Assembly: GCA_964022095.1 (NCBI GenBank)
Contig: CAXHZO010000001.1
Coordinates: 160,001-224,000, forward strand
Direction of reading: 5' to 3'
Source of the DNA: an uncultured Arcobacteraceae bacterium
GTDB taxonomy: Bacteria; Campylobacterota; Campylobacteria; Campylobacterales; Arcobacteraceae
DNA length: 64,000 bases
This document shows positions 1 to 64,000 of this stretch, piece by piece; positions within the stretch are counted from its first letter, which is position 1; every line of letters begins with the position of its first letter. The notes beneath the pieces were generated by a model. That model made no database searches, was not told where the DNA came from, and worked only from the letters and a program-made list of their open reading frames with translations. Both the position numbers and the translations under genes were made by a program.

Positions 1-1197
1 CAAACAATTCACGTAGGGGATATTGAGACTAACTATACTTTTGATAAAGCAAAAATTACAAAAAGAACTGCAAAAATGATTGAAAAGTTCTGTTTAATGT
101 ATGGACTTGAAGATAAAATCATGTTCAAACACCAAAAAATGGCTTTAGGTGTTGGAGAGAAAGAAGTTGAGTTTATTACTAATAGATATAATGAATTCAA
201 AGAAATCTTCCCTTACTTAGAATTATGGGACAAAGAGACATTAAGAGAAAAAGAACCTTTATTAGTTTATGCAGATAAAGAAAGAACAAAAGATAGACCA
301 GAACCAATTGTTGCTATGGGTGCAAGTGATCAATATACAACTGTTGAATATGGTGAAATGACTAAAGAACTTATAAAAGCTGGGCAAGAAGCTGATGAGT
401 CTAAAACAACTGATGTATACTTTAATTCAGAAGTTGAAGAAATTGAAAAAGTTGGAGATACTTATAAAGTAACAACTGTAAATGGTACAGTTTATACTGC
501 TGATTATGTTGTAGTAAATGCTGGTGCTCACTCATTATACTTAGCTCATAAAATGGGTTATGGTAAACACATGGGATCATTATCAATGGCTGGATCATTC
601 TATATTACTAATGATACTTACTTAAATGGTAAAGTATATATGGTACAAAATGATAAATTACCATTTGCAGCACTTCATGGGGACCCTGATATTTTATGTG
701 ATGGGAAAACAAGATTTGGACCAACTGCATTAGCACTATTAGTATTAGAAAGATACAAAGGTGGAAAATCAATATTCCAATGTTTAAAAACATTAAACTT
801 AGATGGTAATATTATAAAAATTTTCTGGGACTTATTAAAAGATTCAGATATCAGAAACTATGTATTTAAAAACTTCTTATTTGAAGTACCAGGAATCAAT
901 AAAAAGTTATTCGTAAAAGATGCGCAAAAAATCGTTCCTTCTTTAAGTACTGAAGACATTGAGTATGCTAAAGGATTTGGTGGGGTTAGACCACAAGTTC
1001 TAGATAAAAATGAACAAAAATTAATGCTTGGTGAAGCATCATTAAGAGAAGATGGAATTATTTTCAATATGACTCCATCTCCAGGTGCGACTTCTTGTTT
1101 AGGAAATGCAGAAAGAGATATTCAATTAGTTTGTGAAAAACTAGGTAAAACTTTCAACCACGAACAATTCTTAGCTGATTTTACTGACGCTGAGTAA
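1..1197 (+). CDS. mqo: Malate:quinone oxidoreductase, epsilonproteobacterial type (5' end lies outside the window)
   Basis: Frame is open from base 1 (QTIHVGDIETNY); motifs LPFAALHGDPD, GFGGVRPQ and FNMTPSPGATSCLGNA. Confidence 0.85.
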   Translation, partial: QTIHVGDIETNYTFDKAKITKRTAKMIEKFCLMYGLEDKIMFKHQKMALGVGEKEVEFITNRYNEFKEIFPYLELWDKETLREKEPLLVYADKERTKDRPEPIVAMGASDQYTTVEYGEMTKELIKAGQEADESKTTDVYFNSEVEEIEKVGDTYKVTTVNGTVYTADYVVVNAGAHSLYLAHKMGYGKHMGSLSMAGSFYITNDTYLNGKVYMVQNDKLPFAALHGDPDILCDGKTRFGPTALALLVLERYKGGKSIFQCLKTLNLDGNIIKIFWDLLKDSDIRNYVFKNFLFEVPGINKKLFVKDAQKIVPSLSTEDIEYAKGFGGVRPQVLDKNEQKLMLGEASLREDGIIFNMTPSPGATSCLGNAERDIQLVCEKLGKTFNHEQFLADFTDAE

Positions 1198-1204
1198 TCT
1201 ACAT

Positions 1205-1236
1205 AAATAAAAGGGTTTTAAGCCCTTTTATTTTTT
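1205..1236 (+). terminator. Intrinsic terminator after mqo
   Basis: AAATAAAAGGG...CCCTTTTATTT stem followed by a T run. Confidence 0.7.
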
Positions 1237-1321
1237 CTACCATATATTCTTCTATATTTATATTCATTTAATCAAATACTTAATAAACTTAACTATAAAC
1301 CAATTTTAAAGGCCATAATAG

Positions 1322-1828
1322 ATGTTTAATGACATTTTCAATGAAAAAGATATGATAAACCTTCAAGAGCTTCTCAGAGCTAATAAAATGACAATAACAA
1401 CAGCAGAATCTTGTACAGGTGGATTAATTGCACATTTAATCACTAAAATATCTGGTTCATCTGATATATTTAATGGTGCAATTGTAAGTTACTCAAATGA
1501 AATAAAACATCAAGAATTAAAAGTAAAAAATGAAACTTTAGAAAATTTTGGTGCAGTATCAAAACAGACAGTTGAAGAGATGCTAAGTGGAACCCTAGAA
1601 AAATTTAGTGCTGACTTTGCTATTGCTATATCTGGTATAGCAGGTCCTAATGGAGGAAGTGATAAAAAACCTGTTGGTACAGTTGTAATAGGGATAAGTG
1701 ACTCAAAGCACCATAAAATAGTTGATACATACCACTTTAATGGCACTAGAGAAGAGGTTCAAATACAAGCTGCAAAGACATCTTTGAAAAAAATTTATAA
1801 ATTTATTCAAAAAAGTCTTGACAAATAA
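1322..1828 (+). CDS. CinA C-terminal domain protein (NMN deamidase, PncC-like)
   Basis: TAESCTGGLIA, SGIAGPNGG and KPVGTV motifs. Confidence 0.9.
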   Translation: MFNDIFNEKDMINLQELLRANKMTITTAESCTGGLIAHLITKISGSSDIFNGAIVSYSNEIKHQELKVKNETLENFGAVSKQTVEEMLSGTLEKFSADFAIAISGIAGPNGGSDKKPVGTVVIGISDSKHHKIVDTYHFNGTREEVQIQAAKTSLKKIYKFIQKSLDK

Positions 1829-1846
1829 AAAAAAACCTATTATAAT
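1818..1846 (+). promoter_or_regulatory. Consensus sigma70 promoter of the tRNA operon
   Basis: TTGACA (1818-1823), 17 nt spacer, TATAAT (1841-1846), 40 nt before tRNA-Lys. Confidence 0.85.
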
Positions 1847-1886
1847 TCCAGTCCATTTTAAGAATAACCACTTAAAATAACAGAGC

Positions 1887-1962
1887 GACCCGTTAGCTCA
1901 GCTGGTAGAGCATCTCCCTTTTAAGGAGGTGGCCGAAGGTTCGAATCCTTCACGGGTCACCA
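1887..1962 (+). tRNA. tRNA-Lys(TTT)
   Basis: Cloverleaf with anticodon loop CTTTTAA, TTCGA loop and encoded CCA. Confidence 0.97.
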
Positions 1963-1979
1963 TTATTATTTACATTGTT

Positions 1980-2054
1980 GGCCCCTTCATCTAGCGGTTA
2001 GGATTCATGGTTTTCATCCATGCCACAGGAGTTCGAGTCTCCTAGGGGTCACCA
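1980..2054 (+). tRNA. tRNA-Glu(TTC)
   Basis: Anticodon arm CATGG-TTTTCAT-CCATG; CCA end. Confidence 0.97.
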
Positions 2055-2064
2055 ACATTTTTAC

Positions 2065-2140
2065 GGTCGATTAGCTCAGTTGGTAGAGCGCTACCCTTAC
2101 AAGGTAGATGTCAGAAGTTCGAGTCTTCTATCGACCACCA
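2065..2140 (+). tRNA. tRNA-Val(TAC)
   Basis: Anticodon arm CTACC-CTTACAA-GGTAG; CCA end. Confidence 0.97.
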
Positions 2141-2155
2141 TTGTTAAAAGTATGT

Positions 2156-2232
2156 GCGGTTGTAGTTTAGTTGGTTAGAATGCCTGCCTGTCACGCAGGA
2201 GGTCGCGAGTTCGAGTCTCGTCAACCGCGCCA
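2156..2232 (+). tRNA. tRNA-Asp(GTC)
   Basis: Anticodon arm CCTGC-CTGTCAC-GCAGG; CCA end. Confidence 0.97.
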
Positions 2233-2250
2233 CTTACTTTTAATATTTTT

Positions 2251-2326
2251 GACCCGTTAGCTCAGCTGGTAGAGCATCTCCCTTTTAAGGAGGTGGCCGA
2301 AGGTTCGAATCCTTCACGGGTCACCA
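2251..2326 (+). tRNA. tRNA-Lys(TTT), second copy
   Basis: Identical to 1887..1962. Confidence 0.97.
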
Positions 2327-2343
2327 TTATTATTTACATTGTT

Positions 2344-2418
2344 GGCCCCTTCATCTAGCGGTTAGGATTCATGGTTTTCATCCATGCCACAGGAGTTCGA
2401 GTCTCCTAGGGGTCACCA
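2344..2418 (+). tRNA. tRNA-Glu(TTC), second copy
   Basis: Identical to 1980..2054. Confidence 0.97.
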
Positions 2419-2428
2419 ACATTTTTAC

Positions 2429-2504
2429 GGTCGATTAGCTCAGTTGGTAGAGCGCTACCCTTACAAGGTAGATGTCAGAAGTTCGAGTCTTCTATCGACC
2501 ACCA
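2429..2504 (+). tRNA. tRNA-Val(TAC), second copy
   Basis: Identical to 2065..2140. Confidence 0.97.
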
Positions 2505-2519
2505 TTGTTAAAAGTATGT

Positions 2520-2596
2520 GCGGTTGTAGTTTAGTTGGTTAGAATGCCTGCCTGTCACGCAGGAGGTCGCGAGTTCGAGTCTCGTCAACCGCGCCA
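2520..2596 (+). tRNA. tRNA-Asp(GTC), second copy
   Basis: Identical to 2156..2232. Confidence 0.97.
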
Positions 2597-2677
2597 CTTA
2601 CTTTTAATATAAAATCCCAAAACTTACTTTTAAATATTTTTTAGTTATCCTTATATACTTATTTTTCAAGGATTCTT

Positions 2678-4261
2678 ATGTTTAAAGCCAAAAGTCTTTA
2701 TCATCTAATTGTATACAGTATTTTATTCATTGTAATTTTAATTTCATTTTTTACTTTTATAATTATTGATAATGCCCATGAAGAATTACAACAAAAAATT
2801 GCAACACAAAAACTCGATTATACAAACAATCAAAAAAATATCTTAAAAAATGACATAGATTCAACAATAAAATTTATAAGTTTTTATCATGAAAAGTTTA
2901 AAGATGTTAAATCAGAAGAAGAGATCAAAAAAGATGTATTTAATGCTTTAAATAAAATGAAACAATCAAATAATATAAACGACTATATTTTTATCTATGA
3001 TAAAAAAGGTAAATTACTATTTTATCCTATAGACCCAAAAGAGATTGGTAAAAATAAACTTGATATGAAAGATGCTGCTGGTAAATTTGTAATAAAAGAT
3101 TTAATTGCAGCAACAAAATTACCAAATGGAGGATTTGTAGATTATATTTGGTTTAAACCAGATATTCAAAAGAATGTAAAAAAAATATCATTTGCCCAGG
3201 TATATGAGAGTTGGGCATGGATAATTGGAAAAGGTGTATATTTAGATGAAATAGATGAACTAGTAACACAAAAAGAAGATGAGTATAATCAAAAGATTTC
3301 AAACTATACATTACAAATATCTTCCCTTACAATTATGCTTGTTTTATATTCAATATTTATTTATAAAAATGCAACTATTTTGATTGTAAATGATGTGAAA
3401 GAAATAGGTAAATATTTTAAAGAGTCGCAAATAGATGATAGTCCAATAAATCAAAACAGATTGATGTTTGGGGAATTTAAAGTAATTGCAAATTATGCAA
3501 CTGATGCAATGAATAATATTAAACTCAAAACCCATATGCTTGAAGATTTAAATAAAAATCTAGAATTTAAAGTTAGTGAAAAAACTAAAGAACTAACAAA
3601 ACTTATTGAATCACAAAAATCATTTATAAAAAACTCTGTACATGAGATTAATACTCCACTATCAATAATTCAAACAAATATCGACTTATTAAAAATGAAA
3701 ATACCTAATAATAAATACATAACACATATAGAATCTGGATCAAAGATTATTCAATACATATATGATGATTTATCTTATCTAATAAAAAAAGATAGAGTCA
3801 TATATGAAAAAGAGTATTTAGACTTTAGTCAAATACTAAATAATAGAATTGAATTTTTTGAAGAGATTGCTATATCAAACTCATTATATTTTATAAGTAA
3901 CATTGAAAATGATATATATATTAAATTCAATACAACAGAACTTCAAAGAATAATTGATAATAACTTATCTAATGCAATAAAGTACTCATACTCAAAATCT
4001 CCAATTTTTGTAAAACTAGACTATACACAAGATGATGATGTAGAGTTTAGCGTTACTACTAATTCTAAGAAGATTGAATATCAAAATAAAATATTTGATG
4101 ACTTTTATAGAGAAAATTCTGCCCGTGGTGGATTTGGATTAGGACTAAAAATAGTAAAAGAGATATGTGATAAAAATTTAGTTATAATTAAATTAGAGTC
4201 TACGGATAAAGAAACAAAATTTACTTACAGGTTTAAAATAAATGAAGATACTACTGCTTGA
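2678..4261 (+). CDS. Sensor histidine kinase with periplasmic single Cache (sCache_2-like) domain
   Basis: Two TM segments flank YIFIYD...KDAAGKF...GGFVDYIW...WIIGKGVY; H-box HEINTPL; N-box NNLSNAIKYS; GFGLGL. Confidence 0.9.
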   Translation: MFKAKSLYHLIVYSILFIVILISFFTFIIIDNAHEELQQKIATQKLDYTNNQKNILKNDIDSTIKFISFYHEKFKDVKSEEEIKKDVFNALNKMKQSNNINDYIFIYDKKGKLLFYPIDPKEIGKNKLDMKDAAGKFVIKDLIAATKLPNGGFVDYIWFKPDIQKNVKKISFAQVYESWAWIIGKGVYLDEIDELVTQKEDEYNQKISNYTLQISSLTIMLVLYSIFIYKNATILIVNDVKEIGKYFKESQIDDSPINQNRLMFGEFKVIANYATDAMNNIKLKTHMLEDLNKNLEFKVSEKTKELTKLIESQKSFIKNSVHEINTPLSIIQTNIDLLKMKIPNNKYITHIESGSKIIQYIYDDLSYLIKKDRVIYEKEYLDFSQILNNRIEFFEEIAISNSLYFISNIENDIYIKFNTTELQRIIDNNLSNAIKYSYSKSPIFVKLDYTQDDDVEFSVTTNSKKIEYQNKIFDDFYRENSARGGFGLGLKIVKEICDKNLVIIKLESTDKETKFTYRFKINEDTTA

Positions 4262-4904
4262 AGATGAATTAATGTTAAATAACTCAATTACTGAGTATTT
4301 AAAAGACATAGGACATATGATTGAAAGTTTTACTGATGGACAAGAGGTTTTAGATAATGTTGATAACAGCTATGACCTTTTAATTTTAGACATAAATACT
4401 CCCACAAAAGATGGTTTTGAAATTTTAACAGAACTCAACTCAAGAAAGATATACATTCCAACTATATTTATTTCTGCACTTATTGATATAGAAGATATAA
4501 CAAAAGCATATGATCTGGGATGTAGAGAATATATAAAGAAACCTTTTCATTTAGGAGAGCTTGGTATAAAAATAAACCAAATCTTAAAGAAAGAGCAGAA
4601 TAATACTTCACATATAAGGTTTTCAGAAAACTACTCTTATTCAAAAGATAAGAAAACTCTTTATTTTAATAGTGAACCACAAAACCTAACAAAGAAACAA
4701 CTTGATATTATTCATATATTAGCCCTTAACATTAATATGATTGTTGACTTCGAAAGATTTAGAATTGACATCTGGGATGGTGAAAATATAGATAATCCTA
4801 CTATTAGAGCTGAAATTTCGCGACTAAAAAAGGCATTAAAAGAGGATTTCATTAAAAACATTAGAGGATTAGGGTATAAAATCGATAGATTCTACTCTGT
4901 TTAA
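4242..4904 (+). CDS. OmpR/PhoB-family response regulator
   Basis: REC domain (LLEDE, LILDI, KPF) plus winged-helix C-terminus (IKNIRGLGYKI). Confidence 0.92.
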   Translation: MKILLLEDELMLNNSITEYLKDIGHMIESFTDGQEVLDNVDNSYDLLILDINTPTKDGFEILTELNSRKIYIPTIFISALIDIEDITKAYDLGCREYIKKPFHLGELGIKINQILKKEQNNTSHIRFSENYSYSKDKKTLYFNSEPQNLTKKQLDIIHILALNINMIVDFERFRIDIWDGENIDNPTIRAEISRLKKALKEDFIKNIRGLGYKIDRFYSV

Positions 4905-4938
4905 AAACCTCTACAAAATGGGTCTTTCTGACCCAAAA

Positions 4939-5021
4939 TGCTACTTTATTACTACTTAAAAAAACAAATTTCAAAAATTAACTTTCATTGCTACGCTTTT
5001 GCAACCATAACTTATTAGAAT
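4939..5021 (+). promoter_or_regulatory. Two TGCTAC-type direct-repeat operators and a -10 element
   Basis: TGCTAC-N5-TACTAC (4939-4955), TGCTAC-N5-TGCAAC (4989-5005), then 10 nt and TAGAAT (5016-5021). Confidence 0.6.
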
Positions 5022-5079
5022 TTCAATGTTAACTTATTAAACAGTTTGTTGTTTGATAAAATTAAAAAAGGAGAGCAGA

Positions 5080-5334
5080 ATGAGTCCAGAAAAAGCACAA
5101 GCATACTGGAAAGAAAATATATCGATGATTATTAAGTTATTAGTAGTTTGGTTTGTAGTTTCTTTCGGTTGCGGGATATTATTCATAAATGAGCTTAACG
5201 CCATTGAAATCAGTGGAGTTAAATTAGGTTATTGGTTTGCACAACAAGGTGCAATTTATGTATTCGTTATCTTAATCTTTGTTTACGTTAAAGCAATGAC
5301 AGGTATTGACGAAAAATACGGCGTACACGAGTAG
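5080..5334 (+). CDS. Solute:sodium symporter small subunit (DUF4212 family)
   Basis: AYWKEN and LGYWFAQQGAI motifs, two TM helices; ATG at 5080 follows AAGGAG. Confidence 0.85.
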   Translation: MSPEKAQAYWKENISMIIKLLVVWFVVSFGCGILFINELNAIEISGVKLGYWFAQQGAIYVFVILIFVYVKAMTGIDEKYGVHE

Positions 5335-5345
5335 GAGTTTAAAGT

Positions 5346-7223
5346 ATGGAATTACAATCATTAATTTATCTATTCGTAGGTATTTCATTCGCAGTTTACA
5401 TTGGTATTGCTTTATGGGCAAAAGCTGGATCTACTAAAGATTTCTATGTTGCAGGTGGTGGAGTTCACCCAGTTGCAAATGGTATGGCTACAGCTGCAGA
5501 CTGGATGTCAGCAGCGTCATTTATCTCTTTAGCAGGTATTATTTCGTTCAAAGGTTCTGATGGTGGTGCTTATTTAATGGGATGGACTGGTGGATACGTT
5601 CTACTAGCTATGTTATTAGCTCCTTATTTAAGAAAATTTGGTAAGTTTACAGTTCCTGATTTCGTTGGTGACAGATACTACTCTGACACAGCTAGATTAG
5701 TTGCAGTTATTTCAGTAATCTTCGTTTCGTTCACATATGTTGCTGGACAAATGAGAGGTGTTGGTATCGTATTCTCAAGATTCTTACAAGTTGATGTTAA
5801 TACAGGTGTTATGATTGGTATGGCTGTTGTATTCTTCTACTCTGTTCTTGGTGGTATGAAGGGTATTACATATACTCAAGTTGCACAATATGTTGTTATG
5901 ATTTTCGCATACATGATTCCTGCGATTTTCTTATCATTACAAGTTACTGATACGTTCTTACCACAATTAGGTATTTTCGCTCAAACTACATTTGCATTTG
6001 ATTCAGGTGTACAAGTTATTCCAGAAGGTACATATCTGTTGCATGCACTAGACCAAGCTATTGTTGACTTAGGTTTTACTGCATATACACAACCAGGTAA
6101 CTTATGGAACATGTTTATGTTAACTACAGCATTAATGCTTGGTACTGCTGGTCTTCCACACGTTATTGTTAGATTCTTTACAGTTCCAACTGTAAAAGAT
6201 GCTAGAATTTCTGCTGGTTGGGCGTTAGTATTTATTGCTATTATGTATACAACTATTTCATCTGTTGCTTCTTTCTCAAGAGTTAACTTAATTAAGAACT
6301 TACAGAATACTGAGTATAAAGCATTTGTTAATGGTGAATTAACTCACGCTGACGGTACACCAAATGATGGTAACTGGTTTAAAACTTGGGAAAATGGTGG
6401 TCTATTAGCATGGACTGATAGAAATGGTGACGGTAAAATTCAATATGCTGCAGGTGCTGCATTTGATGGTGCAAAAGGTAAACCAGCATTTGATGGTGAA
6501 AACAGAGCAGAAGACGGTCACAGATTAACTACTAACGGTAAAGCTGCCGCTAATAGTGGAAAAATTGAAAATGAATTATATGTTGATAGAGATATCATGG
6601 TACTTGCAAATCCTGAAATTGCAAACTTACCAAACTGGGTTATTGCGTTTATTGCAGCTGGTGGTTTAGCAGCAGCATTATCAACAGCAGCAGGTTTATT
6701 ACTTGTAATTGCTTCAGCGATTTCACATGACTTAATGGGTCAAGTTATCTTTAAAGACAAAGAAACTGGTAAATCTACATTAAACGAGAAAACAGAGTTA
6801 ATGTGGGCAAGAATTTCAGCAGTAGCTGCAATTTGTGTTGCAGGTTACTTAGGAATTAACCCTCCAGGATTCGTTGCACAAGTTGTTGCATTTGCATTTG
6901 GTTTAGCAGCAGCAGCATTCTTCCCAACAATTATCCTTGGGGTATTTGATAAGAGAATGAACAAAGAAGGTGCAATTGCTGGTATTTTAACTGGTTTAAT
7001 CTTCACATTCGGATATATTATATACTTCGTATTTATGGGTGGAGATAAAGCTGATTACCTATTTGGAATTGCTCCAACTGGTATTGGTACAGTTGGAACA
7101 TTATTACACCTAATCGTAGCATTAGTTGTATCTAGAATGACTCCAGAGCCTCCTGCAGAGATTCAAGAGTTAGTTGAGTCTATTAGACTTCCTAACGGTG
7201 CTGGTGAGGCTGTAGATCACTAG
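5346..7223 (+). CDS. Sodium:solute symporter, ActP-related (VC_2705-like subfamily)
   Basis: DFYVAGGGV, ADWMSAAS and [15 protein letters not shown] motifs; extracytoplasmic insert with DRNGDGKIQY. Confidence 0.88.
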   Translation: MELQSLIYLFVGISFAVYIGIALWAKAGSTKDFYVAGGGVHPVANGMATAADWMSAASFISLAGIISFKGSDGGAYLMGWTGGYVLLAMLLAPYLRKFGKFTVPDFVGDRYYSDTARLVAVISVIFVSFTYVAGQMRGVGIVFSRFLQVDVNTGVMIGMAVVFFYSVLGGMKGITYTQVAQYVVMIFAYMIPAIFLSLQVTDTFLPQLGIFAQTTFAFDSGVQVIPEGTYLLHALDQAIVDLGFTAYTQPGNLWNMFMLTTALMLGTAGLPHVIVRFFTVPTVKDARISAGWALVFIAIMYTTISSVASFSRVNLIKNLQNTEYKAFVNGELTHADGTPNDGNWFKTWENGGLLAWTDRNGDGKIQYAAGAAFDGAKGKPAFDGENRAEDGHRLTTNGKAAANSGKIENELYVDRDIMVLANPEIANLPNWVIAFIAAGGLAAALSTAAGLLLVIASAISHDLMGQVIFKDKETGKSTLNEKTELMWARISAVAAICVAGYLGINPPGFVAQVVAFAFGLAAAAFFPTIILGVFDKRMNKEGAIAGILTGLIFTFGYIIYFVFMGGDKADYLFGIAPTGIGTVGTLLHLIVALVVSRMTPEPPAEIQELVESIRLPNGAGEAVDH

Positions 7224-7233
7224 TAACTAAACA

Positions 7234-7276
7234 CACTAAAGATATACCTTTTAGGTATATCTTTTAGTGCTTTTTT
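7234..7276 (+). terminator. Hairpin/terminator after the symporter
   Basis: CACTAAAGATATACC-TTTTA-GGTATATCTTTTAGTG followed by a T run. Confidence 0.7.
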
Positions 7277-7322
7277 ATGTTAAAATAATTTAATATAAAA
7301 AAGTACTTCACTAAGGAAAATA

Positions 7323-9143
7323 ATGAGTCTTCAAGATCAAGAACTATTCCTATCAAAAATTCCCCCTTTTCAAGCATTAACACAAAAGCAAATGGATTAT
7401 TGTATTAAGCATATGGATATTGCTTATTATCCAAAAGATTCAACACTAATTACACCAGAAAGAATTAGCGATCATTTCTTTATCATTATAAAAGGTACTG
7501 TATTTGAATACTCAAATGAAAATGCAGTTATTATGGATTACCATAGTGAAGATTCCTTTGATTCAAATTCATTAATATATGGAAAAGGTAAAAATACCTT
7601 TAAAGTTCATGAAGATTTAATTTGTTATGAATTAGAAAAAAATGCTTTTTTAAAACTAATAGAAGATAATCAAGAATTTAAAGACTTTTATCTAAAAGAT
7701 TTAGTAAATAAAATTAAAACTCTAAAAGATAAAGAATATACATCTGAACTATCTTCATTTATGATTGCAAAAGTTGATGATACCTTAATACATGAAGCTT
7801 GTATTGTTGAAGAAGATACAAAACTAAATGATGCAATATCAAAATCAATGGAATTTAAAACTTCTACAATTATTGTAAAAAGAAGTGATGGTGTTTATGG
7901 AATTATTACAGACTCACTATTAAAAGTTAAGGTATTACTTGAAGGAAGAAATTTAGATATTCCTGTTAAAGATATTGCAATATTTCCTCTTTTAACTGTA
8001 TTTAGTGATGATTACTTATTTGAAGCACTTACTTTACTTATTAAAAGAAATATAAAAAGAGTTGGGGTAACAAATAATGATGGTGAAATGATTGGTATTT
8101 TAGAACAAATAGATGTACTTTCTCATTTTGCAAATCATACATATGTAGTTGATTCAAAAATAAAAAAAGCAAAAAATATTGAAGATTTAAAAAATGCAAG
8201 TAGTGATTTAATTAATATTATCAGAAGTTTACATGCAAAAGGTGTAAAAGTAAATCACATCTCTAATTTAATAGGTCAGTTAAATACGAAAGTCTATCAA
8301 AAACTATACAAACTAATTGTTCCTGAAAAAATACAATATGATGCATGTTTCATGGTAATGGGGAGTGAAGGAAGAAATGAACAAATTATCAAGACAGATC
8401 AAGATAATGCACTTGTAGTAAAAGATGGCGTTGATGTAGAGCAATATAGAGAATATATGAATACAATTATTGAACATCTAATTGATTTTGGTTATCCTCC
8501 TTGTGAAGGTAATATTATGGTTTCAAACCCATTTTGGTGTAAAACAGTTAGCCAATATAAAGCAGAAACTGCAAGATGGATTGAAGCACCTGATATGCAA
8601 AACTATATGGATTTAGCAATATTCTTTGATTCATTTGCAGTTGCTGGAGATAAAACACTTCTAATAAATTTAAAAGATGATTTATTTGATAAACTACATG
8701 ATAAAGATGTATTTATGGCATATTTTGCAAAAGCAACTTTAACATTTGATACTCCAAGTTCAGTATCAAACTTTATGACAAAATCAAATAAACTAGATAT
8801 TAAAAAAGTTGCAGTATTCCCAATAGTTCAAGGAATAAGAAGTTTAGCTTTAAGAGAAAGAATTAGAGAAACAACAACTGTAAAGAGAATTAAAATTCTA
8901 CAACAAAGAGGCGAAATAGAAAAAGAAAAAGCAGATGAACTACTTGAAGCTTTTGATGTTGTAAATACTTTAAGATTAAAATCTCAGCTTGAATCAATTC
9001 AAGAAGGTAAAAAGATTGGGAATGAGATAGATACTCATACTTTAGGAAAAATCGAAAGAGATTTATTAAAAGACTCATTAAAAATTATTGTTGAATTTAA
9101 AAAATTCATTTCATATAAATTCCAAACTGATAAGATTTCATGA
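7323..9143 (+). CDS. cNMP-binding/CBS-pair/DUF294 nucleotidyltransferase-like protein (copy 1)
   Basis: N-terminal cNMP-like domain, CBS pair, GSEGRNEQIIKTDQDNAL nucleotidyltransferase motif, CEGNIMVSNP, DUF294_C region. Confidence 0.88.
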   Translation: MSLQDQELFLSKIPPFQALTQKQMDYCIKHMDIAYYPKDSTLITPERISDHFFIIIKGTVFEYSNENAVIMDYHSEDSFDSNSLIYGKGKNTFKVHEDLICYELEKNAFLKLIEDNQEFKDFYLKDLVNKIKTLKDKEYTSELSSFMIAKVDDTLIHEACIVEEDTKLNDAISKSMEFKTSTIIVKRSDGVYGIITDSLLKVKVLLEGRNLDIPVKDIAIFPLLTVFSDDYLFEALTLLIKRNIKRVGVTNNDGEMIGILEQIDVLSHFANHTYVVDSKIKKAKNIEDLKNASSDLINIIRSLHAKGVKVNHISNLIGQLNTKVYQKLYKLIVPEKIQYDACFMVMGSEGRNEQIIKTDQDNALVVKDGVDVEQYREYMNTIIEHLIDFGYPPCEGNIMVSNPFWCKTVSQYKAETARWIEAPDMQNYMDLAIFFDSFAVAGDKTLLINLKDDLFDKLHDKDVFMAYFAKATLTFDTPSSVSNFMTKSNKLDIKKVAVFPIVQGIRSLALRERIRETTTVKRIKILQQRGEIEKEKADELLEAFDVVNTLRLKSQLESIQEGKKIGNEIDTHTLGKIERDLLKDSLKIIVEFKKFISYKFQTDKIS

Positions 9144-9775
9144 TGTTCGATAACTTTTTTAGAAATTTAAATAAAAAAAGACTAAAAGATGATAAATACC
9201 TTTACTTATTTGATGAGCCAATAAAAGGAGAGTATATATCACTTGATTGTGAGACTAGTGGATTAAATCCAAAAAAAGATGAAATCTTATCTATTGGTGC
9301 AGTTAAAATAAAAGACAATAAAGTAATAATGCGTGATACTTTTAATATTTTTGTAAAACCATCAAAACAAATTGCTGCTGAGTCTATAAAAATTCATAGA
9401 ATTAGACCAATTGATTTAGAAAATGCAATAGATCCACAAAAGGCAATTTTTGACTTACTTGAATTTATTGGGCCTACTCCAATTGTGGGATATTATATTA
9501 AGTTTGATATTGCAATGATATCAAAGTATACAAAAAAATATTTAGGAATTAAACTTCCTAATGAAACAATAGAAGTATCTTCAATGTATTATAAAACTAG
9601 AAAAAAATCTAGTGAATATGAATTTATTGATTTAAAATTTGATACAATTATGAAAAATCTTGATATTCCAGAATTAGGAAAGCATGATGCACTAAATGAT
9701 GCAATTATGACTTCAATGATGTTTTTAAAACTACGAGATTTAACTCCAGCTAAGACTACTTTCTATACAAATTAA
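9140..9775 (+). CDS. DEDDh 3'-5' exonuclease (DnaQ-like, copy 1)
   Basis: LDCETSGL, GYYIKFD and HDALNDA motifs; ATGA overlap with the upstream gene. Confidence 0.88.
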   Translation: MMFDNFFRNLNKKRLKDDKYLYLFDEPIKGEYISLDCETSGLNPKKDEILSIGAVKIKDNKVIMRDTFNIFVKPSKQIAAESIKIHRIRPIDLENAIDPQKAIFDLLEFIGPTPIVGYYIKFDIAMISKYTKKYLGIKLPNETIEVSSMYYKTRKKSSEYEFIDLKFDTIMKNLDIPELGKHDALNDAIMTSMMFLKLRDLTPAKTTFYTN

Positions 9776-9888
9776 CGCTTCAAAAAGTTACAAAATTATT
9801 TTTTATAGCTTAAATTATATTTAAATCTACCTAATAATATATCTCCCTTATATTTGCTATGTATAATTCTATCTATTTTAATTCAAAA

Positions 9889-9905
9889 TGCTATATTAAT
9901 GCTAT
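9889..9905 (+). promoter_or_regulatory. TGCTAT-N5-TGCTAT direct-repeat operator
   Basis: Same 11-bp-period motif as at 4939, 4989, 12161 and 16900. Confidence 0.55.
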
Positions 9906-9949
9906 CTTAGCGCTTTAAGGATTTTGTATTAATTAAATAGGAGGCAAAA

Positions 9950-10264
9950 ATGAATGACGAGTTAGTAAATCGAATAAAAAACAACTCAAAATATCAAGAA
10001 CTAGTAAAAAAAAGAAATAGCTTTGCACTGAAGCTGTCAATTTTTGTATTAGTTATGTTTTATGCATATATTTTAACAATTGCATTTAATCCAAGTATAT
10101 TAGGAACATTGACTGGTGAAGGTGTAATGACTATTGCATTTCCAGTTGCTGCTTCTATTATTATTGTGAGTTTTATTACAACATTAATTTATGTAAGAAG
10201 AGCTAATGGTGAGTTTGAAGACTTAACAAATGAAGTAAAAAAAGATGTAAAGGATTTAATGTAA
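9950..10264 (+). CDS. DUF485 membrane protein (YjcH-like ActP partner), copy 1
   Basis: KYQELVKKR and [12 protein letters not shown] motifs; directly upstream of actP. Confidence 0.88.
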
Positions 10265-11913
10265 TGATTAGAATTTTAGCACTTATTTCTATATTTGCAA
10301 TTGCAGTATTTGCTGCTGGTGATGCAAATTTTGATGCATCAAAAAGAGAATTAAATATTCCTGCAATTATTATGTTCTTTATATTTGTGGGTGGAACATT
10401 AGGAATTACTTATTGGGCTGCAAAAAGAACTAAATCAGCAAGTGATTTTTATACAGCTGGTGGAGGGATTTCAGGATTCCAAAATGGTATGGCAATTGCT
10501 GGGGATTATATGTCAGCAGCATCATTCCTAGGATTATCAGGACTTGTTTATTTAAAAGGCTATGATGGTTTAGTATATGCAGTTGGATTCTTAGTTGGAT
10601 GGCCAGTAATTCTTTTCTTAATGGCTGAAAAACTTAGAAACTTAGGTAAATTTACATTTGCAGATATTGCAGCATATAGATTAGGACAAAAAGAAGTAAG
10701 AACACTAGCTGCTCTTGGCTCATTAGCTGTTGTAACTTTATATCTTATTGCACAAATGGTTGGTTCAGGAAAACTAATTCAAGTATTATTTGGATTAGAG
10801 TACGAATATGCTGTAATTTTAGTTGGTATTATGATGATTGTATATGTAACTTTTGGTGGTATGCTTGCAACTACTTGGGTACAAATTATTAAAGCTGTAT
10901 TATTACTTTCTGGTGTTACATTTATGGGATTTATGGTTTTAAGTCATTTTGGATTTAGCTTTGAAGCATTAGCAACAAAAGCTGTTGAGACACATGATTT
11001 AGGACAAGCGATAATGGCTCCAGGTGGATTTATTTCAGACCCAATTTCTGCAATTTCTCTTGGTCTTGCATTAATGCTAGGAACAGCTGGTCTTCCTCAT
11101 GTTCTTATGAGATTCTTTACAGTTGGTAATGCTAAAGAAGCTAGAAAATCTGTTGTTTATGCAACTGGGTTTATTGGATATTTTTATTTAGTAATTGCAA
11201 TTATTGGTTTAGGAGCAATTGTCTTTTTAAACTCACCAGAAGGTCAAGCATACTTTGTTGATGGGAAACTATTTGGTGGAAATAATATGGCAGCAATTCA
11301 CTTATCTCATGTAGTTGGTGGAAATATATTCTTAGGATTTATTTCAGCTGTTGCATTTGCTACTATTTTAGCAGTTGTTTCAGGTCTTACACTTGCTGGT
11401 GCAAGTGCAATTTCTCATGACCTTTATGCATCAGTTATAAATCCAAATGCTACAGAAGAGCAAGAAATTAAAGTTTCAAAAAGAGCGACAATTGTTATTG
11501 GTATAGTTGGAGTTGTCTTAGGTATTGCATTTGAACAACAAAATATTGCCTTTATGGTAGGTCTTGCATTTGCTATTGCTGCATCTGCAAATTTCCCAAT
11601 TTTATTTTTGTCAATTTATTGGTCTAAATTAACTACTAGAGGTGCTTTTATAGGTGGTTTAATTGGTTTATTTACCGCTGTAATTTTAGTTGTAGTAGGT
11701 CCAATTGTTTGGGTTCAAATTTTAGGAAATGAAGAAGCCCTATTCCCTTATAAACACCCTGCACTATTCTCTGTATCTGCAGCGTTTATAGCAATTTGGT
11801 TCTTCTCAATTACTGATAATTCACAAAGAGCAAAAGAAGATAGAGATGCTTATGAAGCTCAAAATATCAGAGCTGAAACTGGTATCGGTGCTGATGGAGC
11901 AGTTGAGCACTAA
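10264..11913 (+). CDS. actP: Cation/acetate symporter ActP, copy 1
   Basis: [43 protein letters not shown] and MRFFTV motifs. Confidence 0.9.
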
Positions 11914-12160
11914 AGTAACATACTAAAGAGATTTTTTCTCTTTAGTAACATATTTGTAGTCTTGTGTTACATAAAGATACTAAAAACAATTATCAATACG
12001 ATATAACTTAATTTTTAATAAAAAAAATAAACTAAATTAAATAATTTATATATGTATTTTATGTTACAAATCTACATTTATTACATATTTTTTACATAAG
12101 ATTATTTAAAAATACCTGACAAACTTTCTTTACTATGTATAATACGATACATTTTTCAAT

Positions 12161-12177
12161 TGCTATTTAATTGCTAC
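12161..12177 (+). promoter_or_regulatory. TGCTAT-N5-TGCTAC direct-repeat operator
   Basis: Same motif, in the equivalent position to 9889-9905 relative to the DUF485 start. Confidence 0.55.
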
Positions 12178-12218
12178 TATTAAATGGCTATTGCAAAAAC
12201 TAGTAAAAAGGAAGCAAA

Positions 12219-12536
12219 ATGAACAACGAATTAGTTGAACGAATTGAATCTAATCCTAAATATCAGGAATTAGTTTCAAAGAGAAATGGATTTGGTATCA
12301 AATTAGGTATTTTTGTATTAGTTATGTTTTATTCATATATCTTAACTATTGCATTTAACAAAGAAGTACTAGCAACAAAAATAAGTGATGAGAGCATTAT
12401 TACAGTTGCATTTCCTATTGCATTAGCAATTTTAGTAATTAGTTTTATTACTACGTTAATCTATGTAAAAAGAGCTAACGGTGAGTTTGAAGACTTGACT
12501 AATGAAATTAAAAAAGATGTAAAGGATGTTATATAA
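12219..12536 (+). CDS. DUF485 membrane protein, copy 2
   Basis: Paralog of 9950..10264. Confidence 0.88.
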
Positions 12537-14185
12537 TGCTTAAAATTTTATCATTAATTGCTATTTTTGCAATCGCTGCATTTGCTGCTGGTGATGCAAC
12601 GTTTGAAGCAACAAAAAGAGATCTTAATATTCCTGCGATTATTATGTTCTTTATTTTTATTGTTGGTACTTTAGGGATTACTTATTGGGCTGCACAAAAA
12701 ACTAAATCTGCAAGTGACTTTTATACTGCTGGTGGGGGAATTACGGGGTTCCAAAACGGTTTAGCAATTGCAGGTGATTATATGTCAGCTGCTGCATTTC
12801 TTGGGGTATCTGGTCTTATTTACTTAAAAGGTTATGATGGTGTTATCTATGCAGTATCATTTTTAGTTGGATGGCCAATTATTCTTTTCTTTATGGCTGA
12901 AAAATTAAGAAACTTAGGTAAGTTTACTTTTGCTGATATTGCTGCATATAGACTTGGCCAAAAAGAGATTAGAACTTTAGCTGCATTTGGTTCACTTTCT
13001 GTTGTTATTTTATATCTTATTGCACAAATGGTTGGTGCAGGAAAATTAATTCAAGTACTATTTGGTATGGAGTATGAATTTGCTGTTATCTTAGTTGGTG
13101 TAATGATGATTATTTATGTAACTTTTGGTGGTATGCTAGCAACTACTTGGGTTCAAATTATCAAAGCTTGTTTACTATTAAGTGGTGTTTCATTTATGGC
13201 TGTAATGGTTTTATATAACTTTGATTATAGTTTTGAAAGTTTATTTAAAAATGCTGCTGAGAACCATAAAGCTGCTGAGTCTATTTTAGCTCCAGGTGGA
13301 TTTATTTCTGATCCAATTTCTGCTATTTCATTAGGTATGGCTTTAATGCTTGGTACTGCTGGTCTTCCACATGTACTTATGAGATTCTTTACAGTTGGTA
13401 ATGCAAAAGAAGCTAGAAAATCTGTTGTTTATGCAACTGGTTTTGTTGGTTACTTCTGGATTATTATTACTATTGTTGGATTTGGTGCAATTGCATTATT
13501 AAACTCTCCAGAAGGTACTAGCTATTTTGTTGATGGTAAACTATTTGGTGGAAACAATATGGCATCAATTCACTTATCACATTTACTAGGTGGTAATGCA
13601 TTCTTAGGATTTATTTCAGCTGTAGCATTTGCTACTATTTTAGCTGTTGTTTCAGGTCTTACATTAGCAGGAGCATCTGCAATTTCTCATGATATTTATG
13701 CAAATGTAATCAATCCAAATGCAAGTGATGAAAAAGTAGTTAAAATTTCTAAAATCACTGTAGTTATTGTTGGTATTGTTGGTGTTACTTTAGGTATTGC
13801 ATTTGAGCAACAAAATATTGCTTATATGGTTGGATTAGCATTTGGTATTGCAGCATCTGCAAACTTCCCAATTTTATTCTTATCTATTTACTGGAGAGGA
13901 TTAACAACTAGAGGTGCATTTATTGGTGGATTTATTGGTCTTATCACTGCTGTTACTCTTGTAATTGTTGGACCAATTGTTTGGGTACAAATTTTAGGAA
14001 ATGCTGAAGCTTTATTTCCATATAAACACCCTGCATTATTCTCAGTAACTGTAGCATTTGTTTCAATTTGGTTCTTCTCTAAAACTGATAACTCACAAAG
14101 AGGTAAAGACGAGAAAGAATTATTTAGAGCTCAAAATGTTAGAGCGAATACAGGTATTGGTGCAGCTGGAGCAGTTGATCACTAA
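12536..14185 (+). CDS. actP: Cation/acetate symporter ActP, copy 2
   Basis: 549-aa paralog of 10264..11913 with the same motifs. Confidence 0.9.
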
Positions 14186-14191
14186 TATTTT

Positions 14192-14222
14192 AAATCAAAG
14201 GAGGTTCCCTCCTTTGATTAAA
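14192..14222 (+). terminator. Hairpin after actP copy 2
   Basis: AATCAAAGGAGG-TTC-CCTCCTTTGATT stem. Confidence 0.6.
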
Positions 14223-14248
14223 TAAATTTAATCCATAAAGAGTCACTC

Positions 14249-16090
14249 ATGAGCATCTTAGAACAAAAACAGTTTATCAAAGCTATACACCCCTTTGAAA
14301 ATTTAACTAAAGGTCAACTTGATGACTTTGCAGAAAATATTGATATCACTTACTTTAAAGCAAATGAAACTATTCAAAAAGCTCAGAATGAACCTACTCA
14401 TTTATACTTTATTTTAAAAGGTATGGTTCAAGAAAAAAATGAAGAAGAAGTTTTATCAATATATTCTAATAATGAAATATTCGATGCAGTGTCATTAATC
14501 GAAAACTTTTCAAAGAATGAATTTGTTACTACACAAGAGACAATTTGTTATATGCTGCCAAGAGATATTTTTATAAAAACACTCCATGCAAACAATCAAT
14601 TAGAAAGTTACTTTTTCCAATCAATTTCAGATAAATTAAATAATCATATCAGTCAAGAAAAAAATAAAGAAATGGCTAATATTATGGTGGCAAAAGTAAA
14701 AGATGCACAAATACATAAAGCTGTTATAGTGGACTCAAATAAGACAATTCATGAAGCAGTAACAATAATAAAAAAAGAAAAAATTCCAACACTTCTTTTA
14801 AAAGATACTAATGATGAGATGTATGTAATTACAGATTCTGATTTTAGAGAAAAAGTAATTTTAAATAGAATGGACTTTGATGATAAAGTTATTAAAATAG
14901 CTTCAAAAGGTCTAGTTTATATAAATGAAAATGATTTTTTATTTAACGCACAATTAGTAATGGCCAAACATGGACTAAAAAGAGTTATTGTAAAAGATGA
15001 TAATAGTAATATTGTTGGAATTCTTGATCAAATTTCGCTTTCATCTTTCTTTGCTACTAATACATTTTCTGTTTCGAATCAGATTATAAAAGCAGAAACA
15101 ATAGAAGAGTTAAAAGCAGCATCTCACTCATTTATCAAAATAATTAAATCACTAAATGCAAAAGGTGTAAAAGTTGAATTTATATCAAGGTTAATTAATC
15201 AATTAAATAGAAAGCTTATTGACAAACTATATAAACTTTTAGCTCCTAATGAACTTTATGAAAAGTCATGCTTAGTAGTAATGGGGAGTGAAGGAAGAGG
15301 TGAGCAAATTTTAAAAACGGATCAAGACAATGCTTTAATAATTGAAGATGATTGTAGTATTGATTCAAAACAAATAGAACAATTTACTAAAAATTTTACT
15401 GAGACATTAGTTGATTTTGGTTTCCCTAGATGTGAAGGAAATATTATGGTTTCTAATCCTTATTGGTGTAGAAGGGAATCTAATTTTAAAGACTTAATAT
15501 ATTCGTGGGTAAATGAACCAAGTGGCGATAACTTTATGAATATTGCAATTTTTTATGATGCAATTAGTGTTACTGGAAATAAAGAATTAATAATTAGATT
15601 AAAAGAGTATTTATTTAAAGTAACAGGAAACTCACAAACATTTAATGCTCATTTTGCAAAAGTTATTTCAAGTTTTGATGTACCTTTAGGATTCTTTGAT
15701 GGATTTGTTTTCAATAATGATGATGAAAAGCACAAAGATGAAATTGATATAAAAAAAGGTGGTATATTTATTATTGTTCAAAGTATTAGAAGCCTTTGTT
15801 TAGAAAAAAAAGTTTTAAATATAAATACATTAAAAAGAATAAATAGACTTCAAGAACTTGGTGTATTAGATAAAGAGTTTGCAAAAGAACTAACTATGGC
15901 ATTTAACTTTTTAAATACCCTAAAACTAAAATCAAATTTAGAAAAATTAGATAGAAAAGAAAAAATTGATAATTATATAAACCCAGAGTACTTAACAACC
16001 ATGGAAAAAGACTTATTAAAAGATTCATTCAAAATTGTTAACAAGTTAAAAAAGAAATTAGAATACCACTTTAAGTTGAATTATGTTTAA
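14249..16090 (+). CDS. cNMP-binding/CBS-pair/DUF294 nucleotidyltransferase-like protein (copy 2)
   Basis: GSEGRGEQILKTDQDNAL, CEGNIMVSNPYW and IDIKKGG motifs. Confidence 0.88.
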   Translation: MSILEQKQFIKAIHPFENLTKGQLDDFAENIDITYFKANETIQKAQNEPTHLYFILKGMVQEKNEEEVLSIYSNNEIFDAVSLIENFSKNEFVTTQETICYMLPRDIFIKTLHANNQLESYFFQSISDKLNNHISQEKNKEMANIMVAKVKDAQIHKAVIVDSNKTIHEAVTIIKKEKIPTLLLKDTNDEMYVITDSDFREKVILNRMDFDDKVIKIASKGLVYINENDFLFNAQLVMAKHGLKRVIVKDDNSNIVGILDQISLSSFFATNTFSVSNQIIKAETIEELKAASHSFIKIIKSLNAKGVKVEFISRLINQLNRKLIDKLYKLLAPNELYEKSCLVVMGSEGRGEQILKTDQDNALIIEDDCSIDSKQIEQFTKNFTETLVDFGFPRCEGNIMVSNPYWCRRESNFKDLIYSWVNEPSGDNFMNIAIFYDAISVTGNKELIIRLKEYLFKVTGNSQTFNAHFAKVISSFDVPLGFFDGFVFNNDDEKHKDEIDIKKGGIFIIVQSIRSLCLEKKVLNINTLKRINRLQELGVLDKEFAKELTMAFNFLNTLKLKSNLEKLDRKEKIDNYINPEYLTTMEKDLLKDSFKIVNKLKKKLEYHFKLNYV

Positions 16091-16703
16091 AAATATAAGT
16101 AACTATTTTAATAAAAAAAACCTAATTGATAAAAAATATTCATACCTTTTTGATAAATCATCAAATGATGAATTTGTATGTTTTGATTGTGAAACAACAG
16201 GACTAGACCCAAAAGTTGATGATATTATATCAATCGGAGCAGTTACAATTAAAAATAACACAGTAGTATCTAGCAAAAAGTTTGTTAAGTTTGTAAAACC
16301 AAAAACAACTTTGCAAGCAGAAGCTATTAAAATCCATCATATCAGACAAATGGACTTACTAGATGCAGAAGATATTGATGAAGTTATTTTAGAGTTTTTA
16401 GATTATATTGGAAATAAACCTTTGGTTGGATACTTTTTAGAATTTGATATTGCAATGATAAATAAATATTTAAAACCTAAACTTGGTATTAAACTTCCAA
16501 ATAGAGCTTATGAAGTTTCAGCTATTTACTATGATTATAAAATAGAAAAAATTCCTCAAAGTAATATTGATTTAAGATTTGACACAATAATGAGTGATTT
16601 ACAAATTCCAGTAATGGGAAAACATGATGCATATAATGATGCGTTAATGACAGCATTAATATTTATTAAATTAAAAAACCAAACTAAGGTAAAAATCAAA
16701 TAA
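16083..16703 (+). CDS. DEDDh 3'-5' exonuclease (copy 2)
   Basis: FDCETTGL, GYFLEFD and HDAYNDA motifs. Confidence 0.88.
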   Translation: MFKNISNYFNKKNLIDKKYSYLFDKSSNDEFVCFDCETTGLDPKVDDIISIGAVTIKNNTVVSSKKFVKFVKPKTTLQAEAIKIHHIRQMDLLDAEDIDEVILEFLDYIGNKPLVGYFLEFDIAMINKYLKPKLGIKLPNRAYEVSAIYYDYKIEKIPQSNIDLRFDTIMSDLQIPVMGKHDAYNDALMTALIFIKLKNQTKVKIK

Positions 16704-16899
16704 CTGTTACAAAATGCTCACTTTACAAAAAGTTGAGTTAAATGTACAACTATTGTACATTTTCACCTTCTATATCTTACTAATTATACATATATAAAGC
16801 ACTTTAGCCTTAGATTTGATCTATTTAACCTTTTTTTACATAAGAATGTACACTTTATGTACTTTTTTTACTTTTACTAATAAATTTTTCTTTATCTAA

Positions 16900-16932
16900 T
16901 GCTACTTTATTGCTACGCTTATTTTTTATAAT
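16900..16932 (+). promoter_or_regulatory. pta promoter: TGCTAC-N5-TGCTAC operator 10 nt upstream of TATAAT
   Basis: TGCTAC at 16900 and 16911; TATAAT at 16927-16932. Confidence 0.65.
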
Positions 16933-16968
16933 CTAATCTGAAAGTTTAAAGTAGAAAGGATAACTTAG

Positions 16969-17964
16969 ATGGGTTTAATTGAAAGCATTAAAGAAAAAGC
17001 AAAAGTACAATTAAGAACAATTGTTCTTCCAGAAACTGAAGATGAGAGAGTGTTAAAAGCTGCTCATATCGTATTAGAAGAAAAAACTGCAAATGTAGTT
17101 TTAATTGGTAACGAAGACACTATAAAAGCTGATGCAGCTAACTGTGGTGCAAATATTGAAGGTGCAGCAATTGTTGATCCAAAGAAATTTGACAATATTG
17201 ATAAGTATATTGATGAATTAGTTGAATTAAGAAGAACTAAGAATCTTTCAAGAGAAGAAGCAACTGAAATTATGACTACTGAGCCAAGATTCTTTGGTTG
17301 TATGATGGTTAGACTTGGAGATGCTGATGGGTTAGTTGCGGGTTCTAACTCACCAACTGCAGATGTTTTAAAAGCTGCTATTCAAGTTATTAAAACAGCT
17401 CCTGGTATTAATACTGTTTCTTCAACATTTGTAATGGAAACAAAAGATGGTAAATTTGGAGACAATGGATTAATCTTATTTGCAGACTGTGCAGTTATTC
17501 CAGAGCCAAATGCAGAACAATTAGCTGATATTGCTGCTGCTACTGCTGCTACTGCTAGTTCAGTTGTAGGATTAGATCCAAGAGTTGCAATGTTGTCATT
17601 TTCAACTAAAGGAAGTGCAAAACATCCATTAGTAGATAAAGTACAATATGCTTGTGAAATCTTAGATGAAAGAAATGTTGATTTCTCATTTGATGGTGAA
17701 ATGCAAGCTGATGCAGCTATTGTTGAAGCAATTGGAGCTAAGAAAGCACCTGATTCAAAAGTTGCTGGTAAAGCAAATGTATTAGTATTCCCTGACTTAC
17801 AGTCTGGAAATATTGGATATAAATTAGTTCAAAGATTTGCTGGAGCTGAAGCTCATGGACCAATCGTTCAAGGTTTAAATAAACCAGTTAATGATTTATC
17901 AAGAGGTTGTTCAGTAGAAGATATTGCAAACTTAGTAGCTATTACAGCAACACAAATTAAATAA
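16969..17964 (+). CDS. pta: Phosphate acetyltransferase (short form)
   Basis: FADCAV, MLSFSTKGSA, DGEMQADAA, FPDLQSGNIGYK and PVNDLSRG motifs. Confidence 0.95.
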   Translation: MGLIESIKEKAKVQLRTIVLPETEDERVLKAAHIVLEEKTANVVLIGNEDTIKADAANCGANIEGAAIVDPKKFDNIDKYIDELVELRRTKNLSREEATEIMTTEPRFFGCMMVRLGDADGLVAGSNSPTADVLKAAIQVIKTAPGINTVSSTFVMETKDGKFGDNGLILFADCAVIPEPNAEQLADIAAATAATASSVVGLDPRVAMLSFSTKGSAKHPLVDKVQYACEILDERNVDFSFDGEMQADAAIVEAIGAKKAPDSKVAGKANVLVFPDLQSGNIGYKLVQRFAGAEAHGPIVQGLNKPVNDLSRGCSVEDIANLVAITATQIK

Positions 17965-17995
17965 TTAAAACTAAAATAAAAAAAGGAAAATAAAT

Positions 17996-19192
17996 ATGTT
18001 AGTATTCATTTTAAACGCAGGAAGTTCTTCATTAAAGTACCAATTAATGAACCCAGTTATCAAAAAAGTATTCGCTCAAGGTATTTGTGAAAGAATTGGT
18101 ATTGATGGTGTTTTAAAACATGAATTTGGTGAAAAAGAATTAGAATTAAATATTGACATGCCTACACATAAAGAAGCAATTGAAGCTGTATTATCTACTT
18201 TAACAGCTGGTGAAGGTAAAGTTATTGATTCAATTAATGACATTGAAGCAATTGGACACAGAGCAGTTCATGGTGGTGAAGAGTTCTCTGGTTCAGTAAA
18301 AGTTACTGACCAAGTTATTGAAACTATGAAAAGATTAATTCCACTTGCACCTTTACATAACCCAGCAAATATTTTAGGTATGGAAATTTGTAAAGAATTA
18401 ATGCCAGGTAAACCAAATGTTGCTGTATTTGATACTGCATTCCACCAAACTATGCCTGATTATGCTTACATGTATGCATTACCATATGACCAATATACTA
18501 AACATGGTATTAGAAAATATGGTTTCCACGGAACTAGTCACTACTTCGTATCAAATGAAGCTAGAGGAATGTTAGATAAAAAACACAATACTAGAATTAT
18601 TGTTTGTCACTTAGGAAATGGTTCATCTGTTTCTGCAGTTTTAAATGGTAAATGTATTGATACATCAATGGGTCTTACTCCTGTTCAAGGTTTAATGATG
18701 GGAACAAGAGCTGGTGATGTTGGTGCTGGTGCTTTACAATATATGATGTCTCAAGAAGGTATGAGTATTGATGATGCATTAAATATAATGAACAAAAAAT
18801 CAGGTATCTTAGGTATTTCTGGTAAATCTTCAGATTTAAGAGAAGTATTAGATGGTATGAGTGATGGTGATGAAAGATGTAGATTAGCAGTTGATATGGT
18901 TGCTTATAACATCAAAAAATATGTAGGAGCTTATGTAGCTTCACTTGATGGTGTTGATGCATTATGTTTCACAGGTGGTATTGGTGAAAATGCTGCATTA
19001 ATTAGAGAAAAAGTTTGTGCTGGATTAGACTCTATGGGATTAGTTTTAGACCCAGTTAAAAATAACAAAAGAGCTAAAACTGCTAGAGATATTTCTACTA
19101 ATGGTTCTGCTTCAAGAATTTTTGTAATTCCTACAAATGAAGAGTATGTAATTGCAAATGATACTTATAAAGTAGTTACAGAAGGTAAGTAA
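17996..19192 (+). CDS. ackA: Acetate kinase
   Basis: LNAGSSSLKY, PLAPLHNP, RKYGFHGTSH, HLGNGSS and IPTNEE motifs. Confidence 0.97.
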   Translation: MLVFILNAGSSSLKYQLMNPVIKKVFAQGICERIGIDGVLKHEFGEKELELNIDMPTHKEAIEAVLSTLTAGEGKVIDSINDIEAIGHRAVHGGEEFSGSVKVTDQVIETMKRLIPLAPLHNPANILGMEICKELMPGKPNVAVFDTAFHQTMPDYAYMYALPYDQYTKHGIRKYGFHGTSHYFVSNEARGMLDKKHNTRIIVCHLGNGSSVSAVLNGKCIDTSMGLTPVQGLMMGTRAGDVGAGALQYMMSQEGMSIDDALNIMNKKSGILGISGKSSDLREVLDGMSDGDERCRLAVDMVAYNIKKYVGAYVASLDGVDALCFTGGIGENAALIREKVCAGLDSMGLVLDPVKNNKRAKTARDISTNGSASRIFVIPTNEEYVIANDTYKVVTEGK

Positions 19193-19210
19193 TTTTTTTA
19201 AATTACCACT

Positions 19211-19249
19211 AAAAAAAAGGGGGAAGCAAAATTGCTTCCCCCTTTTTTT
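19211..19249. terminator. Bidirectional terminator between ackA and sppA
   Basis: A-run, GGGGAAGCAA/TTGCTTCCCC stem, T-run. Confidence 0.85.
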
Positions 19250-19262
19250 ATAACTAAATTTT

Positions 19263-20150
19263 TTAATAAGCTTTTAATCCATTAGAAAAATATACAGAAA
19301 CTTGAGAAACTGTTTCACTTATTATTTTATCAATAAACTTCTCGAATCTATCAGGCTTTTTCCATACAGGAATTTTAACTTTTGATAATTCTTCTAAGTT
19401 TCTTCTAGCAGTTGAAAGAGTAGCTACCTCATCAATTAAACCTACTTTTTTTGCACTTAAAGCATTAAATATTTTTGCATCAGCAAATTGTGTATGATTT
19501 TTCACATCAAGTTTTCTAGCTGTAGCAACATCAGTTATAAACATCTCATATGTTTCATCAATTACAGTTTGTAAATACTCTTGCTCATAATCAAACCACT
19601 TTCTGCTTGGTGTTCCTATTTCTTTATATTTACCTGCTTTTACAGTTTGTGTTGAAACTCCAATGTTTTTCATTAGTTCTTCGACATTAACACCTTGCAT
19701 AATTACACCAATTGATCCAACCATACTTCCTGGATTTGCAATAATTTTATCTGCCCAAATAGAAGCATAGTAACTTCCACTAGCAATTACACCACTAGCA
19801 TAAACAACAACAGGTTTAACTTCTTTTAGCTCTTTAATAGCATATGCTAACTCCACTGAAGGTGCAACTGCACCACCTGGCGAGTTTACATCTAAAAGTA
19901 CACCTTTTATATTAAAATCATTTTTTGCTTTCTCTATTTGTTCTAATGTTTTAGAAACATCTAAGATTGGTCCAAATAATTCAATCTTTTGTAAGTTTGC
20001 ATAAGAATTAGTATCTTCTGATAAAGGATCAGTTGAATCAAATACAAAAAAATAAAGAATTGTTAAAAATACAATTGTTTTAAAATATTTTGTAATAAAA
20101 TCTAAAACTGCAATAACAGGAGAAAATAAAAACTTTAAAAACCTAAACAT
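19263..20150 (-). CDS. sppA: Signal peptide peptidase SppA (S49)
   Basis: NSPGGAV, ASGSYY, GSIGV and KAGKYK motifs; probable ATG at 20150. Confidence 0.9.
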   Translation of the reverse strand: MFRFLKFLFSPVIAVLDFITKYFKTIVFLTILYFFVFDSTDPLSEDTNSYANLQKIELFGPILDVSKTLEQIEKAKNDFNIKGVLLDVNSPGGAVAPSVELAYAIKELKEVKPVVVYASGVIASGSYYASIWADKIIANPGSMVGSIGVIMQGVNVEELMKNIGVSTQTVKAGKYKEIGTPSRKWFDYEQEYLQTVIDETYEMFITDVATARKLDVKNHTQFADAKIFNALSAKKVGLIDEVATLSTARRNLEELSKVKIPVWKKPDRFEKFIDKIISETVSQVSVYFSNGLKAY

Positions 20151-21366
20151 ATTCACCTCCAATAATAGCTCTATCTATAAATTTTGTATGTAGTATAATA
20201 TTCATTGCTAAATCATCTTTATCTTCAATAGTATCTGGAAGAGTAAAATAAATAATATCAGAATCAAACCCCTGTTTTAATTGGCCCTTATTTAATCCTA
20301 ATGCCTTGGCACCATTAGAAGTTGCGCTAATTAAAAGTTTCTTTGATAAATCAACTACATTTTCTTTAACATGTGTCATTAAAGCATTTCTTAACTCATC
20401 AAACATTGATAAAGAATTATTAGAACTAAGTCCATCTGTTCCAATAGTAATTGGTATATCTTTTATTTTTTCTAAATCTAATTTACTATTATTTAATACT
20501 CTATTTGATGTTACACAATGATTTATATATCCACCTAAGTTTTTAATTTTTTCAATATCATCATCACTTGCTTCAACACAGTGCGTAAATGATAAATTAT
20601 CAATATTCGAAAATTGATTTAAAAACTCCATTGGCTTACTAACAGCTTTTTCTTGTCCTAAAAAATTTTTAAAAAACTCTAAAAAACTACCTTCATCTTT
20701 ATGTAACCATTCAAACTCTTCTGGGGATTCTAAAAAGTGAGCACTAACTGCACATTTATCTTCTCTTGCTATATTTAATACTTCTCTTAATAAAAAAGGA
20801 TGTACTGAATATGGTGAGTGAATTGCAATTGCAGGAATAAAGTTTTTAGAACTTAATTTCTTTATTTGTTTATATCTACTTTTAAAATCACTAAATAAAG
20901 TATCTACCATATCTGGCTTACTACCTATTACTTCACAAAAGAAAACTTTGTTTATTGGAGATTGGCTTAAAGCTTCAAGCTCAAAAGAGTAAGAGGATAT
21001 TGCTCCAATTGTTGTTGTTCCTGTTTTGATCATCTTTTTTATTTTTGAACTGATTAAATCTTTTGTTGCATTTTGAATTAAGTCTTCTCTATTTTTTATA
21101 ACAGAGTTCAACCAATTCATAAAATTACCATATTTTAAAGTAGTACTATTTGCACTAAATTCTAAATGTACATGTGAGTTTATTAATCCGGGCATTAAAA
21201 CAGAGTTTTCCCCTAAAATTTGAATATTTACATTTGGATATTTTTTTTGGATATTTTCTAAAGAGTTTATTTCAATAATTTTTTCATCAAAAACAACAGC
21301 ACCATTTTTAATGATACTATTGTTTTCATCACAAGTTAAAAGCCAGTTTGCACTAACAATTTTCAT
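20143..21366 (-). CDS. Metal-dependent amidohydrolase (aminofutalosine deaminase-like family)
   Basis: PGLINSHVHLE, HSPYS, HFLES and GTDG motifs. Confidence 0.75.
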   Translation of the reverse strand: MKIVSANWLLTCDENNSIIKNGAVVFDEKIIEINSLENIQKKYPNVNIQILGENSVLMPGLINSHVHLEFSANSTTLKYGNFMNWLNSVIKNREDLIQNATKDLISSKIKKMIKTGTTTIGAISSYSFELEALSQSPINKVFFCEVIGSKPDMVDTLFSDFKSRYKQIKKLSSKNFIPAIAIHSPYSVHPFLLREVLNIAREDKCAVSAHFLESPEEFEWLHKDEGSFLEFFKNFLGQEKAVSKPMEFLNQFSNIDNLSFTHCVEASDDDIEKIKNLGGYINHCVTSNRVLNNSKLDLEKIKDIPITIGTDGLSSNNSLSMFDELRNALMTHVKENVVDLSKKLLISATSNGAKALGLNKGQLKQGFDSDIIYFTLPDTIEDKDDLAMNIILHTKFIDRAIIGGEYV

Positions 21367-21837
21367 CTATTCTTGTGGTTCTGAAGCATTTTCAGTTGCT
21401 TTAAGTTCTGCAATAATTTGCATTAAAGCTATTAATCCCATATGGTAACCAAATGGACCAAATCCAGAGATAACACCAGTTGAAGAACCAGCAGTTACAG
21501 ATTTTTGTCTGAACTCTTCTCTTTTATAGATATTAGAAATATGTACTTCTACTGTTGGCATAGATACAGCATTAAGTGCATCTTTAATTGCGATTGAAGT
21601 ATGAGAATATGCGGCTGGATTTATCATAATTCCATCAACTGTTCCTAAACACTCTTGAATTCTATCAACAATCTCACCTTCTAAATTAGATTGAAAGAAC
21701 TCTAATTCAACTCCATTTTGAGCTGCTGCGTTTTTTAGTTGTTCATGGATTTGATCCATTGACATTGGACCATAAATATGTTGTTCTCTAATTCCTAACA
21801 TATTTATATTTGGACCTTGTATTACGGCTATTTTCAT
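21367..21837 (-). CDS. aroQ: Type II 3-dehydroquinate dehydratase
   Basis: [20 protein letters not shown] and EVHISN motifs. Confidence 0.95.
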
Positions 21838-21913
21838 ATTATATTCCTTTTATAAAATTTAGGTAAGATTATAATTAAATTTATGTTAAACAATACCAAA
21901 TAAGAGGTTTTTT

Positions 21914-22939
21914 ATGAAAAATTTTATATTACAAAATGAAAATGCAATATATTATGAGTGTGGATTTTCTTGTGACAATGTTATATTCTTAAAACTAGAA
22001 AATGATAAATATTTTATTACAGATGCTAGATATACTATTGAAGCAAAAGAGTATGCCAAAAATTGTGAGGTTATTGAATCAAGTAATTTAATACAAACAG
22101 CAAAAGAGATTTTAAAAAAGAATAAAATTAAAAAAATAAATTTTGACCCAAATGATTTTAAATACTCAACTTATAAAAGTTTAAATGATGATACAAAAAC
22201 TCAGTTTATTGAAAAGCCGAATTTTTCAAAATTAAAAAGAGCTATAAAAAGTGATGAAGAGATTGGATACTTAAAAAAAGCTGCCAAGTTAGGTAGAAAA
22301 GGATTTAAAGAATTTGCTAAATATATCCAAAAAAATGGTTTAGGAAAAACAGAAGAGTTTTTATTTTTCAAAGCTTTAGAAAAGATGACACAAGTTGGAA
22401 AACTAGATGTTAGTTTTAATCCAATAGTAGCTATAAATAAAAATGCTGCTAAACCTCATGCACTACCTACTTCAAAAAAACTAAAGTTAAATGATTTACT
22501 TTTAGTTGATGCAGGAGTTAAATACAAAAGGTACTGTTCAGATAGAACTTGTACTTCTGTTGCAAATTTTGAAAAATTTAATTTTAAAAGAGAACAAAAC
22601 TTTAAAAAGAAAAAACATCAAAAAATTTATGACCTAGTTTATAAAGCACAATTAAATGCAATACAAAATGCAAAAGTTGGAATGAAAGCTAAAGATATTG
22701 ATAATCTAACTAGAAGTGTAATTGATAAAGCAGGTTATGGTAAATACTTTGTACACTCTACTGGTCATGGTGTTGGACTTGATATACATGAATTTCCATT
22801 TATAAACTCTAAAAGTGATGTTATTATTGAAGATAACATGGTCTTTACAATAGAACCTGGAATTTATTTACCAGATGAGTTTGGAGTTAGAATAGAAGAC
22901 ACAATTGTGATGAAAAATGGAAAAGCTGTAATTTTATAA
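21914..22939 (+). CDS. Xaa-Pro aminopeptidase (M24 family)
   Basis: DAGVKYKRYCSDRT, HSTGHGVGLDIHE, TIEPGIY and GVRIED motifs. Confidence 0.92.
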   Translation: MKNFILQNENAIYYECGFSCDNVIFLKLENDKYFITDARYTIEAKEYAKNCEVIESSNLIQTAKEILKKNKIKKINFDPNDFKYSTYKSLNDDTKTQFIEKPNFSKLKRAIKSDEEIGYLKKAAKLGRKGFKEFAKYIQKNGLGKTEEFLFFKALEKMTQVGKLDVSFNPIVAINKNAAKPHALPTSKKLKLNDLLLVDAGVKYKRYCSDRTCTSVANFEKFNFKREQNFKKKKHQKIYDLVYKAQLNAIQNAKVGMKAKDIDNLTRSVIDKAGYGKYFVHSTGHGVGLDIHEFPFINSKSDVIIEDNMVFTIEPGIYLPDEFGVRIEDTIVMKNGKAVIL

Positions 22940-22943
22940 AAAT

Positions 22944-23435
22944 ATGAAAAAAAAATTAACTAAAAAATTAACACTTTTTTATACACCAAACTTTCCTAAA
23001 GAATTCAATACTTACTCAAATAAAAAACATTATGTAACTATTGGTATTGGGGGAAATATGGGAAATACAAAAAGAATCTTTGATAAATTAATCTTATGCT
23101 TAAAAAAAGATTCAAGATTTACTTTACTTATAACTTCACCTTTATTAAAAAATCCTCCATTTGGATTTTTAGAACAAAGTGATTTTTTAAATGGTATAAT
23201 CGCGCTTAAAACTAATCTAGCTCCTCATGATTTTTTGAAAAACATGCAAAGACTAGAAAAAAGATTTGGAAGAAAGCGATCCTTTCAAGATGCGCCTAGA
23301 ACTCTAGATATAGATATAATATTTTTTGATAAGAAAAAAATAAATACGAAGGACCTTATAGTTCCTCATAAAGACTGGGCAAATAGAGAATCGGTGATTA
23401 TTCCTTTAGAAGAGATGAAAAGGATAAATAAATGA
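22944..23435 (+). CDS. folK: 2-amino-4-hydroxy-6-hydroxymethyldihydropteridine diphosphokinase
   Basis: IGIGGNMG, PRTLDIDI and LIVPH motifs. Confidence 0.92.
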   Translation: MKKKLTKKLTLFYTPNFPKEFNTYSNKKHYVTIGIGGNMGNTKRIFDKLILCLKKDSRFTLLITSPLLKNPPFGFLEQSDFLNGIIALKTNLAPHDFLKNMQRLEKRFGRKRSFQDAPRTLDIDIIFFDKKKINTKDLIVPHKDWANRESVIIPLEEMKRINK

Positions 23436-24529
23436 AGAAAAAAGTAGTTGTTGGAATGTCTGGTGGAGTTGATTCATCTGTTACTGCACTTTTATTAAAA
23501 CAACAAGGCTATGATGTAGTAGGCTTATTTATGCGAAATTGGGAATATGGAATTAAAGGTAGCCAATGTCCTAATCGTATAGAATTTGAAGATGCAAAAA
23601 AAGTTGGTGAACTTATTGGAATTGAAGTAAAAGGTAAAGACTTTGTTGAAGAGTACAGAACTAAAGTATTTGATGTATTTTTAGAAGGCCTAAAAAAAGG
23701 TCTTACTCCAAATCCAGATATTCTATGTAATAGAGAAATCAAATTCAATGTATTTTTAAATGAAGCTAAAAAAATGGGTGCTGATATGATTGCAACTGGT
23801 CATTATGCAAAAATTGCTAAAGTAAATAATCATTTCGTACTTGATACACCAAAAGATAGTTCAAAAGATCAAAGTTACTTTTTACATGCCTTATCAAGTG
23901 AACAATTAAGCCATGCTATGTTCCCACTTGGAGATTTAACTAAAACAGAAGTTAGAGAAATGGCAAGAGAACATAACCTTCCTGTTAGTGATAAAAAAGA
24001 TAGTACTGGTATTTGTTTTATTGGAAATCAAAGATTTGATGATTTTATTACACAACACCTAAAAGCAATTCCAGGTGATATGATTGATGAGAATGGAAAA
24101 GTTTTAGGAAAACACAAGGGTCTTATTTGTTACACACTAGGTCAAAGAAAAGGTATTGGTCTTGGTGGTATTAAAGGGAATGAAGGTGAAAACAATACTC
24201 ACAAATCATGGTATGCAGCTAAAAAAGATGTTGAAAACAACACTTTAACAGTTGTTCAAGATACAAACCATCCTTTATTAATGAGTGAACACACTGAAGC
24301 TAGTCATATGCATTGGGTTTTAGAAGAAGCACCAAAAGTTGGTGATAAACTAATGGCACAAGTAAGATATAGACAGCAAAAACAAGCTTGTACAGTGGTA
24401 GAAGCTTCTAATGATAAAGTAATTGTTAAATTTGACACTCCTCAAAGAGCAGTTACTTTAGGTCAAAGTCTTGTTTTATACGATGGTGATTATTGTCTTG
24501 GTGGTGGCTTTATTAGTGACTATTACTAA
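23432..24529 (+). CDS. mnmA: tRNA 2-thiouridylase MnmA, DxxC-type
   Basis: GMSGGVDS, PNPDILCN, ATGHY, KDQSYFL and KKDSTGICFIG motifs. Confidence 0.92.
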   Translation: MKKKVVVGMSGGVDSSVTALLLKQQGYDVVGLFMRNWEYGIKGSQCPNRIEFEDAKKVGELIGIEVKGKDFVEEYRTKVFDVFLEGLKKGLTPNPDILCNREIKFNVFLNEAKKMGADMIATGHYAKIAKVNNHFVLDTPKDSSKDQSYFLHALSSEQLSHAMFPLGDLTKTEVREMAREHNLPVSDKKDSTGICFIGNQRFDDFITQHLKAIPGDMIDENGKVLGKHKGLICYTLGQRKGIGLGGIKGNEGENNTHKSWYAAKKDVENNTLTVVQDTNHPLLMSEHTEASHMHWVLEEAPKVGDKLMAQVRYRQQKQACTVVEASNDKVIVKFDTPQRAVTLGQSLVLYDGDYCLGGGFISDYY

Positions 24530-24530
24530 A

Positions 24531-25562
24531 ATGAAAAAAGTTATGGTAGGCATGAGTGGTGGTATTGATTCATCAGTTACTGCTTACATGCTACAAGAAG
24601 AAGGTTATGAAGTTGAAGGTTGTTACTTAAAACTTCATAACAGAAATGATGGATACCATGAAAAGAACTTATCTTACATCAAAGATGTAGCTGAATTTCT
24701 AAATATTAAATATCACGTTTTAGATTTAGCAGATGATTTTACTAAAGAAGTTTATGATTATTTTGTAGATTCATATTTAGAAGGTACTACTCCAAATCCA
24801 TGTGTAAAATGTAATAGACAAATTAAATTTGGTGCAATGTTAGATTTTGCTAAAAGCCATGGTGCACAATATTTAGCAACAGGACATTATGCTAAAACAG
24901 ATGGAAAGTTTTTCTATGAAGCTGATGATAAAACAAAAGATCAAAGCTACTTCTTATCCCAAGTAAGCCCTGAGGCACTTCCTCATATGATGTTTCCATT
25001 AAGTACATACAAAAAAGAAGATATTGTTAAATTTGGTGCTAAACTTGATATTGCTTTTAAGAAAATTACAGAAAAAAACGAATCCCAAGAAATCTGTTTT
25101 GTTGAGACTGTTTATACTGATGTAATTAAAAGACATGCAAATATTGACAAGCCTGGAAAAGTATTAAATGAAGAGGGGAAAGTTGTAGGTGAACATAAAG
25201 GTTATGCTCATTATACAATTGGTAAGAGAAGAGGCTTTACAGTTTATGGAGCACAAGAACCTCACTTTGTTACGAAATTAAATCCAAAAGATAACACAAT
25301 TACTGTAGGTAAAAAAACTGCATTAGAAGTAAATGAAGTTATTGCAAATAATATAAATATGTTTATTGAAGATAAAGATTTTTCATGTACAGTAAAACTT
25401 AGATATAGAACAAATTCAACACCATGTTATGTAAAGATTGAAGATGATAAAGTAACTATAAAATTAAAACAACCCGTTTTAGGAGTAGCAGCAGGTCAAC
25501 TAGCAGTATTCTATGATGAACAAAAAGTTATCGGTAGTGCATTTATCCAAAGTGCAAAATAA
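24531..25562 (+). CDS. mnmA: tRNA 2-thiouridylase MnmA, CxxC-type
   Basis: GMSGGIDS, PNPCVKCN, ATGHY and ESQEICF motifs; probable ATG at 24531, 1 nt after the first paralog's stop. Confidence 0.9.
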   Translation: MKKVMVGMSGGIDSSVTAYMLQEEGYEVEGCYLKLHNRNDGYHEKNLSYIKDVAEFLNIKYHVLDLADDFTKEVYDYFVDSYLEGTTPNPCVKCNRQIKFGAMLDFAKSHGAQYLATGHYAKTDGKFFYEADDKTKDQSYFLSQVSPEALPHMMFPLSTYKKEDIVKFGAKLDIAFKKITEKNESQEICFVETVYTDVIKRHANIDKPGKVLNEEGKVVGEHKGYAHYTIGKRRGFTVYGAQEPHFVTKLNPKDNTITVGKKTALEVNEVIANNINMFIEDKDFSCTVKLRYRTNSTPCYVKIEDDKVTIKLKQPVLGVAAGQLAVFYDEQKVIGSAFIQSAK

Positions 25563-25646
25563 CTTTTAAAGAGATTTTTTAACTTAATATTACTTAAGTA
25601 GCTATTGGATAAAATACAACAATCAATAAACCCCAAGGAAATTTTT

Positions 25647-26579
25647 ATGTCTACATTCAAACTTTTTAGTGGTTCAGCAAACCCTGAATTCGCAATAAAA
25701 GTAGCACAGTACTTAAGTATGAAAGTATCAGGTGCAACATTAAATAAATTTAGTGATGGTGAAATATCTGCACAAATTACAGAAAGCGTTAGAGGTCTTG
25801 ATGTATTTATTATTCAACCAACATGTGCCCCTGCAAATGACAACTTAATGGAGCTATTAATTATGGTTGATGCACTTAAAAGATCAAGTGCAAAATCTAT
25901 TTCTGCTGTTATTCCATACTATGGCTATGCAAGACAAGATAGAAAAGCAGCTCCGAGAGTTCCAATTACTGCTAAATTAACAGCTGACTTATTAGAAGCT
26001 GCTGGAATTTCAAGAGTTGTGACAATTGACTTACATGCCGCACAAATTCAAGGATTCTTTAATATTCCTGCTGATAACTTATTTGGTTCAATTTTATTTG
26101 TAAACTATATTAAAACTAAAAAGTTGAAAAACCCAATTATTGCAAGTCCTGATATTGGTGGTGTGGCAAGAGCTAGATCTTATGCAGATAAATTAGGTTA
26201 TGACTTAGTAATTGTAGATAAAAAAAGAGAAAAAGCAAATGTATCTGAAGTTATGAATATCATTGGAGAAGTTAAAGGTAAAGATGTAATTTTAGTTGAT
26301 GATATGGTAGATACTGCTGGTACTTTAGTAAAAGCTGCTGAAGTATTAAAGAAAAAAGGTGCTAATTCAGTTATGGCATGTTGTACGCATGGTGTATTAA
26401 GTGGTCCAGCTTATGATAGAATTGAAAAAGGTGAATTAGACGAACTAGTAGTATCAGATACAATTCCTGTAAAAGAAAATGCTAAGAAAATCACAGTGTT
26501 AACAGCTTCTACAATGATAGGTGAAACTATCAGAAGAATTCATAATAATGAATCTGTTAACTCAATTTTTATTGCTTAA
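25647..26579 (+). CDS. prs: Ribose-phosphate pyrophosphokinase
   Basis: FSDGE, YGYARQDRK, DLHAAQIQGFF and VDDMVDTAGT motifs. Confidence 0.97.
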   Translation: MSTFKLFSGSANPEFAIKVAQYLSMKVSGATLNKFSDGEISAQITESVRGLDVFIIQPTCAPANDNLMELLIMVDALKRSSAKSISAVIPYYGYARQDRKAAPRVPITAKLTADLLEAAGISRVVTIDLHAAQIQGFFNIPADNLFGSILFVNYIKTKKLKNPIIASPDIGGVARARSYADKLGYDLVIVDKKREKANVSEVMNIIGEVKGKDVILVDDMVDTAGTLVKAAEVLKKKGANSVMACCTHGVLSGPAYDRIEKGELDELVVSDTIPVKENAKKITVLTASTMIGETIRRIHNNESVNSIFIA

Positions 26580-26639
26580 TAATAAAATTAAATATTTTTA
26601 GCTATAATGTCCAAAATTATTAATCCAAAAAGGAAAAAA

Positions 26640-27662
26640 ATGAAAAAATTAATATTATCATCAGTAGTATGTGCATCAATGATGTTCGCTGCAAGTGACT
26701 ATAAATACGAAATTACACCAATGGTTGGTGGAACTTATACAGAAGGTAACTTAGGTTTAGAAAGAGATTACGTTAATGCTGGTTTATCTTTAGGGTTCAA
26801 TATAGATAACTCAATTTTTGATCAAATTGAATTAGGTTTCTTAAGATCAGTTGAAGACGTAGAGTTTGCAGATGTAGCAAATAGAGACACTGGTGTAACT
26901 AGAACATTTGCTAATGTTATTAAAGATTATCCATTAACTTCAAACTTATCAGCTTATGCATTATTAGGTGCAGGTGTTGAATTTTTTGATGATGAATACT
27001 TAAATAATAAAGATGGTATTTTTGCTAACTATGGTGCTGGTTTAAAATATAAATTAGCAGAGCAATTATCTCTAAAATTCGATGTTAGACATGCTGTTTC
27101 TTTCGAAGGTTCAGATAACAACTTATTATACAACTTAGGATTTGCAATTCCATTTGGTGAAGTGGCTAAGCCTGCTCCAGCTCCAGTTGTAGTTAAACCA
27201 GCTCCAGTTGTTCAACCAACTCCTGTTGTGGCTCCAATAGATAGTGATGCTGATGGTGTTGCTGATGTTAAAGACAAATGTCCTAATACTATTAAAGGTG
27301 CAGAAGTTGATATGAATGGATGTATGACATTAGTTAACTTAAACATTAACTTTGATACTGATTCTTCAGTAATTAAACCATCATATGACTCTAAATTAGA
27401 AGCATTTGCTAAAATGATGAAGACTAATACTAAATTAAAAGCTACAATTGAAGCACATACTGACTCTGTTGGTTCAAAAGCTTATAACCAAAAATTATCT
27501 GAAAAAAGAGCGGCATCTACAATTGAAGCTTTAAAAGCTTTAGATGTTGATACTTCAAGATTAAACTCTGTTGGTTATGGTGAAACTAAACCAGTTGCAT
27601 CTAACATGACTAAAGAAGGTAGAGCTCAAAACAGAAGAGTTCACGCAGTAGTAAATAAATAA
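26640..27662 (+). CDS. OmpA-family outer membrane protein (CadF-like), copy 1
   Basis: Signal peptide, beta-barrel, Pro-rich linker, DSDADGV..DKCP repeat, OmpA_C domain (EAHTD, RAQNRRV). Confidence 0.88.
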   Translation: MKKLILSSVVCASMMFAASDYKYEITPMVGGTYTEGNLGLERDYVNAGLSLGFNIDNSIFDQIELGFLRSVEDVEFADVANRDTGVTRTFANVIKDYPLTSNLSAYALLGAGVEFFDDEYLNNKDGIFANYGAGLKYKLAEQLSLKFDVRHAVSFEGSDNNLLYNLGFAIPFGEVAKPAPAPVVVKPAPVVQPTPVVAPIDSDADGVADVKDKCPNTIKGAEVDMNGCMTLVNLNINFDTDSSVIKPSYDSKLEAFAKMMKTNTKLKATIEAHTDSVGSKAYNQKLSEKRAASTIEALKALDVDTSRLNSVGYGETKPVASNMTKEGRAQNRRVHAVVNK

Positions 27663-27672
27663 TTTAAACAAA

Positions 27673-27702
27673 AAAAAGATAGGCAATTTTGCCTATCTTT
27701 TT
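27673..27702 (+). terminator. Intrinsic terminator
   Basis: AAAAGATAGGCAA-TT-TTGCCTATCTTTT. Confidence 0.75.
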
Positions 27703-27814
27703 ACTTCAAAAATAAATATTTCTAAAACTTATATACTTTTTATCCCATTTAATTTGTAATTAAACCCTTTTTTCGTTATAATCTAAAAAATTATTAAACA
27801 TAAGGATTATAGTA

Positions 27815-28933
27815 ATGAAAAAAATTCTTCTTACTTCTGCATTTTGTGCTTCTTTAGTATTTGCAGCTAGTTCTCCAAGTAGTGACTACGCGTATGAATT
27901 AACACCATTTGCATCAGGAATTTTAAGTGATAGTAATATCAACTTAAATGCAGACAACTACGTTAACGCTGGTATTTCTTTAGCTAAAAATTTAGATTAT
28001 AAATATATTGATCAAGTTGAATTAGCTTTTATGAGAAGTGATAGTTTAGACTACAAAGGTGGAGGAACTGGTAATACTAATGTAAATAGATTCTTCTTAA
28101 ATGCTGTAAAAAAATACCCATTAACTGAGAAATTATCAGCTTATGGTTTAGCTGGACTTGGATATCAAGATGTATCTCAAGAAATCAGTGGTCATGATGA
28201 TGGTGCAATTTTAAACTATGGTTTAGGTTTAAGATATGATTTACCTTATTATGGAATTGCATTAAAAGGTGATGTTAGACACTTATATGCAGTAGAAGAG
28301 ACACAAAATGATTTCATGTATACTTTAGGTCTTGGAATGCCATTAGGTAAAAAATACAGTGAAACTATTGCTCCTGTTGTACCAAAAATTGCTACTCCTA
28401 TTGCTCCTGTAGTTGATGGTGATGATGATAATGATGGAGTATTAAACTCTAAAGATTTATGTCCAAATACATCTCCTGGAACAATTGTTGATGAAAATGG
28501 ATGTGAATTAGATGATGATAAAGATGGTATTGTAAATAGATTAGACAAATGTCCTAATACATCAGAAGGGGTTAAAGTAAATACAGATGGTTGTGTAAAC
28601 ACAGTAAACTTAAATATTAACTTTGATACAAATTCAGCAAACATTAAAGGTGCATATAATTCAGATTTAGAAGCGTTTGCTCAAATGATGAAAGCTAATC
28701 CAAAAGTAAATGCAGTAATTGAAGCTCATACAGATTCAAAAGGTTCTGAGTCTTATAACTTAAAACTATCAGAAAAAAGAGCAACATCTGCAGTTAATGC
28801 GCTTAAAGCATTAAATATTGATGAAACAAGACTACAATCAATTGGTTATGGTGAAACTCAACCAATTGCTACAAATGATACAGCTGAAGGTAGAGCAGCA
28901 AATAGAAGAGTTACTGGTTTAATTAATCAATAA
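27815..28933 (+). CDS. OmpA-family outer membrane protein (CadF-like), copy 2
   Basis: Same architecture as copy 1 with two thrombospondin type 3-like DxDxDG..DxCP repeats. Confidence 0.88.
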   Translation: MKKILLTSAFCASLVFAASSPSSDYAYELTPFASGILSDSNINLNADNYVNAGISLAKNLDYKYIDQVELAFMRSDSLDYKGGGTGNTNVNRFFLNAVKKYPLTEKLSAYGLAGLGYQDVSQEISGHDDGAILNYGLGLRYDLPYYGIALKGDVRHLYAVEETQNDFMYTLGLGMPLGKKYSETIAPVVPKIATPIAPVVDGDDDNDGVLNSKDLCPNTSPGTIVDENGCELDDDKDGIVNRLDKCPNTSEGVKVNTDGCVNTVNLNINFDTNSANIKGAYNSDLEAFAQMMKANPKVNAVIEAHTDSKGSESYNLKLSEKRATSAVNALKALNIDETRLQSIGYGETQPIATNDTAEGRAANRRVTGLINQ

Positions 28934-28941
28934 TCCTTACT

Positions 28942-28978
28942 TAAAGATTTAGGTTTTTCCTAAATCTTTATACTTTTT
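28942..28978 (+). terminator. Intrinsic terminator
   Basis: TAAAGATTTAGG-TTTTT-CCTAAATCTTTA followed by a T-rich tail. Confidence 0.7.
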
Positions 28979-29060
28979 TCTTACAAAAATCTTCTTAACA
29001 TAGAACTTACAATTTTTTAGATATAATCGCGTATAAATATTAAAATACGTTAGGATTTAA

Positions 29061-30848
29061 ATGCAAAAAAATATTAGAAACTTTAGTATTATTGCACATA
29101 TTGATCATGGAAAATCAACATTAGCAGATAGAATTATTCAAGAATGTGGAGCAGTAACAGATAGAGAACTATCTTCACAAATGATGGATACAATGGATAT
29201 CGAACAAGAAAGAGGTATCACTATTAAAGCACAAAGTGTTCGATTAAAATATGTGAAAGATGGTGAAACATATGTATTAAATCTAATTGACACTCCAGGT
29301 CACGTTGACTTTTCTTACGAAGTTAGTAGATCTTTAGCATCATCAGAAGGTGCACTTTTAATTGTAGATTCAACTCAAGGTGTTGAAGCACAAACAATTG
29401 CAAATGTTTACATAGCACTTGATAATGACTTAGAATTATTACCAGTTGTAAATAAAATTGATTTACCTAGTGCTGATCCTATGAGAGTTTTAGAAGAGAC
29501 TGAAGAGGCAATTGGATTAGACTGTACTGAACACAACTTAATCTCTGCAAAAACCGGTCTTGGAGTTAAAGATTTAATTGATTCTATTGTAGATAGAGTT
29601 CCTGCACCACAAGGGGATGAAGATGCTCCTACAAAAGCACTTATTTATGATTCATGGTTTGATAACTATTTAGGAGCTCTTGCTCTTGTTAGAGTTTATG
29701 AAGGAAGCATCAAAAAAGGCCAAATGCTTAAGATGATGAACACAAAAGTTGAGCATCCAGTTCTTAATTTAATGTATCCTCATCCTATTAAGAGAGAACA
29801 AACTCCTGAAATACAAACAGGTGAAATTGGTATTGTTGTTTTAGGTCTTAAGACACTTGATGGAATTGCAGTTGGTGATACAATGACTGATGCAAAAAAT
29901 CCAACTAAGATAGCAATTGATGGTTTTGAACCAGCTAAGCCATTTGTATTTGCAGGACTTTATCCAATTGAAACTGATAAATTTGAAGACTTAAGAGAAG
30001 CATTAACAAAACTTCAATTAAATGATTCATCTATTTCATTTGAGCCTGAAAGTTCAGCTGCACTTGGAAGTGGATTTAGAGCAGGTTTTTTAGGAATGCT
30101 ACATATGGAAGTTATTAAAGAAAGATTAGAAAGAGAATTCAATCTTGATTTAATTGCTACTGCACCAACTGTTGTTTATGAAGTATTAAAGAAAGATGGT
30201 GAGAAAATCACTATTCAAAACCCATCAGAATTACCTGAACCAAACCATATTGAAACTATTTTTGAACCATATGTAAAAGCTACAATTTTAGTTCCCGATG
30301 AGTTTTTAGGAAACTGTATTAAACTTCTAAATGACAAAAGAGGAATCCAAAATAAAATGGATTATTTAGGTAAAAGAGTTTTACTTGATTATGATATTCC
30401 AATGAATGAAATTGTAATGGACTTTTATGATAAATTAAAATCTACTACAAAAGGTTATGCATCATTTGATTATGAACCAATTGGTTTTAGAGAAGGTGTT
30501 TTACAAAAACTAGATATTAAAGTTGCAGGAGAAGTTGTTGATGCATTATCAATTATTGTTCCAGAAAATAAAGCTTTATCAAAAGGTAGAGAGTTTATTA
30601 AAGCCTTAAAAGAGTTAATTCCAAGACAACTTTTTGAAGTTGCAGTACAAGCTAGTATTGGGTCAAATATTATTGCTAGAGAAACTGTAAAATCAACTGG
30701 TAAAAACGTAACTGCAAAATGTTATGGTGGTGATATTACAAGAAAAAGAAAACTTTTAGAGAAACAAAAAGCTGGTAAAAAAAGAATGAAAGCTATTGGT
30801 AAAGTGAATGTACCGCAAGAAGCTTTTATGGCTGTATTGAAGATATAA
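29061..30848 (+). CDS. lepA: Elongation factor 4
   Basis: [28 protein letters not shown] and [18 protein letters not shown] motifs. Confidence 0.98.
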
Positions 30849-30862
30849 TATCTTCAATGCAA

Positions 30863-31294
30863 CTATTTATTTTCATATTTTTCTTTATATTTTTTAAGAA
30901 CTTTCAAACCTATTTCTTCTCCCCATTTTTCGCCAATAATTCTAGATTCATTGAATACTTTTCCTTGATTTGATACAAACTTCTTCCCCGAATCACTTTC
31001 ATAAAATTCTATTGCTCTTAAAATATCTTCATTAGAAAAATATTTTTTATATACTGGAATAATTTTTGTTACAATTTCATCTGAATCTACTTCTTTTAAA
31101 ACATCGTCCCAAAATTCATTAGGTACACTGGGGTCCATCTTTTTAAAATATGAACTCAATTGTTTCATAAAAAGCATTGACATATCTTTTGCACCTGTAA
31201 TTTCCATAAGTCTTTTTACATTTGCATCTTCTGCAGGCTCTGCAAAAGAAATTGTAGAAAGAACTGATAATATTATTATTGATTTTTTAAACAT
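30863..31294 (-). CDS. Secreted DUF2059-family protein
   Basis: Signal peptide; YKKYFSNEDI..AIEFYESDSGKK motif. Confidence 0.7.
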   Translation of the reverse strand: MFKKSIIILSVLSTISFAEPAEDANVKRLMEITGAKDMSMLFMKQLSSYFKKMDPSVPNEFWDDVLKEVDSDEIVTKIIPVYKKYFSNEDILRAIEFYESDSGKKFVSNQGKVFNESRIIGEKWGEEIGLKVLKKYKEKYENK

Positions 31295-31331
31295 TTATTT
31301 TCCTTTTTAAGTTATTATTATATAATTTAAA

Positions 31332-31904
31332 ATGTTATGTTTAGCTTGTAAGAATATATCTTTTAAAATCATTTGTGAGAATTGTCAAAAAAAATTATTG
31401 TCACCTTCATTCCATAAAAGAGAAATACTTCCAGGATTTTATAACTATTCATTTTATTCATTATCAGAACTTGAAGATTTAATTAGTTCTAAATACTATT
31501 TTCATGGGGATAGAGTTTTTAATGTTTTAGCAAAACTCTCTTTTAAAAAATTCGCACAAAACTTTGAATTTGAAGAAAATATTATAGCAATTCCAATTGA
31601 CGATCATACAAGACATGAGTTTTCACACACTGCTATCTTAGCCAAACATCTAAAATCAAAATATATTAAACCAAAATATAACTGTTTAAAAGCCACAAAT
31701 ATAGTTAAATATGCAGGAAAAGATGCTCTATTTAGACAAAATAATCCAAGAAAATTTAAACTTACAAATATATATAATCAAACAACAATTTTATGTGATG
31801 ATATTATCACCACAGGTGCTACAATTAAAGAAGCGAAGATAGCTTTAGAAAAACAAAATAATAAAGTGCTATTTTCTTTAACCCTAGCTGATGCAAAACT
31901 TTAG
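31332..31904 (+). CDS. ComF-family phosphoribosyltransferase-like protein
   Basis: N-terminal CxxC/CxxC; LCDDIITTGAT. Confidence 0.85.
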   Translation: MLCLACKNISFKIICENCQKKLLSPSFHKREILPGFYNYSFYSLSELEDLISSKYYFHGDRVFNVLAKLSFKKFAQNFEFEENIIAIPIDDHTRHEFSHTAILAKHLKSKYIKPKYNCLKATNIVKYAGKDALFRQNNPRKFKLTNIYNQTTILCDDIITTGATIKEAKIALEKQNNKVLFSLTLADAKL

Positions 31905-31933
31905 TATAATATTTTTTTAATAAAGGGATTAAA

Positions 31934-32539
31934 GTGATAGGAATTATTGATTATAATATGGGAAACTTAGCAAGTGTTTATAATGCATGTCATTTATTAG
32001 ATGCAAAAGCAACAATTGTAAAAGACCCAGATGATTTAAAGAATTTTAATAGAGTTATCTTACCAGGTGTTGGTGCATATGGCGATGCAATGGAACACTT
32101 AAATCAAACAGGTATGAAAGAAGCAGTTCTACAATTTGCCAAAACTGGAAAACCTATGATTGGAATATGTCTTGGAATGCAACTTTTATTTGAAAGTTCG
32201 CAAGAGTTTGGACATACTCAAGGACTAGGTTTAATTGATGGGGAAGTTGTAAAATTTGATAAATCAAGAATGCATGAAGATCACAAAATTCCACATATGG
32301 GATGGAATACAATTGTAAATAAAGAGCATCTATTGTTTGATGGACTAAAAGATCCTTATTTATATTTTGTTCACTCTTATCATGCAGTTACACATGAGAA
32401 AAATATAATTGGAACTACAAACTATGGATATGAGTTTGCAAGTGCAGTTAACAAAGATAACATTTATGGATTTCAACCACATCCAGAAAAATCTCATGAT
32501 AATGGTATTCAAATTTTAAAGAACTTCATGAAAATCTAA
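31934..32539 (+). CDS. hisH: Imidazole glycerol phosphate synthase, glutaminase subunit
   Basis: LPGVG, GICLGMQ, PHMGWN, YFVHSY and QPHPEKS motifs; GTG start. Confidence 0.96.
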   Translation: MIGIIDYNMGNLASVYNACHLLDAKATIVKDPDDLKNFNRVILPGVGAYGDAMEHLNQTGMKEAVLQFAKTGKPMIGICLGMQLLFESSQEFGHTQGLGLIDGEVVKFDKSRMHEDHKIPHMGWNTIVNKEHLLFDGLKDPYLYFVHSYHAVTHEKNIIGTTNYGYEFASAVNKDNIYGFQPHPEKSHDNGIQILKNFMKI

Positions 32540-32559
32540 ATCTTTAAAAAGGAGCTCTT

Positions 32560-33411
32560 ATGAAAACAATTGCTATAACAGGAGCTAGTGGTTTTGTAGG
32601 TACTAGTTTACGAAACTTTTTCACTAACAAATATTACAAAGTTATCTCAATACAAAGAGAAACACTAAATAATAAATCAAGATTAGAAGAGAATATTGAC
32701 TCTTCTGATATTGTTATAAACCTAGCTGGTGCTAATATTATCAATAGATGGAGTGACTCATATAAAAAACTTCTATACTCCAGTAGAATAGAAACTACAA
32801 AAAAAATCGTTGATGCTATTGAAAATGTCAAAAATAAACCTGAACTTCTAATATCAACTTCAGCAGTTGGAATTTATGATAATAAAGCTACATACACAGA
32901 AGAGGGAAATCACTCAAAAGACTTTTTAAGTTCACTTTGTGAAGACTGGGAAAAAGAAGCTTTAAAAGCTAAAAGTGATAAAACAGATGTATCAATCTTT
33001 AGATTTGGTATTGTTTTAGGAAAAAATGGAGGGGCATTAGCAAAAATGATTACTCCATTTAAATTTGGTCTTGGTGGAGTTATTGGAAATGGTAAGCAAG
33101 CATTTTCATTTATTCATATTCAAGATTTATTAGAGGCTTATAAATTCATAATAGAAAATCCTTGTTCAAAAGTATTTAATCTAAGTGCACCATGTCCAAC
33201 TACAAATGCAGGATTAACAAACGCTTTAGGTAAAACACTAAAAAGACCTACTATACTTCCAGTACCAGAATTTGTTTTAAGACTTATTTTCTCAGAAGGT
33301 GCTAAAGTTTTAACGGATGGACAGAGTGCTATTCCTCAAAATTTATTAGACCTGGGATTTGAGTTTAAATACAAAACAATAGAAGATACAATCGAAGATT
33401 TGTGTAAATAA
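32560..33411 (+). CDS. TIGR01777-family NAD-dependent epimerase/oxidoreductase
   Basis: ITGASGFVG, INLAGA and RFGIVLG motifs. Confidence 0.85.
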   Translation: MKTIAITGASGFVGTSLRNFFTNKYYKVISIQRETLNNKSRLEENIDSSDIVINLAGANIINRWSDSYKKLLYSSRIETTKKIVDAIENVKNKPELLISTSAVGIYDNKATYTEEGNHSKDFLSSLCEDWEKEALKAKSDKTDVSIFRFGIVLGKNGGALAKMITPFKFGLGGVIGNGKQAFSFIHIQDLLEAYKFIIENPCSKVFNLSAPCPTTNAGLTNALGKTLKRPTILPVPEFVLRLIFSEGAKVLTDGQSAIPQNLLDLGFEFKYKTIEDTIEDLCK

Positions 33412-33432
33412 AACTAAACAAGGAAGTATTAT

Positions 33433-34140
33433 ATGGATATTTTACCAGCAATTGATCTAAAAGATGGAAAAGCTGTAAGATTAAGTAAAGGACTTATGGA
33501 TAGTGCGAAAATCTATTCTGATGAGCCATGGCAAGTAGCAAAAAGATTTGAAGAGTTAGGTAGCAAATGGGTTCATGTTGTTGATTTAAATGGTGCCTTT
33601 GCAGGAGAGCCAGCAAATTTAGAGCAAATCAAAAAGATTAAAGAAAATTGTAACTTAAAGATTGAAGTTGGTGGTGGAATCAGAGATGAAGAGACTATCA
33701 AAATGTATTTAGAGCTTGGAATTGATAGATTAATTTTAGGTTCAATTGCGGTAAAAGATCCTCAATTTGTAAAAGATATGGCTAGTAAATATCCAATTGC
33801 TGTTGGAATTGATGCGATGAATGGAATGGTTGCAGTCGAAGGTTGGGCAGAGGTTTCAACTATGAAGGCAACTGATTTAGCAAAAGAGTTTGCAAATGCA
33901 GGTGTTGAAGCGATTATTTGTACAGATATTTCAAAAGATGGAATGCTTTGTGGTGTAAATGTAGAATTTACTGAATCAATAGCACTTGCATCTGGAGTTG
34001 ATACAATTGCAAGTGGTGGAGTAAAAGATATAAATGACATCACTAATTGTAAAGAAAATGGAAATGTAACTGGAGTAATAGTTGGTAAAGCATTTTACGA
34101 AGGTACTCTTGATTTAGAAGAGGCTTTTAAAGCCCTTTAA
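33433..34140 (+). CDS. hisA: ProFAR isomerase
   Basis: [26 protein letters not shown] and TDISKDG motifs. Confidence 0.96.
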
Positions 34141-34310
34141 TTAAAAAGGTTAGTGAATGTGTCTTATCATCTCTCTAATCTTTTCAAGCCTAGCATATAC
34201 TTTCTATGAAGATGGAAATATGCAAGGCTTTTATATAAATATCTCAATCGCCCTATTCTTTATACTACTAATGACTAGAAATATACTAAAAACTAAAAAA
34301 CTAAAAGACA

Positions 34311-35624
34311 ATGAAAGAAAAAATTAAACAAAAAACAGAATCAATTTATGAAAAACTCATGAATGAAGAAGATGCAAGAGTTTGTAAAGCTATTGATGAA
34401 AGTGCTTGTAAAGTAGTTCCTGGAAACTTTTTTCTTACTATTATTAGCTACTTTTTTAATAAACTAGCTGATAGTGTTGCTAATACAAAAGTAATCATTC
34501 CTTGGATTATGCAAAGTCTTAATGTCCCACTTTTTTTAATTAGTTTTTTAGTTCCGATTAGAGAATCAGGATCATTACTACCACAACTATTAATTGCTGC
34601 ATTTGTACGTAAAATGCCTATTAGAAAATATGTATGGAGTATTGGAGCATTTTTACAAGCAATATCAATGATAGGTATTGGAATTGTGGCATGGAATATG
34701 ACAGGACTTAATGCTGGTATTGCTATTATTGCTTTGATAATAATTTTTTCTTTAGCAAGAGGACTTAGCTCTGTTGCAGCAAAAGATGTACTTGGTAAAA
34801 CAATTCCAAAAACAAGAAGAGGAGCTCTAAATGGATACTCTGGAAGCTTAGCTGGTCTTTTAGTAATTGGTCTTGGAGTTTATTTTCTTAGCATTGGAGA
34901 AAAACCTTTTTCACCTCAAAACTTTGGAATAATACTTTTTGTAGCAGGATTTTTTTGGATAATAGCAGGACTGGTATATTCAAGAATACAAGAGTTTGAA
35001 GGGGAAACTGAAGGTGGAGGAAATGCTATTAGTGTTGCATTAAAAAAAGTAAGTTTACTTAAAACAGATAAAGACTTTAGAAACTTTGTAATCTCAAGAG
35101 CACTATTTTTATGCTCAGTCTTATCAGCACCATTTTTTGTGATACTAGCTCAACAACACTCTAACTCTAATAACTACTTACTTGGTCTGTTTATACTTGC
35201 AGGTGGAATTGCCGAATTTTCTTCATCAATTATTTGGGGAAAGTTATCTGATAAATCTAGCAAAAAATCTATGATAATAGGAGCAAGTATTTCTTCGGCC
35301 TTAGGATTTTTAGTATTTTTTCTAGATACTTTTTATGAAAATATTTTTGCTACTATTTGGATAATGCCCATAATCTATTTTGTTTTAACAGTTGGTTATC
35401 AAGGAATTAGAATAGGAAGAAAAACTTATTTAGTAGACTTAGCAGGTGGAAATAAAAGAACGGATTATGTGGCTGTTTCAAATAGTATTATTGGATTTAT
35501 TTTATTAGGTAGTGGATTTATTGGAGTTTTAAGCTCACTTATTGGTCTTAATGGAATTATTCTTTTATTAGCAATCATAGGTTTAATAGGAGTTTATATA
35601 TCTTCTAAATTACCTGAAGTTTAA
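34311..35624 (+). CDS. MFS transporter
   Basis: About 12 hydrophobic segments; LVPIRESGSLLPQL and WGKLSD motifs. Confidence 0.8.
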   Translation: MKEKIKQKTESIYEKLMNEEDARVCKAIDESACKVVPGNFFLTIISYFFNKLADSVANTKVIIPWIMQSLNVPLFLISFLVPIRESGSLLPQLLIAAFVRKMPIRKYVWSIGAFLQAISMIGIGIVAWNMTGLNAGIAIIALIIIFSLARGLSSVAAKDVLGKTIPKTRRGALNGYSGSLAGLLVIGLGVYFLSIGEKPFSPQNFGIILFVAGFFWIIAGLVYSRIQEFEGETEGGGNAISVALKKVSLLKTDKDFRNFVISRALFLCSVLSAPFFVILAQQHSNSNNYLLGLFILAGGIAEFSSSIIWGKLSDKSSKKSMIIGASISSALGFLVFFLDTFYENIFATIWIMPIIYFVLTVGYQGIRIGRKTYLVDLAGGNKRTDYVAVSNSIIGFILLGSGFIGVLSSLIGLNGIILLLAIIGLIGVYISSKLPEV

Positions 35625-35629
35625 TATAC

Positions 35630-36637
35630 TCATCTATTTTTTGCAACTTCCCTCATATCAATATTTTTATCAAGTTCATCAATTATTTCTCGGCCAAGTA
35701 AAGTTTCCATAGCATCTTCTAGTGTTACAATACCTTCTGTTTGACCAAATTTATCAACTACTATAAATAAATGCTCTTTTTTCTTCAAAAATAAATCAAG
35801 AAGTTTAGATACAGATAAGTTTTCACTAACTTTAAATACAGGCTTTATAAGTTTTTCTATGTCATTTGATTTATTTATATGTTCAAAGAAGTACTCTTTT
35901 GATAAAATAACACCCATAATATCATCAATATCTTTATTGTAAATAGGAACTCTAGAGTACTCTTTTAGTTTTTCTAAATTTTTTCTAGAATCAAAGACAT
36001 TTTTTAATTCATCTAAACTAAGTGAAAACATAACTTTTCTAGGAGTATAAATATCCTTAACTCTAACGTTATTCAAGTAAAGAATATTTTCTATGATTTC
36101 ACTGTCTTTTTCTTTTATTATCCCTTCTCTTTCCCCAATATTTACAACAGCTTCAATCTCTTCTTTTGTAATATTCTTTTTATCTTTTTTATTAGATATT
36201 AAAGCTGTAATTTTATTCATTACCATTAATAAAGGATAAGTTAAAAATACAAGTATTTTTATAATATAAGAGCTAATACCACTTAACTGTTTCCAATAAA
36301 CTGCACCTATAGTCTTAGGTATGATTTCTGAAAACACTAATATCAATAAAGTTAATATTGCTGAAATATAAAACATAAATTCTTGGCCAAATATCTTGAC
36401 AGCTTCTGCACCAACACCAGCTGCTCCTAAAGTGTGAGCAAAAGTATTCAAGGTCAAAATTGCACCTATTGATAAATCAATATCTCTTTTTTGTTTTATA
36501 AGTCTTTTTGCTAAAGTAGGTTTAGTTTTCAAAAGAGACTGAATATATGCAGGAGTTAAAGAAAGTAGCACTGCTTCTAAGATTGAACATAAAAAAGATA
36601 TACCTATTGCTATGAAAAAATATGTAAGTAGTAACAT
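35630..36637 (-). CDS. CNNM (DUF21)-CBS domain protein
   Basis: SFLCSILEA, SEIIPKT, YSRVPIY and GIVTLED motifs. Confidence 0.88.
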   Translation of the reverse strand: MLLLTYFFIAIGISFLCSILEAVLLSLTPAYIQSLLKTKPTLAKRLIKQKRDIDLSIGAILTLNTFAHTLGAAGVGAEAVKIFGQEFMFYISAILTLLILVFSEIIPKTIGAVYWKQLSGISSYIIKILVFLTYPLLMVMNKITALISNKKDKKNITKEEIEAVVNIGEREGIIKEKDSEIIENILYLNNVRVKDIYTPRKVMFSLSLDELKNVFDSRKNLEKLKEYSRVPIYNKDIDDIMGVILSKEYFFEHINKSNDIEKLIKPVFKVSENLSVSKLLDLFLKKKEHLFIVVDKFGQTEGIVTLEDAMETLLGREIIDELDKNIDMREVAKNR

Positions 36638-36665
36638 GTTATTCCAATTAATCTACTCTAAATAT

Positions 36666-39620
36666 CTATTTCTCTAGCATTGTATAGTGAAGTTCTAATC
36701 CACTAGAAGTTGCTACAAATCCATTTACATTTATACTACCATCATGTACCATTTTATGATGTTCTTTACATAATGGAACTAAATTATATTTATGATTTTG
36801 ATTTATGTGTCCAATAAAGCCATCTTTATTCGCTCTTGCCTGCTCTTTTATATGGTGAACATCATCACAAGCTTTTCCACAAATAACACAATTTGAAGCG
36901 AATACATCTTTGTTGTATTTAGAGGTTTTTCTTTTTGATAATCTCTCTATTGGATTATAATCATCAGTTAGTTTTTTTCTAATATCATTTGCAACACTTA
37001 AGAACTCTTTATCCATATGAAGAGATTTTGCATACTCTAATCCATACATAGATGAACCACTTCCATAAGCTAGCTTTCTATCAAATATCAACTTATCTTC
37101 ATCATCTTTATACATAACTGATAAATGAAGTGAAATTATATTTTTTAGCTTTTGAATCTCTTCTAGCTCTGGTAATTGATGTAAGTGTGTTGCAAAAACA
37201 AATATTGATTGAAGTTTTGCAAGTTTTAATATTGCACTTGCAACAATACTTAATCCACTCATTGTTTCAGTACTATGTGATATTTCATCACCAAGAACTA
37301 GTGAACTTTTTGAAGCTCTATTAAAAATATTTTTTAGCTCTAACATCTCAACTGCAAATGATGATAAACCTTTTGCAATATTATCAGCCCCACTAATTCT
37401 TGTAAACACTGCATCAAATATAGAAAATCTCATAGATTTTGCAGGTACATAAAAACCTGCTTGAGCTAAAATAACTGAGATTCCAATAGCTTTCATAAGT
37501 GAAGATTTACCTGAAGAGTTTATACCAAATAATAATACTCCATGCATTTTATTGTTATAAATATTAACTGGATTTGAGTTTTTAATAATAACATTATCTT
37601 TGTACTCTTTAGAAGCATGACTTAATTCACCTAAAATTACATCATTTGGTACATAAATACCTTGCTCTTCATTTGCTTCAATTATAGGGTGTCTTAAATC
37701 AATAAGTTCAATAAAGTTTTCATCCTCTTTTGTTTTTACGATTTTTGGACAAGTATAATTGTATTTTTTAGCTGTTTTGATATTTGATACTGTTAAATCA
37801 ACTTCAGCGATAAACTGAACTAATTCTTCAAGAAGTGTTGCGAACTTTTTCTCAAACTCTGCAATTTTTTCTTTAAATACTAGTTTATTTAATTCAACTA
37901 TTTTTCTTAAATTATGAACATATTTATCTGATACTTTCTCTGTGATTTTACAAAAGATTTTTACATTGTTTGTTTGCACTTTTACTGTAAAATCTTTGAA
38001 TAAATGTAAATCATCATCAATTATAATATGAGAGTTTTGCAAGTCATCTTTAATTAAATTGTATCTATTTTTAGTTAGAGTTAAAAAAAATCCCTCTTTA
38101 TCTAATCTATTAATTCCAACATAATTTCTATCTTCAGTTTTTAAAAAAGTTAATACGTGTGCTCTTAATAATTCTAACTTAGAATATAGCTGTTCATTTT
38201 GAGAATTCAACTCATCAATTTGTGTATTAATTCCTTCACAAACCATGTTTCTTTCAACATCTTTTAGCATATATTTACCACTAATTGATAAATCAAATGT
38301 TGAATCAATAGATTGAATAAATAGTTCAAGTTCAGCACTACTACAAGGAGGAGCTAAAAACTTGTAATTTTCCATAAAAGAAACTACTTCTTTAATACTA
38401 AGAAGTGAATCATAAAGATAGTTCAACTCAAAAGGATGGAGTCTATTTAACTTTATTCTTCTTGTAAGTCTTTCTATATCATAAATGTTTGCTAGTTCAT
38501 TCTCAATTGGTGTGTGATAATCAAAAAGTTCTTTTGAAAGTGCAAATCTTCTTAAAATTTCTTTGCTATCTTTTACAGGATGTGTTAATCTTTCTTTTAA
38601 AAGTCTTTTACCCATTGCAGTTGAAGTGTTATTGATTAATTTTATTAAACTTGGGTTATGTGTTGTTTCAATAACATTTAACTGCTCTAATGCATTATTT
38701 CCTAAATAAATATACCTACTAACATCAAGTTTAGCAGGAAATGATAATTTTTGAATAATATTTGAATCATGCCCTATTACAAAATCAATTAAAACAGCAA
38801 GTGATTCTGTACTTAAAGGAACTCTTTCCATATCAAGATGCTCAATTGCTGTTAAAAGAGATTGGATATTAAAAACATTTTTAAATAGTTCATTTTGATA
38901 ATTTATTTTTGGTCTAAAAGAGCCTATATGAAATGTTTTTAGTTTTAATTCTAAGTAATCAATTACTTCTTTTTGATCAATTAACTTATCTGCAAAAGTA
39001 ATTACTACTTCATTAGTTTTATGCATATTCATATAATTAAATACTTCATCTAGTGCAAAAAACTTATCTTCACTTGTTCCATGAACTTCATTGTAATAAC
39101 ACTTCCCAGTAGTTACATCAATAGCACTATAACCAACTAAATATATACCTTTTACCTGGTCAATTAAAAGTGAAGTAATGTTATTTTCATCTTGGTCAAC
39201 TACAAAATCAAAGTTAGTACCAGGACTAACTACTGTATCAAGGTATCTAGATACATTAGGTGGAACACCTTTTTGTCGAACTATTGCGATAGTATATTTT
39301 TGTTCGCCAATTATTCTTGCTAAGTGCTTATCAAAAGAAATTGCAGGAACACCTGCCATAATTGGATTTTCTTTTGAGTTTTCTAAGATTGTTTTATTTT
39401 TTCTTGTTAGTTGAATATTTAATAGTTCAGCAATCTCTTTTGCTTTTCCTATTTGTTCTTCTTCATTATTTACTTCGTAAACTTCAAAAAATGTTCCTAT
39501 TTCCATTAATACAACAGTATTAGGACCATATTTTTTCTCAAACAGCTTTTGAAGTTCAAAATATGTAATTGTCAGTAAAGTTTTTTTATCAGCTAAAAGC
39601 TCTGCTACTTCTTCTCTCAC
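36666..39620 (-). CDS. MutS-family protein with C-terminal HNH endonuclease (MutS7-like)
   Basis: Mismatch domain IGTFFEVY; P-loop GINSSGKSS; SSFAVEM; DEISH; FATHLH; C-terminal CVICG..DVHHI..LCKEHHKMVH. Confidence 0.88.
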   Translation of the reverse strand: MREEVAELLADKKTLLTITYFELQKLFEKKYGPNTVVLMEIGTFFEVYEVNNEEEQIGKAKEIAELLNIQLTRKNKTILENSKENPIMAGVPAISFDKHLARIIGEQKYTIAIVRQKGVPPNVSRYLDTVVSPGTNFDFVVDQDENNITSLLIDQVKGIYLVGYSAIDVTTGKCYYNEVHGTSEDKFFALDEVFNYMNMHKTNEVVITFADKLIDQKEVIDYLELKLKTFHIGSFRPKINYQNELFKNVFNIQSLLTAIEHLDMERVPLSTESLAVLIDFVIGHDSNIIQKLSFPAKLDVSRYIYLGNNALEQLNVIETTHNPSLIKLINNTSTAMGKRLLKERLTHPVKDSKEILRRFALSKELFDYHTPIENELANIYDIERLTRRIKLNRLHPFELNYLYDSLLSIKEVVSFMENYKFLAPPCSSAELELFIQSIDSTFDLSISGKYMLKDVERNMVCEGINTQIDELNSQNEQLYSKLELLRAHVLTFLKTEDRNYVGINRLDKEGFFLTLTKNRYNLIKDDLQNSHIIIDDDLHLFKDFTVKVQTNNVKIFCKITEKVSDKYVHNLRKIVELNKLVFKEKIAEFEKKFATLLEELVQFIAEVDLTVSNIKTAKKYNYTCPKIVKTKEDENFIELIDLRHPIIEANEEQGIYVPNDVILGELSHASKEYKDNVIIKNSNPVNIYNNKMHGVLLFGINSSGKSSLMKAIGISVILAQAGFYVPAKSMRFSIFDAVFTRISGADNIAKGLSSFAVEMLELKNIFNRASKSSLVLGDEISHSTETMSGLSIVASAILKLAKLQSIFVFATHLHQLPELEEIQKLKNIISLHLSVMYKDDEDKLIFDRKLAYGSGSSMYGLEYAKSLHMDKEFLSVANDIRKKLTDDYNPIERLSKRKTSKYNKDVFASNCVICGKACDDVHHIKEQARANKDGFIGHINQNHKYNLVPLCKEHHKMVHDGSINVNGFVATSSGLELHYTMLEK

Positions 39621-40042
39621 CTTCTTTTTCTAACTCCCGTCCAATCTCTAATTAGATTTCTTTGCTCTTTTGTTAAATCACCCTCTTCATGAAGCCATAT
39701 ATAACTCATTAAAGGCATAGAACCATATACTGTTCTATAAATTGCTTTTAATTTCTTTGTCTTATCTTCTTCATTATAATTTTTCCAAGTAGAAAAATTT
39801 AATGCTTTTCTACCTTCATTAACATGATTTGATATTACCCAAGAAAATGGAGCAATATGTGAGTATAAAGGCCATTTAACTTCATTTGAATGACAATCAT
39901 AACAAGCATTTTTAAATATCGTCATTACTTCAGTAGGGGCTTGTATTTCTAATGTTTTATCAACACTTGGCAAGTCTTTGTTTGTTTGAATAAATTGCAT
40001 AACAATAAATACAATTAAAAATACTAATAATGCTCTTTTCAT
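39617..40042 (-). CDS. Haem-binding domain protein (c-type cytochrome-like)
   Basis: N-terminal hydrophobic anchor; CYDCH motif; LNFSTW and MP...Y..H. Confidence 0.8.
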   Translation of the reverse strand: MKRALLVFLIVFIVMQFIQTNKDLPSVDKTLEIQAPTEVMTIFKNACYDCHSNEVKWPLYSHIAPFSWVISNHVNEGRKALNFSTWKNYNEEDKTKKLKAIYRTVYGSMPLMSYIWLHEEGDLTKEQRNLIRDWTGVRKRR

Positions 40043-40043
40043 A

Positions 40044-40373
40044 TTACTCACACATCAAAGTATATGGTCTTTTAATTTCTTCTATAAACTGATAAATACC
40101 CATGTTTCGTCCATACCTTTTAAACTCTTTTTTATCAAAATAAATTACCGTTGTAGGTATAGAAAATACAGTAAATTGGCTTGTAATTTCTTTATGTATA
40201 TCAGTTTGTACTTCGTAAATTTTGAATTTAGGGAAATTAGCAGATACTTCTTTTTCAATTTTTGGTTTTAGTACTTTACAAACTGAACAATTTTCTCCAC
40301 TAAAGTATATTAATACAGGTTCACCTGTATTAATACAATCATTTAGTTGTTGTAGTGTTTGGATTTTCTGCAA
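40044..40373 (-). CDS. Thioredoxin-family protein
   Basis: CSVC motif and SIPT; start uncertain (TTG 40373 or ATG 40379), overlapping the upstream gene. Confidence 0.75.
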   Translation of the reverse strand: MQKIQTLQQLNDCINTGEPVLIYFSGENCSVCKVLKPKIEKEVSANFPKFKIYEVQTDIHKEITSQFTVFSIPTTVIYFDKKEFKRYGRNMGIYQFIEEIKRPYTLMCE

Positions 40374-42360
40374 ATTCATCTTCCAATTCATCACCAACAC
40401 ATTTTATTGGATCATCACTATTAACGTTTACTTGATAAGCTTTTTCTCTAAAAATATCTTCTTTTGTTAAAGAGATACCTTTCATATGAGATAATGGGAA
40501 GGCAAAGGCAACACCTTTTCCAGTTGTTGTAATATGAAGAGAATGAATAATAGATTTTATAACTTCATTTACTAAATGTCTTGGTAATAAAAACAATAAC
40601 ATCGCATCAGTTGCTTCAAATGATGTTCTATAGAAGTTTGCCATTCCTTCCAGTCCAATACCATGAGCATTTATTACTGTAGCTCCACTTGCACCTGCTT
40701 TATGTGCTGCTTGAATTGCATCAGATTTTTTATCTTCAGGAACAATGATCACAACGGCACTAAACTCTAATGCTAAAGAGTGTCTTACTTTTGAGCCATC
40801 AATATTTACTGTTGATAAATCCATATTCTCTGCATCTGCAATATTATCATGTAATAACTCTTCTTTTTCAATCTCAGTATCAGATTTAACTCCAAGTTTT
40901 TCAGTTATTATTCCATACAACATAACTGTAATCATTGGGAAAAGAGAAGCAAATGCAATTAAACCAAATCCATCAATTAATGGACTTCTTCCTTCAATAT
41001 TAGTTGCTAAACCAATACCAAGTGCAGCAACTAAAGGTACTGTAACAGTTGAAGTAGTAACCCCACCTGAATCATATGCAATTGGAATAATATACTTAGG
41101 TGCAACAAAAGTTAAAATGATTACAACTAAATATCCAACAATAATATAATAATGAATATGTCCACCATCAACAATTCTAAAAGCACCTAATGCAATACCT
41201 ATTGCAACACCAGCTGCTACAAATAGTCTTAAAGCAAAGTCATTAATCTTACCATCACTAATCTCTTTTGCTTTTTTAGCAATCGCCATTAATGCAGGTT
41301 CTGCCATAGTTGTTGAAAATCCAATTGCAAATGCAAATGCATAAATCATTAATACAGAAGATGATTTAGTAAGTTGATAGGCCATTGTCTCACCAAGTGA
41401 GAATAGACCCATTTCAAGTCCTAGTATAAATGCATATAAACCAATAATTACAAGAACAAAACCTAAAAATACAGTTTTTAATTTCTCAATTGGTTTTTTT
41501 AGTACAGCATACTGAAAGAAAAAGATAATTGCTAAAATAGGAATAACATCTTTTACAACTGATAAAATACCACTTAAAACAGATTGAATAGTAATTGTTG
41601 TTGCTTCTGATACAGTAGCTTGAATAACAACAGACCCTACATCTTTTGCATCAACTAAACTATAAACTGCAATTCCATAAATTTGTACAAAAATCATTGG
41701 AGTTAATGATGCAAAAGCAATTAAACCAAATCCATCAATAACAGGATTTCTTCCTTTTATTGAAGAAGCTAATCCAATACCAAGAGCAGCTACTAGTGGC
41801 ACAGTTACAGTTGAAGTTGTTACTCCACCTAAATCGTATGCAAGACCAATAATCTCTTGAGGTGCAAAAAACGTAACACCAACAACTAAGATGTATCCAG
41901 CAATTATATAGTAGTGTATTGGATGACCTTTGATGATTCTAAATACACCTAAAAGTATTGCAAATCCAACTGAACCTGCAACAACAAACCTAAGCCAAGT
42001 TGCATCAATACGGCCACTTGATATGGAAGCTGCTTTATCTGCAATAACTGCAAGTGCAGGTTCTGCAATAGTAGTACCAAAACCAATTAAAAAACCAAAT
42101 ATTAGTATCCAAGTAGTCCAACCTGACTTCGCAAAATCACGGGCTAAGCCTTCTCCTACTGGAAATACTCCAATCTCTAGACCTTGTAAAAAAATTGCTA
42201 ATCCAACTCCTACAATACCTAATCCAATTGCAGTACTAACCCATCCATCTGGTACAGCTTGAATAATAGCAAGTTGAAAAAATAAAATTACAACGATTAT
42301 TGGGATTAAATCCCTGAATGATTCTTTTAAGAGTTTTAGAAAGAAATAGAATTGTAACAA
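40339..42360 (-). CDS. Tandem DUF1538 membrane protein fused to a C-terminal PII-like domain
   Basis: Two repeats of T.AEPAL and AYD.GGVTTSTVTVPLV; C-terminal AGASGATVINAHG...GKGVAFAFP. Confidence 0.8.
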   Translation of the reverse strand: MLQFYFFLKLLKESFRDLIPIIVVILFFQLAIIQAVPDGWVSTAIGLGIVGVGLAIFLQGLEIGVFPVGEGLARDFAKSGWTTWILIFGFLIGFGTTIAEPALAVIADKAASISSGRIDATWLRFVVAGSVGFAILLGVFRIIKGHPIHYYIIAGYILVVGVTFFAPQEIIGLAYDLGGVTTSTVTVPLVAALGIGLASSIKGRNPVIDGFGLIAFASLTPMIFVQIYGIAVYSLVDAKDVGSVVIQATVSEATTITIQSVLSGILSVVKDVIPILAIIFFFQYAVLKKPIEKLKTVFLGFVLVIIGLYAFILGLEMGLFSLGETMAYQLTKSSSVLMIYAFAFAIGFSTTMAEPALMAIAKKAKEISDGKINDFALRLFVAAGVAIGIALGAFRIVDGGHIHYYIIVGYLVVIILTFVAPKYIIPIAYDSGGVTTSTVTVPLVAALGIGLATNIEGRSPLIDGFGLIAFASLFPMITVMLYGIITEKLGVKSDTEIEKEELLHDNIADAENMDLSTVNIDGSKVRHSLALEFSAVVIIVPEDKKSDAIQAAHKAGASGATVINAHGIGLEGMANFYRTSFEATDAMLLFLLPRHLVNEVIKSIIHSLHITTTGKGVAFAFPLSHMKGISLTKEDIFREKAYQVNVNSDDPIKCVGDELEDEFAENPNTTTTK

Positions 42361-42392
42361 ATTAAGAGTCTCCTTGTGTTTTTATGAAAGCA

Positions 42393-42418
42393 ATAAACAG
42401 CTCAAAGGAGCTATTTAT
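42393..42418 (-). terminator. Hairpin terminator after leuA
   Basis: ATAAATAGCTC-CTTT-GAGCTGTTTAT on the minus strand. Confidence 0.6.
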
Positions 42419-42421
42419 ATT

Positions 42422-43978
42422 TTATACTTGATGTTCAGTATTATTTTTTGAAAGTCTCTCTTTTTGAGAAAGATATGAATTAACTGAACTTAAGTAAGCC
42501 TTCGCAGTTGCTAACATAGTATCAATACTTAATCCATGTCCTACAAAAGATGGAGCATTCTCATCAAATACAACTCTTGTAGTAACTTTTGCTAATGCAT
42601 CTTTACCTTCAGTTACTGAAGTTACATTATAACTTCTTAGATCACCAGTAATTCCAGTTAATCTATCTATAGTTTTGAAAATTGCATCCATTGTTCCATT
42701 ACCAATATTTGCTTCGCTCATTAACTCTTCATTTTGTTTAATTGTAACAGCTGCCATTGGTATACCATTTGAACAATCAGAGATTTGTAATCCTACTAAC
42801 TCATAAGTTTTACCTGAATTTAATGCTTCATCTGTGATTAACATTCTTACATCATCATCAGTAATATCTTTTTTCTTATCAGCTAAGATTTTAAATCTAT
42901 CAAATGCAGAGTTTAACTCTTCATCTGTTACTTTATCAAAACCTAAGTGAACAATTTTATCTTTAAACGCTGCTCTTCCACTATGTTTACCTAAGATTAA
43001 AGTTGATTCTTTAAACACACCAACATCTTCAGGTTTCATAATTTCATAAGTCTCTTGGTGTTTTAATACACCATCTTGGTGAATTCCACTTTCATGTGCA
43101 AAAGCGTTTTTACCAACAATTGATTTATTTTGTTGTGGTTCAACACCTGTAATTGTTGCAACTAATCTAGAAGTCGGATATAACTCAGGAGTGTTAATAG
43201 TAGTATATAACTCACCAAATGCATCTTTTCTAGTTTTAATAGCCATTACAGCCTCTTCTAAAGCAGAATTACCAGCTCTTTCACCTAATCCATTGATTGT
43301 AACTTCTATTTGTCTAGCACCATTCATAACAGCAGCTATAGTATTAGCCGTTGCTAATCCTAAGTCATTGTGATTGTGAACAGAAATAATTGCTCTATCA
43401 TTTGCATAATCACTTAATTCTTTAATCATAGAACCTAATTCATGAGGTAATCTATATCCAACAGTATCTGGTAAGTTAATTGTTGAAGCACCTGCTTGAA
43501 TAACTGCATCCATAATCTCTTTCATAAATGAAATTTCAGATCTACCTGCATCTTCAAATGAAAACTCTACATCATTAACAAATGTTTTTGCATATTGTAC
43601 TGCATGAACTGCTCTTTTAATTACTTCATCTGGTTCCATTTTTAACTTGTACTTCATATGGATTGGAGAAGTAGCGATAAATGTATGAATTCTATGTAAA
43701 GGAGCTTTTGAAACTGCTAATCCTGATTGCTTAATATCATTTTCTATTGCTCTACTTAAAGAACAAATTGAAGAGTTTTTAACTTGCTCTGCAATTCTAC
43801 TTACTGCATCAAAATCACCAGGACTAGCTGCAGCAAAACCTGCTTCAATAACATCTACACCTAATTTTTCTAACTGTAATGCTACTTTGATTTTTTCTTC
43901 TGTATTCATTGAACAACCCGGACTTTGTTCACCATCTCTTAATGTAGTATCAAAAACTATAATTTTATTTTTATCCAT
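42422..43978 (-). CDS. leuA: 2-isopropylmalate synthase
   Basis: [28 protein letters not shown] and [10 protein letters not shown] motifs; C-terminal regulatory domain. Confidence 0.97.
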
Positions 43979-44074
43979 TATTATTACCCTTTGAAATATA
44001 TATAATTATATCCTTTTTTTTATAAAAAAAGATAAACTGATTTGTTGATTATTTTTGTTAAATTACGAATGTAA

Positions 44075-44152
44075 TTAGAGAGAAATTTTAAGCAATAGAA
44101 GAGTATTAACACTTTTGATGAAATGGTTATTATAAAAATCAAATATTTTCAT
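44075..44152 (-). CDS. Putative leucine leader peptide MKIFDFYNNHFIKSVNTLLLLKISL (not in ORF track)
   Basis: AAGGGGAG RBS; four consecutive Leu codons; lies between a consensus promoter and leuA. Confidence 0.75.
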   Translation of the reverse strand: MKIFDFYNNHFIKSVNTLLLLKISL

Positions 44153-44182
44153 TTACTCCCCTTTTTAGTTTTAAGTAGTATA

Positions 44183-44211
44183 AGTATAATTAATAAAATA
44201 TTATTTGTCAA
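44183..44211 (-). promoter_or_regulatory. Sigma70 promoter for the leader-leuA transcript
   Basis: TTGACA (44211-44206), 17 nt spacer, TATACT (44188-44183). Confidence 0.75.
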
Positions 44212-44214
44212 GAG

Positions 44215-45492
44215 TTATTTTGAATGTTTAGATAAAACTACTTGATTTCTACCTTTTTCTTTTGCTTCATATAATGCATCATCTGCGTATTTGTAAATTT
44301 TTGTTTCATCTTCTAAGTAATTAGAACTTTGAACTAAAAGTCCAGCTGAAACAGTTACATCTGTTCCATCTTTATGTTTTATTCTAAGGTTTTCAATATT
44401 TGTAATAATATCTTTTGAGAATTCTAAAGACTCATCTATACTTAAACCAGAGAAAATAATACTAAACTCTTCTCCACCCATTCTAAATAGATAATCTGTA
44501 GCTCTTCTTAAAATTGAAGATTTTAATGTATTAGCAATTTGAATTAAAATTTCATCACCTTTTTGGTGACCAAAACTATCATTATATTTTTTAAAGTAAT
44601 CTATATCAATACAAAGTAAACTTAATACACTATCTTCTCTTTTTACTCTTCTAAGCTCTTTATCAATGATTTTATTAAAATATCTTCTGTTATACACTTT
44701 TGTTAAGTCATCTTCAATTGCTAATGATTCAAGTTTCTTTTTATTTGTTATATCATGTCTTATTGCAATAAATTTTACTATATCATCATCTTTTTTAATG
44801 GGAGATATATTTAGTTTGGTCCAATAAGTATTGCCATTTTTATCTTTATTTTTAACTTCTGCATTGAAATTTCTTCCCAATAATATTTCTGCCCATAAGT
44901 TTTCATAAAATTTATCACTAGTATCTTCATGTCTTAAGAGCTTATGAGTATTACCTATTAACTCCACTTTAGAGTATTTTGTTAATTCACAAAAAGCATC
45001 ACTAACATCTAAAATGGTACCTTCTTTATCTGTAATAGAAATTAGAACATGTTTATTTACAATATCTAATAAATTATCTCTCTCATATAATTCATTTTGT
45101 AAATGATTTTCTAAAACAACACTTTGAACATCACTTACTAATTCCACTAAATTTATTGGTTTGATTATAAATTTATCAACTTTTAATTCAATCGCTTTTA
45201 AGAAGTATTCTGAATCTGAATAAGCTGTTGTAATGATCACAGGAACATTTCTATTTGTACCTAATTCTTTAATCATATCAAGACCATTCATTATAGGCAT
45301 TTGAATATCTGTAATCACTACATCTGGATTTACTTTTTCAAAAAGCTCTAATCCCTCTTGTCCATTACTAGCCAAATGGAATTCTTTCACAAATTTATCA
45401 AAAAAGTATTTTACTTGTTCACTAATATTTACTTCATCTTCAACATATAAGATTTTTATATTCTTAAGTAATTTTCTGTTTAACTCTTCCAT
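44215..45492 (-). CDS. REC-PAS-GGDEF diguanylate cyclase
   Basis: REC (ITDIQMP), PAS domain, DIDYFKKYND, RATD I-site, GGEEF. Confidence 0.9.
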   Translation of the reverse strand: MEELNRKLLKNIKILYVEDEVNISEQVKYFFDKFVKEFHLASNGQEGLELFEKVNPDVVITDIQMPIMNGLDMIKELGTNRNVPVIITTAYSDSEYFLKAIELKVDKFIIKPINLVELVSDVQSVVLENHLQNELYERDNLLDIVNKHVLISITDKEGTILDVSDAFCELTKYSKVELIGNTHKLLRHEDTSDKFYENLWAEILLGRNFNAEVKNKDKNGNTYWTKLNISPIKKDDDIVKFIAIRHDITNKKKLESLAIEDDLTKVYNRRYFNKIIDKELRRVKREDSVLSLLCIDIDYFKKYNDSFGHQKGDEILIQIANTLKSSILRRATDYLFRMGGEEFSIIFSGLSIDESLEFSKDIITNIENLRIKHKDGTDVTVSAGLLVQSSNYLEDETKIYKYADDALYEAKEKGRNQVVLSKHSK

Positions 45493-45496
45493 ATTT

Positions 45497-46375
45497 TTAT
45501 CTTTTTTCAGAACTTAAAGAAATTATCTCTTCTAAACTCTTTAAAATTGCCTCATTGTTTTTACATTCATTATGATTGTTTATTAACTCTAAAGATAGAG
45601 TTTTAATTTTACTTAATCTATCAACTTGTATTTCTGTAAAAACAAAAATACTCTTTTTTGTTTCATCAAAGTATCTATATTTTATTTTAAATTTTCGATT
45701 ATATAAATTTTTACATTTACTATTTTTAAATGTAACTACATATTCATTATCAGGATTTTCAATAATATAATCTACATAATTTTTATGAGTATCAATATTT
45801 ATTAATTCAAATAAATCTTTATATTCATTAAAATCTTTATTTAATATTTCTGTATTATGTTGAGATAAAAGAGTTGATAAGTTTTTATTAACAAATTCAA
45901 TTGTTTCAGAGTTTACAATAAACATAGAAGAACTAGTTGAGTCAATTAAAAACTGTATGTAATCTTCGCAATGACTTTTATCTATTGATTGTAGATTTAA
46001 AGACTTTTGAATAATTACTAATATTTCTGATAAATTTATCGGTTTTAACACATACTTGTCAATTCCAAGCTCTATTGCTTTTACTAAATAATCACTATCA
46101 GAGTATGCAGTAGTTAGTGCAATTGGTATTTCAGGATTTATTTCTAATACTTTTCGAGACATTTCTAAACCATTCATTTTTGGCATTTGAATATCTGAAA
46201 TTATCATATCAGGATTATGCTCTTTAAATAAAGCTAAACCTTCTTCACCATTTTTTGCAACTATTAATTTTTTTACATATCTACTTAAGAAATATGATAT
46301 TTCTTCAAGTGTCATTTCATCATCTTCTACATATAATAATGTTACGTTTTTCAATAGTTTTTTATCAATTTGCAT
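45497..46375 (-). CDS. Response regulator (REC plus degenerate PAS-like region)
   Basis: LYVEDD, ISDIQMP and LKP motifs; no recognisable output domain. Confidence 0.8.
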   Translation of the reverse strand: MQIDKKLLKNVTLLYVEDDEMTLEEISYFLSRYVKKLIVAKNGEEGLALFKEHNPDMIISDIQMPKMNGLEMSRKVLEINPEIPIALTTAYSDSDYLVKAIELGIDKYVLKPINLSEILVIIQKSLNLQSIDKSHCEDYIQFLIDSTSSSMFIVNSETIEFVNKNLSTLLSQHNTEILNKDFNEYKDLFELINIDTHKNYVDYIIENPDNEYVVTFKNSKCKNLYNRKFKIKYRYFDETKKSIFVFTEIQVDRLSKIKTLSLELINNHNECKNNEAILKSLEEIISLSSEKR

Positions 46376-48180
46376 TAATTATCCTTAAACTTATCTCTAA
46401 TTTCTAAAAACTCATCTAAATTGTCAATAAAGATTTTTATTAAATTAGGATCAAAATGTTGTCCACTCTCTTCTTTAAATAAATGAAGTATTTTATCTAA
46501 AGGCCAAGCTTTTTTATAAATTCGTTCACTACTTAAAGCATCGAACACATCTGCTATTGCTGTTATTCTACCAAATATATGAATATTTTCTTCTTTTAAT
46601 CCTAAAGGATATCCTGATCCATTCCATTTTTCATGGTGTGTATAAGATACAATTGATGCAGCTTTTAGAATTGGCCTTGTTGAATCTTTAAAAATATCAT
46701 AACCAATTTGAGAATGCGTTTTCATTATTTCCCACTCTGCAGAATCTAATTTCCCAGGCTTATTTAAAATTGAATCAGGAATACCAATTTTCCCTATATC
46801 ATGCATAGGAGAAGACATAAATAAAAGATTTATTTCTTCGCTACTTAAATTAATTTTTTGTGCTAATAACTTAGAGTATTCGGCAACCCTTCTAACATGA
46901 TAACCTGTTTCTTCACTTCTTGTTTCACCAATTTGCCCAAGTTTATAGATAATCTCTCTTTGAGTTTGCTCTAATTCTTTATGTAAGTTTTCTATTTGAG
47001 TAATATCATGCCTAATACCCATAAATTCAACTACATTTCCATCAAGATCTTTTAATGGATACATCGTGACACTACAGTGAAATACATCTTTAGATTTTGT
47101 ATAATTTGAAATTTTTCCTTTCCAAATTTTTCCTGAGAATATCTCTTCATTTCTTTTTTTATTTTCTTCTTTTGTTAAGCCAACATGACTTAAAAATGAG
47201 TATGGTTTACCAATTAAATCATTTTTAGTATAGCCACTAATTTTATAAAAAGCCTCATTTGCATATACAATATTTTTATTTAAATCCATTCTTAGAATTA
47301 TATTACTTTCGTTAATAGCTTCTTTATATGAATTAGCAATTCTAATAGATTCAGATACATTAAATGCACTTCTTTGAGTCTGTTCTTTAAAGTACTCTTT
47401 TGAATTTTCTAAATCTGTAATATCATTAGATAAAGATATAAATTCTATAATATTTCCATCTAAATCTAAAATAGGCTTAATAATAATATCAACATAATAA
47501 ATAGATCCATCTTTAGATAAGTTTTTTAATCTTCCTTGCCACAATCTTTTTTCTACTTTTATTCTTTTCCATAGCTCTTTTACAGTTTCTATATCTGTGT
47601 CAGGATGGGCTATTATACTATGGGGCTTACCTATAAGTTCTTCTTTTCTATATCCCGATATTTTTTCAAAAGGTACATTTACATATGTAATAATTCCACT
47701 TAAATCAGATTTTGAAATAATAGATCTTTCATCAACAATATCTTTGTACTGTTTTAAACTATTTAAGATCTCTTTATTATCTTTTTCTAATTTAATATTT
47801 TTTGAAATTTTTGATAAGGTATCAACTAAAGATATTAAATTTAAAGGTTTTGTCAAATAATGAGTGACATTTAGCTTTATTGCTTTGAATAAATAGTCAG
47901 TATCATTAAAAGCTGTAATTACAATAATAGGTATGTCATTATTCTCTTCTCTGATTTTTTCTATCATTTCAATACCATTTAATACTGGCATTTGAATATC
48001 TGTAATAATTAAATCAGGTTGATTATTACAAAACTCTTCATATCCAGTTTTCCCATTTTCAGCCACATATAGTTTTTGAACTTTACTAGCTAAAAAATAT
48101 TCTAATTCTTCCCGTGTATTGGGGTCATCTTCAACGTATAAAACTGTTAAGTCTTTTAAAGTACTTAATAGATTTTTCAT
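46375..48180 (-). CDS. REC-PAS-PAS-HD-GYP c-di-GMP phosphodiesterase
   Basis: REC domain, two PAS domains, MHDIGKIGIPD, HHEKWNGSGYP and ADVFDAL motifs. Confidence 0.9.
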   Translation of the reverse strand: MKNLLSTLKDLTVLYVEDDPNTREELEYFLASKVQKLYVAENGKTGYEEFCNNQPDLIITDIQMPVLNGIEMIEKIREENNDIPIIVITAFNDTDYLFKAIKLNVTHYLTKPLNLISLVDTLSKISKNIKLEKDNKEILNSLKQYKDIVDERSIISKSDLSGIITYVNVPFEKISGYRKEELIGKPHSIIAHPDTDIETVKELWKRIKVEKRLWQGRLKNLSKDGSIYYVDIIIKPILDLDGNIIEFISLSNDITDLENSKEYFKEQTQRSAFNVSESIRIANSYKEAINESNIILRMDLNKNIVYANEAFYKISGYTKNDLIGKPYSFLSHVGLTKEENKKRNEEIFSGKIWKGKISNYTKSKDVFHCSVTMYPLKDLDGNVVEFMGIRHDITQIENLHKELEQTQREIIYKLGQIGETRSEETGYHVRRVAEYSKLLAQKINLSSEEINLLFMSSPMHDIGKIGIPDSILNKPGKLDSAEWEIMKTHSQIGYDIFKDSTRPILKAASIVSYTHHEKWNGSGYPLGLKEENIHIFGRITAIADVFDALSSERIYKKAWPLDKILHLFKEESGQHFDPNLIKIFIDNLDEFLEIRDKFKDN

Positions 48181-49794
48181 TTAAGCCTCTTGTGTAATTG
48201 GAATTTTTATAATAAACATAGCACCATTATCAACATTCTCAGTGCTTAATGTACCTTGCATATTCTCTTCAATAATAGTTTTTGACATATATAACCCTAT
48301 TCCTGTACCTTTACCCTCTTCTTTAGTAGTAAAATATGGATCATAAATTTTATCAATAATTAAACTAGGTATTCCTCCTGCATTATCTAAAACTGTTATA
48401 TATGCAAACTTATCTTCTTTTTTTAAACTTATACTAATCTCTTTATTTTCAACTTTACTTTCAATCAATGCATCTTTAGCATTATTTATAATATTTAATA
48501 AAACTTGTGAAAACTCATTTGGAAAACCAAATACTTCGATAGGATCATTAATATCCTTATTTAGTTTTATATTATTATTAACTAAAGCTGAATCTACCAT
48601 AGAAATAGATTTTAAAATATTTTTATTTAAAGAGAATGTTTTCTTCTCTTTATTTGGCTTAAAAAAGTTTCTAAAATCATCAATTGTTTTTGACATATTA
48701 CTAGTTAATAGATTGGCCTTTGTTATAGATTTATCCATAAATTCATCATCTAAATCTCCAACTTTATATGTAAAATCAATATTTTGTAATACTAAACTTA
48801 AAGCATTTAGTGGCTGTCTCCACTGATGAGCAATATTTCCAATCATCTCTCCCATAGCTGCTAATTTTGATTGTTGAATTAATAATTGCTCTTGTTTTTG
48901 TCTTTTTGAAATTTCATCTATAACTCTATTTTCAAGATTTTCATTTAGCTCTTTAAGTTCTATGGATTTTTCTTCTAAAGATTTATTAACTTTTTTTAGT
49001 TCGCTTGTTCTAAGCTCAACTCTTTTTTCAAGTTCCATTTGAGACTTTTTCAACTCTTTTTGTGAGTATTCTAATGAATCAAGCATTTTATTAAAAGTTA
49101 TAGATAACTCTCCAATCTCATCATTTGTTTTAATATTAGCTCTTTGTGTTAAATCACCTTTAGAAATTTTGTAAGATACTTTACTTAATTTTATAACGGG
49201 ATTAGTAATCATTGTTGCAATTAAATAAGATAAAAAGATTGAAGTAAGTAGCAATACTAAAGCTAAAAAAACTATGTTATTATACATTTCATTAATCTTT
49301 TTTTCATACTCTTGAAGAGATAGTTCTAAGTGATACCAACCCCAAAGTAAACCGGAAATCTTAACTGGATACGTATATTTTAATACTCTTTTATTTGAAT
49401 AAAGTGATTGAACAATTTCAAAATTACTAGCTCTATATTCATTTTTTTTATAAAAATTTTTACTGTTGTCTAATAACTCCCATTTCTCTTTTTTAATAGA
49501 TAAGATATTCCCATCTTTTCTAGAAATTAAAAAAGTCTCTATTTGTTCATTTTGATTTACAAACTTTAGAACAAACTCTAATAAACCTATTTCATTATCA
49601 ATAATCATATCATCTTTTTTTACAAATGATATAGAATCACCAATACTTTTTGCTTCAGAAGATAGTGACTCTAAAATGGATTTTTTCTGGAAATTAATAA
49701 CTTGCAAAGTGAATGCAGATAAAATCAATAAAATCGCAAGAAAAATCAATATGAACAATTTTCCAAATAGTTTATTTCTAAATAAGTTTAACAT
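48181..49794 (-). CDS. HAMP-domain sensor histidine kinase
   Basis: Two TM segments, HAMP (DEIGEL), IAHQWRQPL, DNAGGI, PYFTTK, GTGIGLY. Confidence 0.9.
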   Translation of the reverse strand: MLNLFRNKLFGKLFILIFLAILLILSAFTLQVINFQKKSILESLSSEAKSIGDSISFVKKDDMIIDNEIGLLEFVLKFVNQNEQIETFLISRKDGNILSIKKEKWELLDNSKNFYKKNEYRASNFEIVQSLYSNKRVLKYTYPVKISGLLWGWYHLELSLQEYEKKINEMYNNIVFLALVLLLTSIFLSYLIATMITNPVIKLSKVSYKISKGDLTQRANIKTNDEIGELSITFNKMLDSLEYSQKELKKSQMELEKRVELRTSELKKVNKSLEEKSIELKELNENLENRVIDEISKRQKQEQLLIQQSKLAAMGEMIGNIAHQWRQPLNALSLVLQNIDFTYKVGDLDDEFMDKSITKANLLTSNMSKTIDDFRNFFKPNKEKKTFSLNKNILKSISMVDSALVNNNIKLNKDINDPIEVFGFPNEFSQVLLNIINNAKDALIESKVENKEISISLKKEDKFAYITVLDNAGGIPSLIIDKIYDPYFTTKEEGKGTGIGLYMSKTIIEENMQGTLSTENVDNGAMFIIKIPITQEA

Positions 49795-50684
49795 TATTTA
49801 TATTTCTCTTTTAATTCATAATATCTTTTATAAAAATTATTCATATCTGACAAATTTTCTTTTTTCACTTCATATACATCATAAAATTTAAATAAAGAAT
49901 ATAATTCTTTAATATCCTTATCATTTTTTAAATTTTTAAATGCATCAAAGAAAATATCTACAGTAGTATTATCTGTAGATTTTGAAAAGAAACTAATAAA
50001 AGGAATGAAGTCAACACTTGAACATTCAAACAATTTTACACGTTGTTTTATTGAAGGGTTTAATTCTAACATTGTAGCCCAAGTATCTTTTCTAACCAAT
50101 GCTAAATCTTGTTTTTTAAAAAAAACATTTAATAAACTTGTTGATTCTTTTTCTTCATACTTTATGGATTTTACAAGTTTATTAAACTCTTTTTTAGTAT
50201 TTTGCAAACTTTTATGATCAAGCCAAATACTTCCAATAGACTGATACTCTTTCATAATAATTGTTTTATCTTTCAAATCTTTATATGAATCAAACTTAAT
50301 ATCACTTCTAGCAACTAAACAAAATTTATACTCTCTTTTCTCATTAAAAGCAACACTCCAATATCTTGAACTTATAGAATCAATTTTATCTTTACGCTTA
50401 TAATAGTCGCCAAATTCCATAGATGCCATATTCAAACTATTACTCATATAACTTTTATAAACTTTTTCCCTATCATCATAAAAAATAACATTTAAATTTA
50501 CATCTTTTTTCTCACCAACCCTATTAAGCCATTTACTTAAACTTTTTCTTGCATCTTTAAAGTCAGCTAACATATCATAACCTTGTAAAAAACCATAATT
50601 AACGACATTGTTTAATTCTTTATCATTTGAAAATGAGTTTAAAGTAAAAATAAATAAAAATATTATAGAGATGATTTTTTTCAT
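49794..50684 (-). CDS. Periplasmic substrate-binding-like protein (PhnD/phosphonate-binding fold)
   Basis: Signal peptide; LVARSD...DLKDK and VFFKKQDLALV motifs; coupled to the kinase gene. Confidence 0.65.
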   Translation of the reverse strand: MKKIISIIFLFIFTLNSFSNDKELNNVVNYGFLQGYDMLADFKDARKSLSKWLNRVGEKKDVNLNVIFYDDREKVYKSYMSNSLNMASMEFGDYYKRKDKIDSISSRYWSVAFNEKREYKFCLVARSDIKFDSYKDLKDKTIIMKEYQSIGSIWLDHKSLQNTKKEFNKLVKSIKYEEKESTSLLNVFFKKQDLALVRKDTWATMLELNPSIKQRVKLFECSSVDFIPFISFFSKSTDNTTVDIFFDAFKNLKNDKDIKELYSLFKFYDVYEVKKENLSDMNNFYKRYYELKEKYK

Positions 50685-50777
50685 AATAAACCTATTGTTT
50701 TTTAAATATTATAACTAAAATTTTATAAAAATAACTGATTTAAGAATGAGTTAATAATAAGACAGTATCTAGAAAGA

Positions 50778-50808
50778 TAAATAAAGAGATAAATAATCTC
50801 TTTATTTA
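50778..50808 (-). terminator. Hairpin after ftsH
   Basis: TAAATAAAGAGAT/ATCTCTTTATTTA inverted repeat. Confidence 0.6.
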
Positions 50809-52827
50809 TTAAAGTTTTTTATCAGAGTTATCTTCAGTATTTGAATCTTCATTTTCTTCACTAACTTCTGATTTTTCATCATTTAAAGCTTCTGTATGTA
50901 AGTCTTCATCTTCAAACACAGTTCCACCATTTTCTTTAATGATTTCTCTTACTCTTTCCCCTGATATAACTTCAATTTCTAATAACTCTTTTGTCATTTG
51001 TTCAATTGCATCTTTACTATTTTCAAGAGTATTAATTACAACTTCATATCTTTCATTTAATATTTTTTTAATATAGTCATCAAGATTTTTAGCCATATCA
51101 TCAGAGAAGTCTTTTTGAGTTTGTCCACCTAAGAATTGGTTACTTCTTTTTTCTAAAACCATTAATCCAGCAATATCACTCATTCCGTAAACAGATGCCA
51201 TAGACTTAATAATATCAGTTGCACGCTCTAAATCATTTCCTGCCCCTGTACTAATTTCACCAATAAATACTTGCTCAGCAGCACGTCCTCCAAGTAAAAC
51301 ATCAACTTCAGCTATTAGCTCATGCTTTTGCATTAAGTATTTGTTTTCTTCTGGAGTATTTAATGTATACCCAAGTGCGGCTAAACCTCTTGGAACAATA
51401 GATACTTTATTTACTTTTTTAGCACCTTTTGTAACTTCTGCTATTAATGCATGACCTGATTCGTGATATGCAACAATTTCTCTTTCTTTTGGAGAAATTC
51501 TTCTTGATTTTTTCTCTAAACCAGCAATTTGTCTCTCTACTGCTTCTTTGAAATCTTCAGGATCAACTTGTTCTTTTGAAGCACGTCCTGCTAAAAGTGC
51601 TGCTTCATTAATGATATTTGCTAAATCTGCACCTGCAAGTCCTGCAGTCATTTTTGCAATCTCTTTTAAATCAACATTTTTCCCAAGTTTCACTTCTTTA
51701 ATATGTACTTTTAAAATTTCAACTCTACCTTCATAATCAGGTTTATCAACTAAAACTTGTCTATCAAATCTTCCTGGTCTTAATAATGCAGGATCAAGTA
51801 CTTCTGGTCTATTAGTTGCAGCTAATACAATAACTGGTGCCGCTTCTGTTGAGAAACCATCCATTTCAGCAAGTAATTGATTTAGAGTTTGTTCTCTTTC
51901 ATCATTTCCACCCATAGGACCACCACTTGCTCTACTTTTACCAATTGCATCAATTTCATCAATAAAAATAATAGCAGGTGCTACTTTTTTAGCTTGTTCA
52001 AATAAGTCTCTAACTCTTGAAGCACCAACTCCAACAAACATTTCAATAAATGCTGAACCTGAAACAGATAAGAACTCTACATTTGCTTCACCAGCAACTG
52101 CTTTTGCAAGTAATGTTTTACCAGTTCCAGGAGGTCCTACTAAAAGAACACCTTTAGGAATTTGAGCTCCAAGTTTTACATATCTTTCTGGATCTGATAA
52201 GAAATCAACTACTTCTTGAACTTCTTCTTTAGCTTCTTTATTACCAGCCATATCTTCAAATTTTACATTAGGTTTTTCAGAATTAATCATCTTTTTAGAT
52301 GACCCGATTCCAAGAAGGCCACCGCCTCCTCCTCCACCCATAGATTTTTGCATTCTTTTTGCAATAAACATCCAAATAGCAAAGAAAATAAAGATTGGTA
52401 AGACCCATCCAAATAAAATATCTGCTAATACATTTTCTTCATTAATACCACCATATGCAATTGCATTTTTTTCTAATGTTGGTATTAATGTCTCATCTGG
52501 TACTACTCTTCTTGCTGTATAAGTAGTCACTTGTCCTGCTGTATTTTTAGAAACTGCTTTTATTTGTGTGTTTCCAATTCCTACATACTCAATTTTTCCA
52601 GAGCTAATAAGCTTTTTTAAATCAGAATATGCAATTGTTTTATTTGCAGTTTGCCCAAATGCACTAACATTTTGATTACCAGTATTTCCCATTTGATTTT
52701 CTGGGAATATTGTTTTGAATACAAATATTGTAACTATTGAAAAAATTACAAAAATTAATAATGGGTTATTATTAAAAAAGTTGTTATTGTCACCATTATT
52801 ATTGTTATTGTCTTGTTTTTTAGCCAT
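50809..52827 (-). CDS. ftsH: ATP-dependent zinc metalloprotease FtsH
   Basis: [22 protein letters not shown] and HESGH motifs. Confidence 0.97.
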
Positions 52828-52840
52828 TAACTAAAACTCC

Positions 52841-53650
52841 TTATTTATTTTTAAAAACTACAGTCATCCATTCATTTTTATGAATAATTTCTAACTGCTC
52901 TAAATCTTCAAATTTTTTTAAAACTTTATCAATGTGTTTATCTAATATTCCTGAGATTATTAATATACTATTTTCATTTAATCGTTTTTTTAAATCTTTT
53001 GAAATCATAACTAACACATCAGCAACGATATTTGCAATTACAACATCATATTTTTTCTGTGTTTTACTAACAGATCCAATCCAAGAGTCATTAAACTCTA
53101 TAGAGTTTAATTGTGCATTTGATAAAGAGTCTTTAATACAAACTTCATCGGTATCACAAACATCAACAATTGCATTCTTTTTAGCTGCAGCAATAGATAA
53201 TATACCACTACCACATCCTACATCAACAACTGTATCTCCAGATTGTAAATACCTATCAATTGCATCAATACACGATGAAGTCGTTTCATGATGACCTGAA
53301 CCAAAAGATAAAGCTGGATTGATAATAATATCTAATTTTCCTTGTTTTTTCTCTTCCCATGATGGTCTAATAAAAAAGTTTCCAATTTCGATAGATTTAA
53401 CAGAATCTTGATACTGTTTTATCCAATCAATATTCTCTTTTTTTTCTATAGTAATACTACAGTTTATATTTGTTGCTTCACAAAACTTTTCAATACCTAA
53501 TTTAACATCAGATAAGTCTTCTTCGCTTCTTGCTATTATTGAACCATCAGATTCTTCAATAGCTTCGTTTGTTAGTGCTGTTAATAGATCTAAAAAAACT
53601 TCATAGTTTGAAGTTGGTTTTATTATTAACTCAAAATAATATTCAGACAA
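52841..53650 (-). CDS. prmA: Ribosomal protein L11 methyltransferase
   Basis: PALSFGSGHHETT, DVGCGSGIL and ANI motifs; TTG start. Confidence 0.93.
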   Translation of the reverse strand: MSEYYFELIIKPTSNYEVFLDLLTALTNEAIEESDGSIIARSEEDLSDVKLGIEKFCEATNINCSITIEKKENIDWIKQYQDSVKSIEIGNFFIRPSWEEKKQGKLDIIINPALSFGSGHHETTSSCIDAIDRYLQSGDTVVDVGCGSGILSIAAAKKNAIVDVCDTDEVCIKDSLSNAQLNSIEFNDSWIGSVSKTQKKYDVVIANIVADVLVMISKDLKKRLNENSILIISGILDKHIDKVLKKFEDLEQLEIIHKNEWMTVVFKNK

Positions 53651-53743
53651 AAATTTCCTTTATATTTAACAAATAATAATTAATAAAAATTATATAAAGT
53701 TTAATATTTTATCTAAATATCTTTTGAGAATAATTAAATGTAG

Positions 53744-54676
53744 TTAAAAGAAGTTCTCTATCATATCTCTCATTACTTGAGGATCAGAAATTCTATTAAT
53801 AATATCTCTAAATTCATTGGCACCAGTGTACCCTTTAGAGTATGAATGTAAAAGCTTTCTAAACATTACTGTACCATGTACACCATGGAATTTTAGTACT
53901 GCATCGTAATGTTCTAAAATTATCTCTTTTTTCTTTTCTTCATCAATATCTTCAACACCATGTTTTAATTGATAAAATACCCATGGCTTTCCAATTGAAC
54001 CTCGTCCAATCATAACTCCATCTGCATTAGTATATTGTAAAACTTGTTTTGCTTTTTCGTAATCTTTAATATCACCATTTGCAATAACAGGAATTGAAAC
54101 TGCTTCTTTCATAGCTTTAATTGCATCATAATCAACTGGTGCTTTATATTTTCCAGCTCTTGTTCTTCCATGCACAGATACAAAATCAACTCCACAAGCT
54201 TCTACTGCTTTGCCAATATCAACAGGGATTTTTTCATTTACACCTAATCTTACTTTTGCACTTGTGTATTGCTTTTTAGAATACTTTTTAACTGTAGATA
54301 AAATCTCTTCTAATTTGTCTAGATCACCTAAAAGGTTTGAACCTGAACCATGATTAAAAACTTTTGGTGCTGGACACCCACAGTTTAAATCAATTCCATC
54401 AATACCTTCAACATCATTTAAAATTTCAACAGCTTCTCTTACAAGTTCAGGTTTATTTCCTGCAATTTGTACAAAATAAGGGTCTTCACTAGGTGATTTT
54501 TCTATCATTTTTAAAGTTTTTGCTGATTTGTAAACTAATGCATTTGAAGATATCATTTCTGATATTGTTAAATCTGCACCAAACTTCTTTACTACAGATC
54601 TAAAGGGTAAGTCAGTGTACCCAGCAAGTGGAGCAAGCACAATAAGTGGCTTGCTAAAATCTAATTTTTTATTCAT
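53744..54676 (-). CDS. dusB: tRNA-dihydrouridine synthase (DusB-like)
   Basis: LAPLAG, DLNCGCP, HGRT, NGDI and GVMIGRG motifs. Confidence 0.88.
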   Translation of the reverse strand: MNKKLDFSKPLIVLAPLAGYTDLPFRSVVKKFGADLTISEMISSNALVYKSAKTLKMIEKSPSEDPYFVQIAGNKPELVREAVEILNDVEGIDGIDLNCGCPAPKVFNHGSGSNLLGDLDKLEEILSTVKKYSKKQYTSAKVRLGVNEKIPVDIGKAVEACGVDFVSVHGRTRAGKYKAPVDYDAIKAMKEAVSIPVIANGDIKDYEKAKQVLQYTNADGVMIGRGSIGKPWVFYQLKHGVEDIDEEKKKEIILEHYDAVLKFHGVHGTVMFRKLLHSYSKGYTGANEFRDIINRISDPQVMRDMIENFF

Positions 54677-55689
54677 TATTTGTAAGAAATTGCCTCTAAA
54701 TTATATTGTTTACCTGCTTCTTTTAAATCAAGTAATGCTTTAAATGCAGTAAACTCTTCTTCCCTAGTTCCAGAGATAACTTCTCTTACTTTTTCAATCA
54801 TTTCATATTCACATAAAACATGTAAGTATGCTGGAGTTGCATCTTCTAATTCATTTGATAGTTTTTCAAATAAAGAGATGATTTGATCAGGTTGTAAAAT
54901 TGTTTCATAATTTTTTGCTAAAGCAATATAATCTTCAGTTTTATAATCTAACTCTTTTACTATTTTTAAAATCTCTTCAGTTGTAAATCCAAACTCATTA
55001 TTAGCTGCATCTTTTTCAAAAAGTTTTTTAGCTAATTGTTTATCTAGTTTAATATTTTTGTAAAGTTTTTTTACTGTTGTCATTGTTTTTTCATTTAAAA
55101 CTTTATCAAAAGCATGTCTTGCAACATTATTTGGATAGTTTTCACTTTTCTTAACAACATCTACTGCAAAGTCAACTTGTTCATTAATTTTATTTAATAA
55201 ATTAAGATTAGCAAACTCTGATGTTTCACTTAGTTTTAATGTTTTATCATTAACAAATTTACCATTTCTAATATCTTGGATATATGCAACAATCTTATTT
55301 AAATCTTCATCTGTAGAAGAGAATGTTTCATCTTTTACTGTAAAGTTAAATTGAGAAAGAATCTTTGAAAGACTTTTAAAACCTTGAGTTTTAAATTTCT
55401 TGTTGTTATTTTTACCTAATAAATTTGACTTTAATAAGTTAATCATAGTTTCATGATCTTTTCTAACTGCTCTTGATTTAAATATATTTATTAAACCATA
55501 AAAAACTATATGCCCTATAGTTGCAATAAATAAAAATGCTAATGGTAATATTAACCATACTGCAACTGGTAAGTTAACAGAAATATCTAAAACTGTAATT
55601 TTGTAATGACCTAGTTCTAAACTAAATGCATAACCATAAACAGCTACAATGAAAATTATTGAAAAAACAACATATTTTTTAAAACCCAT
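54676..55689 (-). CDS. Hypothetical membrane-anchored protein
   Basis: Two N-terminal TM helices and a helical soluble domain; 337-aa ORF in the operon. Confidence 0.7.
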   Translation of the reverse strand: MGFKKYVVFSIIFIVAVYGYAFSLELGHYKITVLDISVNLPVAVWLILPLAFLFIATIGHIVFYGLINIFKSRAVRKDHETMINLLKSNLLGKNNNKKFKTQGFKSLSKILSQFNFTVKDETFSSTDEDLNKIVAYIQDIRNGKFVNDKTLKLSETSEFANLNLLNKINEQVDFAVDVVKKSENYPNNVARHAFDKVLNEKTMTTVKKLYKNIKLDKQLAKKLFEKDAANNEFGFTTEEILKIVKELDYKTEDYIALAKNYETILQPDQIISLFEKLSNELEDATPAYLHVLCEYEMIEKVREVISGTREEEFTAFKALLDLKEAGKQYNLEAISYK

Positions 55690-55713
55690 AATTAAAATCC
55701 TCTCTTTATTCTA

Positions 55714-56067
55714 CTACTTCTCAACCTCATAAATCTCTCTACATGGTGTACAAAACTTTGCAAAAGGCTTAGCTCTAAGTCTTCCAATTGCAATAGTTTC
55801 ATCACACATATCACAGATTCCGTAAGTACCTTTTTGTATTCTTACTAATGCATCTTCAATTTCACCAAGCTCTTTTATTTGTTGGTTTGCGATAATTCCT
55901 TCTTTGAAACTATCACTTGAAACTTCTGCGTAATCATATTCATCATTACACTCTGAGTTCTTTAAAGAATCAATACTCTCTCTACTTCCCTCGATATTAC
56001 TTGTGATTAACTCTTTTCTCTTTAATAGAATCTCTTTTAATTCATCTATTTGCTTTGAATTTGGCAC
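55714..56067 (-). CDS. dksA: RNA polymerase-binding protein DksA
   Basis: Coiled coil with DEYD tip; GTYGICDMC...RLRAKP...CTPC zinc finger; GTG start. Confidence 0.9.
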   Translation of the reverse strand: MPNSKQIDELKEILLKRKELITSNIEGSRESIDSLKNSECNDEYDYAEVSSDSFKEGIIANQQIKELGEIEDALVRIQKGTYGICDMCDETIAIGRLRAKPFAKFCTPCREIYEVEK

Positions 56068-56117
56068 ATTTTACCCTTATTAAAAAAATTTCGACATTAT
56101 ACAGAAAATATAATAAA

Positions 56118-56576
56118 TTATTTATGATAAGGATGGTTATTTTGTATACTAAGTGCTCTATAGATCTGCTCAGCCAACATTACATTAACTATTTTGTGAG
56201 CCATTGTTAAATCACTTAAAGATATTATACTATCACATTTCTTTAAAAACTCTCTTTGAAAGCCAAAAGCGCCACCAATAAAATAATTTATTTCATTTTT
56301 ACCCTCAATTAGTTTTGAAAAAGCAAAAGTATCTACTCTTTTACCCAAAACATCAAGTGCTATGTTATAACCTTTTAATAATGGTTCATAAGCTTCTGAA
56401 TATGCAATTTGAGACTCTTTTTCACCTATTGTTTGTGCTTTTGAGATAGTTTTATTAAAAATATAGTGTATTTCTATTTTTGCATATTTTGATGACATTT
56501 TTAAAAATTCTTTAATAATAGAGTCAAATTCATCTTTTGATGGTTTTAAAATAGTATAAATATTAATCTTAATCAT
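56118..56576 (-). CDS. rlmH: 23S rRNA pseudouridine-1915 N3-methyltransferase
   Basis: FIGGAFG, SLSDLTMAH, EQIYRA and HPYHK motifs. Confidence 0.93.
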   Translation of the reverse strand: MIKINIYTILKPSKDEFDSIIKEFLKMSSKYAKIEIHYIFNKTISKAQTIGEKESQIAYSEAYEPLLKGYNIALDVLGKRVDTFAFSKLIEGKNEINYFIGGAFGFQREFLKKCDSIISLSDLTMAHKIVNVMLAEQIYRALSIQNNHPYHK

Positions 56577-57174
56577 AAAAAGCACTTCCTACAACATTAA
56601 ATTTAATATTTTCAATGTCATCACTTGCTTTAACTCCACCAATTGCACAAACAGGGTGTTTAGAGATTTTTGCTAAATAACTTATTTTATCACCTAATAT
56701 AGTTGATACATCTTTTGTATTAGTAGTTTTATAAGCACCAAGACCGATCATATCTAAAGGCAAAGTATTTGCTTCTAAAATCTCTTTTTCATTATGTGTC
56801 GATAGACCTAAAAGTTTATCTTTTATCTTTATTCTAATTAATTTTATTGCTAATTTTTTATCTTTGTGTATTTTTTCAAAATCTTCTTGACCTAAATGCA
56901 AGCCATCTGCATACTGTATTAATTCAATTTTATCATTTATAATAATTGGTATATTTAAACTATTTTTTAAATATAAAAGATTGTTTTTTTGCTCATCAAT
57001 AGAAGATATTTTATCTCTATATTGAACTAACTTTACATCTTTTTCATGACATAATTGAACAAATTTTTCTAATGTTATTGATTTTTTTTGCAGTGTTTCA
57101 TAGTCACATAAAACATACAAGTAATTAAAAGCCTTAAGTTCGAAACCTAAGGCTTTTTCAAAGTTTGTTAACAT
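56569..57174 (-). CDS. thiE: Thiamine phosphate synthase-family protein
   Basis: QYRDK, IIND, GLHLGQED, GLSTHN and AIGG motifs. Confidence 0.8.
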   Translation of the reverse strand: MLTNFEKALGFELKAFNYLYVLCDYETLQKKSITLEKFVQLCHEKDVKLVQYRDKISSIDEQKNNLLYLKNSLNIPIIINDKIELIQYADGLHLGQEDFEKIHKDKKLAIKLIRIKIKDKLLGLSTHNEKEILEANTLPLDMIGLGAYKTTNTKDVSTILGDKISYLAKISKHPVCAIGGVKASDDIENIKFNVVGSAFYD

Positions 57175-57178
57175 TTTT

Positions 57179-58048
57179 TTAGTTAGCTACTTTTTCTTTT
57201 GAGAACATTTTTAAAAGATCAGATAAAGTCTTTTTCATATCACTTCTATTAACAACCATATCAATAGAACCTTTTTCAAGTAAGAATTCAGCTCTTTGGA
57301 ATCCTTCAGGTAAATCTGCACCAATAGTTTGTTTAATAACTCTTTGCCCAGCAAATCCTATTAAAGCACCTGGTTCTGCCATGATAATATCACCTAAGAA
57401 TGCAAATGAAGCAGAAACTCCACCCATTGTAGGATCAGTTAAAATTGAAATATATGGAAGCTTAGCATGGTCTAATCTTTTTAATGCAGCTGAAGTCTTT
57501 GCCATTTGCATTAATGCAAAAGTTGACTCTTGCATTCTAGCCCCACCAGAAGCTGAAACAATTATTAAACCTTGATGTTTTTCAATTGCTCTATTTACAG
57601 CTCTTACAATTTTTTCACCTTCAACAGAACCTAAAGATCCTCCCATAAATGAGAAATCAAATACAGCAAGTTGTACACCAGCACCATTAATAGTAGCTTC
57701 ACCACTAAGAACAGATGATGTTCTTCCTGTTTTCTTTTCTGCTTCTTGAACTCTTTTTTTATAAGACATTTTATCTACAAATTTTAAAGGATCGTTTGGC
57801 TTTAAATCAGCATCGTATTCAACAAAACTTCCCTCATCAGTTATAATCTCAATTCTTCTTTTTGCCCCAATTCTCATATGAAAATTACATTTTGGACAAA
57901 TGTTATTTTGATTTTCTACCTCTTTAAAAAACATCAAAGCACTACACTCTGGACATTTAATCCAATGTGTAGGTGCATCTTTTTTTGTTGGCTGCTCTTT
58001 TGAACTACTTTCAAAAGAAATCTTACTAAATAGGTTTTTTAAATCCAT
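57179..58048 (-). CDS. accD: Acetyl-CoA carboxylase carboxyltransferase beta subunit
   Basis: WIKCPEC...CPKC, FMGGSLG, SGGARMQE and GFAGQRVI motifs. Confidence 0.97.
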   Translation of the reverse strand: MDLKNLFSKISFESSSKEQPTKKDAPTHWIKCPECSALMFFKEVENQNNICPKCNFHMRIGAKRRIEIITDEGSFVEYDADLKPNDPLKFVDKMSYKKRVQEAEKKTGRTSSVLSGEATINGAGVQLAVFDFSFMGGSLGSVEGEKIVRAVNRAIEKHQGLIIVSASGGARMQESTFALMQMAKTSAALKRLDHAKLPYISILTDPTMGGVSASFAFLGDIIMAEPGALIGFAGQRVIKQTIGADLPEGFQRAEFLLEKGSIDMVVNRSDMKKTLSDLLKMFSKEKVAN

Positions 58049-58066
58049 ATCAATCCTTTAATCTAA

Positions 58067-59275
58067 TTAAATATTCTCAAATTTTTCTAATTCATTAAGT
58101 TTTTCCCAAGGATAATCACCTTGTCCAACTTGTCCTCTTGCAGCAACATCTGCATAAAGGAATGTATCTTTACTTGGCTTATCTAAACCAAATTTTTCAG
58201 TAATCCATCTTGGTGTTAATGGGAAAGTACTCATTACAAACTCTGATAATTTATCATCATCAAATTTTGTATAAGTTCCCATTGTATCTACTGCAATAGA
58301 AGTTGGTTTTGCAACACCAATTGCATATGAAATCTGAACAATTGCTTTTTTTGCAAGTCCAGATGCAACGATATGTTTTGCAATCCAACGAGCAGCATAT
58401 AATCCACTTCTATCAACTTTTGTATAATCTTTTGAACTTTGAGCTCCACCACCAATTGGTGCATACCCTCCAAAAGAATCAACAATAAGTTTTCTTCCCG
58501 TTAAACCACTATCAAATAGTGAAGAGTGACTAACATATTTTCCTGTTGGATTAATATGTATAATTGTATCATTTTTATCATATAAGTTTGCAGGTAAGCC
58601 TGTATCATCAATTAATGTTTGAATTAATGCTCTTACTTCTTCAATTGGCATTCCCTCTTTTGAAGGTGCACTAACAACTATTGTATGAATTTTTTGAGGT
58701 TTACAGTTTTCAAAGTTTTCTTTTGAACCATAATCTAAAGTTACCTGAGTTTTAATATCAACTCCTAAAGTATCTTTATGAGCTAAGGCATAATTGTAAA
58801 CTTTGTCACTTAACATTCTTGCATAAGTAATAGCAGCTGGCATATACTCATCTGCTTCTATTGAAGCAAATCCGAACATAATACCTTGATCTCCAGCTCC
58901 AATTTCTCCAGTTTCTTGATCTACACCTTGTGAAATATCAGGAGATTGTTGGTTTAATAAAACTTTTACATCTACGTCTTCTGGATATAAACACTGCTCT
59001 TTAGTAAATGCAGATTTTCCATCATAACCAATTTTAATAAGTGCATCTTTTACAAGATCTTCATATTCAGCGTCACTTAAATGACATTTTGACTTCACTT
59101 CCCCACCAATAACAACATGCTTTCCTGCTACAAATACTTCTGAAGCAACTCTTGAGTTTTTATCTTCAATAATTAATTTATCTACAATTGAGTCAGCAAT
59201 TATATCAGCACATTTATCAGGGTGTCCGGGGCTCACAACTTCGCTTGTGAACAAATAGTGTGTATTGTTTTCCAT
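58067..59275 (-). CDS. metK: S-adenosylmethionine synthetase
   Basis: YLFTSEVVSPGHPDK, GAGDQG, DSGLTGRK and KVDRS motifs; probable start is ATG 59275 (MENNTHYLFTSE). Confidence 0.95.
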   Translation of the reverse strand: MENNTHYLFTSEVVSPGHPDKCADIIADSIVDKLIIEDKNSRVASEVFVAGKHVVIGGEVKSKCHLSDAEYEDLVKDALIKIGYDGKSAFTKEQCLYPEDVDVKVLLNQQSPDISQGVDQETGEIGAGDQGIMFGFASIEADEYMPAAITYARMLSDKVYNYALAHKDTLGVDIKTQVTLDYGSKENFENCKPQKIHTIVVSAPSKEGMPIEEVRALIQTLIDDTGLPANLYDKNDTIIHINPTGKYVSHSSLFDSGLTGRKLIVDSFGGYAPIGGGAQSSKDYTKVDRSGLYAARWIAKHIVASGLAKKAIVQISYAIGVAKPTSIAVDTMGTYTKFDDDKLSEFVMSTFPLTPRWITEKFGLDKPSKDTFLYADVAARGQVGQGDYPWEKLNELEKFENI

Positions 59276-59356
59276 TTTTGTTTTCCATCCTTTTGTTTTC
59301 CAGAAGCCTAAGCTCCGTTGTTTTCCATTCTTTTGTTTTCCATTTTTGTTTTCCAA
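59265..59356 (-). repeat. Six TGGAAAACAA direct repeats with a central hairpin in the metK leader
   Basis: Copies start at 59355, 59342, 59327, 59302, 59287 and 59274. Confidence 0.92.
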
Positions 59357-59479
59357 CTAATAATAATTTATATAAGTTAAAAAATAAAATAAAATTTAAA
59401 AGTATGAACTTTAATACTCTTTATACGTATTTATAAAAAGTATTGGATTATATCCAAAACTTTTTAAAATAAATTAATT

Positions 59480-61285
59480 TTATTCTACTGTTACTGATTT
59501 TGCTAGGTTTCTTGGCATATCTACATCATTACCAAGTCTAATAGAAATTTCCATTGAAAGAAGTTGAAGAGCAACTAGCATTTCGAAAAACTCTAACATA
59601 TAGTGATCTGTTTTAGCAGTTTTTATAAAGTCATCTGCAAGTTCAAAATCTAGTGGTGAAATTGCACATATAGTACTATCTCTTGCGCTTAACTCTTCCA
59701 CATTTGATTTAATTTTATCATATAATAAATTTTGAGGCATAAGTGCAATTGTAAATAACTCAGGATCTGCAAGTGCAATTGGTCCATGTTTCATCTCACC
59801 TGCTGGGTAACCTTCTGCGTGTAAGTATGAAATCTCTTTTAATTTTAAAGCACCTTCAAGTGCCAGTGGGAAAAATACATCACGTCCTATGAAGAAAAAT
59901 CCATGTCCATGAAGATATCTTTTTGATAATCTTCTTGTTTTTTCATGAATTTTATCATTTACTACAAGTGATTTTGGAACTTCTCTTAAAGCATGTAACT
60001 CTTCTTGCATTTTCTCTTTTGTAATTACATTTTTAGTTTTTGCAAAACTTAATGCTAACATCCATAAAACAACTGTTTGAGTTGAAAATGCTTTTGTTGA
60101 AGCAACACCTTTTTCAATTCCTGCTCTTGTTAAAATTGTAGCATCAGCAGTTCTAGTCATAGATGAGTTATCAACATTACAAATAACTAATGTTTTTAAT
60201 CCTGCATTTTTTGCCATTTTTAATGCTTCTAAAGTATCAGCTGTTTCACCACTTTGAGAAATAACTACAAATAGCGTATCTTTTGTAAGTAATGGTTCTT
60301 TATATCTAAACTCACTTGCAATTTCAATATTACATTTAACTTTTGAAAGTCTTTCAAATAAATATGAAGCTGTTAATCCTGCATGATAAGAAGTACCACA
60401 AGCACAAATTTTAATTTCATTTATTCCTTCAATTAAAGAAGAATCAATTTCATCAAAATTTATTTCATCATCAGCAATTCTTCCAAGCATACAATCACTT
60501 ACTACATTACTTTGCTCATAAATCTCTTTTTCCATAAAGAATCTAAATCCATCTTTTTGGGCAAATTGTTTAGAATTAGGTAAAGTACTCCATGAGTAAT
60601 CATCACTGAAAAACTCAATTGAATCAGCACTTGCAATTCCTCCAACTCCATCTTCTAAATATACTACCTCATTTCCAAGTCCTATTAAAGGAGCATCAGA
60701 AGATGCAAATAATACTTCATCTTTTTCATTTCCTTTAGCAATAATTAGTGGACTTCCATGTTTAAAGAAAAATACTTTTGTAGGGTCTGCTTTTGTAATA
60801 AGTAAAATCGAAAAAGCACCTTCTAAACTCTCAATAGTTTTTTTGAATGCAGCTGTTGTGTCATTTAATTTATTGTAAAAGTTTTCAAATAAGTGAACAA
60901 TTACTTCTGTATCTGTTTGAGATACAAATTTATGTCCTTTTGAACTTAAATCATCTTTTAACTCTTTATAATTTTCAATAATACCATTATGAACTACATA
61001 TGAATATTCACCTAAGTGAGGATGTGCATTTAATTCTGTTGGCTTACCATGAGTTGCCCATCGTGTATGACCAATACCAATTTCATATTCGTCTTTTGAA
61101 ACACTATCATTAACTTTTTCTTCAAGATTTACCAATTTTCCAAGAGCTTTAAATACATCGATTTTTTCATCTTTTAATACAGCAATCCCTGCACTATCAT
61201 AACCTCTATATTCTAACTCTTTTAATCCATCTAGTAATATCTTAGTAGTCTGTTTTTTACCAATATAGCCAACTATTCCACACAT
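59480..61285 (-). CDS. glmS: Glutamine--fructose-6-phosphate aminotransferase
   Basis: MCGIVG, GHTRWATHG, SQSGETADT and PRNLAKSVTVE motifs. Confidence 0.98.
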   Translation of the reverse strand: MCGIVGYIGKKQTTKILLDGLKELEYRGYDSAGIAVLKDEKIDVFKALGKLVNLEEKVNDSVSKDEYEIGIGHTRWATHGKPTELNAHPHLGEYSYVVHNGIIENYKELKDDLSSKGHKFVSQTDTEVIVHLFENFYNKLNDTTAAFKKTIESLEGAFSILLITKADPTKVFFFKHGSPLIIAKGNEKDEVLFASSDAPLIGLGNEVVYLEDGVGGIASADSIEFFSDDYSWSTLPNSKQFAQKDGFRFFMEKEIYEQSNVVSDCMLGRIADDEINFDEIDSSLIEGINEIKICACGTSYHAGLTASYLFERLSKVKCNIEIASEFRYKEPLLTKDTLFVVISQSGETADTLEALKMAKNAGLKTLVICNVDNSSMTRTADATILTRAGIEKGVASTKAFSTQTVVLWMLALSFAKTKNVITKEKMQEELHALREVPKSLVVNDKIHEKTRRLSKRYLHGHGFFFIGRDVFFPLALEGALKLKEISYLHAEGYPAGEMKHGPIALADPELFTIALMPQNLLYDKIKSNVEELSARDSTICAISPLDFELADDFIKTAKTDHYMLEFFEMLVALQLLSMEISIRLGNDVDMPRNLAKSVTVE

Positions 61286-61353
61286 ACACGTCCTTTTTTG
61301 TAGTTCTTTTTACAGAAAAAATTATATTTAATTATTACTAAATAACTGCTTTT

Positions 61354-62124
61354 CTAATTTAATAACTTAATTAATCTTTCGTGAATATAGGTATTTGTTG
61401 CAACTATATATTTGTCTTCAAAAAGCTTATAATCACTTCCATCTAAAGTCGTAACTTTACCACCTGCTTCACTTAAAATTATAATACCAGCACTCACATC
61501 CCAAGCTTTTAAGTTCATTTCATAATAACCTTCATATGTCCCTCGTGCTACTAAACATAAATCAATTGCTGCACTTCCAAGTCTTCTAATATCTTGGCAC
61601 TTTGGTAAGATTATTTTGATTTTTTCGATTACATCATTTAAATCATCTTTATTTGTTCCATTTGAATATGGAAATCCTGTAGCCATAAGTGCCTTTTGGA
61701 AATCACTTTCATTAGATACTTTTATTTGTTTTCCATTTAAATATGCACCTTGACCTATTTGAGCTTCATACATTTCATCTAAAATAGGATTATAAACTAT
61801 TCCTATAAATGGTTTTTTATCTTTATAAACTCCAACAGAAATAGCTGTATGAGGAACACCATTTACAAAATTTGTTGTTCCATCAATTGGATCAATTATA
61901 ATTGAGTCTTTAAATTCACAATTTGAATTATCTGATTCTTCAGCAATTAAATTAAAATCTTTAAACTCTTTTGCAAACTTCTCTTTTAAAAAGTCCTCAA
62001 CTGCTACATCATATTTAGTTACTAAATCTTTTTTAGCTTTAAAAGTTACATCCTTATTTGAGTAATAACCTTCATATAATATTTTTCCCGCTTCTTTTAT
62101 AATTTCTTTTAGTTTTTCTTTCAT
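61354..62124 (-). CDS. suhB: Inositol monophosphatase family protein
   Basis: IDPIDGTTNF, RRLGSAA and WDVSAG motifs; probable ATG at 62124. Confidence 0.88.
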   Translation of the reverse strand: MKEKLKEIIKEAGKILYEGYYSNKDVTFKAKKDLVTKYDVAVEDFLKEKFAKEFKDFNLIAEESDNSNCEFKDSIIIDPIDGTTNFVNGVPHTAISVGVYKDKKPFIGIVYNPILDEMYEAQIGQGAYLNGKQIKVSNESDFQKALMATGFPYSNGTNKDDLNDVIEKIKIILPKCQDIRRLGSAAIDLCLVARGTYEGYYEMNLKAWDVSAGIIILSEAGGKVTTLDGSDYKLFEDKYIVATNTYIHERLIKLLN

Positions 62125-62165
62125 ATTCACACTTTTTGTTTTTTTGTATTCTATCAAATGATGAT

Positions 62166-62478
62166 TACACTTTAGTTAAAAATGAAATTCAATATACTTC
62201 TAATAACAGTCAAATAATAGTAAAAAGTAATAAAAACACTAGTTTTTATGAAATTTCAGTACAAGATTTTGGAATTGGCATAGAAAAAAACCATCAAAAA
62301 AAGATTTTTGAAAAATTTTATAGAACAGATAAAAGTAGAAACAAAAATTCAGGTGGGTACAGGTCTTGGAATGTCCATCGTTAAGAAGATTGTAGATATT
62401 CACAAGGGTAAAATTAATATAGATAGCCAAGAGGATATTGGTACTAAAATCACATTGTCTTTTCCTCTACAGAAATAA
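62166..62478 (+). pseudogene. Truncated, frameshifted HATPase_c remnant of a sensor histidine kinase
   Basis: LVKNEIQYT...VQDFGIGI...IFEKFYR..KSR..SGG; removing one G near 62357 continues TGLGMSIVKKIVDIHKG...FPLQK*. No H-box or sensor domain. Confidence 0.8.
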
Positions 62479-62664
62479 TTTTTATACAGTTTCAGTTTCT
62501 TTTAATTTAAAATGATGTTATAATTACATTATCCAAACAATACGGAGGTGTAAATGACGAAGGATTCACATTTTTAGCATTGTTCAACACTAATAGAATA
62601 TTCAATTTGCTTACGAGTAAATTATATAGATAAGTGGAATTATTTATAAAAATAATTTTAAACA

Positions 62665-62699
62665 GGAGAAGATTTGACGGAATCTTTTCCTTTTTTTTT
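62665..62699 (+). terminator. Intrinsic terminator of a short orphan transcript
   Basis: GGAGAAGATT-TGACGG-AATCTTTTCC followed by T9. Confidence 0.75.
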
Positions 62700-62782
62700 G
62701 CCTAATTTTTTCTAAGATTTAAATTTCACTTTTTTTCCAAGCTACTATCTTATACTTCTATTATCTTAAAAAAAGGATAAGA

Positions 62783-62920
62783 ATGAAAAGATTTATTGCA
62801 ATTTTAGTATTAACATTAGAATTAGCATCAAGTGCATTTGGTCATCATATGTCTGTGTATGATGATGCTGGAATCAATATTCCAGACTTATCTACACATT
62901 TATTGATAGAATTCTTTTAA
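62783..62920 (+). CDS. 45-aa putative secreted peptide (not in ORF track)
   Basis: AAGGA RBS; MKRFIAILVLTLELASSAFG-HHMSVYDDAGINIPDLSTHLLIEFF; followed by a terminator. Confidence 0.6.
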   Translation: MKRFIAILVLTLELASSAFGHHMSVYDDAGINIPDLSTHLLIEFF

Positions 62921-62931
62921 TAGTAGATAAT

Positions 62932-62967
62932 AAAAAAGGGGAAGTTATTATAACTTCCCCTTTTTTT
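62932..62967. terminator. Bidirectional terminator after groEL and the small ORF
   Basis: AAAAAAGGGGAAGTTA-TTA-TAACTTCCCCTTTTTTT. Confidence 0.85.
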
Positions 62968-62994
62968 AATAATTGTATTAATGTAATTATAAAA

Positions 62995-64000
62995 TTACAT
63001 TCCCATTCCAGGCATACCGCCCATTCCACCCATATCAGGCATAGCTGGAGCAGTTGGAGCATCCGCTTTAATATCTGTAACAGTTGCTTCAGTTGTTAAT
63101 AATAATGATGCAACAGATACTGCGTTTTGCATAGCTACTCTTTCAACTTTAGCAGGATCAACAATACCAGCTTCAAACATATCTACATACTCACCAGTAG
63201 CAGCATTAAATCCAAAGTTTTCATTATTAGCTTTTTCAACTTCATTTACTACAACACCAGCATCAAAACCAGCATTAATAGCGATTTGTTTCATTGGCGC
63301 TTTAATAGCTCTTAATACAATAGCTGCACCAATAGCTTCATCACCATCTAAATCTAAGTTTACTTTAGAAGCAGCTCTAATTAATGCAGCTCCTCCACCA
63401 ATAACAATACCTTCTTCAACAGCAGCTCTAGTTGCACTTAATGCATCATCAACTCTGTCTTTTTTCTCTTTCATTTCAGTCTCAGTTGCAGCACCAACTT
63501 TAATAACCGCAACACCACCAGAAAGCTTTGCTAATCTTTCTTGTAATTTTTCTTTATCATACTCAGAAGTTGTATTACTCATCTCAGCTCTGATTTGATT
63601 TACTCTTCCAGCAACTGCTTCAGCACTTCCATTTCCATCAACGATAGTTGTATTATCTTTATCAATAACAACTTTTGAAGCACTACCTAAAACATCAATA
63701 CTACAAGTATCAAGTTTCATACCTAATTCTTCAGATACAACAGTACCATTTGTTAACACAGCAATATCTTCTAACATTGCTTTTCTTCTGTCACCAAATC
63801 CTGGAGCTTTAACAGCAGCAATATTTAAAGAACCTCTTAATCTGTTTACAACTAAAGTAGCTAATGCTTCACCATCAACATCTTCAGCAATAATTAAAAG
63901 TGGTCTTCCTGATTGGTTAACTGACTCTAAAATTGGTAACATATCTTTTAAGTTTGAGATTTTTTTGTCATATAATAAAATATATGGATTATCCATCTCA
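62995..64000 (-). CDS. groEL: Chaperonin GroEL (5' part lies outside the window)
   Basis: [26 protein letters not shown] and GGM-repeat tail. Confidence 0.98.

Follow-up and report, generated by a model that had tools for sequence, protein, structure and literature searches.

A mirror-symmetric repeat element in the metK leader of Arcobacteraceae and a second Campylobacterales family is a candidate RNA operator on translation initiation

Results

Repeat architecture of the metK leader

The metK leader of the uncultured Arcobacteraceae bacterium analyzed here contains a mirrored array of short repeat units that runs into the start codon, recurs before metK across two families of the order, and is tentatively interpreted as a cis-acting RNA operator on translation initiation, most likely serving negative feedback by S-adenosylmethionine (SAM). 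Inspection of the minus strand of the window (the whole 64,000-nt stretch of DNA that was analyzed) bore out the six-copy repeat described in an earlier note on this sequence. Six exact copies of TGGAAAACAA span positions 59355-59265 (units R1 to R6 in Table 1, the exact copy within R6 occupying 59265-59274), with a 13-15-25-15-13 spacing that is mirrored around a small hairpin, GGAGC-TTAG-GCTTC (59316-59303). Across relatives, the conserved unit is (A)UGGAAAACAA.

Each unit includes a GGA overlapping a Shine-Dalgarno (SD) sequence, and each GGA lies 8-10 nt 5' of the next AUG. As read from the sequence, the likely metK SD consists of the GGA of R5 and the preceding AAGGA, with that GGA 8 nt before ATG 59275. 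Identification of this ATG, inside the last repeat copy, as the metK start is upheld by alignment to the best solved MetK relative (PDB 4le5, E = 5.4e-197), which we take to be Campylobacter jejuni MetK, described as a dimer; the protein begins MENNTHYLFTSE and the alignment begins at residue 7. Also found as previously described were a TTG (59356) in frame with metK, an 11-codon upstream open reading frame (uORF) opened by ATG 59343, with its stop at 59310-59308, and a 23-codon out-of-frame ORF opened by ATG 59288 and ending at 59217. The glmS gene is located upstream of metK here and in many relatives, and other relatives carry a different upstream sequence.

Table 1. Features of metK and its leader, listed in the direction of transcription (window coordinates).
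Feature	Coordinates	Strand	Description	Basis
Candidate -10 box of the metK promoter	59447..59452	-	TATAAT	Read from sequence
P1, 5'-terminal hairpin	59415..59442	-	11 bp, 6-nt loop	RNAfold MFE
U-rich tract	59374..59408	-	UUCAUACUUUUAAAUUUUAUUUUAUUUUUUAACUU	Core CAnACUUU invariant in relatives
Unit R1	59346..59355	-	UGGAAAACAA; U before it gives TTG 59356	Family consensus
Unit R2	59333..59342	-	With ATG 59343	Sequence and consensus
Unit R3	59318..59327	-	With ATG 59328	Sequence and consensus
Central hairpin	59303..59316	-	GGAGC-UUAG-GCUUC	Predicted fold, -6.2 kcal/mol
Unit R4	59293..59302	-	CUGGAAAACAA; without AUG	
Unit R5	59278..59287	-	With ATG 59288	Read from sequence
Unit R6	59265..59275	-	metK start codon and codons 2-4 (AUG GAA AAC AA)	
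metK	58067..59275	-	S-adenosylmethionine synthetase, 402 aa	ORF and PDB 4le5 alignment

Restriction to metK and distribution among relatives

The window holds a single further exact TGGAAAACAA copy (61726-61735), and its 16 matches with at most one mismatch to the unit compare with 14.1 ± 3.4 expected, so it is the repeat cluster that is unusual and not the word itself. Both strands of the whole 2.57-Mb genome contain 29 exact copies and a single cluster of them, the metK leader, which is also the only locus genome-wide to carry the relaxed unit GGA[AC]AAC at least three times within 80 nt on either strand. The genome search suggested earlier, for unit clusters before other Met/SAM genes, thus returned the metK cluster alone, and on these scans a regulon or small RNA built on sense or antisense copies of the unit at other loci was rejected.

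Alignment of metK leaders from relatives, also proposed in the earlier note, revealed an element conserved in its repeats, spacing and hairpin, and not a strain-specific array devoid of symmetry. A two-unit pattern was detected in 182 of 184 Arcobacteraceae genomes, against one match in total for the reversed pattern used as a control. Where positions were listed, nearly all matches formed one cluster per genome, with stray single matches in genomes G043 and G008, and the element lies upstream of metK in 23 of the 24 family relatives checked. In a second family of the order the pattern is present in 17 of 18 genomes, and all 10 fetched loci (nine from this second family and one on a contig labelled with another family) precede metK. 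At least 53 further distinct metagenomic metK leaders carry the element. Among the matches listed in a wider contig scan with the two-unit pattern, most were single chance matches in unrelated phyla, and multi-match loci came only from Arcobacter, Halarcobacter or Campylobacterales records. Natural versions of the element have 1+1, 2+2 or 3+3 units.

Mirror spacing and position-specific conservation

Unit spacing is mirrored in 56/61 leaders with 3+3 units and in 45/47 with 2+2 units, following arrangements such as 13,15/15,13 or 12,14/14,12, and all 27 hairpin-less leaders (27/27) are symmetric. Same-order spacing, as direct duplication would give, was found in 0/47 leaders of the genome set. 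Minority spacing patterns are mirrored in 9 of 13 cases, with (12,14/14,12) present in four genera and (12,15/15,12), (13,14/14,13) and (14,15/15,14) as further mirrored variants. In a permutation test on the spacings, 10,000 permutations averaged 25.9 and never exceeded 33, compared to an observed value of 43. This co-variation of mirrored spacings suggests that the two arms appear side by side and in register, with the SD and AUG in the 3' arm.

Conservation within the units depends on their position in the array. In the 61 six-unit leaders, the AUG is kept at R2, R3, R5 and R6 (98-100%); at R4 the A of the AUG is not conserved, and 84% of the leaders retain the U that precedes GG. Both the GGACAAC variant, seen only at R2, and the absence of AUG at R4 are inherited as orthologous features in different genera, indicating that the copies have not been homogenized by slippage or conversion. 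With the mirror kept and both arms changing together across two families, the earlier proposal that the symmetry results from selection rather than slippage is supported.

Covariation of the central hairpin

For 119 of 120 class-A leaders, the predicted fold of the insert between the two arms is more stable than shuffled versions of the same insert are on average (mean -6.7 vs -1.8 kcal/mol). Its sequence and length are free, the class-A inserts comprising 112 distinct sequences of 14-139 nt, and in 116 of the 120 leaders the stem is followed by exactly one unpaired nucleotide and then by the next GG. Hairpin covariation, which had been put forward as a check, is evident in a subset of 16 length-matched sequences: both sides change in 5/5 stem pairs in a compensatory manner, 94.6% of cells pair versus 34-46% when slid, and the covariation score was reached by 0/500 shuffles.

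Promoter region, P1 and U-rich tract

Direct reading of the sequence confirmed the previously noted TATAAT at 59452-59447, and a TAnAAT-like box lies equally far upstream of the first hairpin in relatives belonging to many genera and to the second family; the TATAAT is not among the promoters returned by a simple sigma-70 scan. The 5' stem described earlier as spanning 13 bp (59413-59444) is indeed predicted, with a length of 11 bp (59442-59415). Relatives have, as judged by eye, a hairpin of other sequence at the place of P1. RNAalifold on a MAFFT alignment of 46 5' regions yielded no consensus structure, and covariation of P1 and P2 was judged by eye only, because length differences are too large for MAFFT. 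No terminator-like site was found in the scanned leader region. In a comparison with contigs assembled from RNA libraries, two contigs cover 59192-59356 and 59192-59340; they may derive from DNA carry-over and cannot show the transcription start site, and none of the RNA runs spans the U-rich tract, where repeats (59370-59404) were left out of the comparison.

The CAnACUUU columns of the U-rich tract are invariant in 46/46 aligned class-A leaders, and the core is missing from hairpin-less leaders. In this genome the tract is predicted to pair with R1-R3, at -16.0 kcal/mol versus -8.6 kcal/mol for shuffled arms; in most lineages, its complementarity to the first arm is no better than that of shuffles (mean z -0.78, n = 60).

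Searches for known regulators

None of the 4,227 Rfam models matched the leader at E <= 10 or the loci of 20 relatives at E <= 5, in agreement with the earlier observation that no SAM-I/II-like riboswitch is visible. The SAM-I model (RF00162) had no match in the leader, in the loci of the 20 relatives or in the whole genome, and gave positive controls in three known genomes; SAM-II and SAM-V (RF00521 and RF01826) had none in the leader or in the relatives' loci. Genome-wide, the SAM-II, SAM-V and SAH models returned no match, though the control genomes gave none either. The sole SAM-II-type match in the window (RF01726, 59603-59649) falls inside glmS and scores 16 bits, against a cut-off of 44 bits.

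Among protein regulators, CsrA (PF02599) was detected in 0/25 genomes of the family, the source genome included, versus 10/16 genomes from other families of the order, with positive controls, and the GGA motifs occupy no hairpin loop in any predicted fold. TRAP (TrpBP, PF02081) and HutP (PF09021) were not found in the genome, both being recovered in the Bacillus subtilis control, and Hfq was likewise not found in the source genome. The CsrA-like or TRAP-like control that had been suggested for this leader is hence poorly compatible with the CsrA and TRAP results. MetJ (PF01340) was not found in the genome either (E. coli control positive). MetJ sites are tandem 8-bp metboxes located in the promoter. 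A MetJ operator was rejected on the basis that MetJ was not found and that the repeats are 13-15-nt units within the transcribed leader.

Discussion

A fold-back model for the metK leader

Our preferred interpretation, held tentatively, is that the metK leader acts in cis on translation initiation. The element comprises a promoter-proximal hairpin, a U-rich tract and two A-rich arms, each with two to three (A)UGGAAAACAA units and joined by the central hairpin, with the 3' arm ending in the likely SD (R5) and the start codon (R6). Given that the hairpin adjoins R3 to R4 and that the linkers are mirror-equal, we infer that the arms may run antiparallel and in register, pairing R3 with R4, R2 with R5 and R1 with R6. 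The sequence UGGAAAACA could pair with itself when antiparallel, each end of a 5x5 all-purine loop then being closed by U-A and G-C pairs, and the resulting ladder of dyad-symmetric purine loops would hide the ribosome-binding site. The U before GG that is lost in the third unit of hairpin-less leaders corresponds to a loop position in this model. Marginal on its own, the fold would be locked by an effector, turning translation off, and the single most likely effector in the model would be SAM, bound directly to the purine loops.

According to energy estimates, forming such a zipper, closed by 2-bp clamps, costs +1.3 to +3.2 kcal/mol relative to the hairpin by itself; RNAfold does not choose it, and a cost of only this size suggests a structure that is poised rather than impossible. 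The clamp pairs C7-G1' and A8-U0' never vary, so that their pairing is a reading of conserved letters without covariation support. In this genome, pairing of the U-rich tract with the 5' arm may provide a competing 'on' form, and the helix formed by the tract and the first arm (-16 kcal/mol) would far outcompete the zipper. Due to the weak complementarity in other lineages and the missing core in hairpin-less leaders, a role of the tract as competitor of the fold-back can be argued for some clades only.

Conserved metK leaders are the commonest site of SAM riboswitches. To our knowledge, no known SAM aptamer resembles this mirror-repeat leader, and an array of short single-strand motifs conserved in sequence points more often to a protein site than to a metabolite aptamer. 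The most specific version of the proposal, a SAM-sensing 'purine zipper' RNA with two to three identical UGGAAAACA loops that bind one ligand each and close cooperatively, or else loops read by a dimeric MetK with its adenosine pockets, is a possibility that we regard as somewhat unlikely.

Alternative interpretations

Possible, if similarly on the doubtful side, is a protein operator in which two to three homodimers bridge the arms at dyad-symmetric unit pairs and occlude the SD and AUG. Multimeric RNA-binding proteins such as TRAP, CsrA and HutP typically act on variable arrays of short motifs, and the leader fits this description in bearing short sequence-conserved motifs in variable number (1+1, 2+2, 3+3); dimers set like rungs between two antiparallel strands also require mirror spacing, and there is one target per genome. 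The most economical candidate would be MetK itself, acting autogenously with substrate or product occupancy deciding, since a single target then needs no extra regulator gene; a clade-specific protein would be the other option. Against a protein operator, CsrA was not found in the 25 family genomes, nor TRAP, HutP or Hfq in the source genome, and no regulator gene is conserved next to metK. As regards MetK, a comparison of 22 leader-bearing sequences with three of six leader-less ones, a weak test, showed no leader-specific basic patch, only K81, V214 and H240 being near-invariant in the former and different in the latter; MetK of the same type is present without the leader in other families.

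The leader could instead be a constitutive element, an A-rich unstructured platform for ribosome standby or enhancement, perhaps also a stabilizer, that serves a highly expressed gene and senses nothing. A-rich leaders enhance translation initiation, and R4-R6 are mostly unpaired in the fold predicted for this genome (unpaired probability 0.67-0.75), with a GGA at 8-10 nt before each next AUG. We nonetheless consider this improbable, as it does not account for the covarying hairpin and its precise position between R3 and R4, the mirrored linker lengths, the loss of AUG at R4 and the restriction to metK.

Control of metK translation by the supply of methionine or fMet-tRNA, through competing AUGs or stalling on a Met-containing uORF, would fit the retention of AUG at R2, R3, R5 and R6 in the 61 leaders, and in most leaders with 13-nt spacing an ORF beginning at the R5 AUG crosses the metK start out of frame. 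The upstream ORFs themselves are nevertheless particular to this genome. Among 91 distinct leaders they keep no fixed frame, length (0-85 codons) or stop position: some stop in the hairpin, some pass the metK start and some are in frame with metK; a 12-nt spacing places R5 in frame with R6, and in hairpin-less leaders the unit ahead of the start lacks an AUG. This free variation makes a leader peptide, or a conserved competition between defined ORFs as envisaged in the earlier note, unlikely, and the whole reading very unlikely. Leader-peptide attenuation was rejected on the same 91 leaders, which share no conserved short ORF.

More doubtful still is a methylation sensor, in which a SAM-dependent RNA methyltransferase would modify the units and, through its occupancy or its product, signal SAM levels. 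The analogy is with mammalian MAT2A, in which a conserved nonamer-like motif present in six copies mediates SAM feedback through METTL16. A SAM-synthetase mRNA with six A-rich motif copies, each 9-10 nt long, is common to MAT2A and the metK leader, and this is a resemblance only: the MAT2A motifs are eukaryotic, lie in loops of the 3' UTR and act on splicing and stability, whereas the metK units belong to a bacterial 5' leader and are not in hairpin loops of the predicted folds. The source genome has no clear METTL16/RlmF homolog, its only match to PF05971 (RlmF/METTL16) scoring 18.8 bits, below the 23-bit cut-off. The least likely reading of all, a DNA-level operator with transcription-factor iterons or neutral slippage repeats, can appeal to 13-15 bp direct repeats downstream of a promoter-like site, but MetJ was not found, position-specific unit variants are inherited orthologously, and the inter-array distance ranges over 14-139 nt and always contains a hairpin with compensatory changes, which fits a folded RNA better than helically phased sites on DNA.

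Relation to known leaders

SAM-II and SAM-V (RF00521, RF01826) share with the metK leader a short AU-rich sequence, a position before Met/SAM genes of AT-rich bacteria and, under the proposed model, a function as translational switches. In these riboswitches, U-rich and A-rich strands join and hide the SD upon SAM binding. The metK leader likewise combines a U-rich tract with A-rich strands, the SD and AUG being set within the A-rich part, but it has no classic H-type pseudoknot, and its core consists of four to six mirror-arranged repeated units, an arrangement that we know of in no SAM riboswitch class. The leaders controlled by TRAP (trp), HutP (hut) and CsrA (e.g. pgaA) also present a regular array of short motifs over the ribosome-binding site, and hut mRNA has 3+3 HutP sites in two sets with a spacer. 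They differ from the metK leader in having 3-nt motifs with 5-7-nt periods, compared to units of 9-10 nt with a 12-16-nt period, and in following a same-order repetition in multi-site protein leaders instead of a spacing mirrored around a hairpin.

A further comparison is provided by orphan metK-associated RNA motifs, of which SAM-Chlorobi is reportedly one. These motifs (see Weinberg et al. 2010; PMC2864571) are, as here, clade-restricted conserved leaders with an unproven ligand; the metK repeat leader has another sequence and architecture, and the Rfam models that include these motifs do not match it. No paper on an Arcobacteraceae riboswitch or on a Campylobacterota metK leader was retrieved by the literature search, and the main text of Leyn et al. 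(2014; PMC4239095) contains none of five Campylobacterota names. With its quasi-palindromic units, co-varying mirror spacing and a hairpin conserved only in its closing, the architecture of the element is unlike any catalogued RNA family.

Implications

The core of the element is about 90 nt long, and its natural 1+1, 2+2 and 3+3 versions constitute a ready-made deletion series. It would represent either a novel riboswitch class, with multiple identical sites, or a novel RNA-protein operator; if dimeric MetK reads the loops, bacteria would have a counterpart to enzyme-mRNA autoregulation. Found in almost all genomes of two families, located only before metK and overlapping its start codon, the element is a strong candidate for the missing control of SAM synthesis in Arcobacteraceae and their relatives.

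The metK leader and its repeat units

Re-reading of the minus strand confirmed the arrangement described in the earlier note, with six exact TGGAAAACAA units (R1 to R6, 5' to 3') spaced 13-15-25-15-13 in the metK leader, a GGAGC-UUAG-GCUUC hairpin at the center of the array and the metK start codon inside the last unit; the upstream ORF coordinates, in-frame TTG and TATAAT that it listed are likewise all correct. MetK has 402 aa, begins MENNTHYLFTSE and aligns from residue 7 onward with the solved enzyme 4le5 (E = 5.4e-197). The unit is not an enriched word in the window, which contains 16 matches with at most one mismatch against 14.1 expected, and a single further exact copy in 64 kb besides the metK cluster. 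In the whole 2.57-Mb genome there are 29 exact copies, whose sole cluster is the metK leader, and no other group of three or more relaxed units within 80 nt was found on either strand. Tandem Repeats Finder reports the units as two separate arrays; we refer to R1-R3 and R4-R6 as the 5' and 3' arms.

Features of the metK locus (window positions)
Feature	Position	Strand	Remarks
Six-unit array	59355-59265	-	R1 to R6
Central hairpin	59303-59316	-	joins the two arms
glmS-like ORF	59480-61285	-	601 aa; stop 204 nt upstream of metK ATG; named from translation read
accD-like ORF	57179-58048	-	18 nt downstream of metK; named from translation read

Distribution among relatives

A MetK gene is present in all 41 related genomes searched. 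Units lie upstream of metK in 23 of the 24 Arcobacteraceae loci and are absent before metK from five loci of other families encoding the same MetK type. A two-unit pattern, for which the reversed pattern served as control (one match overall), was detected in 182/184 Arcobacteraceae genomes; where places were listed, nearly all matches fell in one cluster per genome, with stray singles in G043 and G008. Among the matches listed for the public genome collection, multi-match loci belonged to Arcobacter, Halarcobacter and Arcobacteraceae. An order-wide sample placed the element in 18/19 Arcobacteraceae genomes and 17/18 genomes of a second family (f23); isolated matches occurred in four more families, and the other 20 families sampled had none. 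The context was read for 14 loci retrieved from order-wide matches outside the Arcobacteraceae sample: units immediately precede metK in nine f23 loci and on one 1.6-kb contig labelled f10, while the stretch read contained no metK start in two f8 loci (by eye, coding sequence) or in the f8 and f26 loci with only two units (by eye, starts of other genes). Metagenomes contributed at least 53 additional distinct metK leaders with the element.

Several individual loci depart from this pattern. A small Arcobacteraceae genome (1.3 Mb; G009, leader L026) has no units before metK and three congeners with a 2+2 leader; another genus retains only 1+1 units, without the hairpin (L024, L025). One leader (L014, G005:C52) is present twice together with the first ~60 nt of metK, flanking a run of N, which suggests a scaffolding artefact and not a true duplication. 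Long GGAAAAC arrays on four metagenome contigs (L242, L244, L261, L320; period 12, 14 or 16 nt, 15-20 copies, no nearby metK start) appear to be unrelated microsatellite-like repeats caught by the pattern. Two unrelated genes (L232, L233), from other families in the order, seem to begin GGAAAAC-AAAA-ATGGAAAAC, an SD-like unit with MEN... at the start codon; going by these sequences, a start codon outside metK can also acquire a single unit pair.

Unit conservation and leader architectures

The anatomy of the element was drawn from about 150 distinct leaders, with the unit consensus (A)UGGAAAACAA. Among the 61 leaders with six units, conservation of G1-C7 is 100%, as the definition of the unit requires, the U before GG is retained in 84-100% and the two A residues after C in 64-100%. 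Three architectures were identified: 3+3 units flanking a hairpin, the form of this genome; 2+2 units flanking a hairpin, where the start codon lies one period farther downstream; and four contiguous units (13-13-13) without a hairpin, in which the middle linker varies and the third unit lacks U/AUG. Since both hairpin and hairpin-less forms occur in each of two genera, conversion between forms has happened more than once. Position-specific variants, such as GGACAAC at R2 only and an R4 without AUG, are inherited across genera, indicating that unit copies are not homogenised by conversion and that the matched linker lengths need selection. Five leaders from two genera (L016, L205, L210, L212, L256) carry an extra module (~50-90 nt) inserted within the 5' arm or ahead of it, where unit-like GAAAAC words stand opposite complementary GUUUUG/GUUUCC strands; this module may be a built-in antisense partner of the units.

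The central hairpin

Leaders with the central hairpin (class A) have inserts of 14-139 nt between the inner units (112 distinct), and in 119/120 of them the insert forms a hairpin whose stability exceeds the average for shuffles of that insert (mean -6.7 kcal/mol, shuffles -1.8 kcal/mol). This survey left out three of 150 leaders, including those with two long gaps, and counts a degenerate hairpin-less leader as one 'exception'. Exactly 1 nt lies between the end of the stem and the next GG in 116/120 leaders; on the other side the stem starts 3 nt (76 leaders) or 4 nt (30 leaders) downstream of the preceding GGAAAAC. In a subset of 16 leaders whose inserts are 19 nt long, each of the five stem pairs has changes on both sides; the fraction of cells that pair is 94.6%, compared with 34-46% with the partner slid, and the covariation score was reached by 0/500 shuffles. 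The central insert is an RNA hairpin whose sole conserved job is to draw the two inner units together.

Mirrored arms and a fold-back model

Arm spacing is mirror-equal in 56/61 3+3 leaders and 45/47 2+2 leaders, and all 27 hairpin-less leaders are symmetric in spacing. Within the genome-derived 3+3 set, 43/47 are mirrored and none shows the same-order spacing that simple direct duplication would give. Minority spacing patterns are mirrored in 9/13 leaders, namely (12,14|14,12) in four genera, (12,15|15,12), (13,14|14,13) and (14,15|15,14), and three genera have at least two different mirrored patterns apiece. Permuting right arms among leaders (10,000 trials) yielded on average 25.9 and at most 33 mirrored leaders against the 43 observed, a difference that is overstated because the kinship of leaders is ignored. 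Equal linkers on the strands leaving a hairpin are a signature of strands held in register.

One way of holding them would be a zipper, in which the two arms fold back antiparallel. The unit U0-G1-G2-A3-A4-A5-A6-C7-A8 could pair with another copy of itself (U0-A8', G1-C7', C7-G1', A8-U0'), leaving five purine-purine oppositions between the clamp pairs; the mirrored linkers would set the pairings R3:R4, R2:R5 and R1:R6, and the fold would take in two bases of the metK AUG (U and G) plus the GGA that probably serves as SD. An A8-U0 pair with a 2-nt bulge would explain the 3-nt/1-nt asymmetry at the stem base. The model also accounts for the U retained at R4, for position 8 being A (39) or G (22), opposite U, in the unit on the 5' side of the hairpin, and for the loss of U0 and position 8 in the hairpin-less form exactly where it puts both in the loop. 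Nearest-neighbour rules put the zipper only +1.3 to +3.2 kcal/mol above the hairpin alone, so the fold would be poised, not self-sufficient; RNAfold never chose it, and the clamp pairs, being invariant, are unconfirmable by covariation. The same geometric constraint would be met by protein dimers forming a ladder between the arms or by a 3' arm docked on a helix of the U-rich tract and the 5' arm.

The upstream part of the leader

Upstream of the arms lie, in order, a TAnAAT box, the P1 hairpin, which varies in sequence, and a U-rich tract whose CAnACUUU core is invariant in 46/46 aligned class-A leaders and absent from hairpin-less leaders. Hairpin-less relatives have the leader within ~100 nt of the glmS stop and no obvious promoter of its own. 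The 203-nt leader of this genome has an MFE of -35.6 kcal/mol (z = -5.15), and its U tract is predicted to pair with R1-R3 (duplex -16.0 against -8.6 kcal/mol with shuffled arms). In the majority of class-A leaders, predictions pair R1 with sequence upstream of it (0.3-0.84). Over 60 leaders the duplex of U tract and 5' arm has no clear advantage over shuffles (mean z -0.78); given this mean and the missing core of hairpin-less leaders, the U tract is likely a competitor, forming a predicted 'on' conformer, in some clades.

Candidate effectors

It is highly probable that the element functions in cis as an RNA regulator of metK translation. As effector we tentatively propose SAM bound directly by the leader RNA, in line with the strong prior that conserved metK leaders sense SAM and with a single target per genome and no candidate protein. 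No Rfam family matched the metK leader or the loci of 20 relatives. The genome gave no match to SAM-I, for which positive controls were detected, or to SAM-II, SAM-V and SAH riboswitches, for which controls were silent.

A dimeric protein is a somewhat less probable effector, MetK itself being the most economical choice. Repeated motifs conserved in sequence resemble protein sites, but a weak comparison revealed no leader-specific patch on MetK. The order has two MetK types, the 4le5-like type encoded here (61-91% identical among carriers) and a second, ~45% identical; both occur in at least 9/41 genomes searched (e.g. G002, G004, G013, G014, G023), including both genomes of the genus with the 1+1 leader. 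MetJ, TRAP, HutP and Hfq were not found in the genome. CsrA (PF02599) was found in 0/25 Arcobacteraceae genomes against 10/16 from other families of the order, and Arcobacteraceae seem to have lost this global regulator.

The remaining odds are shared by a constitutive enhancer, start-codon competition, a methylation sensor and DNA-level readings. The genome has only a sub-threshold match to an RlmF/METTL16-type methyltransferase, and a DNA operator is disfavoured by the variable distance between the two arrays. A conserved upstream ORF was rejected, as frame, length and stop all vary among leaders. No terminator-like site was found.

A search of a paper library found nothing on this metK leader element, and these taxa are absent from the main text of a comparative study of Met regulation in Proteobacteria (PMC4239095). 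As a kind, metK leader RNAs restricted to one clade are familiar; the architecture here is not. The unit-less leader L026 and the 1+1 leaders L024 and L025 are natural loss and minimal forms, useful for tests of function.
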